The translations under genes were made by a program, and so were the position numbers. A stretch of DNA of 33,644 bases from a virus (lineage: Duplodnaviria; Caudoviricetes), in IMG/VR virus record IMGVR_UViG_3300042260_000028, positions 1 to 33,644 of that record; one strand, 5' to 3'. Numbering within the stretch: position 1 is the stretch's first letter; each line of letters starts with the position of its first letter. Below are positions 1 to 33,644 of the stretch, in pieces. The notes below the pieces were generated by a model, which was not told the DNA's origin, searched no databases, and was given only the letters and a program-made list of their open reading frames with translations.

Positions 1-10
1 TGCTGCACTG

Positions 11-100
11 CAACATGACTACACAGTATGCATTGTTACTCAACAGTCTACAACGTGACTCATCTGTAGCTAAAGTGACTCATCAGTTGCCAAGTGACGT
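11..100. repeat. Degenerate tandem repeat, 20-bp period, 4 units plus a partial fifth (core GTGACTCANCAGT)
   Basis: Units: caacatgactacacagtatg (11-30), cattgttactcaacagtcta (31-50), caacgtgactcatctgtagc (51-70), taaagtgactcatcagttgc (71-90), caagtgacgt (91-100). Followed by G-tract gggggagggg at 110-119. Confidence 0.75.
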
Positions 101-219
101 TAAAGTCATGGGGGAGGGGTACAGAGCTAGTGAGAATTGTTGTGGGAGCCTACAACGTCCACAAAAAAGGCTATAAAGGACTTAATTGGGGACAGATTAG
201 ACCTCAGTCCTTAAAGCGC

Positions 220-232
220 TAAGTAGTTGATA
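220..232 (-). promoter_or_regulatory. Putative IHF binding site
   Basis: Minus strand TATCAACTACTTA matches WATCAANNNNTTR exactly, with a T-rich tract on its 5' side (+ strand aagaaaaag at 236-244). Confidence 0.5.
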
Positions 233-369
233 TACAAGAAAAAGTATAAGAACTAGACAATCCGTAGTGTTTAGCGTATAAGGGAATGAAATCTGTACAC
301 CGTAGGCAGTGTTAGTGGAGCGTCTAAGTGTAAAAGATGAAATAAATTGTAACAAAATGAAGAAAAAGC

Positions 370-398
370 TTGACAGATCCCCATTTCCGTGGTATAAT
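370..398 (+). promoter_or_regulatory. Consensus sigma70 promoter for the morphogenesis arm
   Basis: TTGACA (370-375), 17-nt spacer, TATAAT (393-398), extended -10 TG at 390-391, A-rich UP-like tract upstream. Confidence 0.9.
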
Positions 399-400
399 AT

Positions 401-690
401 ACTTAGAAGGTAAGAAAAGTAACTAAGAAGGTGATGGACTCTTAAGTTGCTACAGCGAATCTGCACAGTTGGATACAACGAATGTAGACGTACCTAGATG
501 TCTAAGCTTAGAAGTTACATACTATAAGTTACTTACAACAAGTACTTATAATATTTAACTTAGTAAGTTCTTAACTTCTACGTTACCTTTAAAGTACTTT
601 AAGTGCATAGACGTATGTCGTATAGATGTTTTGTCTATCCGACAGGATGTCTATCTTACTTAAGGTTGTCTCCCTTAGAAAGGACAAAGA
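401..690 (+). ncRNA. Putative structured leader or non-coding RNA upstream of terS
   Basis: No credible + strand ORF. Nested inverted repeats: 401-413/583-595, 418-424/445-451, 460-465/483-488, 509-517/572-580, 599-605/657-663, 607-614/647-654, several with G-U pairs on the + strand. Confidence 0.45.
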
Positions 691-693
691 CAT

Positions 694-1065
694 ATGGAAC
701 ATGAAGAACCACAGAAACGTACTAAGATTGGAAGACCAAAGAAGTCTGAGATCAAAGAAATAAAAGAAAGTAGATCAGTTGGTCGCCCTAAGGGTGAAGC
801 TGCTATTATCAATGAGTACAAGCTACGTATGCTTAACTCACCTAAGAGTGCTCGTGTACTAGAGGCTATATACGATGCAGCTCTTAACGATGAACATAAG
901 AACCAAGCTGCTGCATGGAAGCTGATTGTCGATAGGATTGTTCCTGTCTCAGCATTCGAACAGACTAAGCAAGGTAACGGTAGTATGCCTCAGATCAGTA
1001 TCAACATTACTGGGTTGTCTACACCTACTGTGTCTACCTCAGACGAGGACGTTATAGATGTCTGA
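694..1065 (+). CDS. terS: Terminase small subunit (putative)
   Basis: Directly upstream of and overlapping terL; basic GRPK motifs at the N-terminus; C-terminal QISINITG strand; RBS aagga. Confidence 0.7.
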   Translation: MEHEEPQKRTKIGRPKKSEIKEIKESRSVGRPKGEAAIINEYKLRMLNSPKSARVLEAIYDAALNDEHKNQAAAWKLIVDRIVPVSAFEQTKQGNGSMPQISINITGLSTPTVSTSDEDVIDV

Positions 1066-2341
1066 CGCTAACGCTGAATTAAACTTTGCACTGCTCAAGT
1101 GGCAGCAAGAGGTGTTTAAGTCTGAGCATCGCTTTAAAGTGGTAGCTGCTGGTCGCCGTTGTGGTAAGTCCCGACTGTCTGCCGTAACACTCCTTATCGA
1201 GGCTTTGAACTGTCCTGAAGGGTCTGCGGTGATGTACATCGCTCCCACCTTGGGACAAGCCCGTACCATTATCTGGGACTTGCTGCATGACTTAGGTCGT
1301 CCAGTGATCAAGTCCAGTCACATTAACAACCTTGAGATTACTCTTGTCAACGGAAGGAAGATCCTTGTTCGAGGCGCTGATAACCCTGATAGTCTTCGTG
1401 GTGTGTCCCTTACTTACGTGGTATTGGACGAATGTGCTTTCATTAAGCAAGAGATTTGGGAAAAGGTTATTCGAGCTTCTCTGTCTGACAAAAAAGGTAG
1501 AGCCTTGTTTATCTCCACACCAAGTGGACGTAACTGGTTCTACGACATCTACAAGTTTGGTCAAGAAGACAAAGACGGTGTAGTAGATGATGAGTGGAAG
1601 TCATGGCACTATACCACTGAAGACAACGAGACTATCGATCCTAAAGAAGTAGAGGCTGCTAAGCGTACCTTGAGTAGCTTTGCATTCAAGCAGGAATACC
1701 TATCCAGCTTTGATAACGCAGGCTCTGACCTGTTTAAAGAGGATTGGTTCAAGCTTGCTAAAGAGCCTCAGTATGGACAGTACGTAGTTGCTATTGACTT
1801 GGCAGGCTTTGAAGAGGTAGGTAAGAACGCAGGTGCAGCTAAGAAGCGCCTAGACGAGTCTGCCATTGCCATCGTGAAGCTAGAGGATAACGGTAACTGG
1901 TGGGTACATAAGATTGTACATGGACGATGGGACATCCGAGAGACTTGTGTACACATACTTAAGAGTATCCGTGACTACAAGCCTATCGCTGTAGGCATTG
2001 AACGTGGTGCTCTGAAGAATGCTGTACTGCCTTACCTCAATGACTTGATGCGTAAGAACAACATCTACTCTCATATCCAAGACTTAACTCACGGTAACAA
2101 GAAGAAGACAGACAGGGTTGTGTGGTCGCTCCAAGGGCGCATGGAACACGGTAGAGTCTCCTTCAACATTGATGAAGAGTGGGGTGAGTTTAAAGATCAG
2201 ATGATCATGTTCCCTACAGCAGGCGTACATGATGACTTAATTGATGCTCTAAGTTACGTGGATCAGTTGGCTGTGTCTAACTACCAGCAAGACTACGAAG
2301 ACGATGACTATGAAGTTTTAGACCCAATATCGGGCTACTAA
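1058..2341 (+). CDS. terL: Terminase large subunit
   Basis: Walker A AAGRRCGKS, Walker B YVVLDE, motif III FISTPSG, nuclease acidic motifs AIDLAG and HDDLIDA. Confidence 0.95.
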   Translation: MSDANAELNFALLKWQQEVFKSEHRFKVVAAGRRCGKSRLSAVTLLIEALNCPEGSAVMYIAPTLGQARTIIWDLLHDLGRPVIKSSHINNLEITLVNGRKILVRGADNPDSLRGVSLTYVVLDECAFIKQEIWEKVIRASLSDKKGRALFISTPSGRNWFYDIYKFGQEDKDGVVDDEWKSWHYTTEDNETIDPKEVEAAKRTLSSFAFKQEYLSSFDNAGSDLFKEDWFKLAKEPQYGQYVVAIDLAGFEEVGKNAGAAKKRLDESAIAIVKLEDNGNWWVHKIVHGRWDIRETCVHILKSIRDYKPIAVGIERGALKNAVLPYLNDLMRKNNIYSHIQDLTHGNKKKTDRVVWSLQGRMEHGRVSFNIDEEWGEFKDQMIMFPTAGVHDDLIDALSYVDQLAVSNYQQDYEDDDYEVLDPISGY

Positions 2342-2354
2342 AGGAACACAAACA

Positions 2355-4388
2355 ATGGCTGAAGAACAGTTTAACGAGAGTCAGTTTGAAGAGCCTACAG
2401 AGAATGAGAAAGAACTCACCTCTTGGGTTACTGACCACATCACACGGTGGCGTGACTACCGTGATGGTAACTACATGGATTTATGGCTCGAATATGAGCG
2501 TATCTTCCGTGGCGTGTGGGACACAAGCGACAAGACCCGTGAATCGGAGCGTAGCCGTATCATCTCCCCTGCCACTCAGCAGGCTGTAGAGACTCGTCAC
2601 GCTGAGATCATTGAGGCTATCTTCGGTCAAGGTGAGTTCTTTGACATTGAAGATGACATCAAGGACGTTAACGGTAATCCCTTAGACGTTGAGCAGTTAA
2701 AAGCTCAGTTGATGGAAGACTTCAAGCGTGACAAGATCAAGAAAGCTATCGACCAGATTGAGTTGATGGCTGAAATCTACGGTACAGGTATCGGTGAGAT
2801 TATCGTCAAAGCTGAAAAGCAGTACGCTCCAGCTACTCAAGCCATCCCCGGAATTGCTAACGCAGCCGCTATTGGTGTTGAAGAGACTGAGCGTGTAGCG
2901 GTTAAGATCAAACCTGTTAACCCTAAGAACTTCCTGATCGATCCTAACGCAGATTCTATCGAAGATGCTATGGGTGTTGCCATTGAGAAGTATGTCTCCT
3001 TACACAAAGTCGTTGAAGGTATTGAATCTGGTATCTACAAGAAGGTTAACATTGGTTCTTCCTTTGATGATCCTGATTTAGAGCCTACTCAAGATATTAC
3101 TCAGTATCAAGATGACAAGGTTAAGCTGGTTACTTACTACGGCTTAGTGCCGAAAGAGTACTTAGATGCCGAAGAAAGTGAAGAGTACGAAGAAATCTTC
3201 CCTGAAGGCTCTCAAGCTGATGACTACTGCAACATGGTGGAAGCCATTGTAGTGATCGCTAACGATGGTATCTTGCTCAAAGCTGAAGCTAACCCTTACA
3301 TGATGAAGGATCGTCCTGTTATCGCCTATCAAGACGATACAGTTCCCGGTCGTTTCTGGGGTCGTGGTACGGTAGAGAAGGCATATAACATGCAGAAGGC
3401 CATTGATGGTCAGCTTCGTGCTCATATGGACTCTTTAGCCCTCACCACCGCGCCTATGATCGCTATGGACGCTACCCGTTTACCTCGTGGCGCTAAGTTC
3501 GAGATCAAGCCCGGTAAAGCTATCCTGACTAACGGTTCTCCAAGTGAGATTCTATACCCCTTCAAGTTCGGTCAGACTGATGGTAATGCCGCAGCAGCAG
3601 CTCAGAACTTTGAACGTATGCTCTTGCAGGCTACAGGTACTGTTGACAGTGCTGGTATGCCCTCTAATGTGCCTCGTGACGCTACCGCTGGTGGTATGTC
3701 GATGGCTATGGCTGGAATTATCAAGAAGTATAAGCGTACTCTGACAAACTTCCAAGAAGATTTCATGATGCCTTTCATCTATAAAGCTGCTTATCGCTAT
3801 ATGCAGTTTGATAGTGAGCGCTACCCTACTGTGGATATGAATTTTATCCCTACAGCTACCTTGGGTATCTTGGCACGAGAGTTTGAACAGCAGCAACTGA
3901 TTGGTTTGCTCCAGACACTGGGGCCAAATACTCCAGTCTTGCCTCTGATCCTAAAAGGAATCTTGCAGAATAGCTCCTTGACTAACCGTGGCGAGTTGAT
4001 TGCTACATTAGACCAGATGAGTCAGCCTGATCCGAAAGCTCAAGAGATGCAAATGCAGCAACAACAGCTTCAAACGCAGTTGTTACAGGCTCAGATTGCA
4101 GATTTGGAAGCTAAGGCACAGAAATCTGGTGCGGATGCTCAGAAATCTGTGGTGGAGGCTCAACTTGCACCTCAGGTGGCACAAGCTAAGATTGTTTCTG
4201 CGCTTTCAACCAACTTAGATGAAGATAATGAAGCTAAGGACTTTGAACGCCGTTATAAACTTGCCGAATTAGCTATTAAACAGGAAGATATTCAGAGCAA
4301 TGAGCGTATTGCTTTAGCTCAAATGAATGCCAAGAAGACTGAAGATTCTATTTTCCAAGAATTAATGAAAGATACATCGAATGGCTGA
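2355..4388 (+). CDS. Portal protein (P22-like/podovirus)
   Basis: 677 aa after terL; PGRFWGRG and NFLIDP motifs; Gln-rich coiled-coil C-terminal barrel. Confidence 0.88.
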   Translation: MAEEQFNESQFEEPTENEKELTSWVTDHITRWRDYRDGNYMDLWLEYERIFRGVWDTSDKTRESERSRIISPATQQAVETRHAEIIEAIFGQGEFFDIEDDIKDVNGNPLDVEQLKAQLMEDFKRDKIKKAIDQIELMAEIYGTGIGEIIVKAEKQYAPATQAIPGIANAAAIGVEETERVAVKIKPVNPKNFLIDPNADSIEDAMGVAIEKYVSLHKVVEGIESGIYKKVNIGSSFDDPDLEPTQDITQYQDDKVKLVTYYGLVPKEYLDAEESEEYEEIFPEGSQADDYCNMVEAIVVIANDGILLKAEANPYMMKDRPVIAYQDDTVPGRFWGRGTVEKAYNMQKAIDGQLRAHMDSLALTTAPMIAMDATRLPRGAKFEIKPGKAILTNGSPSEILYPFKFGQTDGNAAAAAQNFERMLLQATGTVDSAGMPSNVPRDATAGGMSMAMAGIIKKYKRTLTNFQEDFMMPFIYKAAYRYMQFDSERYPTVDMNFIPTATLGILAREFEQQQLIGLLQTLGPNTPVLPLILKGILQNSSLTNRGELIATLDQMSQPDPKAQEMQMQQQQLQTQLLQAQIADLEAKAQKSGADAQKSVVEAQLAPQVAQAKIVSALSTNLDEDNEAKDFERRYKLAELAIKQEDIQSNERIALAQMNAKKTEDSIFQELMKDTSNG

Positions 4389-6327
4389 TACTAATTTACT
4401 TGTTCTTGCTCGTGAATACAAGAAACTGAGAGAAGAAGTTAAACGAGTTCTTCAATTACCTAAAGGCGACACAGGTGCTAAAGGTGACAAAGGAGATACT
4501 GGCGATACTGGCCCTCAGGGTTTTCCGGGTAGGGACGGTAAAGATGGTATCAACGGATATAATGGTACAGATGGTACTAATGGTAAAGATGGACAGGACG
4601 GGGAAGATGGCTTAGATGGTGTAGGTATCAAGAATGCTTACATTGACTTTGACAACTCCCTTGTCATTGTTCTGACAGACGGTAAAGAGATTAACGCAGG
4701 GTACTTGAATCAGGAAGCTAAAGAAGCTGTAATGGCTACGATTAAGCAAGGTGCTTCTACGATTAATGAGTTGTTACCTTCACAGACGGGTAATGCTGGT
4801 AAGTTTTTAACTACAGACGGTACTAATGCTTCTTGGACTAACTCAGGTACGTTCACAGAAATCGCTGTAACCACTGCTTCTGGCAACGCCGTCATTTCCT
4901 CCAACACCAGCATCACAAGCTGGATGTACTCGGGCAATACTTTTTCTGTCGCGGGTCAGGAATCAAACCCAACAGGTTTGTTTATCGGGTCTGCTGGCAC
5001 AAAGATGTACGTCAACGGAACCTCTGGAGATGACGTAAATGAATACACGCTCGGCACTGCATGGGACATCACGACAGCCACGTTTGTTCAAATATTTTCA
5101 ACAGCAGCGCAAGACTCCGCACCTAACGACATCTTTTTCAAGCCTGACGGTTTGTCCATGTTTATCATGGGCAACACAACGGACACGGTCTATCAGTACA
5201 CCCTTGGCACAGCTTGGAACATTTCAACAGCGTCTTATGCCAGCAAATCGTTCAGTGTAACCACGCAGGAGGCCACGCCTACTGGTTTATGGTTTAAGCC
5301 AGATGGTACAGCGATGTATGTAGTTGGATCAACCGGTGATTCGGTTTTCCAGTACGCTCTTGGAACGGCTTGGGATGTTTCAACAGCTTCTTACGGCGGT
5401 GTTTTTTACAGTTTTGCAGCACAAGAAACTAGTGCTAACCAAGTAAACCTAAGTGACGACGGCCTCAAAATGTGGGTGCTCGGGCAGATTGGCCGCGACA
5501 TCTGGGAGTATGACCTCGGTACTGCTTGGGACGTCAGCACAGCAACGCCAGTCAATAATTTTTACGTTGGCTTTCAAGATAACACTCCAACCGGAATGTT
5601 TATTAACAGAACGGCGTCAAACCGGGTTTACATGCTCGGCTTGGCTTCAGACGCTGTTTTCCAGTACAACACTGCCACCAATTCTGCCGAGTTCAACACA
5701 GACAAGCTGTACACACCCGGTACGCTGTCTGTAAACGGTAACTTGGTTGCTGGTGCAAACGCCTATGTTGACGGAGCATTAACTGTTCAGGGCGCTGCAA
5801 CACTTGGATCACTGGCCGTAGGTACAACCACAATTTCAGGCACGCCCACACTAGGGACGGGCACGGGCGCTCTTACTTGTGCTCTTGGTGCTGGTGCAAC
5901 TGCCAGTGGGTCGTTAAAAACGGTCAACATCGGCACTGCTGGTCTGTCCGGTTCCACAACAGCCATCAACATTGGCTCTGCTGTATCTGGCGCAACCAGC
6001 ACCACCACGATGAACGGCTTGGTGATCGACAGCATATCTGCTGCTGTATCTGCTGCTGGTGCTACACAAGCAACTGCTACCGCCTTGGTATCCAACATCA
6101 ACAACGTCACCGTGATGGCTGCGGCTGCTGACGGTGTGCGGTTGCCCACTGCTGTGGCGGGTATGCGGATTCTGGTGAGAAACAGTGATGCTGCCGATGC
6201 ACTCAAGATTTACCCCGCAACAGGCGGCACGATCAACGCATTGGCGGCAAACGCTGCTTATTCGTTATCCATCGGCACGACCATTGAACTGATGGCAACT
6301 ACCGCTACCCAGTGGTACACCTTCTAA
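4381..6327 (+). CDS. Fibre-like virion protein: collagen G-X-Y stalk, five-repeat beta-propeller-like domain and Ala/Thr-rich C-terminus
   Basis: About 18 consecutive G-X-Y triplets; fibre motif LPSQTGNAGKFLTTDG; five roughly 50-aa repeats, four ending (Q/E)YxLGTAW(D/N)(I/V)(S/T)TA. Confidence 0.7.
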   Translation: MADTNLLVLAREYKKLREEVKRVLQLPKGDTGAKGDKGDTGDTGPQGFPGRDGKDGINGYNGTDGTNGKDGQDGEDGLDGVGIKNAYIDFDNSLVIVLTDGKEINAGYLNQEAKEAVMATIKQGASTINELLPSQTGNAGKFLTTDGTNASWTNSGTFTEIAVTTASGNAVISSNTSITSWMYSGNTFSVAGQESNPTGLFIGSAGTKMYVNGTSGDDVNEYTLGTAWDITTATFVQIFSTAAQDSAPNDIFFKPDGLSMFIMGNTTDTVYQYTLGTAWNISTASYASKSFSVTTQEATPTGLWFKPDGTAMYVVGSTGDSVFQYALGTAWDVSTASYGGVFYSFAAQETSANQVNLSDDGLKMWVLGQIGRDIWEYDLGTAWDVSTATPVNNFYVGFQDNTPTGMFINRTASNRVYMLGLASDAVFQYNTATNSAEFNTDKLYTPGTLSVNGNLVAGANAYVDGALTVQGAATLGSLAVGTTTISGTPTLGTGTGALTCALGAGATASGSLKTVNIGTAGLSGSTTAINIGSAVSGATSTTTMNGLVIDSISAAVSAAGATQATATALVSNINNVTVMAAAADGVRLPTAVAGMRILVRNSDAADALKIYPATGGTINALAANAAYSLSIGTTIELMATTATQWYTF

Positions 6328-6334
6328 ACTAAGT

Positions 6335-6577
6335 ATGAAGCAAGAATTACAAAAGTATTACGAGGAATCTTTCAATATGATGGCTACCCAAGGGTGGACT
6401 GACTTGTTGGAAGACCTCAAAAAGTTAAAAGATAGTTTAAATAATTTATCACAGGTAACGGACACACAAGACTTATTCTTCCGTAAAGGCCAGCTTGACA
6501 TATTAGACTTGATTTTAAATCGCAAAGATACGTGTGAACAAGTATATGAGGAGTTAGAGAATGAAGATTCTGAATGA
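6335..6577 (+). CDS. Hypothetical protein (head cluster)
   Basis: 80-aa ORF tightly packed in the operon and overlapping the next gene; acidic, helical. Confidence 0.7.
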   Translation: MKQELQKYYEESFNMMATQGWTDLLEDLKKLKDSLNNLSQVTDTQDLFFRKGQLDILDLILNRKDTCEQVYEELENEDSE

Positions 6578-6794
6578 CTTCAAGTGTAGGAACGATCACG
6601 TTACTGAAGCGCTAAGAGAAGACAGTGTAGATGCTATTGTGTGCCCTCATTGTGGCATGAATGCTGTCAAGGTACTGGCTGCACCTAGAAGTAATCTAGA
6701 GGGGTTCTCAGGAGCCTTTCCAGACGCATATGACAGGTGGAGCAAAGTACGGGCTGAAAAGCTCAAACAAGAGCAGAAACGGAACGTCCTGTAA
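6561..6794 (+). CDS. Small zinc-ribbon protein (FmdB-like)
   Basis: DFKCRNDH...CPHCG metal-binding pattern; RBS gaggag upstream. Confidence 0.65.
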   Translation: MKILNDFKCRNDHVTEALREDSVDAIVCPHCGMNAVKVLAAPRSNLEGFSGAFPDAYDRWSKVRAEKLKQEQKRNVL

Positions 6795-6869
6795 CAGGGA
6801 CACAACTCTGAATCTATTTTAAATTTATTATTATCCTTAGAACTCTAATGGAGCAAGGAAAGGTTAGGT

Positions 6870-7658
6870 ATGGCATTAATTGAAAATGAAGAACTGATTC
6901 AGCAAAGCGAAATCGATGCGGAAGACTTCAAGACCGAACAGGTTACTCAACAGGCTGAGCAAGATACTACACAGGTAGCTTCTGAGATTCCCGAGAAATA
7001 CAAGGGTAAGAATCTAGAAGATATTGTACGTATGCACCAAGAAGCTGAAAAGCTCATTGGTAGGCAGGCTCAAGAAGTAGGGGAAGTACGCCGTCTAGCA
7101 GATGAGCTTCTGAAACAAAAACTCTCTCAGACATCTACAAATGCACCCACCAAAGAAGAAACTGAGATCGACTTCTTTGAAGATCCTCAGTCAGCGGTTC
7201 AGAAAGCTGTTGCTAATCACCCAGATGTGTTAGCAGCTAAGCAAGCCTCTCAGCAGTTTAAGCAAATGCAGACCCAATCAATGCTCAACAAGAAGCATCC
7301 TGATTTTGCCGAGATTGTAAAAGATGGTGAGTTTATCGAATGGGTAAAAGGTTCTCCTTTGCGTCTTAATATGTACGCAATGGCAGATTCCGCTTATGAC
7401 TTCACAGCAGCAGATGAATTGTTGACTACTTTCAAACAGATCCGAACAGCTAAAACAGCTCAAACTACCGAAGCAGGAAACTCTGTCCGCAAACAGAACT
7501 TGAAGGCAGCTGCTGTAGACGTTGGTGGAACTGGTGAATCATCAAAGAAAGTATATCGCCGTGCCGACCTGATCCGGCTACGTATGACTGACCCGAATCG
7601 TTATGAAGCCTTGCAAACAGAAATCATGGCTGCATACGCTGAAGGCAGAGTTAAATAA
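6870..7658 (+). CDS. Capsid scaffolding protein
   Basis: Acidic helical protein immediately before the capsid gene; PEKYKGK motif; C-terminal EIMAAYAEGRVK coat-binding-type helix. Confidence 0.8.
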   Translation: MALIENEELIQQSEIDAEDFKTEQVTQQAEQDTTQVASEIPEKYKGKNLEDIVRMHQEAEKLIGRQAQEVGEVRRLADELLKQKLSQTSTNAPTKEETEIDFFEDPQSAVQKAVANHPDVLAAKQASQQFKQMQTQSMLNKKHPDFAEIVKDGEFIEWVKGSPLRLNMYAMADSAYDFTAADELLTTFKQIRTAKTAQTTEAGNSVRKQNLKAAAVDVGGTGESSKKVYRRADLIRLRMTDPNRYEALQTEIMAAYAEGRVK

Positions 7659-7699
7659 CAACACAATTTACAACTATTAATTCTTAAGGAGAATTTAAA

Positions 7700-8605
7700 A
7701 TGGGTTTAGGTACTAATAACGTTACAGTGACAACCGCAGCAACCTTCATTCCTGAAGTTTGGTCTGATGAGATTATCGCTGCTTACAAGAAGAGCTTGGT
7801 CGCTGCAAACTTGATCAAGAAAATGAACTTCAAGGGCAAGAAAGGTGACACTGTTCACATTCCAGCTCCTACTCGCGGTGACGCTTCTGCTAAGGCTGCT
7901 TCGACTCAGGTTACTCTGATCGCTGCCACCGAAGGCGAGAAGACTGTCTCTATTAACCAACATTGGGAATACAGCCGTCTGATCGAAGACATCGTTGAAG
8001 CTCAAGCTTTGACTAGCCTGCGTCAGTTCTACACTGATGACGCTGGTTACGCTTTGGGTAAGAAGGTTGACTCCACCATCATCCAGTTGGGTCGTAAGGC
8101 TAACGGCGGTGACGGTACTGCTGGCTACACCGGTGCTTACTCCGGTGCTGACGGTACTACCGCCTACACTGGTACTGCTGGTGCTTTGACCGATGCTGCT
8201 ATCCGCCGCACTATCCAGCGCTTGGACGACAACGATGTTCCTATGGACGGTCGTTTCTTGATCGTTCCTCCTTCGACTCGTAACACCTTGATGGGTATCG
8301 CTCGTTTCACTGAGCAAGCCTTCGTGGGTGAGACTGGCGCTTCTAACACCATCCGTAACGGTGAAGTTGGTAACGTGTACGGTATCCCCGTCTTCGTGAC
8401 CACCAACGCTGACACTGCTACTGACGGTGATCGTATCTGCTTGTTGGCTCACAAAGAGTTCGCAGTGCTGGTCGAGCAAATGGGTGTGCGTACTCAGACT
8501 CAGTACAAACAAGAATGGCTTGCCAACTTGTTCACTGCTGACGTTCTGTTCGGTTGCGACGAGTTGCGTGACTACTCCGCTGTTGCTTTGGCTGTTCCAG
8601 CTTAA
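7700..8605 (+). CDS. Major capsid protein (HK97 fold, P22/T7-like)
   Basis: FIPEVWS, KGDTVHIP and GNVYGIPVFVT motifs; strong RBS taaggag; strongly biased codons; followed by a terminator. Confidence 0.92.
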   Translation: MGLGTNNVTVTTAATFIPEVWSDEIIAAYKKSLVAANLIKKMNFKGKKGDTVHIPAPTRGDASAKAASTQVTLIAATEGEKTVSINQHWEYSRLIEDIVEAQALTSLRQFYTDDAGYALGKKVDSTIIQLGRKANGGDGTAGYTGAYSGADGTTAYTGTAGALTDAAIRRTIQRLDDNDVPMDGRFLIVPPSTRNTLMGIARFTEQAFVGETGASNTIRNGEVGNVYGIPVFVTTNADTATDGDRICLLAHKEFAVLVEQMGVRTQTQYKQEWLANLFTADVLFGCDELRDYSAVALAVPA

Positions 8606-8626
8606 TAGTAATAGTGTGATCTAAAC

Positions 8627-8658
8627 GGTTCCCCACTCAAAAGGTGGGGAGCCTTTTT
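8627..8658 (+). terminator. Rho-independent terminator after the capsid gene
   Basis: Stem ggttccccac/gtggggagcc followed by ttttt. Confidence 0.85.
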
Positions 8659-8703
8659 CATACGCTATTGACAACTGATAGCTTATAAGAAAGGTATTTA
8701 ACA

Positions 8704-8889
8704 ATGGCTAAATTTTCATGTAATCACTCAGGTAATGTATTTGAGTTTACCAATGAGCATGACATTAAGACTATGCGTACACACAGCGAGTACACAGAAG
8801 TTATCCAAGAGAGCATTCAACCCTTGCCCAAAACTAAGAAGGTGAAACAAGATGAGACCAGTATCAGTAGGGGCAGTATTAACCCCTGA
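8704..8889 (+). CDS. Hypothetical protein
   Basis: 61-aa ORF with RBS aagg after the terminator, overlapping the next gene. Confidence 0.6.
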   Translation: MAKFSCNHSGNVFEFTNEHDIKTMRTHSEYTEVIQESIQPLPKTKKVKQDETSISRGSINP

Positions 8890-9184
8890 CGTAAAGACAA
8901 CTCTTTACACGGTTCCTACGGGTTATTATGCTCAATGGAACCTCGCTTACGCTGTTAACCATTCAGGCAACAACAAGCACATAGATATTATCTGGTATGA
9001 CGCTAGTTCCAACACAGAATTCTATGTATTAGACAACTATGTGTTAAGCCCTACTCAGTTTATTAAGTTTGATGGTGGTGCTTACATTGTACTTGAGGAA
9101 GGTGATCAGGTACGCGCACAAGGTGAGTCAGGCTCCAGCATGAACGTACTAAATACGTTCGAATTACATCGTAACAAAGGTTAA
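8852..9184 (+). CDS. Hypothetical virion protein (beta-rich)
   Basis: 110 aa; TLYTVP and IVLEEGD patterns typical of small phage structural proteins; operon packing. Confidence 0.65.
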   Translation: MRPVSVGAVLTPDVKTTLYTVPTGYYAQWNLAYAVNHSGNNKHIDIIWYDASSNTEFYVLDNYVLSPTQFIKFDGGAYIVLEEGDQVRAQGESGSSMNVLNTFELHRNKG

Positions 9185-9186
9185 TC

Positions 9187-10734
9187 ATGGCTTATTCACA
9201 AGAGTACGTAAATCAACTTGTTCGTGAGGCCGCTTCGCAAGCTGGTGGTACTTTGTCGTACACTGATGTCAGTAATGCAGCAGCTAACTTAGGGATTCCA
9301 GCTTCTCAAGTTGCAGCAGCTATGGCTACTGGAGTTATTACTGGTGCCCCTGCTGGCGCTTTTGCTGGCGCTCCTGCTGCTGCTGTAGAGCAACCTACTG
9401 CAAGCGCACCGAAGCCTAGTCTTGTAGATCAGATTCTTGCATCCAGCGACACATCTAAGTGGTCAGGTGAAGGCAAAGGCTCTGCTCGTGCTAACGCTGA
9501 AGACATGGCTAACATTTTGTCTGGTATTGGCATTACAGACATTAACCAATTAGGAACTGTTAGCGAAGAAGTGCCTATATATGGCCTTGATGATAACTAC
9601 CAACAAGTCGTTGTAGGAACTCAACCTAGACAGACTTTTGTAAACAAGCTGACAGGTGAAGCAGTTCCGAACACATACGGCGAACGCCAAACTGGTGATG
9701 CTTTTGGCGGGACTTATTCTGGCAAGGGAAACACAGGATACCGTGTTCAATTCACTCCTGATGGTAAGCCAGTCTTTTATACCTCTGAGCAGTCAAGTTC
9801 CAGCTTGCCAGAGTTGATGCCGTTGATTCAGTTGGGATTGGTAGCTGCTGGAGCAGGTGGACTCTTTAATGGTTTGTTAGGCGGAGCGGCTGGAGCAGCA
9901 GGTGGGGCTGGTGTTACAGAAGCTGCTTTCTTAGCTGCTGATGCTGCTCAATTAGCTGCTCAAGGGTTGTCAGAATCAGCAATCGCTAGTACCTTAGGAT
10001 CTTATGGTTCTACAGCTGCTGCTAACCTTGCTGCATCTATGGCTGCTAATGGCTTGGATGTAGCCACAATGACTCAGCAGCTTGGTAACTTAGGAACTAA
10101 CACAGGCTTGATGTCTCAGACAGGCTCTAGCGCTGACTTCTTAGCTGCTGATGCTTTGCAACTGCAAGGACAAGTAGGTAATAACTTTGCAGCTATTGAG
10201 CAGAACCTCATTGCTTCTGGTGTTGATCCTTTGGTAGCAGCTGACATTTCTCAGCAGTTAGCATTCAATCCCGGCCTGACACAGGCTGATCTCGCCACTA
10301 ACCTCTCTAACAGCTTTGGTAACAACATCTATGATGTGAACATGGCTGCTACATATCCTACATCTAGCCTCCCCGGATCAGGTGGACTCTTAAGTGATGT
10401 TGCAGGTGGTGCAGCAGGTGTCACGGCTGCTCCAGTAGGAACAACTACAGGTGCTCCAGCAGCAACTACAGGTAGCGGTACAGGACTCTCTACATCACAG
10501 ATAGCTAACTTAGTTAAAGCAGGTGTAGGTTTACTAGGAGCAGGTGGTGCAGCCTCTCTTGCTGGTGGAGGAGGCTCTAACGCTTCTTTCCAAGCTCCTA
10601 CTCAACAAGTACCTACTAATAGCCCAGAATACTACAACCAGTTGCAGCAGTACTACAACGCTTACTTACCACAGACTCCTCGTGATGTGGTAACACCTTT
10701 ACAACAATGGTATAACTCTTCATACGGAGCTTAA
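9187..10734 (+). CDS. Ala/Gly-rich putative virion protein with internal repeats
   Basis: 515 aa; repeated FLAADAxQL; hydrophobic Gly/Ala segments; stop codon abuts the tail fibre ATG. Confidence 0.7.
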   Translation: MAYSQEYVNQLVREAASQAGGTLSYTDVSNAAANLGIPASQVAAAMATGVITGAPAGAFAGAPAAAVEQPTASAPKPSLVDQILASSDTSKWSGEGKGSARANAEDMANILSGIGITDINQLGTVSEEVPIYGLDDNYQQVVVGTQPRQTFVNKLTGEAVPNTYGERQTGDAFGGTYSGKGNTGYRVQFTPDGKPVFYTSEQSSSSLPELMPLIQLGLVAAGAGGLFNGLLGGAAGAAGGAGVTEAAFLAADAAQLAAQGLSESAIASTLGSYGSTAAANLAASMAANGLDVATMTQQLGNLGTNTGLMSQTGSSADFLAADALQLQGQVGNNFAAIEQNLIASGVDPLVAADISQQLAFNPGLTQADLATNLSNSFGNNIYDVNMAATYPTSSLPGSGGLLSDVAGGAAGVTAAPVGTTTGAPAATTGSGTGLSTSQIANLVKAGVGLLGAGGAASLAGGGGSNASFQAPTQQVPTNSPEYYNQLQQYYNAYLPQTPRDVVTPLQQWYNSSYGA

Positions 10735-12414
10735 ATGTCCTCTACAATCATTACAAAGAACAGTAGCACAGCATCTGCTGTACCCGCAGCAGGAGACTTA
10801 ACTAAGGGTGAGTTGGCTGTTAACGTCACAGACAAGAAGTTATACACCAAGGATAACAGCGCTACCGTTGTTAAGGTTGTAGGCTCATTAGGTAATCAAG
10901 AAGCTAACGCTGTAGCCATCACAGGTGGTACAGTTGCAGGTGTTGCCCAGACAGGCGGTACTGTCAACAACACACCTATCGGTGCTACGACTGCTGCTGC
11001 TGTGACTGGTACAACCATCACTGCTACCACAGGCTTTTCTGGTACATTGACAGGTAACGTAACAGGCAATACCACAGGTACTCACACAGGTGCTGTGACA
11101 GGTAACGTCACAGGTAACTTGACAGGTAACGTAACAGCTTCTAGCGGTACATCTACATTCAACCATGTAACCATCAGTGGTTCCTTGGACATGGATTCAG
11201 GTACTTCTGCTACGATCACAGGCTTGGCTACTCCTGTTAACAATACTGATGCAGCTACTAAGATCTATGTAGATACAGCTATCAGTAACTTGGTTGATGG
11301 TGCTCCTGCTAACTTGGATACCTTGAACGAGATTGCTGCTGCTTTGAATGATGATGCTAACTTAGCAGCAACACTAACAGCCTCTATTGCTACCAAAGTC
11401 TCTAAAGCTGGTGACACCATGTCAGGTGCTCTGGCTATGGGCACTAACAAGATTACAGGCTTGGGTACTCCTACAACAGGTACAGACGCTACCACTAAGA
11501 CTTACGTTGACGATGCAGATGCTTTGAAGCTCAGCTTGTCAGGTGGCACTATGTCTGGTGCTATCGCAATGGGTAGCAACAAGATCACTGGTTTAGGTAC
11601 TCCTACGGCAGGCACAGATGCTACAACTAAGACTTATGTTGATGGTATCTTAGGCTCTGCTACTTCTGCTGCTGCGTCAGCATCCGCTGCTGCAACGTCA
11701 GAGACTAACGCTGCTAACTCTGCCTCTGCTGCTTCCTCTAGTGCCTCTGCTGCCTCTGCCAGTGCCTCTAGCGCTGCTGCAAGCTATGACAGCTTTGATG
11801 ATCGCTACTTAGGCCCTAAGTCCTCAGCTCCTACTGTCGATAACGATGGTAACACACTGCTGACAGGTGCTCTGTACTGGAACACTACTTCTAGTAACTT
11901 GTTCGTGTGGTCTGGTTCTGCTTGGACTAATGCAGCCTTCACACCGGGTAGCTTTGCTACTCTGACAGGCACTGAGACTCTGACTAACAAGACCATTGCT
12001 TTCGGTAGCAACACCTTGACGGACGTTGCTGGAACAACAGCGACTCAAACTCTAACTAACAAGACTATTGAGGCAGGCGTTTTCACCAATGGCTACACCG
12101 AAGAAGTCGGAACAGCCAATACCAGCACGGCCTACACGATTGCTCTTGCCAACGGCTCTGTGCAGTACCTAACGTTGACGGGCAACTGCACTTATACATT
12201 CCCCACACCTGTTGCTGGCAAGTCTTTCACGCTAATTCAAAAGCAAGACGGCACAGGTGGCCGAACAGTGACGTGGCCTGCTTCCGTCAAGTGGCCCGGA
12301 GGCACAGCACCAACACTGACCAGCACAGCATCAAAAGCTGACAAGTTCATCTTTACGGCCATCGACGGATCGAGCTGGCTCGGTTCTAACGGCGGTCAAA
12401 ACTACACAGTCTGA
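10735..12414 (+). CDS. Tail fibre protein
   Basis: N-terminal GELAVNVTDKKLY anchor (Mtd-N/hyaluronidase-N-like); TGNVTG repeats; three ITGLxTP..DAxTKxYVD repeats; TLTNKT repeats; C-terminal QDGTGGRTVTWP...WPGGTAPTL domain. Confidence 0.85.
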   Translation: MSSTIITKNSSTASAVPAAGDLTKGELAVNVTDKKLYTKDNSATVVKVVGSLGNQEANAVAITGGTVAGVAQTGGTVNNTPIGATTAAAVTGTTITATTGFSGTLTGNVTGNTTGTHTGAVTGNVTGNLTGNVTASSGTSTFNHVTISGSLDMDSGTSATITGLATPVNNTDAATKIYVDTAISNLVDGAPANLDTLNEIAAALNDDANLAATLTASIATKVSKAGDTMSGALAMGTNKITGLGTPTTGTDATTKTYVDDADALKLSLSGGTMSGAIAMGSNKITGLGTPTAGTDATTKTYVDGILGSATSAAASASAAATSETNAANSASAASSSASAASASASSAAASYDSFDDRYLGPKSSAPTVDNDGNTLLTGALYWNTTSSNLFVWSGSAWTNAAFTPGSFATLTGTETLTNKTIAFGSNTLTDVAGTTATQTLTNKTIEAGVFTNGYTEEVGTANTSTAYTIALANGSVQYLTLTGNCTYTFPTPVAGKSFTLIQKQDGTGGRTVTWPASVKWPGGTAPTLTSTASKADKFIFTAIDGSSWLGSNGGQNYTV

Positions 12415-12422
12415 GGTGAATA

Positions 12423-13262
12423 ATGTTTTCAGCAAATACAACAGGAGAAACTGAAGTGGCAAGAGGAGAATCTTTATATGCAATTCCCGGATCTTATTCG
12501 TGGGTTTGCCCGGCTGGTGTGACGTCTGTCAGCGCTATTGTTGTTGGTGGCGGCGGTGGAGGTTCGTATAGTGCTGGTGGGGGCGGAGCGCTTGCTTATG
12601 CAAACAACATAGCCGTTACCCCCGGAACTTCGTACACAGTCTATGTGGGACGAGGGGGTAATCACGGCGTTACAGCACAAGCTCCCGGACAGTCCGGCTA
12701 CGAATCGTATTTCAAAAACAGTTCGACTGTTTACGCTTATGGCGGTGGTGGAGGTGGAAACAGCAATGGCAGCTCACCCGGATCAGGTGGCACTGTTTTA
12801 GCAGGAACTGGAAATTATGGCGGTACTGGAGGCAATGGCGCAAGCGCCAATGGTGGCGGTGGCGCTGGCGGTTACGCTGGAGTGGGTGGCTCAGGCGCTT
12901 CCGGAAGCTCTGCTTCTGGGTCTAACGGCGCAGGAGGCGCTGGCGGCGGAGGTGGCACAGCGGGACTTTATGGGGGAGGCGGTGGAGGGGTAGGTGTTTT
13001 GGGTCAAGGAGCCTCTGGCAATGGTGGTGCAGTGGGTTTTGGTGGTGATCCAGGCTCTGGCGGTCAACTAGCAAGCCTAAATAGCGATCCAAACCCCAAC
13101 TCTGGTTCATATCAGTCTGGCGCTGGTGGCGTATTTGGTGGCGGCGGCGGGGGTAGCGGAAGCACAAACGCTGGTGGCGGTCCCGGAGGACACGGCGTTG
13201 TTCGCATCGTCTGGCCCGGTGATACTCGTACGTTCCCATCAACTGATGTTGGAACACCATAA
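12423..13262 (+). CDS. Glycine-rich tail-tip/adhesin-like protein
   Basis: WVCPAGVTSVSAIVVGGGGGG start, many polyglycine runs, GxVRIVWPG end; directly follows the fibre gene. Confidence 0.75.
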   Translation: MFSANTTGETEVARGESLYAIPGSYSWVCPAGVTSVSAIVVGGGGGGSYSAGGGGALAYANNIAVTPGTSYTVYVGRGGNHGVTAQAPGQSGYESYFKNSSTVYAYGGGGGGNSNGSSPGSGGTVLAGTGNYGGTGGNGASANGGGGAGGYAGVGGSGASGSSASGSNGAGGAGGGGGTAGLYGGGGGGVGVLGQGASGNGGAVGFGGDPGSGGQLASLNSDPNPNSGSYQSGAGGVFGGGGGGSGSTNAGGGPGGHGVVRIVWPGDTRTFPSTDVGTP

Positions 13263-13274
13263 GGAGAAAATAAC

Positions 13275-13790
13275 ATGCTTGCAAAAATTGAAAATGGTGT
13301 GGTGACTCAGTGGCCTTTAAGCGAACAATTCATCCAGACCGCACACCCCAACACATCGTTCGCGTTTCCACTCAACGACGAAACCATTGCAGCCTTTGGC
13401 TTTGCACGGTTTGCTTATTCCGATCCGGCGACATACGACGCCGAGTTCCAAGAAGCCCGTGAGATCACGCCCGTGCTGAACGGTGCTGTGGCAACGCAGG
13501 CTTGGGAGATCGTTGAGAAGTTCACATCCGATGAGAAAGTTGCATACATTGCCAAGCGCGATGCCGATAATGAACTTGCCAAAGCTGCAAACATTCGCGC
13601 TGAGCGCAATTCGAAACTGTCAGCATCGGACTGGACACAAGTAGCGGATGCTCTGCTGGACGCTCCTGTAGATAAAGCTGCATGGGCTACATACCGTCAG
13701 GCACTGCGTGATGTGACTAGTCAGACAGGCTTTCCTTGGACAATTAACTGGCCTACACAGCCAAATGAGGAGACAGAAGATGCCGCTTAA
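13275..13790 (+). CDS. Tail fibre assembly chaperone
   Basis: [16 protein letters not shown]...[10 protein letters not shown]...[11 protein letters not shown] signature; RBS aaggag. Confidence 0.85.
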
Positions 13791-13944
13791 AAAAGGTAAA
13801 TCAGATAAGACCATCAGTGAGAACATCTCTATGATGGTTAAAGAAGGTAAGCCACAGAAACAAGCTGTTGCTATTGCTCTTTCCGAAGCTGGTAAAGATA
13901 AGCCAGCTAAGAAGCCTAAAAAGCCTCGTAAAAATACTGCTTGA
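13780..13944 (+). CDS. Small basic protein (DUF6496-like), not in the ORF track
   Basis: Translated by hand: [54 protein letters not shown] (54 aa); RBS gaggag; [12 protein letters not shown] motif. Confidence 0.75.
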
Positions 13945-13969
13945 CTTTAACGTCCAACTGTGATAAAAT
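13941..13969 (+). promoter_or_regulatory. Sigma70 promoter for tail, ejection and lysis genes
   Basis: TTGACT (13941-13946), 17-nt spacer, TG-n-TAAAAT (13964-13969). Confidence 0.75.
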
Positions 13970-13995
13970 AGTGTATATAACTAAAGGATATAAGG

Positions 13996-14649
13996 ATGGC
14001 TTCAACCTATCTACAACTGGTTAACAACGTACTCACAAGGTTGCGGGAGACTGAGGTATCCTCGGTTCAAGACACTCCTTATAGTTCCTTGATTGGTATA
14101 TTCGTTAACGATGCTAAGCGTGAGGTGGAGGATGCGTATGAGTGGAATGGTTTAAGTACTACCATCGTCATCCCTACCGTGGCTGGTCAGCGTAACTACA
14201 CTCTCTCAGGCTCAGGCGAACGCTTCAAGACAGGGGATGTGATTAATGACACAGAGGATGTTCCTATGCGTCAAGCTGCACAGACATGGCTTAATCGTCA
14301 ATACTACACAGGAACTGTACAGAATGCAGCTCCTTGCTACTATAGCTACAACGGTGCTACCTCTAACGGGGACAACAAAGTAGACCTCTGGCCTCAACCT
14401 GATGCTGTGTATCAGATTCGCTTTGAGTTAACAGTCCCTCAGTTGGACTTGGTTAACAACGGTGATACCCTTATCGTCCCTGCTCACTTGGTACAACTTC
14501 TGGCCTATGCTAAAGCTGTTGGTGAACGTGGTGAAGATGGCGGTACAGCCTTTGGTGAAGTCTTCCAACAATACCGCTTAGCCTTGGCTGATGCTGTGGC
14601 TATTGAGCGTAACCGCTACGATGACCAAGTAGTCTGGACAGGTGTTTAA
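13996..14649 (+). CDS. Head-tail adaptor / tail tubular protein A-like
   Basis: TYLQLVNNVLTRLRE N-terminus, LWPQPD motif, 217 aa, upstream of the nozzle-sized gene. Confidence 0.75.
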   Translation: MASTYLQLVNNVLTRLRETEVSSVQDTPYSSLIGIFVNDAKREVEDAYEWNGLSTTIVIPTVAGQRNYTLSGSGERFKTGDVINDTEDVPMRQAAQTWLNRQYYTGTVQNAAPCYYSYNGATSNGDNKVDLWPQPDAVYQIRFELTVPQLDLVNNGDTLIVPAHLVQLLAYAKAVGERGEDGGTAFGEVFQQYRLALADAVAIERNRYDDQVVWTGV

Positions 14650-14651
14650 TC

Positions 14652-16190
14652 ATGGTAGCTAAACTTCTAACGACAACCATTGCTGCTCCCGGCTTCAAAG
14701 GAGTGAATACCCAAGACTCTTCGATCACGTTAGAGGATGGCTTCGCATCTGTAGCTAATAACTGTGTCATTGATAAGTTTGGTCGTATTGGCGCTCGTAA
14801 AGGGTGGACTCCTACACATACGAGTAACGAAGCATTAGGCACAGCTAATGTGAAAACTATTGATGAGTTAATCACTGTAGCAGGTGTCTCTTACGTTATC
14901 GCAGCAGGCAACAATAAACTGTTTAAACTGGTTGGATCTACGCTTACACAGTTGACTTATGGTGGCGGCGGTACAGCTCCTACAATTACAGATGATAACT
15001 GGCAGATGGCTTCCCTGAACGGTTGCTTGTACATGTACCAAGCGGGTCACGATCCTCTGGTGTTCGACCCTGCTGTAAGTACTACTACGTATCGCCGTAT
15101 CTCTGAGAAGTCAGGCTACGTAGGAACTGTATCTCAAAACAACTGTGCAATTAGTGCGTATGGTCGTACATGGAGTGCGTACAACAGTACCAATAAGAGT
15201 ACTGTACAGTTCTCAGACTTACTATCAGGACACATTCTGAGCACAGGCACTGCGGGTACTTTGGATGTCTCTCAAGTATGGCCTGCTGGTGGTGATGAGA
15301 TTATTGCCTTAGCTGCTCATAACAACTTCTTGATTATCTTTGGTCGTAGACAGGTTCTGATCTATGCCAATGCTAACAATCCTAATGAACTTACATTATC
15401 TGATGCTATCACAGGTACTGGATGCTTTGCCAGAGACTCGGTGGTAGTTACAGGTGGTGATGTACTGTTCTTGTCGGATGCAGGTGTTAAATCACTGATG
15501 CGTACCATCCAAGAAAAGTCAGCACCTATGCGAGACATCAGCGCTAACGTCCGTGATGACTTAGTGTATGAGATCACGTTAGAAGATCCAGATGAGATTA
15601 AGGCTGTGTATTCCGATAAGGATGCCTTCTACTTGTTGTCTCTTCCAGCACGACAGTTAGTATACTGCTTCGATATGCGAGTTATCTTGCCTAACGGAGC
15701 TAACCGCACTACCACTTGGGATGGTCTACTGCCTTACGCTATCAAGTATCTTCGTAGCAAGGACTTACTGATTGGTAAGCCCGGATACATCGGTAAGTAT
15801 GATGGCTATAAGGACAATACAGATAGCTACCTGATGCGTTACTACACCAACTACTTTGACTTTGCTGCACCTACGGTGATCAAGTTAATGAAGAAGGTAG
15901 GTATTACTGTTATTGGTGGTCAAGGCTATGGTGTTACTTTAAAGTTTGGCTTTGACTACAGTGACATTCTGAACAGCCGACAGTTTGCTCTTGCTAATGC
16001 TTCGGTAGCTGAGTACAACATTGCTGAGTACAACATTGGTGAATACGGTGGTACAGCCTTCGATAACAAGATTATCAACATCGGTGGCTCAGGTAAAGTT
16101 ATTCAATTAGGGTTTGAAACAACTGTGTTTAACAAACCTGTATCAATTCAAAAGCTGGACGTTTACGTTAAAACAGGAAAGACTCGCTAA
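14652..16190 (+). CDS. Tail nozzle / tubular protein B-like (P22 gp10-like)
   Basis: 512-aa beta-rich protein; APGFKGVNT and GTGCFARDS motifs; position after the adaptor. Confidence 0.72.
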   Translation: MVAKLLTTTIAAPGFKGVNTQDSSITLEDGFASVANNCVIDKFGRIGARKGWTPTHTSNEALGTANVKTIDELITVAGVSYVIAAGNNKLFKLVGSTLTQLTYGGGGTAPTITDDNWQMASLNGCLYMYQAGHDPLVFDPAVSTTTYRRISEKSGYVGTVSQNNCAISAYGRTWSAYNSTNKSTVQFSDLLSGHILSTGTAGTLDVSQVWPAGGDEIIALAAHNNFLIIFGRRQVLIYANANNPNELTLSDAITGTGCFARDSVVVTGGDVLFLSDAGVKSLMRTIQEKSAPMRDISANVRDDLVYEITLEDPDEIKAVYSDKDAFYLLSLPARQLVYCFDMRVILPNGANRTTTWDGLLPYAIKYLRSKDLLIGKPGYIGKYDGYKDNTDSYLMRYYTNYFDFAAPTVIKLMKKVGITVIGGQGYGVTLKFGFDYSDILNSRQFALANASVAEYNIAEYNIGEYGGTAFDNKIINIGGSGKVIQLGFETTVFNKPVSIQKLDVYVKTGKTR

Positions 16191-16191
16191 C

Positions 16192-16422
16192 ATGTCAAAC
16201 TACACAAAGACTACTAACTTTGCTGTCAAGGATACCTTACCTACAGGCAATGCTGGTAAGATTATTAAAGGCACTGAGATTGATACTGAATACAACAACA
16301 TTGCCTCCGCTATCAGCTCTAAAGGCGATGCTAACAACGGTACTTTCACAGGTACTGCAACAATGGTTAACCTGACTGTATCAGGTACGTTTAATGCAAC
16401 AGTTGACGGTGGGAGTTACTAA
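16192..16422 (+). CDS. Small virion protein
   Basis: Start moved to ATG 16192 just after the nozzle stop (MSNYTKTTNF...EIDTEYNNIASAISSK...VDGGSY); stop overlaps the next ATG. Confidence 0.7.
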   Translation: MSNYTKTTNFAVKDTLPTGNAGKIIKGTEIDTEYNNIASAISSKGDANNGTFTGTATMVNLTVSGTFNATVDGGSY

Positions 16423-17357
16423 TGGCTGAATTTGATTATACTTCTTTACTTGGTCCTGCGGTGCAAGGAGCAGCAGGACTTATCGGTGCTAACGCTTCTG
16501 CTAATAACGCTCAAGCAGCAGGCGCACAAGCTGCACAAATGTCTCAGTTTCGACCTATAGGTATTACCTCTCGCTTTGGTAAATCAGGCTTTCAGTATGG
16601 CCCTAACGGTGAACTGACAGGCGCTGGCTATCAAGTAGCTCCTGACATTGCTGCAATGCGTGAAGGCTTAATTGGCTTAGCAGGTTCGGGCTTGTCGCAA
16701 GCTCAACAAGCTCAAGCATTCCAGCCGGGTATTACCACAGCAGGTCAAGGTCTATTTAATCTGGGTCAGCAGTATGTCGGTCAAAGCCCACAAGCTGTAG
16801 CTCAGAACTACTTAGCTCAACAGCAAGGCTTACTGGCTCCCGGACGTGAACAGCAATTGGCTCAGTTGACTAACCAACAACAGCAGCAAGGTCGTTTAGG
16901 TCTTGCTACAGGTGCTACATCAACAGGCTACACAGCAGGCTCTCCCGGCTTGATGGCTACTAACCCACAGATGGCTGCTTACTACAACGCAATGGCTCAG
17001 CAAGATGCTAAACTGGCTGCTGATGCTAACTTGGCAGGTCAACAGCAAGTTACCTTCGGTCAGGGCTTGATGACAGGTGGTATCAATCTTCAGAATGCTG
17101 GCTACGGTATGCAAGCTAACGCCTTGGCTCCATATACTAACTACTTGCAGGGTGCTCAGCAAGCTGAAGGCTTAGGACAGAATGCGCTTACATTAGGCAC
17201 AGGATTAGGTTCTCAGATTACCGCTGCTGCTCAGCAAGCCGCTGACTTTCAGTATGCTGCTAATAAAGCAGCCAACACAACAACTGCCGGGGCTACTGCT
17301 GGAGCTTTGAAGGGATTAACTGATCCTATCGCAGCTTTGTTAGCTAGTCTTAAGTAA
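16422..17357 (+). CDS. Putative DNA ejection (internal virion) protein 1
   Basis: Gln/Ala/Gly-rich; first of three genes of increasing size after the tail genes, as in podoviruses. Confidence 0.65.
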   Translation: MAEFDYTSLLGPAVQGAAGLIGANASANNAQAAGAQAAQMSQFRPIGITSRFGKSGFQYGPNGELTGAGYQVAPDIAAMREGLIGLAGSGLSQAQQAQAFQPGITTAGQGLFNLGQQYVGQSPQAVAQNYLAQQQGLLAPGREQQLAQLTNQQQQQGRLGLATGATSTGYTAGSPGLMATNPQMAAYYNAMAQQDAKLAADANLAGQQQVTFGQGLMTGGINLQNAGYGMQANALAPYTNYLQGAQQAEGLGQNALTLGTGLGSQITAAAQQAADFQYAANKAANTTTAGATAGALKGLTDPIAALLASLK

Positions 17358-17370
17358 GTAAGGAGACAAT

Positions 17371-18543
17371 ATGGCTTTATTTAGTAATTTAGGTGGCGGT
17401 GATCTTGCCTTAATGCAGCAGCAACTAGACGAGAAACGCTCTATGGACGTAGCTCAGCTGTCTTCTGATCAAATCTATAAGCAGATGGCTTATGCAGGTG
17501 GCTCAGGACTGACCCGAGGTATCGGCGGCTTGTTAGGCGCTGATATGGTTGATCCTGAGCTTAAGCGTAAATCATTACGTGCGCGTATTGTTAGTGAAAT
17601 TAATCCTGAAGATGAAGCATCTTTAAAAGCAGGTGTTGAAAACTTACAAAAAGCAGGCTTTGCTGAAGATGCTTTTGCTTTGTCTGCTCGGTTGTTGGAG
17701 AGACAAAAGAAGACTGCTGAGATTACCTCTGAGCAGGCTCTTGCTGCACAGCGTGGGCGTGAGCGCCAAGCAGCTAGCATTGAGGATAAGACTTTTGTAG
17801 AGCTGGCTAAGAAAGCTACTCCTAGGTCTGTTGCCGTTGCTATGCAAGCAGGTAATGACATTAGCTTGTTGGAGATTCCTGAAGCTGTTAAAGTATCTAC
17901 TTACGGTCAGATCTTAAAGGATGCTGGTTTTAAAGAAGGTACTCCTGAGTTTCAAGCTAAGATGAAGACCTTTGCTGAAGCTGAGCTTAAGAGTACTGCT
18001 CAAGGCAAAGGAACAACCATCACTAACGTACTTCCCGGTATTGCTAAAGCAGGGGATGTAACAAGTCTTCGTAAAGACCTTCAAGCTATCACTAAACCTT
18101 ACCAAGATCAAGCTGATGCAGCAGGCGATGCTATTGACTTAGCTAACATGGCAATCAAGAGTAATAACTTTGCTGCTGTATCCAGCTTATCTCGTAGCTT
18201 AGCTAAGGCAGCGGGTGAGACACAGTTATCCGGTAAAGACGTAGAAGCTTTTGGTATTGATCCTTCGTTGGTGGGCAGTGTTGCAGATACGGTGTCTAAG
18301 CTTGCTAAGAGTCGTCCAACAGTGGATACCCTTACTAAGCTTCGTCAGCTTGCTGAAGCATTGAAGAAGAAAGCTGAGTCTCGTATCTCTATCGAAGAAC
18401 AGCAGCTTCAGGAAACAGCCCGTGTGAGTGGTCAGTTCACTGAGCCGCAGATTAACACAGTGTTCCGCCGCCGTCCTGCACCACCAGCAAATAATCAAAA
18501 GACTACCCGTAGTGGAGTTACATATACAGTGGAGAAAGATTAA
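17371..18543 (+). CDS. Putative DNA ejection (internal virion) protein 2
   Basis: 390-aa helical protein; RBS aaggag; synteny. Confidence 0.6.
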   Translation: MALFSNLGGGDLALMQQQLDEKRSMDVAQLSSDQIYKQMAYAGGSGLTRGIGGLLGADMVDPELKRKSLRARIVSEINPEDEASLKAGVENLQKAGFAEDAFALSARLLERQKKTAEITSEQALAAQRGRERQAASIEDKTFVELAKKATPRSVAVAMQAGNDISLLEIPEAVKVSTYGQILKDAGFKEGTPEFQAKMKTFAEAELKSTAQGKGTTITNVLPGIAKAGDVTSLRKDLQAITKPYQDQADAAGDAIDLANMAIKSNNFAAVSSLSRSLAKAAGETQLSGKDVEAFGIDPSLVGSVADTVSKLAKSRPTVDTLTKLRQLAEALKKKAESRISIEEQQLQETARVSGQFTEPQINTVFRRRPAPPANNQKTTRSGVTYTVEKD

Positions 18544-21122
18544 TGCCAACGTACACCATCAACGGACAACGAATTCGCACTGATAAGGAATTGTCAGAAG
18601 CAGAGATTGATGAAATTGCTGCTGACTTAGGTGGTGGTGCTACACAAGCTCCCATGACTGGCCCTTCAGCCATTCCCGGTCAATCCGCACCCTCTCCTGC
18701 CTTTACAGAGTTTCCTGCTAACGCACAAGAACGCATGTTGAAAAACTTGTTGTCTGGTGCTGCTGCTGTGCCTATCTTAGGAGGAGCCGCTAAAGGCTTG
18801 CAGATGGCTACTAAAGGTACTCGTGCTGCTCCTGTTACTCAAGCTATCTCTAATGTACTGACACCTAAAGGCCCTGCTGATCTTGCACGACAAACAGCGC
18901 TGAGCGCAGGAACAGGTGTAGCTGCTGGTGAAGTTGGTCAAGCTGTAGCTGAAAAAGCGGGTGAAGGCTATCGTTTACCCGCTGAGATTGTAGCAGGTCT
19001 TGGTTTAGCTATTCCTGCAAACACCTTGATGAGTTCTGCTGAGCTTGGTGTTAAAGGGTTGCTGAATAAAGCTACAGGTAAAGAGTTCTTTGACGCTACT
19101 ACACAAGCTGCTCAGACCTTTGGTAGTGCTCGTGCTGAGTCCCGCTTACGTACTGCATTACAATCTAACCCTAGCTTGTCAGATGATCTTGCCCGTGCTG
19201 CTGAGATTGAGCGCCTTACAGGTGTTAAGTTACCTGTTCCGGCTGCGTCCAAAGGCGACACTACATTAACAGGCTTGCTTGCTGCTCAGACATCCCGTGG
19301 TGAGAATGCAGCTTTTACGGCTGCTATGAAGCAACAAGAAAGGGATGCTTTAGATCAAGTACGAGAAGCACAGAAACAGTTAGCAGGTGATCCACGTAAT
19401 GCTGCATTGACAGCTGAAGTAGAAGCTAAGAAAACTGCCTATGAGAACTTCCGCCGAGAGACTGCTTATGCAATGAAGCAGGCTAACATTGAACGTCAAG
19501 TAGGAACTATTGACACACGTATTCAAGACCTTACTGCTGATGCTTTGACAACTCAAGCAGGTAAGGAAGACATTGGTAATCGTGTCACTAACTTGCTCAA
19601 TGCTCGTGAAGCTGTTATAAAGAAAGAATTTAGTCCTGAGTATGATAAGGTTCTGTCTGCTGCCTCTAAAGCTGGTGTTGAGATGGAATCTCCTGTAGTA
19701 GCTAACCTTTGGAACTTTGTTAAGCAGCGCCAAGCTGAGGATGTCTTTAATAAGTTCCCTTCTCTGGATACAGCCATTAAGCGTATCTTAGCCCCTAGTA
19801 AAGCCCCTGTCAGCAGTACCTTTGCAGCTAAGTATCCTAACTTAGTACGTTCAGTTGAAGGAACATTTAAGCCTTTGAATGTTACTGACATTGATTCTCT
19901 TAAACGTGGTATCAACCGTGCTATTGGGGATACTAAAGACCAAGATCAGTTGCGTATGCTCTACGAGCTTAAAAATAGGTTTGATGAGTCGTTAGGTACT
20001 TTACCTGAAGACTTTGTATCGGCTTATAAAGGCTTGGATAAGCAATATGCAGAGAAATTAGGTATTCCTTTTAGCGAAGCTGGTGTGGTGTCGGTTGATC
20101 GTGCTCGGTTCGTGGAATCTACTGTTCCTCTCCTGACAAGTAAGCCATCAGCTATCCGACAAATACTGACAGCAGCTGATAACTCGCCAGAAGCTGTGAA
20201 GATTGTGGAAGATGCTTTCTTGATGAAGATCAGTCAGACTAACGGCATTGTTAACCCCGGTACTATGGCTGTTAATCCTGCTGCTTTAGGTTCATTTCTG
20301 CGTAAGAATTCAGAAGCTATTGATCAAGTTCCCGGCTTACGTCAACGCTTAGAAGGTTTGTCTACAGATGTAAATGGTCTGTTGGCTAACCGTGAGCGAT
20401 TGTTAGACATACAGAAGAACGCTGCTGTAGGTAAGCTTGAGAATGTCTGGTCACGTGCTTCAGGACAACAAGGTGGCTTTGAAGGGTTTGTTAATCGTGC
20501 CTTGAATAACCCTGCTGAACTCCAGCAGTTAATGGTTGCAGCAGGTTCTGATTCTACTCTTCAACGTGGCCTTAAAGCAGTGGTGCTTGATCTTGGCTTA
20601 AAATCCTCTAACAAGTTAGGGTTCTTTGATGACAATGCAAAAGCTATCAATACTTTGTTTGGTAAGGATCATGCTGAGAACGTCAAGGCTTTATTAGAGG
20701 CTTCTGAGCGTTTGGCTAGTAACCCTGTGATGGCTAAGATTAACCAGTCGTTAACTCAGAACACACAGTTTGAACAGCTCACAGGTTCTGATCCTGTACG
20801 TGCTGCTTCCTTGTTACGTCAGCAAGTGCAAAGTAACTTCTATAAAGTCTCTACGCTTCTCAGCCGCTTCTTACAGAACAAGTCTGCCAAGTCTGAGAAT
20901 ACAGAGATCCAAGAGTTCTTATCTAATCCTAAGAACGTAAAGGATATGTCTGATGCTATCAAAGCAATGGAAGAAGGCGGTGAGAAAGGATTTCAGAAAG
21001 CTAAAGCTATTGGTGGAAAGTTAATCGGTAACGCTGCTACGGCTGCTCTTATCGGATCATCAGCTCCTGCTCGAATCATGCAGCGAGATGAAGTCATGCC
21101 TATTGAGGAGATGCCAGAATGA
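18543..21122 (+). CDS. Putative DNA ejection (internal virion) protein 3
   Basis: 859-aa Ala-rich helical protein; MPTYTINGQ start; synteny. Confidence 0.6.
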   Translation: MPTYTINGQRIRTDKELSEAEIDEIAADLGGGATQAPMTGPSAIPGQSAPSPAFTEFPANAQERMLKNLLSGAAAVPILGGAAKGLQMATKGTRAAPVTQAISNVLTPKGPADLARQTALSAGTGVAAGEVGQAVAEKAGEGYRLPAEIVAGLGLAIPANTLMSSAELGVKGLLNKATGKEFFDATTQAAQTFGSARAESRLRTALQSNPSLSDDLARAAEIERLTGVKLPVPAASKGDTTLTGLLAAQTSRGENAAFTAAMKQQERDALDQVREAQKQLAGDPRNAALTAEVEAKKTAYENFRRETAYAMKQANIERQVGTIDTRIQDLTADALTTQAGKEDIGNRVTNLLNAREAVIKKEFSPEYDKVLSAASKAGVEMESPVVANLWNFVKQRQAEDVFNKFPSLDTAIKRILAPSKAPVSSTFAAKYPNLVRSVEGTFKPLNVTDIDSLKRGINRAIGDTKDQDQLRMLYELKNRFDESLGTLPEDFVSAYKGLDKQYAEKLGIPFSEAGVVSVDRARFVESTVPLLTSKPSAIRQILTAADNSPEAVKIVEDAFLMKISQTNGIVNPGTMAVNPAALGSFLRKNSEAIDQVPGLRQRLEGLSTDVNGLLANRERLLDIQKNAAVGKLENVWSRASGQQGGFEGFVNRALNNPAELQQLMVAAGSDSTLQRGLKAVVLDLGLKSSNKLGFFDDNAKAINTLFGKDHAENVKALLEASERLASNPVMAKINQSLTQNTQFEQLTGSDPVRAASLLRQQVQSNFYKVSTLLSRFLQNKSAKSENTEIQEFLSNPKNVKDMSDAIKAMEEGGEKGFQKAKAIGGKLIGNAATAALIGSSAPARIMQRDEVMPIEEMPE

Positions 21123-21502
21123 CATACGCATATGGAACTAAGAGTGCTGAGCGATTAGCACAGGTTCATCCTGACCTACAGAAGGTCTTCAACGAGGCTA
21201 TCAAAGAGTCTCCTTTGGACTTCTCCATCACTGAAGGCTTACGCACACGAGAGCGCCAGAAGGCTCTCTTTGATGCAGGTAAGTCTCAGACGATGAACAG
21301 TAGACACCTAACAGGTAAAGCTGTGGACATTGCTGTGATTCGTGAAGGTGAAGTTACATGGGACTTTAAGTATTACCAACTAGTCGCTGATCATATCAAG
21401 AAAGTAGCCAAAGAGCTAGAGATTGATCTGGTGTGGGGAGGTGATTGGCAGTCCTTTAAAGATGGGCCTCACTTTGAACTACATCGTAGTGTGTACCCAT
21501 GA
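21119..21502 (+). CDS. Endolysin, M15 family L-Ala-D-Glu peptidase (T5 lys-like)
   Basis: EGLRTRERQ, SRHLTGKAVD and WGGDW..FKDGPHFEL zinc peptidase motifs. Confidence 0.92.
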   Translation: MTYAYGTKSAERLAQVHPDLQKVFNEAIKESPLDFSITEGLRTRERQKALFDAGKSQTMNSRHLTGKAVDIAVIREGEVTWDFKYYQLVADHIKKVAKELEIDLVWGGDWQSFKDGPHFELHRSVYP

Positions 21503-21516
21503 ACGGAGTGAACTAA

Positions 21517-21984
21517 ATGATTGATCCTATCACCGCTTTTGCAACTGCACAGGCAGCTATTAAGGGTGTGCAGGCGGCTATCAAGATGGGTAAGGATATT
21601 CAGGCTGTGTCTAAGGACATCATGAAGTTCTTTGATGCTAAGGATGTGGTTGTGAAAGCAGCCACTAAGTCTAAGAATAGCAAGGGACGATCAGATACTT
21701 CTATGGCATTAGAGACAGCTATGAATGCCAAGGCTCTGGTAGATGCTGAGAATGAACTTAAAGAGTTATTGATCTACTCAGGTAACGGTGATGTGTGGAA
21801 TGCTCTCTTAGTCGAACGTAATGCTATTGCAGCAAGACGTAAGGCAGAAGCGCTAGAAGCTCGTAGGGCATCTGCTAGAACTAAAGCTAGAATGATTAAA
21901 GCTGCTGAGATCTTCCTGATCATCATCTTTATCCTCCTCGTAGCTTCTCTGACCCTTGCAGGGATTGTATTATATTTAAAATAA
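21517..21984 (+). CDS. Membrane-anchored hypothetical protein in the lysis cassette
   Basis: Basic coiled-coil followed by a C-terminal hydrophobic helix IFLIIIFILLVASLTLAGIVLYL. Confidence 0.7.
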   Translation: MIDPITAFATAQAAIKGVQAAIKMGKDIQAVSKDIMKFFDAKDVVVKAATKSKNSKGRSDTSMALETAMNAKALVDAENELKELLIYSGNGDVWNALLVERNAIAARRKAEALEARRASARTKARMIKAAEIFLIIIFILLVASLTLAGIVLYLK

Positions 21985-21992
21985 GGTAGTGT

Positions 21993-22406
21993 ATGATACT
22001 AGAATCATTGTTAGGTATCGGAAGTAAGCTGATTGACAAGCTTATTCCTGATCCTTCTCAGAAAGCAGACGCACAGTTAAGGCTGGCTGAATTAGTACAG
22101 AACGGTGAATTAGCTAAGATGGCTAACGAGACTGATCTGTATAAGACAGAACAGAATAACCTTACAGACCGTCAGCAAGCAGATATGTCCAGTGACTCTT
22201 GGTTGTCCAAGAACATTAGGCCAATGACCCTTGTGGCTATCTTCTTAGGTTACTTTACCTTTGGTATCATGGATGCTAACGGTGTACGTGCTAACGAAAC
22301 ATACGTTCAGTTACTTGGTCAGTGGGGTATGCTCGTGATGTCCTTCTACTTCGGTGGACGCACATTAGAGAAGATCATGGAGATGAAGTCAGGGAAGAAA
22401 GAGTGA
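21993..22406 (+). CDS. Holin (3TM/GTA-holin-like)
   Basis: DSWLSKNIRP and FYFGGRTLEK motifs flanking two hydrophobic helices. Confidence 0.75.
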   Translation: MILESLLGIGSKLIDKLIPDPSQKADAQLRLAELVQNGELAKMANETDLYKTEQNNLTDRQQADMSSDSWLSKNIRPMTLVAIFLGYFTFGIMDANGVRANETYVQLLGQWGMLVMSFYFGGRTLEKIMEMKSGKKE

Positions 22407-22407
22407 T

Positions 22408-22635
22408 ATGCACAAGCAAGAAGTCACCCATGAAGAAATCTATGAGCGATTGTGCAAGGTAGAAGAGAAGGTAGACAAAGTAGCTTCAGACACTGAAGGT
22501 ATGGTGTCAGCATTCCACGCTGCTCAAGGAGCCTTCACAGTCCTTGATTGGATCGCTAAGGTAGCTAAACCTATCCTATGGGTTGTCGCAACAGTAACTG
22601 CTGTAGTGACTATTCTCCATAACGTTAAACAGTAA
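22408..22635 (+). CDS. Small membrane protein (holin/antiholin-like)
   Basis: N-terminal coiled coil ERLCKVEEKVDKV and a C-terminal hydrophobic helix; last gene before the terminator. Confidence 0.6.
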   Translation: MHKQEVTHEEIYERLCKVEEKVDKVASDTEGMVSAFHAAQGAFTVLDWIAKVAKPILWVVATVTAVVTILHNVKQ

Positions 22636-22641
22636 CAATGC

Positions 22642-22679
22642 AAAAGGCCACTAGAGCGATGAACTCTAGTGGCCTTTTT
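22642..22679. terminator. Bidirectional rho-independent terminator between the converging arms
   Basis: Perfect 15-bp inverted repeat aaaaggccactagag/ctctagtggcctttt with a 7-nt loop and A and T tails, between stops at 22635 (+) and 22683 (-). Confidence 0.92.
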
Positions 22680-22682
22680 CGT

Positions 22683-23315
22683 TTACTCTACAGGTTCTGC
22701 CTTCTTGACCTTCTTAGGCTTAGGCGGCATCTGAAGAGACTCCAGATACTTGTAACGCTTACCCATGCGTCTGACAGCCTCTTCAGCATCAAACCAATAC
22801 TCCTTACCATTCTTCAGTTCCTCAAGCTCCTTATCGGTCAAGAATCCTTTGTAGGCTTGGTCGAGTAGCTTGTTGATCTGTCGTGTAGCAAAGTCAGTCT
22901 GTCCTTTGACATTCGGCACAGTACCGATGGAACCATAATGAGCAGTATGTAGCATAAACTCAGCACTGTCAGCAATATAACACTCAGGAGCCATACAAGC
23001 CAACATACTAGCTGCTGAGTACGCAGCACCAATAACCGTAACAGATACATCACCTCGACATCCTTTCATTGCTTCGATGATCTGCCAGATACTGTCTGTG
23101 CGTCCACCTGAGCTATTTACCAATAGATTAACTGAATCATTCTCACCACATGTAGCCAAGCAGTGGATAACATCACGATAGTTACTAGGCTCCCTGATGT
23201 CATCATCAATGAACACCAAGTGAGTATTCATCTGCTGAGTGATAGTACGGATAAGACCCTTCTGCTCTGGCATCATCATCATTAGTTCTTCAATACCTTC
23301 GTTAGCTTTAGCCAT
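22683..23315 (-). CDS. ClpP-like serine protease
   Basis: VNSSGG, GAAYSAAS (catalytic Ser), FMLH (catalytic His), YWFDAEEA. Confidence 0.8.
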   Translation of the reverse strand: MAKANEGIEELMMMMPEQKGLIRTITQQMNTHLVFIDDDIREPSNYRDVIHCLATCGENDSVNLLVNSSGGRTDSIWQIIEAMKGCRGDVSVTVIGAAYSAASMLACMAPECYIADSAEFMLHTAHYGSIGTVPNVKGQTDFATRQINKLLDQAYKGFLTDKELEELKNGKEYWFDAEEAVRRMGKRYKYLESLQMPPKPKKVKKAEPVE

Positions 23316-24061
23316 TATTCACCATCCTCATATTTGACACGGGCAATGATATAGTTCTTAACCAACGAGCTACGAACAATATCCTCGATGTGGAACTCGA
23401 CACGTACAAACTCTTTCATCTTTGCAGCAATGTCAAAGAACTTCAACAGTCCACTCTTGTCATCCTTCTTCTTCAGGTCAGTCTGTCGGTAGTCACCACA
23501 GAAGATAATCTTGGACTTGTCACCAACACGAGTGATGATGGTATCAAGCTCCTCGAAGGTCATGTTCTGTACCTCATCCACGACAATGATACTGTTAGAG
23601 AAGGTAGTACCTCGAATGAACGAGGTAGATACGAACTCAATGTGTCCTTGTTCTACCAGTCGATCCCAAGCATCCTTACGCTTGAACAGGTCACTACAGA
23701 TCTGACGATAAGGCTGAATGTAAACCTCCATCTTCTCATCTGCATCTCCCGGCAAGAAACCCATATCACGACCTTGAACGCTGCTACGGATAACTGTAAC
23801 CTTGTTAAAGGGGTTGTTACGATCCATAGCCTCTTCCAAGGCTTTGTACAAGGCAATGTATGTCTTACCTGTACCTGCTACACCATGCAAGGCCATGAAG
23901 TAGTTACTGGCCTGATACGCCTCAAAGAAGTCCATCTGCTTCTCAGTCTTAGGCTTGATGACAGTCATATCATCTAGCTTCAACTTCAAGCTGTTGCTCA
24001 CCTTCTCTCGTGGAGTTAGTTCCTTAGCTGGAATAGCTCGGTTCATTGGTTTACTTGCCAT
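23315..24061 (-). CDS. phoH: PhoH family ATPase
   Basis: GVAGTGKT, MGFLPG, FIRGTTF, VDEVQN, TRVG and GDYRQTD motifs. Confidence 0.93.
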   Translation of the reverse strand: MASKPMNRAIPAKELTPREKVSNSLKLKLDDMTVIKPKTEKQMDFFEAYQASNYFMALHGVAGTGKTYIALYKALEEAMDRNNPFNKVTVIRSSVQGRDMGFLPGDADEKMEVYIQPYRQICSDLFKRKDAWDRLVEQGHIEFVSTSFIRGTTFSNSIIVVDEVQNMTFEELDTIITRVGDKSKIIFCGDYRQTDLKKKDDKSGLLKFFDIAAKMKEFVRVEFHIEDIVRSSLVKNYIIARVKYEDGE

Positions 24062-24071
24062 ATTCTCCCTT

Positions 24072-24257
24072 TTACTCTTCGTTTACAAACACTAGATGAG
24101 GCATTGAACGTACCTGTGGAAACCTCTCAAGGAAGTCCTCACGGGATAGGTCAACACCTACTACGATCTCTGTAAAGGACTCGCCATCCTTGTTCAGGCG
24201 AGCCTTCAGAGCCGTACATGCAGGGCAATTCTCCTTGCTATACACCTCAATCTTCAT
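24072..24257 (-). CDS. Glutaredoxin
   Basis: MKIEVYSKENCPAC...RSMP; start set at ATG 24257 behind RBS aggag; adjacent to RNR. Confidence 0.85.
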   Translation of the reverse strand: MKIEVYSKENCPACTALKARLNKDGESFTEIVVGVDLSREDFLERFPQVRSMPHLVFVNEE

Positions 24258-24268
24258 ATTACTCCTAA

Positions 24269-25981
24269 TTATGCATGGCAGGCAACACACTCACCACTAC
24301 TGGCACTGACACCAGCTTTGGTACGAATATAATACAGACTCAAGATACGAGGATCTTTAAATGCTGCCTTGTGGACAGAACTAATGTACTCCTCTGGATC
24401 ATCTGCACCGAAGAACAGATTGATGGATTGACCTTGGCAGATATACCGCTGACGATCAGATGCTTGGTTCAAGATGACATAAGGATCAATCTCAAAGGCT
24501 GTCAAAAACACTTCCTTCTCCTCTGGAGTCATCCATGTCACATGCTGGACGGAACCATCGTGACTTGCAATCTCAAGCAATGTCTCACGACTGTACACAC
24601 CTTCACGCTTCATGATCTCTAAGAGTTCTGGAACAACTCGGATTGTTTCTCCTCCTGCTCCTTGTTGTACGAATACATTTCCGATAAATGGCTCAATACC
24701 TTGAGATACCCCGCCCATAAGCTGACTTGTTGACATGGTGGGTGCGACAGCAAGGCGATGTGTATTGCGAATTCCATATCCTTTGCAGTACTCAGGCTCT
24801 CCAAGTTGTTCTGCAAGATACCCGCTTGCCGCTGCTGACTTCTTGTTAAGGTCATTGAAAATCTCCACATTAAGTTTCTGAGCTTGGAAGCTCTCAAAAG
24901 GAATCATCTTCTTGTGGAGCAATGAGTGCCACCCTAAGACTCCTAACCCAAGCGCACGGCTCTTTTCAGTACTCGCCAGCGCCTTTTCAAAGCCTCTTTT
25001 GCCAGCAGCCATTGACAGGAACTCACTAGTAACACAATCGAGAAATACTGTCGCAACATACGCAGCATCGGTGTCTTTCCACTCATCATACTTCTCCAAG
25101 TTCATACTTGCCAAGATGCAAGTGAATGTTTCATCTTCGCCACTATGCAGCATAATCTCAGTACACAGGTTAGATGCCTTAACATCCAATCCATGCTCCT
25201 TATACGTATCAGGACGAGCAGCTGCTACTTTGTCTGTGAACAGGAAGTAACCCTTACCTGTCAACATCTTCAGCTTAAGTGCCTTCTGATAACGCTCGAT
25301 AGCTTCAGGATGTCCGCTGTCCAATGACTCCATGAATTCATTACTGATAGTCCATCCTACGTTAGCATCATCAGGGTTATTCTTTACCCAATCAGCTAAC
25401 TCGTTAAAGTCAGGATGATCAATAGGTAAGTAACCTGCCCAAGCTCCTCGCCGAGCAACCCCTTGAGTCACTCGCTTCATAGCATCTACATAGGTTTGAA
25501 AGACTGGTAAGACTCCCGAAGCTGTGCCACCAGTGGCGATTTGCGAACCCCTTGGTCGAATGTCGCCCAAATATCCGCTAGTACCAAAGCCATTTTTAGT
25601 GAGCACAGCAGTGTCCAGTAGCTCACCATAGAAGTCAGCGACAGAATCACCAATGTATTGACCGCTACAAGCCACAGGCATGCCTTTAGAGGTTCCAAGG
25701 TTAGCCAGCGTAGGAGTCGAAGGACTAAGCCAACCATTCCAGATAACTTCAAAGAACTTAGCATACCAATCTACTCCATCCTTAGGTGCATGTTTAGCTG
25801 CCGTAGCAGCGATCTGTTCTACACGATTCTTAAAGCTCGTAGAGCCTTCCATGTACTTACTCTTGAACAGTCCCCATCCTCCGGTCTGATACCAATGTGG
25901 TAGCAGTCCTTGCTGTTGCAGACGCTTACGCTCCGCACTCAGGAACTCATACTTGTTGTCCAATACAGGTGTACTTACCAT
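24269..25981 (-). CDS. nrdA: Class I ribonucleotide reductase alpha subunit (no ATP cone)
   Basis: PVAC, SNLCTEI, FTCILAS, APTMS, SLYY radical-transfer tyrosines, C-terminal CVAC. Confidence 0.93.
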   Translation of the reverse strand: MVSTPVLDNKYEFLSAERKRLQQQGLLPHWYQTGGWGLFKSKYMEGSTSFKNRVEQIAATAAKHAPKDGVDWYAKFFEVIWNGWLSPSTPTLANLGTSKGMPVACSGQYIGDSVADFYGELLDTAVLTKNGFGTSGYLGDIRPRGSQIATGGTASGVLPVFQTYVDAMKRVTQGVARRGAWAGYLPIDHPDFNELADWVKNNPDDANVGWTISNEFMESLDSGHPEAIERYQKALKLKMLTGKGYFLFTDKVAAARPDTYKEHGLDVKASNLCTEIMLHSGEDETFTCILASMNLEKYDEWKDTDAAYVATVFLDCVTSEFLSMAAGKRGFEKALASTEKSRALGLGVLGWHSLLHKKMIPFESFQAQKLNVEIFNDLNKKSAAASGYLAEQLGEPEYCKGYGIRNTHRLAVAPTMSTSQLMGGVSQGIEPFIGNVFVQQGAGGETIRVVPELLEIMKREGVYSRETLLEIASHDGSVQHVTWMTPEEKEVFLTAFEIDPYVILNQASDRQRYICQGQSINLFFGADDPEEYISSVHKAAFKDPRILSLYYIRTKAGVSASSGECVACHA

Positions 25982-26931
25982 ACAAAGCCCTTTTCATTCC
26001 ACTTACGATTATACTGATTGCCCACCTTGGCGAAGAAGTCATGGATAGTACTGGAGCTGATGCCCAAGTAGAACCACTCAGAGATTGTATCACCATCTTC
26101 TTCGAACACAGCATCAAAGCCTAAGTTAGTCAAACAGATGTTAGCCCGTGCATTAACGAAGGCTTTCATAGCTGTAGGATTGATACCTTCAATGTCTCCT
26201 TGAGAGAACAACAGGTCAACAATACGGTGCTCATGATCAACCAATGCTCGTGCTGCCTCAGTTACTCGCTGCTGCATCCATGCCTTGTCCAATCGGTTCT
26301 CTTCCATGTATGTACGGAACAGCCAAGCTCCACCTTCGTGGTGAATGTTCTCATCACGTACAGAGAAGTTGATACCTGCTACAAGATTACTCAGCTTGTT
26401 CTTACCGTTACTCTGGAAGTGCTTCAGGAAAGCAAAGCTAGAGTACAGGACACAACCTTCCATCATGCTGAAGACAGCAAGACTCAACGGGATGTCATTG
26501 CCATCAACGATGTGATCAAGATAGTGGATGCGGGATGCCAATACAGGATCGTACTGCCAAGACTGATGGAATTCCTCTGTAGCCAAGCCAAGGAGTTCAT
26601 TGATCCGGTTGTAGAATCGAGCATGTACATTACTTTCAAAGTAACAGAAGGCATCAGCCATCAAGCCAATATCAGGGTGCTGGAAAGTAGGTTTAACAGT
26701 ACCAGACCAATACTCATCACCCACAATACGTTCGTACTTCGTGAAGAGTTTAAGTGCAGTAGTAACACCATGCCGTTCAGCAGGAGTAAAGTCGGTAAGA
26801 ATTGAGTGTACATCTTTCTCCAGATCAATCTCATCAAACGTCCAGAATACACCGTTCTGTTTATCTGCAAAGGCCAGAGCCTCTGGATAGTCGAAGGTAT
26901 ATGCTGTCTTCTTTGTTAATAGGTTTCTCAT
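25975..26931 (-). CDS. nrdB: Class I ribonucleotide reductase beta subunit
   Basis: FWTFDEI, ESNVHARFY, EGCVLYSSF, RDENIH, DFF...Y motifs of the ferritin-like R2 fold. Confidence 0.92.
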   Translation of the reverse strand: MRNLLTKKTAYTFDYPEALAFADKQNGVFWTFDEIDLEKDVHSILTDFTPAERHGVTTALKLFTKYERIVGDEYWSGTVKPTFQHPDIGLMADAFCYFESNVHARFYNRINELLGLATEEFHQSWQYDPVLASRIHYLDHIVDGNDIPLSLAVFSMMEGCVLYSSFAFLKHFQSNGKNKLSNLVAGINFSVRDENIHHEGGAWLFRTYMEENRLDKAWMQQRVTEAARALVDHEHRIVDLLFSQGDIEGINPTAMKAFVNARANICLTNLGFDAVFEEDGDTISEWFYLGISSSTIHDFFAKVGNQYNRKWNEKGFVW

Positions 26932-27083
26932 TCAATCTCTTTCAATAATTGTTCTTGTTTATCTTCAATGAAATCCTCAAAGCGCTCAATGATGTCATCA
27001 CTGCGAATGTCTAGCAACTCCAGCAGCGTGACTTCATCAACTCGTTGAAGCTTCTCCTTAAGCTCTTCAAACGTGATGTTCAT
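26928..27083 (-). CDS. Small acidic hypothetical protein, not in the ORF track
   Basis: MNITFEELKEKLQRVDEVTLLELLDIRSDDIIERFEDFIEDKQEQLLKEIE (51 aa); fills the gap exactly, with an ATGA overlap onto the nrdB start. Confidence 0.75.
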   Translation of the reverse strand: MNITFEELKEKLQRVDEVTLLELLDIRSDDIIERFEDFIEDKQEQLLKEIE

Positions 27084-27534
27084 AACTATCAATCAACTTA
27101 TCCAGATACCAGCGAGCTTTCTTCAAGTCCTCAACACCGTTCTTGTCCATGAAGCGCATCAAGTACTGCATCATCTGGGTGTAATCTGAGTCAAACATGG
27201 GTGTCATCTCCCAATCAGGAACTTTACGATCTGTTGACATCTTTACCTTCCACACCAGCTTTTCAATAACATCACGTACCTCAATACCCTGCTCTTCAAA
27301 GAGCATGTAATGTTTAGGTTTCTCCACCACATTATACTGAGGATCAGGAACATCATTACGCTGAGCAAACCAAGCCTTGATAGCTTCTGTCAATGGTTTA
27401 TCAGTGTACGGACGATCTACCGGATAGGCATCCTTAGTCACCCAATTAGAGTACCCTGAACAACTCGCACAGGGTGCTTCTAAGTCCTTATCGAAGGCAG
27501 AGTAGAAGCAAGAATCACACTTATTCGCCGCCAT
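27067..27534 (-). CDS. DUF3310 (T7 gp1.7/SaV-like) domain protein with N-terminal CxxC...CxxC
   Basis: VEKPKHY, IEVRDVI and YLMRFMDKNGVEDLKKARWYL motifs. Confidence 0.75.
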   Translation of the reverse strand: MAANKCDSCFYSAFDKDLEAPCASCSGYSNWVTKDAYPVDRPYTDKPLTEAIKAWFAQRNDVPDPQYNVVEKPKHYMLFEEQGIEVRDVIEKLVWKVKMSTDRKVPDWEMTPMFDSDYTQMMQYLMRFMDKNGVEDLKKARWYLDKLIDSYEHHV

Positions 27535-28291
27535 TGTATTTCCTTTTCAAGTAGTCAATAGACAGTAGCATCTCATCGAAGCCTCCATCCTTGACATCAT
27601 TTAACATTACCAAGCCTCGCCAATGGCTATTGCTCAGTTGATCCATATAGTCTTCATCATGTAGATAGTAACTACCTGCAATGATAGCACAGATAGGTTT
27701 CCCATCAGCACGTTTACCGTAGGCAATCTGTTTCCCCTGTTGATGGCCGGCAACACAAGACATATGTAGCTTGTTAATAATAGCAGCAGCACTTCCAGCG
27801 GGGCGACCCATAGCACCGACAGGCCAATAGTGATTAAAGCCAACACCATTGATAAATATAGGATGAAGGAACTCATGAACTTCCCAATCCTTGTCGTAAT
27901 CCAAGTCTTTAACACTGATCAATCCTTCCAAGGTAGGGTTGTTGTTAACAGCATGGTTAATACGATTCTCATGGTTGCCTAGAGTGAGTATCATCTTAGG
28001 CTTGTACACCTTGTGCTTGGACTCCTTCTGAGTCCTCTGCAAGTCACGCAGAGGTTGCAGAAGCTTCTTCATAGCCTCCTTAACAACCTCTACATCTTTC
28101 TTGTAGCGTAGACCTTCAAAGTACTTAGAGCCTTTGACATCGTGAGTGGACAGTGATGGCATGTCTGCAAAGTCACCGATGTTTACAACAACATCAGGTC
28201 GATAGTCACAGATAGCCTTTCCTGCCCACTCAAGATGATCCAGAGGCACTCCTTCTTTGACTTGACAGTCAGGAATGACTAGGATCTTCAT
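27521..28291 (-). CDS. Calcineurin-like metallophosphoesterase
   Basis: VIPDCQ, IGDFAD, LGNHE and GHQQ motifs; start set at ATG 28291. Confidence 0.85.
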   Translation of the reverse strand: MKILVIPDCQVKEGVPLDHLEWAGKAICDYRPDVVVNIGDFADMPSLSTHDVKGSKYFEGLRYKKDVEVVKEAMKKLLQPLRDLQRTQKESKHKVYKPKMILTLGNHENRINHAVNNNPTLEGLISVKDLDYDKDWEVHEFLHPIFINGVGFNHYWPVGAMGRPAGSAAAIINKLHMSCVAGHQQGKQIAYGKRADGKPICAIIAGSYYLHDEDYMDQLSNSHWRGLVMLNDVKDGGFDEMLLSIDYLKRKYNGGE

Positions 28292-28293
28292 GC

Positions 28294-28584
28294 TCACCAC
28301 TCTCCGAGCTTATCATCACCTGCTTCTTCATCGTCATTAAAGTAACCACCTGTCCAAGGATCAAGGTAGTCATGATGATGTTCATACATTGAAGATAACC
28401 AGCAAGGCTCCTGCAAGCGAACCTTAGGCATAATCTCATACTGATAAATAGACTCCAAGAAGCGAATATAGTCATTCAAGCACTCTGACCATGTAGCTCC
28501 GGGTGTCTCAATCTGTTTATTGTATACTTTGCCATCACAGTCTGTATACGAGAAACCATAGGATTGCATAATTTCATCATTCAT
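28294..28584 (-). CDS. Hypothetical protein
   Basis: 96-aa acidic ORF coupled to the upstream gene by an ATGA overlap. Confidence 0.7.
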   Translation of the reverse strand: MNDEIMQSYGFSYTDCDGKVYNKQIETPGATWSECLNDYIRFLESIYQYEIMPKVRLQEPCWLSSMYEHHHDYLDPWTGGYFNDDEEAGDDKLGEW

Positions 28585-28889
28585 CGCTCATCTCCTTCAC
28601 CTGTCAAGGTATTGTTTGTTTGTCGTGCTGCAAGTTTACGTAAGTTCTGACTGGCAATATCTGCCAAGCTCCAACCCATCACTGTAGACAAGCCAGCAAT
28701 CTGCCATAACACATCACCAGCTTCCTTTTGCATACCTACTTCGTCCAAAACACCATCTCGAATCCACTTGGCATACTTACCCGCCACTTCACCAGCTTCA
28801 GAGGTAAGGTTAGATACCATGTAAGCAGGGTTCTTAGCTGTCTCTAACGCTGTCTTGAACGCTAGTTCTTGATACTCTTCAAATGTCAT
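28581..28889 (-). CDS. mazG: MazG-like NTP pyrophosphohydrolase
   Basis: EAGEVAGK, KEAGDVLW, NLRKL and GEGDER motifs. Confidence 0.85.
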   Translation of the reverse strand: MTFEEYQELAFKTALETAKNPAYMVSNLTSEAGEVAGKYAKWIRDGVLDEVGMQKEAGDVLWQIAGLSTVMGWSLADIASQNLRKLAARQTNNTLTGEGDER

Positions 28890-29511
28890 TCAATGCTCCC
28901 ATTATACTTGGAAATAGTTTAGTCAGTTCATCACGGCACTTCTCAGCAACCTCTCGATGTTCCTTCTGCGTAGCCTTGTCACAGCGAATATCCACATAGT
29001 GAAGCCAACTACGCAGTGTACCGTTCATGTACAGCCTGCTCATAGTCAATCCTTCAGGCAGTAGCTTTCGTGCTTGTTCCTTGGCAACCCCTTTGGCAAG
29101 AGCCATGTTATAAACCAGTTCAGCGTCATCGCGAATCCTTTGTTGTGCCTTAAACCACCAAGAGTGCAGATCTGAGTCTCCAACCTCGATGCTGTTCTGT
29201 CGGTTCCTGATGTCCTGTAGGCGTACCTCAGACAACTCGAAACCTTGTACAGAAGCGTATCGCTGAGAGAACTCCTGAAAGCTAAAGCTACGATGGCGAA
29301 GGATCTGCCGTGCAATGTCACGGGTAGTCTCAATCTCCATACATACGTTAGCCATCTCAAATGGACTCCAGTGCTTATGCTTGATCAGATACTTCAGAAG
29401 CTTAGGAGCTGTCTCTTGAGCATTCTGGTTCTCAGGGTTACTCACACGAGCACAGTATGCCACTGCTTCCTCAGCATTCGGTGTAGCCCACACTACTTTA
29501 ACTACTGACAT
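28879..29511 (-). CDS. thyX: Flavin-dependent thymidylate synthase
   Basis: ThyX motif RHRSFSFQEFSQRY, HWSPFE, KEQARKLLP, QKEHR; start set at ATG 29511. Confidence 0.95.
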   Translation of the reverse strand: MSVVKVVWATPNAEEAVAYCARVSNPENQNAQETAPKLLKYLIKHKHWSPFEMANVCMEIETTRDIARQILRHRSFSFQEFSQRYASVQGFELSEVRLQDIRNRQNSIEVGDSDLHSWWFKAQQRIRDDAELVYNMALAKGVAKEQARKLLPEGLTMSRLYMNGTLRSWLHYVDIRCDKATQKEHREVAEKCRDELTKLFPSIMGALNDI

Positions 29512-29668
29512 CAACACCCTCAACTTTCAATTTATCACCTTCTCGAATCCCTGCCTTTAGAGCTTCTAGGATTCCCAACCGAAGAAGCGAAGCAGCCTCT
29601 TCCGCTGTCAGGTCAAAGTTATAGCTTGCACTACCGTCTTCGTTCTCTTTAATAAGCTCAACGTTCAT
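29498..29668 (-). CDS. Small hypothetical protein, not in the ORF track
   Basis: MNVELIKENEDGSASYNFDLTAEEAASLLRLGILEALKAGIREGDKLKVEGVDVSS (56 aa); RBS ggag; fills the gap between the endonuclease and thyX. Confidence 0.7.
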   Translation of the reverse strand: MNVELIKENEDGSASYNFDLTAEEAASLLRLGILEALKAGIREGDKLKVEGVDVSS

Positions 29669-30068
29669 TTATCCACTCCGTTGGGATAGTCTTATCAGCG
29701 AACAAGTATCCGTGCTTCCTGCACCACATAGCATACGTTGTCTTAGACGCTTTGCTGATACGTGCATTGGAATTACTGAATACAAACCTAATGTCTAAAT
29801 CTGGATTATGTTTCTTGACCATCAGGTGCTTCATCCGGTCAGCTAGGAGGAATCTCCCCTTAGTCTCCACGATGATACCGTTGGCAAGCACAAAGTCAGG
29901 TGTGTATATATGCTCAGAAGCAGGTCGAATGTACTTCAACTTGACCTTCTCATACGTATACTCCACCCCTAACTGATCCAGTTGTTCCGCTATGCGCTCT
30001 TCGAGTCCGCTACGGAATCCGTACTTTGTTGCAACTTGTTTGGCAGTAAATTTACGTCCGGTTGCCAT
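29658..30068 (-). CDS. T7 endonuclease I-like Holliday junction resolvase
   Basis: FRSGLE, YTPDF, IVETKGRF, DIRFVF and TTYAMWC motifs. Confidence 0.92.
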   Translation of the reverse strand: MATGRKFTAKQVATKYGFRSGLEERIAEQLDQLGVEYTYEKVKLKYIRPASEHIYTPDFVLANGIIVETKGRFLLADRMKHLMVKKHNPDLDIRFVFSNSNARISKASKTTYAMWCRKHGYLFADKTIPTEWINER

Positions 30069-30766
30069 AACTCTCCTTCATATCGTCTCAGCCACAAGAG
30101 CTGTCCCTGTTCCGTAAAGTATTCCATCGTATGACCGTGTTCTTGATACTTTTCCCACGCTGCTTGTAAAAGCCCTTCTTTCGTCTTTGCGTCTTTGAGA
30201 GCTTTCTCAGCCTTTTTAGGGCCAATTCCTGCCAAGCACGGGATGTTGTCAATCCGATCCCCCGTAAGTAACTGCGAAACAAAAGACTTAAAGGCGTTAA
30301 AATCATCGACATAGTATCTCTCATCTTTGACAGGGTTGTAGTGCCATCCTTGAAGCTGATCCAAGTCCTTATCCACATGAACGATCCAGCAATTGTCTAA
30401 CATCTTGGTCGATTCAATGGCTACGGTATCGTCAGCTTCCTCGCCAACTGTAAGGATAGCTTCGTGACGCTTGACTAGATGCTCCCGTAAGGCTTCGTAG
30501 TGCTTAGGTCGTTGAACATCCTTACGGTTGCCTTTGTATGGCACTGTCTTGGCAATGTCATAACGGTAGTTAGATTTACCTGTGATCCACGCTTTGTATT
30601 CATCAGCCTTGAGATTCACATAGATAAAGTCTTCTAACCACTCCGTTAATCTAGCCTTGGCAATGCCGACTGGCTCGTCCTCGGTACTGAATCCAATACG
30701 GTAGACAAGAAAGTCAGCATCGACCAGTGCAATCTTAGGCGAATCGTCAGAGCACGTCTGAGTCAT
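29990..30766 (-). CDS. 5'-3' exonuclease (T7 gp6-like)
   Basis: LVDAD, YKGNR, EADD, DKDLDQ, GDRIDNIP and GIGPKKA motifs. Start uncertain (30766 or 30796). Confidence 0.9.
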   Translation of the reverse strand: MTQTCSDDSPKIALVDADFLVYRIGFSTEDEPVGIAKARLTEWLEDFIYVNLKADEYKAWITGKSNYRYDIAKTVPYKGNRKDVQRPKHYEALREHLVKRHEAILTVGEEADDTVAIESTKMLDNCWIVHVDKDLDQLQGWHYNPVKDERYYVDDFNAFKSFVSQLLTGDRIDNIPCLAGIGPKKAEKALKDAKTKEGLLQAAWEKYQEHGHTMEYFTEQGQLLWLRRYEGELWQPDVNLLPNKLQQSTDSVADSKSA

Positions 30767-31163
30767 CTTCGCCTTCAGCGCCCTCACCGTAGACAACCAA
30801 GTCAGTCACGATGATCTTACCGATAGAAGGGGCAGCACCGAACTTAGCTGACATCTTGTGACGGTAGGAGCCAACCAAAGCTGTCACCTTAGTGCCGTTA
30901 CCAATCTTGCTAATGTCAACAGCGTTGCCTTCAGTGTCCACAGGCTCGAACACAAACTTGGACTTACCTACAATGTAGTTACCCATTGTGTCCTTGTTCT
31001 TGATCACAATACCTTGTGCCTTCAACGCCTCACAAGCCTTGTCAGACAGCATACCGAGTGTACATTCGTACTTGGTGTTGTCCTCGTTGAACTTGGTGTT
31101 GAACTCTTTCATCCAGTTAGCCCAGAAGAGTTGACCGGAGACTTTGGCGGGTTTGTTATCCAT
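30747..31163 (-). CDS. Single-stranded DNA-binding protein (T7 gp2.5-like, putative)
   Basis: IGNGTKV OB-fold-type motif, acidic C-terminal tail EGAEGEDDSDVL, RBS gagg, biased codons, replication context. Confidence 0.7.
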   Translation of the reverse strand: MDNKPAKVSGQLFWANWMKEFNTKFNEDNTKYECTLGMLSDKACEALKAQGIVIKNKDTMGNYIVGKSKFVFEPVDTEGNAVDISKIGNGTKVTALVGSYRHKMSAKFGAAPSIGKIIVTDLVVYGEGAEGEDDSDVL

Positions 31164-31215
31164 GATTTAATTTCCTCTTTAAAATGTTGATGCCGTCTTT
31201 CCGTGCTGTCATGTT

Positions 31216-31300
31216 TGGTACGCCTAACCTGAGTCGAACAGGTACGCCTTTCGGCGGGAGATTTTAAGTCTCCTGTGTCTACCAGTTTCACCATAGGCGC
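31216..31300 (-). tRNA. trnL: tRNA-Leu (anticodon UAA) with encoded CCA
   Basis: Acceptor stem gcgccta/taggcgt, D-loop tggta, anticodon arm ggaga-ctTAAaa-tctcc, variable arm gcc-gaaa-ggc, T arm acctg-ttcgact-caggt, 3' ACCA. Confidence 0.96.
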
Positions 31301-31309
31301 ATATCTAAT

Positions 31310-31337
31310 ATTGTACACTGCTTTTCAGCAATGTCAA
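31310..31337 (-). promoter_or_regulatory. Sigma70 promoter for the tRNA and downstream replication genes
   Basis: Minus strand TTGACA (31337-31332), 16-nt spacer, TACAAT (31315-31310), ending 9 nt before the tRNA 5' end. Confidence 0.7.
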
Positions 31338-32050
31338 TGAGTTTCTAATCTATTTTTCAACAAGACCCAAGCTGATGAAGCGCAGAGGGGTACTTGGCCG
31401 TTGCCAATGGCTTTAAGTCTGTCCACCCTAGCGGCCACCCCATCATCCACTCTGTGAATTCCGGATGAATCTTTCCACCAACGTGAGTCGCAAGTGTTGG
31501 AGTCTTTCTGGTGTACTCTGCTGGGTAAGCTCCTTCCTTTGCGTTGTGACACGTTGGTGTTGGTAGCAACGATCCACATTCTTGCCCTCTTGTGATTAGC
31601 GCCAATGGAGCTTGATGGTAACACTCCCCATTCAGCATTGTACCCCAATGAGGCAAGGTCGTGGAGTACAGTACCGAGTCCTCTAGTGCGGAGCAACGCG
31701 GAGTTTTCAATGAAAGCGTAAGCTGGCTCGACTTCTCCAATGATTCTAGCCATGTGTTTCCACATACTTGAACGCTCTCCTTCAATTCCTGCTCCTGCTC
31801 CTGCTGAACTGATATCTTGGCACGGAAATCCTCCCGAAACAACGTCAACAATTCCTCTCCACGGCTTTCCGTCAAAGGTTTGTACGTCATCCCAAATCGG
31901 GAAACTCGGGAGAAGTCCATCATTTTGGCGGGCGCACAATACGCTAGCTGGGTAGGGTTCCCACTCAACGGCGCAGACTGTTCGCCATCCGAGAAGTTTT
32001 CCCCCAAGTATTCCTCCACCAGCGCCTGCGAATAAAGCCAACTCATTCAT
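31334..32050 (-). CDS. C5-cytosine DNA methyltransferase, catalytic (alpha-like) chain with motifs I-VIII and X
   Basis: LFAGAGG (I), GGFPCQD (IV), FIENS (VI), HKRARMWIVA (VIII), RLKAIGNGQV (X); no motif IX in this frame; start set at ATG 32050. Confidence 0.9.
   Translation of the reverse strand: MNELALFAGAGGGILGGKLLGWRTVCAVEWEPYPASVLCARQNDGLLPSFPIWDDVQTFDGKPWRGIVDVVSGGFPCQDISSAGAGAGIEGERSSMWKHMARIIGEVEPAYAFIENSALLRTRGLGTVLHDLASLGYNAEWGVLPSSSIGANHKRARMWIVATNTNVSQRKGRSLPSRVHQKDSNTCDSRWWKDSSGIHRVDDGVAARVDRLKAIGNGQVPLCASSAWVLLKNRLETH
31357..32046 (-). CDS. Overlapping +1-frame methyltransferase beta-like chain (TRD and motif IX)
   Basis: 229-codon open frame nested in the MTase gene with its own ATG 4 nt downstream; LPTPT...TPTL...GGKIHPEFTEWMMGWPLGWT resembles the TRD and motif IX. 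Confidence 0.72.
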   Translation of the reverse strand: MSWLYSQALVEEYLGENFSDGEQSAPLSGNPTQLAYCAPAKMMDFSRVSRFGMTYKPLTESRGEELLTLFREDFRAKISVQQEQEQELKESVQVCGNTWLESLEKSSQLTLSLKTPRCSALEDSVLYSTTLPHWGTMLNGECYHQAPLALITRGQECGSLLPTPTCHNAKEGAYPAEYTRKTPTLATHVGGKIHPEFTEWMMGWPLGWTDLKPLATAKYPSALHQLGSC

Positions 32051-32062
32051 AACCACCTTTCA

Positions 32063-33643
32063 TTAGTGTGTTTCTCTCCAGTTTCTTCCAATCTTGTATT
32101 CCCCGTCTAAGGGGCATCTAAGCTTGAAAGCCTCGCCTGCCTCAATGATACTCTGTCTGAAGGCTTTGCCGACCTCCTCAGCAATATCTTTAGGGCATTC
32201 GATCTGAGCCTCATCGTGAACATTGGCAACATATTTGATCTGCCAGTTGTTAGCTATAACCTTGTCGTCAAACAAGACCAAAGCCTTCTTCATCACGACT
32301 GCTCCAGCACCTTGGAGGAGCGAATTGAGAGCCGCATGCTCGGATCGAACCCAAATACGCCTCCCATCAAGTCCGGGAACCCATCCTTTGGCGGCTTGCT
32401 TTCCGACTCGTTCGAGAAGTTTAGCGAGGGCCGGTGTTTGCGATAGGAACTTGGCTTTGAGCTTTGTTCCATCTCTTGCACTGCCTCCCACAATGCTACC
32501 AATCTTTGCATCTCCCGCACCATAGAGGAAGGCGTAGATAAAAGTCTTTGCATTATCTCTAGAAGCGAGTCCTGCTGCTCTTTGGTTAACCGTGTGAACA
32601 TCCGTTCCATCTTTAGATGATCCCTCACAGACAGTTCTGACATAATCTTCATCCTTCATATAGTGAGCCAACATACGAAGCTCCAGACCTGAAGCATCGC
32701 AACCTACCAACACATTACCATCCTCTACAGTCCAGCATTCCCGGCACTCAGGCCCATAGATGGAACCTGCGTTGGGGATCTGAGCCATGTTAGGGCTACT
32801 GTGTGTCATCCGGCCTGTAACAGCACCGTTAGTGATGACCTTACCGTGTACCCTACCGTCTTTACCTACAGCTTCTAGCCACGATTCAATCTGACTGATA
32901 CGCTTGTTAAGCATAAGGTACTCAGCAATGATCTGAGCCTCTGGTATCTTAACATTAGCGAGCACAGTTTCATCAATCTTAGGCTGTCCTGTCTCGGTAA
33001 ACTCCTTGGGCTTCCAACCAAGTTCCTTCAGCTTCTCTCCGATCTGTTGTCTACTTCCGGGGTTGAAAGTAACCACGCTGTCCTTGAGTCTCTTTCCAGT
33101 TTTGTCAGAGAATCGCTCAAGTGTGACTGGAGGCCATCTCTCTTGCATTCGCTCATATATTCCTGCCACTTTTGACTTGATGTCAGTAAGTAAACAGGTT
33201 GTGTGGATCTGGTCAAGTTTGAACCCTGCCCTTTCTTGCTTGGCGATGATTGATGCAACACGATGCTCTAAGTCTACCGATTCTTGGCTAAACTGTTTTT
33301 GCTCCAGTTCACTAACCAAGTGAAGATATAACTTAGCAGTAACTTCAACGTCCCTAATGCAATAATGATTAAGAAGGTCGCTAATAGGGAAGTCGAAACA
33401 CTCACCTTTATACTCCTCTTTCCTGTCCATCATCCACTGCCATACGGCGGTGTAGTCAATCTTGTTGAACCCTAGAGTTCGTCCCCACGCTTCTAGGCTG
33501 TGTCCTGTCTCGCGACTCGGGTCTAAAAGACGACTTACTATCAATGTATCGTACACTTGACTCAAACGAATCTTCGTCTTCCATAAGCGATTCAATACTG
33601 GTGCATCGAAACTTATGCCGTTGTGCATGACTATCAACGACAC
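32063..33643 (-). CDS. DNA polymerase family A, T7-like (5' part outside the window)
   Basis: Exo II HNGISFD, Exo III YCIRD, TGRMTH, motif A DASGLELR, motif B RDNAKTFIYAFLYG, motif C VHDE. Confidence 0.96.
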   Translation of the reverse strand: MSLIVMHNGISFDAPVLNRLWKTKIRLSQVYDTLIVSRLLDPSRETGHSLEAWGRTLGFNKIDYTAVWQWMMDRKEEYKGECFDFPISDLLNHYCIRDVEVTAKLYLHLVSELEQKQFSQESVDLEHRVASIIAKQERAGFKLDQIHTTCLLTDIKSKVAGIYERMQERWPPVTLERFSDKTGKRLKDSVVTFNPGSRQQIGEKLKELGWKPKEFTETGQPKIDETVLANVKIPEAQIIAEYLMLNKRISQIESWLEAVGKDGRVHGKVITNGAVTGRMTHSSPNMAQIPNAGSIYGPECRECWTVEDGNVLVGCDASGLELRMLAHYMKDEDYVRTVCEGSSKDGTDVHTVNQRAAGLASRDNAKTFIYAFLYGAGDAKIGSIVGGSARDGTKLKAKFLSQTPALAKLLERVGKQAAKGWVPGLDGRRIWVRSEHAALNSLLQGAGAVVMKKALVLFDDKVIANNWQIKYVANVHDEAQIECPKDIAEEVGKAFRQSIIEAGEAFKLRCPLDGEYKIGRNWRETH

Positions 33644-33644
33644 G

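Follow-up and report, generated by a model that had tools for sequence, protein, structure and literature searches.

A 717-base stretch of phage DNA (31334-32050, minus strand; positions are those of the window, the whole 33,644-nucleotide stretch analysed) is open throughout in two reading frames whose starts lie four bases apart, and hundreds of relatives conserve both. The arrangement is very probably explained by two selected, overlapping frames, translated separately from adjacent start codons behind a single Shine-Dalgarno (SD) sequence, whose products are predicted to form one C5-methyltransferase (C5-MTase). The frame-0 product (alpha) would supply SAM binding and catalysis through motifs I-VIII plus motif X, and the +1 product (beta) would supply motif IX and, presumably, a target-recognition module. 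An overprinted N-terminal arm of beta is predicted to wrap the catalytic domain, holding the dimer together. A two-chain enzyme of the M.EcoHK31I kind had been proposed for this locus in a sequence-only reading. The proposal gains support from the open frames, from a switch of selection between them, from predicted co-folding and from the likeness of beta to an EcoHK31I-like beta chain.

The alpha chain (31334..32050, minus strand) is a C5-MTase catalytic domain of 238 residues counted from the first ATG (ATG1); the frame-0 open reading frame (ORF) spans 31334..32056 when counted from a GTG. It matches PF00145 and phrog_363, with residues 4-176 matching the Pfam DNA_methylase family (E 6.5e-30; 105 bits against a cut-off of 22) and residues 4-166 aligning to M.HhaI over motifs I-VIII. 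Five minus-strand segments are numbered by the usual C5-MTase nomenclature: motif I (LFAGAGGG, 32035-32009), motif IV with its PC dipeptide (GGFPCQD, 31834-31814), motif VI (ENS, 31708-31700), motif VIII (HKRARMW, 31594-31574) and motif X (RLKAIGNGQV, 31420-31385). GNGQ of motif X is near-invariant among alpha relatives (set A2). The linker between motifs VIII and X is unconserved, and the alpha polypeptide contains neither a target-recognition domain (TRD) nor motif IX, in agreement with the earlier description of frame 0 as a C5-MTase with motifs I-VIII and X.

The beta chain (31357..32046, minus strand) has 229 residues and lies wholly within alpha in the +1 frame, which is also open in homologues. 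It matches phrog_1008, labelled DNA methyltransferase, as well as phrog_26627 and phrog_35493, small PHROGs without a name that cover the motif IX-like end of the chain. No Pfam match was found for beta, and NCBIfam matched 0 of 50 beta members. LPTPT begins at 31566 and the motif IX-like segment KIHPEFTEWMMGWPLGWT (beta 192-209) runs from 31473 to 31420, where motif X resumes in frame 0; these coordinates agree with the 229-codon frame proposed earlier, with LPTPT after motif VIII and a motif IX-like segment before motif X. The segment aligns to motif IX of EcoHK31I-like beta, and the chain ends in ..HQLGSC.

Both frames have been kept open. From motif I to motif X, no stop codon interrupts the +1 frame in the window where 5.3 or 4.5 would be expected, and the frame is open beyond chance, as none of 300 recodings was stop-free under either of two nulls. 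The other genes of the phage contain 422 +1-frame stops in 8590 codons. A search with alpha alone gave 599 IMG/VR loci, of which the best 80 were taken. Five of these lacked a motif needed for the analysis; the +1 frame is stop-free from motif I to motif X in all 75 analysable loci and is also open in the five left out. Dereplicated to 35 loci, which had been chosen for their similarity to a dual-coded gene and are not independent of one another, this set has 0 +1 stops against 258 (phage codon use) or 166 (within-gene codon permutation) expected, and 534 stops in the +2 frame. The openness includes the span from LPTPT to motif IX, as the sequence-only reading had anticipated for homologous loci. 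In a GTDB set (the best 80 of 578 loci, ranked in the same way), 75 of 78 analysed loci are stop-free, with three +1 stops against 962 in the +2 frame; one of these is beta's own terminator, and the other two genuinely interrupt the frame. The two skipped loci are open.

When 80 loci were instead chosen with beta, alpha was open from motif I to motif X in 75 and in one more with a variant motif X; two loci reach a contig edge, and L120 and L122 carry one alpha stop each, so that alpha is open in 76 of 78 complete loci. The 0 alpha-frame stops against 288 in the 75 loci are zero by construction, and 288 conveys only the size of the expectation. Single stops lie at scattered positions in alpha (L044, L120, L122, L176, L180 and L202) and in beta (L148, L150, L217 and L222), and one copy has a frameshift (L237). 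These are either inactivated copies or sequence errors.

The stop counts bear on the alternative that only frame 0 is a gene, a short TRD-less or decaying methylase whose +1 frame stays open through codon use. Such a reading would fit the absence of Pfam and NCBIfam matches to beta and the annotation of frame 0 alone in most GenBank records (9 of 10 nested cultured-phage records). It is scarcely credible against a complete lack of stops where 166-258 are expected, in a phage whose other genes have them in number, and against selection over the TRD and motif IX that acts on the +1 frame.

Selection was followed codon by codon in 75 representatives below 85% identity, drawn from 221 loci, with a codon-fixation scan that ended at alpha residue 167. 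Synonymous variation, which the sequence-only reading had thought might be suppressed, is indeed lost at several alpha codons whose fixed form retains a beta residue: A133 is GCC in 59/59 (beta P132), G136 is GGG in 74/75 (G135), V114 is GTG in 50/51 (W113), R108 is CGA in 51/53 (D107) and N2 is AAT in 60/60 (M1). Over most of its span beta 1-159 is far less conserved than alpha, with identities of 0.30-0.51 against 0.58-0.95 in 70 collinear representatives, which together with its poor folding alone counts against the two-chain reading. The VIII-IX block differs. Here 24 distinct sequences with the window's module type show 4510 differences at beta third positions against 1622 and 1433 at the other two, and identities of 0.75 in beta and 0.39 in alpha, in a set chosen by a beta-frame pattern that inflates the beta identity. 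At motif X the differences revert to alpha third positions. Selection thus passes to the +1 frame over the recognition segment and returns to frame 0 at motif X.

Within this block, beta 161-191 (LPTPT...PTL...GG; 31474..31566, minus strand) probably forms the target-recognition module, and its copy number varies in relatives: one to six xTP modules occur in the beta chain of 67/75 representatives and in the alpha linker of 3/75. Position and variability together suggest that the VIII-IX segment of beta is the TRD. A fold search with the model of beta alone gave no match at Z >=5, one helix dominating, and PDB sequence searches with beta and its profile returned nothing significant, so the TRD label is without structural support.

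Motif VIII, TRD, motif IX and motif X are collinear on the DNA, an order that would also suit one polypeptide made by two programmed frameshifts, from frame 0 to +1 after motif VIII and back to 0 before motif X. For such a product the +1 frame would not have to be open and under selection across motifs I-VIII, and frame 0 would not have to be open across the TRD, yet both are observed. Slippery heptamers occur in 9/70 loci after motif VIII and in 2/75 before motif X, none of them conserved, and the homologous EcoHK31I works from two separate genes according to a passage of PMC2836561. A frameshifted fusion is therefore very improbable.

Co-folding of the two chains, a check suggested with the original proposal, supports the view that alpha and beta bind each other. 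The predicted complex scored 0.87 and the best of three controls 0.00; 0.87 is a mark reached by 116/157 solved complexes and 2/215 mismatched pairs, and one that split-enzyme halves can pass through likeness to solved methyltransferases. Repeated runs share at least 70% of contacts, with a partner pLDDT of at least 66. Folded alone, beta has a mean pLDDT of 50.6 and is confident only at 161-210, with a predicted helix at 60-79 (31810..31869, minus strand) and a hairpin at 134-144. The predicted contacts set beta motif IX against alpha motif X and also involve beta 1-9, 33-53, 66-78 and 131-150, and no alpha contact is listed for beta 79-130. Among the contacts of lowest predicted error are those of beta 134-137 with alpha 138-141 and those of the motif IX-like segment with alpha 211-221.

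Two parts of the arm stand out in this model. The N-terminal motif MSWLYSQAL (32020..32046, minus strand) is a predicted alpha contact and in some relatives recurs at a shifted place upstream of motif I. The hairpin segment at beta 130-143, TLPHWGTMLNGECY (31618..31659, minus strand), is selected in the +1 frame, also occurs in the EcoHK31I-like beta chain and is predicted to pair with alpha 138-143. By these contacts, the most constrained overprinted residues belong to the predicted interface. About 160 N-terminal residues of beta had been described as overprinted sequence of unknown role, a description that no longer fits the whole arm, since selection acts on parts of it in the +1 frame and the model packs them against alpha.

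Both chains would begin at a double start. The minus strand reads aaaggtggttATGAATGagt across it, with ATGAATG at 32044..32050, ATG1 at 32050 opening alpha and ATG2 at 32046 opening beta. An SD-like sequence, AAAGGTGGT (32052..32060, minus strand), precedes both, its best register lying 1 nt from ATG1 and 5 nt from ATG2. Among the 75 representatives the exact ATGAATG, once expected to be conserved, is found in 32, and GTGAATG (14) and TTGAATG (10) bring the more general NTGAATG to 56/75. Five of the 75 have ATG2 with no alpha start 4 nt upstream, and four fit no class. In the remaining ten the beta MxW motif lies 27-39 nt farther upstream, and nine of these have an alpha start no more than 8 nt away; MxW is kept at its new position, and the beta N-terminus is therefore selected in its own frame. 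Seven loci (L007, L010, L065, L066, L075, L080 and L095) have an N-terminal extension in which both starts and beta MxW have moved upstream together, and in some N-terminally extended subclades the beta start lies 5 nt ahead of the alpha start.

The position of the SD is a compromise. Its aligned spacing to the alpha start has a median of 3 in the 49 NTGAATG loci (of 56) whose SD could be scored, whereas 166 flanking genes have a median of 5 (p 5e-12, by an ad hoc score with an assumed anti-SD and guessed control starts), and its spacing to ATG2 has a median of 7. The SD is hence nearer to ATG1 than the optimum by 2 nt and farther from ATG2 by 2 nt, from which initiation would split between the two starts and set a rough chain ratio. 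In the window itself, the best register at 1 nt from ATG1 would favour beta unless a second register, found by eye at 4 nt from ATG1, is used. Passages of PMC9841429 describe one SD serving two adjacent starts in E. coli, and AUG initiation over spacings down to 4 nt. Start competition at a shared ribosome-binding site (RBS), as first put forward, is thus probable from the compromise spacing but is not universal, since 5/75 representatives have no alpha start there and distant clades start beta inside alpha. A hairpin over both starts folds in the window copy (z -0.28); as a regulator it was rejected, not being conserved in 56 relatives.

Upstream ORFs stop on one of two ATGA overlaps in 33/56 loci; translational coupling could therefore also set the chain ratio. 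This leads to a variant of the two-chain enzyme in which beta arises through coupling or from an internal Met (42, 43, 53 or 137) and the arm is largely dispensable. ORFs of at least 50 codons end on the ATG2 overlap in 19/56 loci and on the ATG1 overlap in 14/56, and in the window a six-codon ORF links the polA stop with ATG2. In distant clades the start of beta falls 130-160 nt past motif I, EcoHK31I-like beta begins at alpha codon 104, and Met17 and Met26 are suspected internal starts in EcoHK31I beta, as stated in a passage of PMC2836561. Against the variant, ATG2 is fixed by AAT in 60/60, MxW persists where it has shifted, the SD lies closer than usual to ATG1 across loci, and beta 1-9 falls in the predicted interface; the TGA codons at the overlaps are forced by the NTGAATGA sequence itself. 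On balance this origin of beta is unlikely, and separate initiation at the paired starts is preferred.

The nested layout and the likeness between the beta chains make M.EcoHK31I a relative with the same layout. This enzyme from E. coli HK31 recognises YGGCCR and needs both chains (PMC2836561; PMC3404938, in the passages covered). One passage of PMC2836561 reports that activity was lost, through weaker association, when at least 42 residues were deleted from the beta N-terminus; according to another, beta can do without its first 42 residues. A primer from the supplement of this paper matches 81/5426 complete E. coli genomes and had no match in plasmids. The copy fetched (L382) has a 309-residue alpha and a 176-residue +1 chain with Met at 1, 17, 26, 42 and 50; these positions agree with the primers and with the consulted text of PMC2836561, and the gene is near-identical to that of M.EcoHK31I. 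RefSeq annotates only alpha for this gene (L382 2498-3427).

The phage beta profile scores 23.3 bits against the 176-residue chain, the best of 2000 shuffles reaching 12.8, and the profile alignment pairs the hairpin (residues 37-49 in L382) and motif IX of both betas. A direct hhalign comparison of the pair is weak (probability 21.7%, E 0.001), and the likeness may be carried partly by homology in the alpha frame. Together these comparisons indicate weak homology between the two beta chains. The alpha linker of L382 contains a TL dipeptide (YTLDS). Such a dipeptide is expected in a TRD.

As in M.EcoHK31I, the phage beta is nested in the +1 frame and contributes motif IX to an alpha with motifs I-VIII plus motif X, and its hairpin overlies the same alpha segment, aligned in register. 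The differences are equally clear. The L382 beta starts at alpha codon 104, whereas the phage beta starts 4 nt after the alpha start, so that about 97% of the phage alpha is double-coded. The TRD is placed in alpha by the passages covered of PMC2836561 and PMC3404938, whereas the phage VIII-X interval is selected in beta. Finally, L382 adjoins a NotI-family nuclease, and none was found beside the phage locus. The locus is thus a variant of the known nested layout of M.EcoHK31I, set apart by the near-total overlap, the shared start, the recognition segment in beta and the missing nuclease.

M.AquI, a two-gene C5-MTase in which motif IX and a portion of the variable region belong to the small chain (PMC3404938, in part), is likewise made of two polypeptides. 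Unlike in M.AquI, where motif X belongs to the small chain, motif X of the phage enzyme is in frame 0, and alpha must therefore be read through the whole recognition segment. The double start resembles the ambiguous AUGUG/GUGUG sites of E. coli, in which a single SD is used by two starts in different frames, in proportions determined by the length of the spacer (PMC9841429, in part). The phage starts are 4 nt apart rather than 2, and they open two long, conserved frames that complement each other; for the E. coli sites, the passages covered describe no conserved function of two proteins. A second frame inside a phage methylase gene is also known from the hidden HNH of the ShiLan domain, which, in the accounts consulted in PMC11855218 and PMC9957025, is a selfish homing insertion and not a subunit. 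By term search of the accessible text, a nested second methylase chain finds no mention in these two papers, nor in PMC5537653, PMC10460002, PMC12707154, PMC5009743, PMC12350097 and PMC6070908. A two-subunit methyltransferase of an STEC prophage (PMC10810198, in part) is unrelated, being an MT-A70 rRNA enzyme encoded by adjacent genes. Within the accessible literature, M.EcoHK31I and M.AquI are thus the precedents that the search turned up, and the phage family was not found described.

The nested layout is widespread. The beta profile matches tens of thousands of called proteins, in 29,628 clusters (50% identity) at E <=0.001 and 3,845 at 1e-30, and phrog_1008 is among the families that match beta. 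The layout occurs in ten cultured phages, whose hosts are Proteobacteria, Actinobacteria, Firmicutes, Bacteroidota and Cyanobacteria; their GenBank records show alpha only in 9/10, and that of BN12 shows both chains. The earlier expectation that standard gene callers would miss the second chain is therefore only partly correct, as usually one or the other frame is called. With one chain usually annotated, target prediction and cloning of such methylases would rely on half an enzyme.

A distant set of 124 loci gave 111 analysable loci and 58 representatives, which a pattern-based sort divided into 41 nested, 2 split, 1 single and 14 unclassified. The second frame opens upstream of the catalytic PC in every row listed, and in distant clades the beta start falls 130-160 nt past motif I. 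An M.AquI-like split occurs in three actinophage loci, Noelle (L169; genes 77/76), Vash (L172; genes 32/33) and Doomphist (L174), with the beta hairpin shared by the split relatives. In all three, the second frame extends through motif X yet retains the overprinted hairpin, which suggests that nested and M.AquI-like layouts interconvert.

To our knowledge, DNA phages and bacteria rarely encode two interacting proteins by dual coding of one strand along the full length of both, and the nested methylase family is nonetheless huge. The locus is a natural test of start-codon competition at one SD. It could also test how overprinted sequence gains a binding function, and how DNA specificity changes by modules under a two-frame constraint.

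The arm may carry a further function. The consensus of peptides that bind the bacterial sliding clamp is QL(S/D)LF, as given in the consulted part of PMC9690074. In the BN12-like clade, beta begins with QLTLF and the clamp-motif pattern is present in 30/43 against 2.0 expected; the Q is kept in 30/43 over an alpha codon that varies (ACA 14, GCA 7, CCA 5, TCA 4). The clade of the window has a less strict pattern, Qx[SDTN]L[FL], in 31/75 against 1.35 expected, mostly at beta 117-121. The peptide sites thus differ between the two clades, and both resemble QL(S/D)LF. In the window copy, beta 108-121 reads QLTLSLKTPRCSAL (31684..31725, minus strand), a degenerate QxSL[LF] clamp-motif-like peptide (117-121) after a QLxLxL-like hexapeptide; RCSAL is preceded by QLTLSL, with no exact match to the clamp motif. 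The QLTLF position corresponds to the helix predicted to touch alpha in the window's beta, at residues 66-78. These patterns show selection on an arm peptide in relatives, and the clamp binding itself is putative. No sliding-clamp gene was found in the phage record, which is 88% complete.

A broader evolutionary reading would join these features. The specificity chain, beta, may have acquired an overprinted arm that came to cover the entire catalytic gene, so that in the end the two chains compete for one RBS. The arm would clasp the catalytic domain and carry a clamp-binding peptide that arose at separate places in different clades and that would link the methylase to the replication fork (compare DNMT1 and PCNA), and recognition modules would be added or swapped in the +1 frame, across tens of thousands of phage genes. 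Taken as a whole, this scenario is tentative and rather less likely to be right than wrong.

The locus lies among replication genes. In the record, the terminase, portal, capsid and tail genes are on the plus strand and the replication genes on the minus strand. A family A DNA polymerase gene (polA; 32063..33643, minus strand) lies upstream, its stop 13 nt before ATG1, and a tRNA-Leu(TAA) gene (31216..31300, minus strand) follows 34 nt past the alpha stop. Among the 37 ORFs scanned in this 88% complete record, no restriction nuclease family was found. That no adjoining nuclease was found, and the place among replication genes, make it most likely that the enzyme methylates phage DNA against host restriction. 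Protection of phage DNA from host restriction is the established role of orphan phage methylases. Palindromic 4-mers are depleted over the whole window, with observed/expected ratios of 0.36 for CGCG (the lowest), 0.57 for CTAG, 0.61 for GGCC and 0.62 for CATG, counted on both strands so that true counts are half; a target site is not assignable from these ratios.

The two-frame layout is not an assembly artefact, because contigs of run X3, from another sample and another study, tile the methylase locus with no indel row within the gene, through pieces none of which spans the whole locus. Runs X5 and X7 cover 11/30 and 22/30 bins, and the only matches in the RNA run X19 are short pieces of relatives.

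Several further ORFs were noted. The polA stop overlaps an ATG (TAATG) that opens a six-codon third-frame ORF, MKGGYE (32063-32043, minus strand), whose TGA overlaps ATG2; it was dropped as a part of the system, being absent upstream of close relatives such as L001, L002 and L085. Three antisense ORFs without a PHROG match lie over the capsid gene (7706-8512, minus strand, 268 residues), the PhoH gene (23390-23977, plus strand, 195 residues) and the ribonucleotide reductase gene (26200-26805, plus strand, 201 residues). Between the tRNA and the exonuclease gene, a 138-residue ORF (30747-31163, minus strand) without a Pfam or PHROG match has an acidic tail that, together with its position, suggests a single-strand DNA-binding protein. 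In one related contig (X19 record 1), the polA end is linked to the region beyond the tRNA by 118 other letters, with the methylase absent, and the methylase gene looks like an optional cassette.
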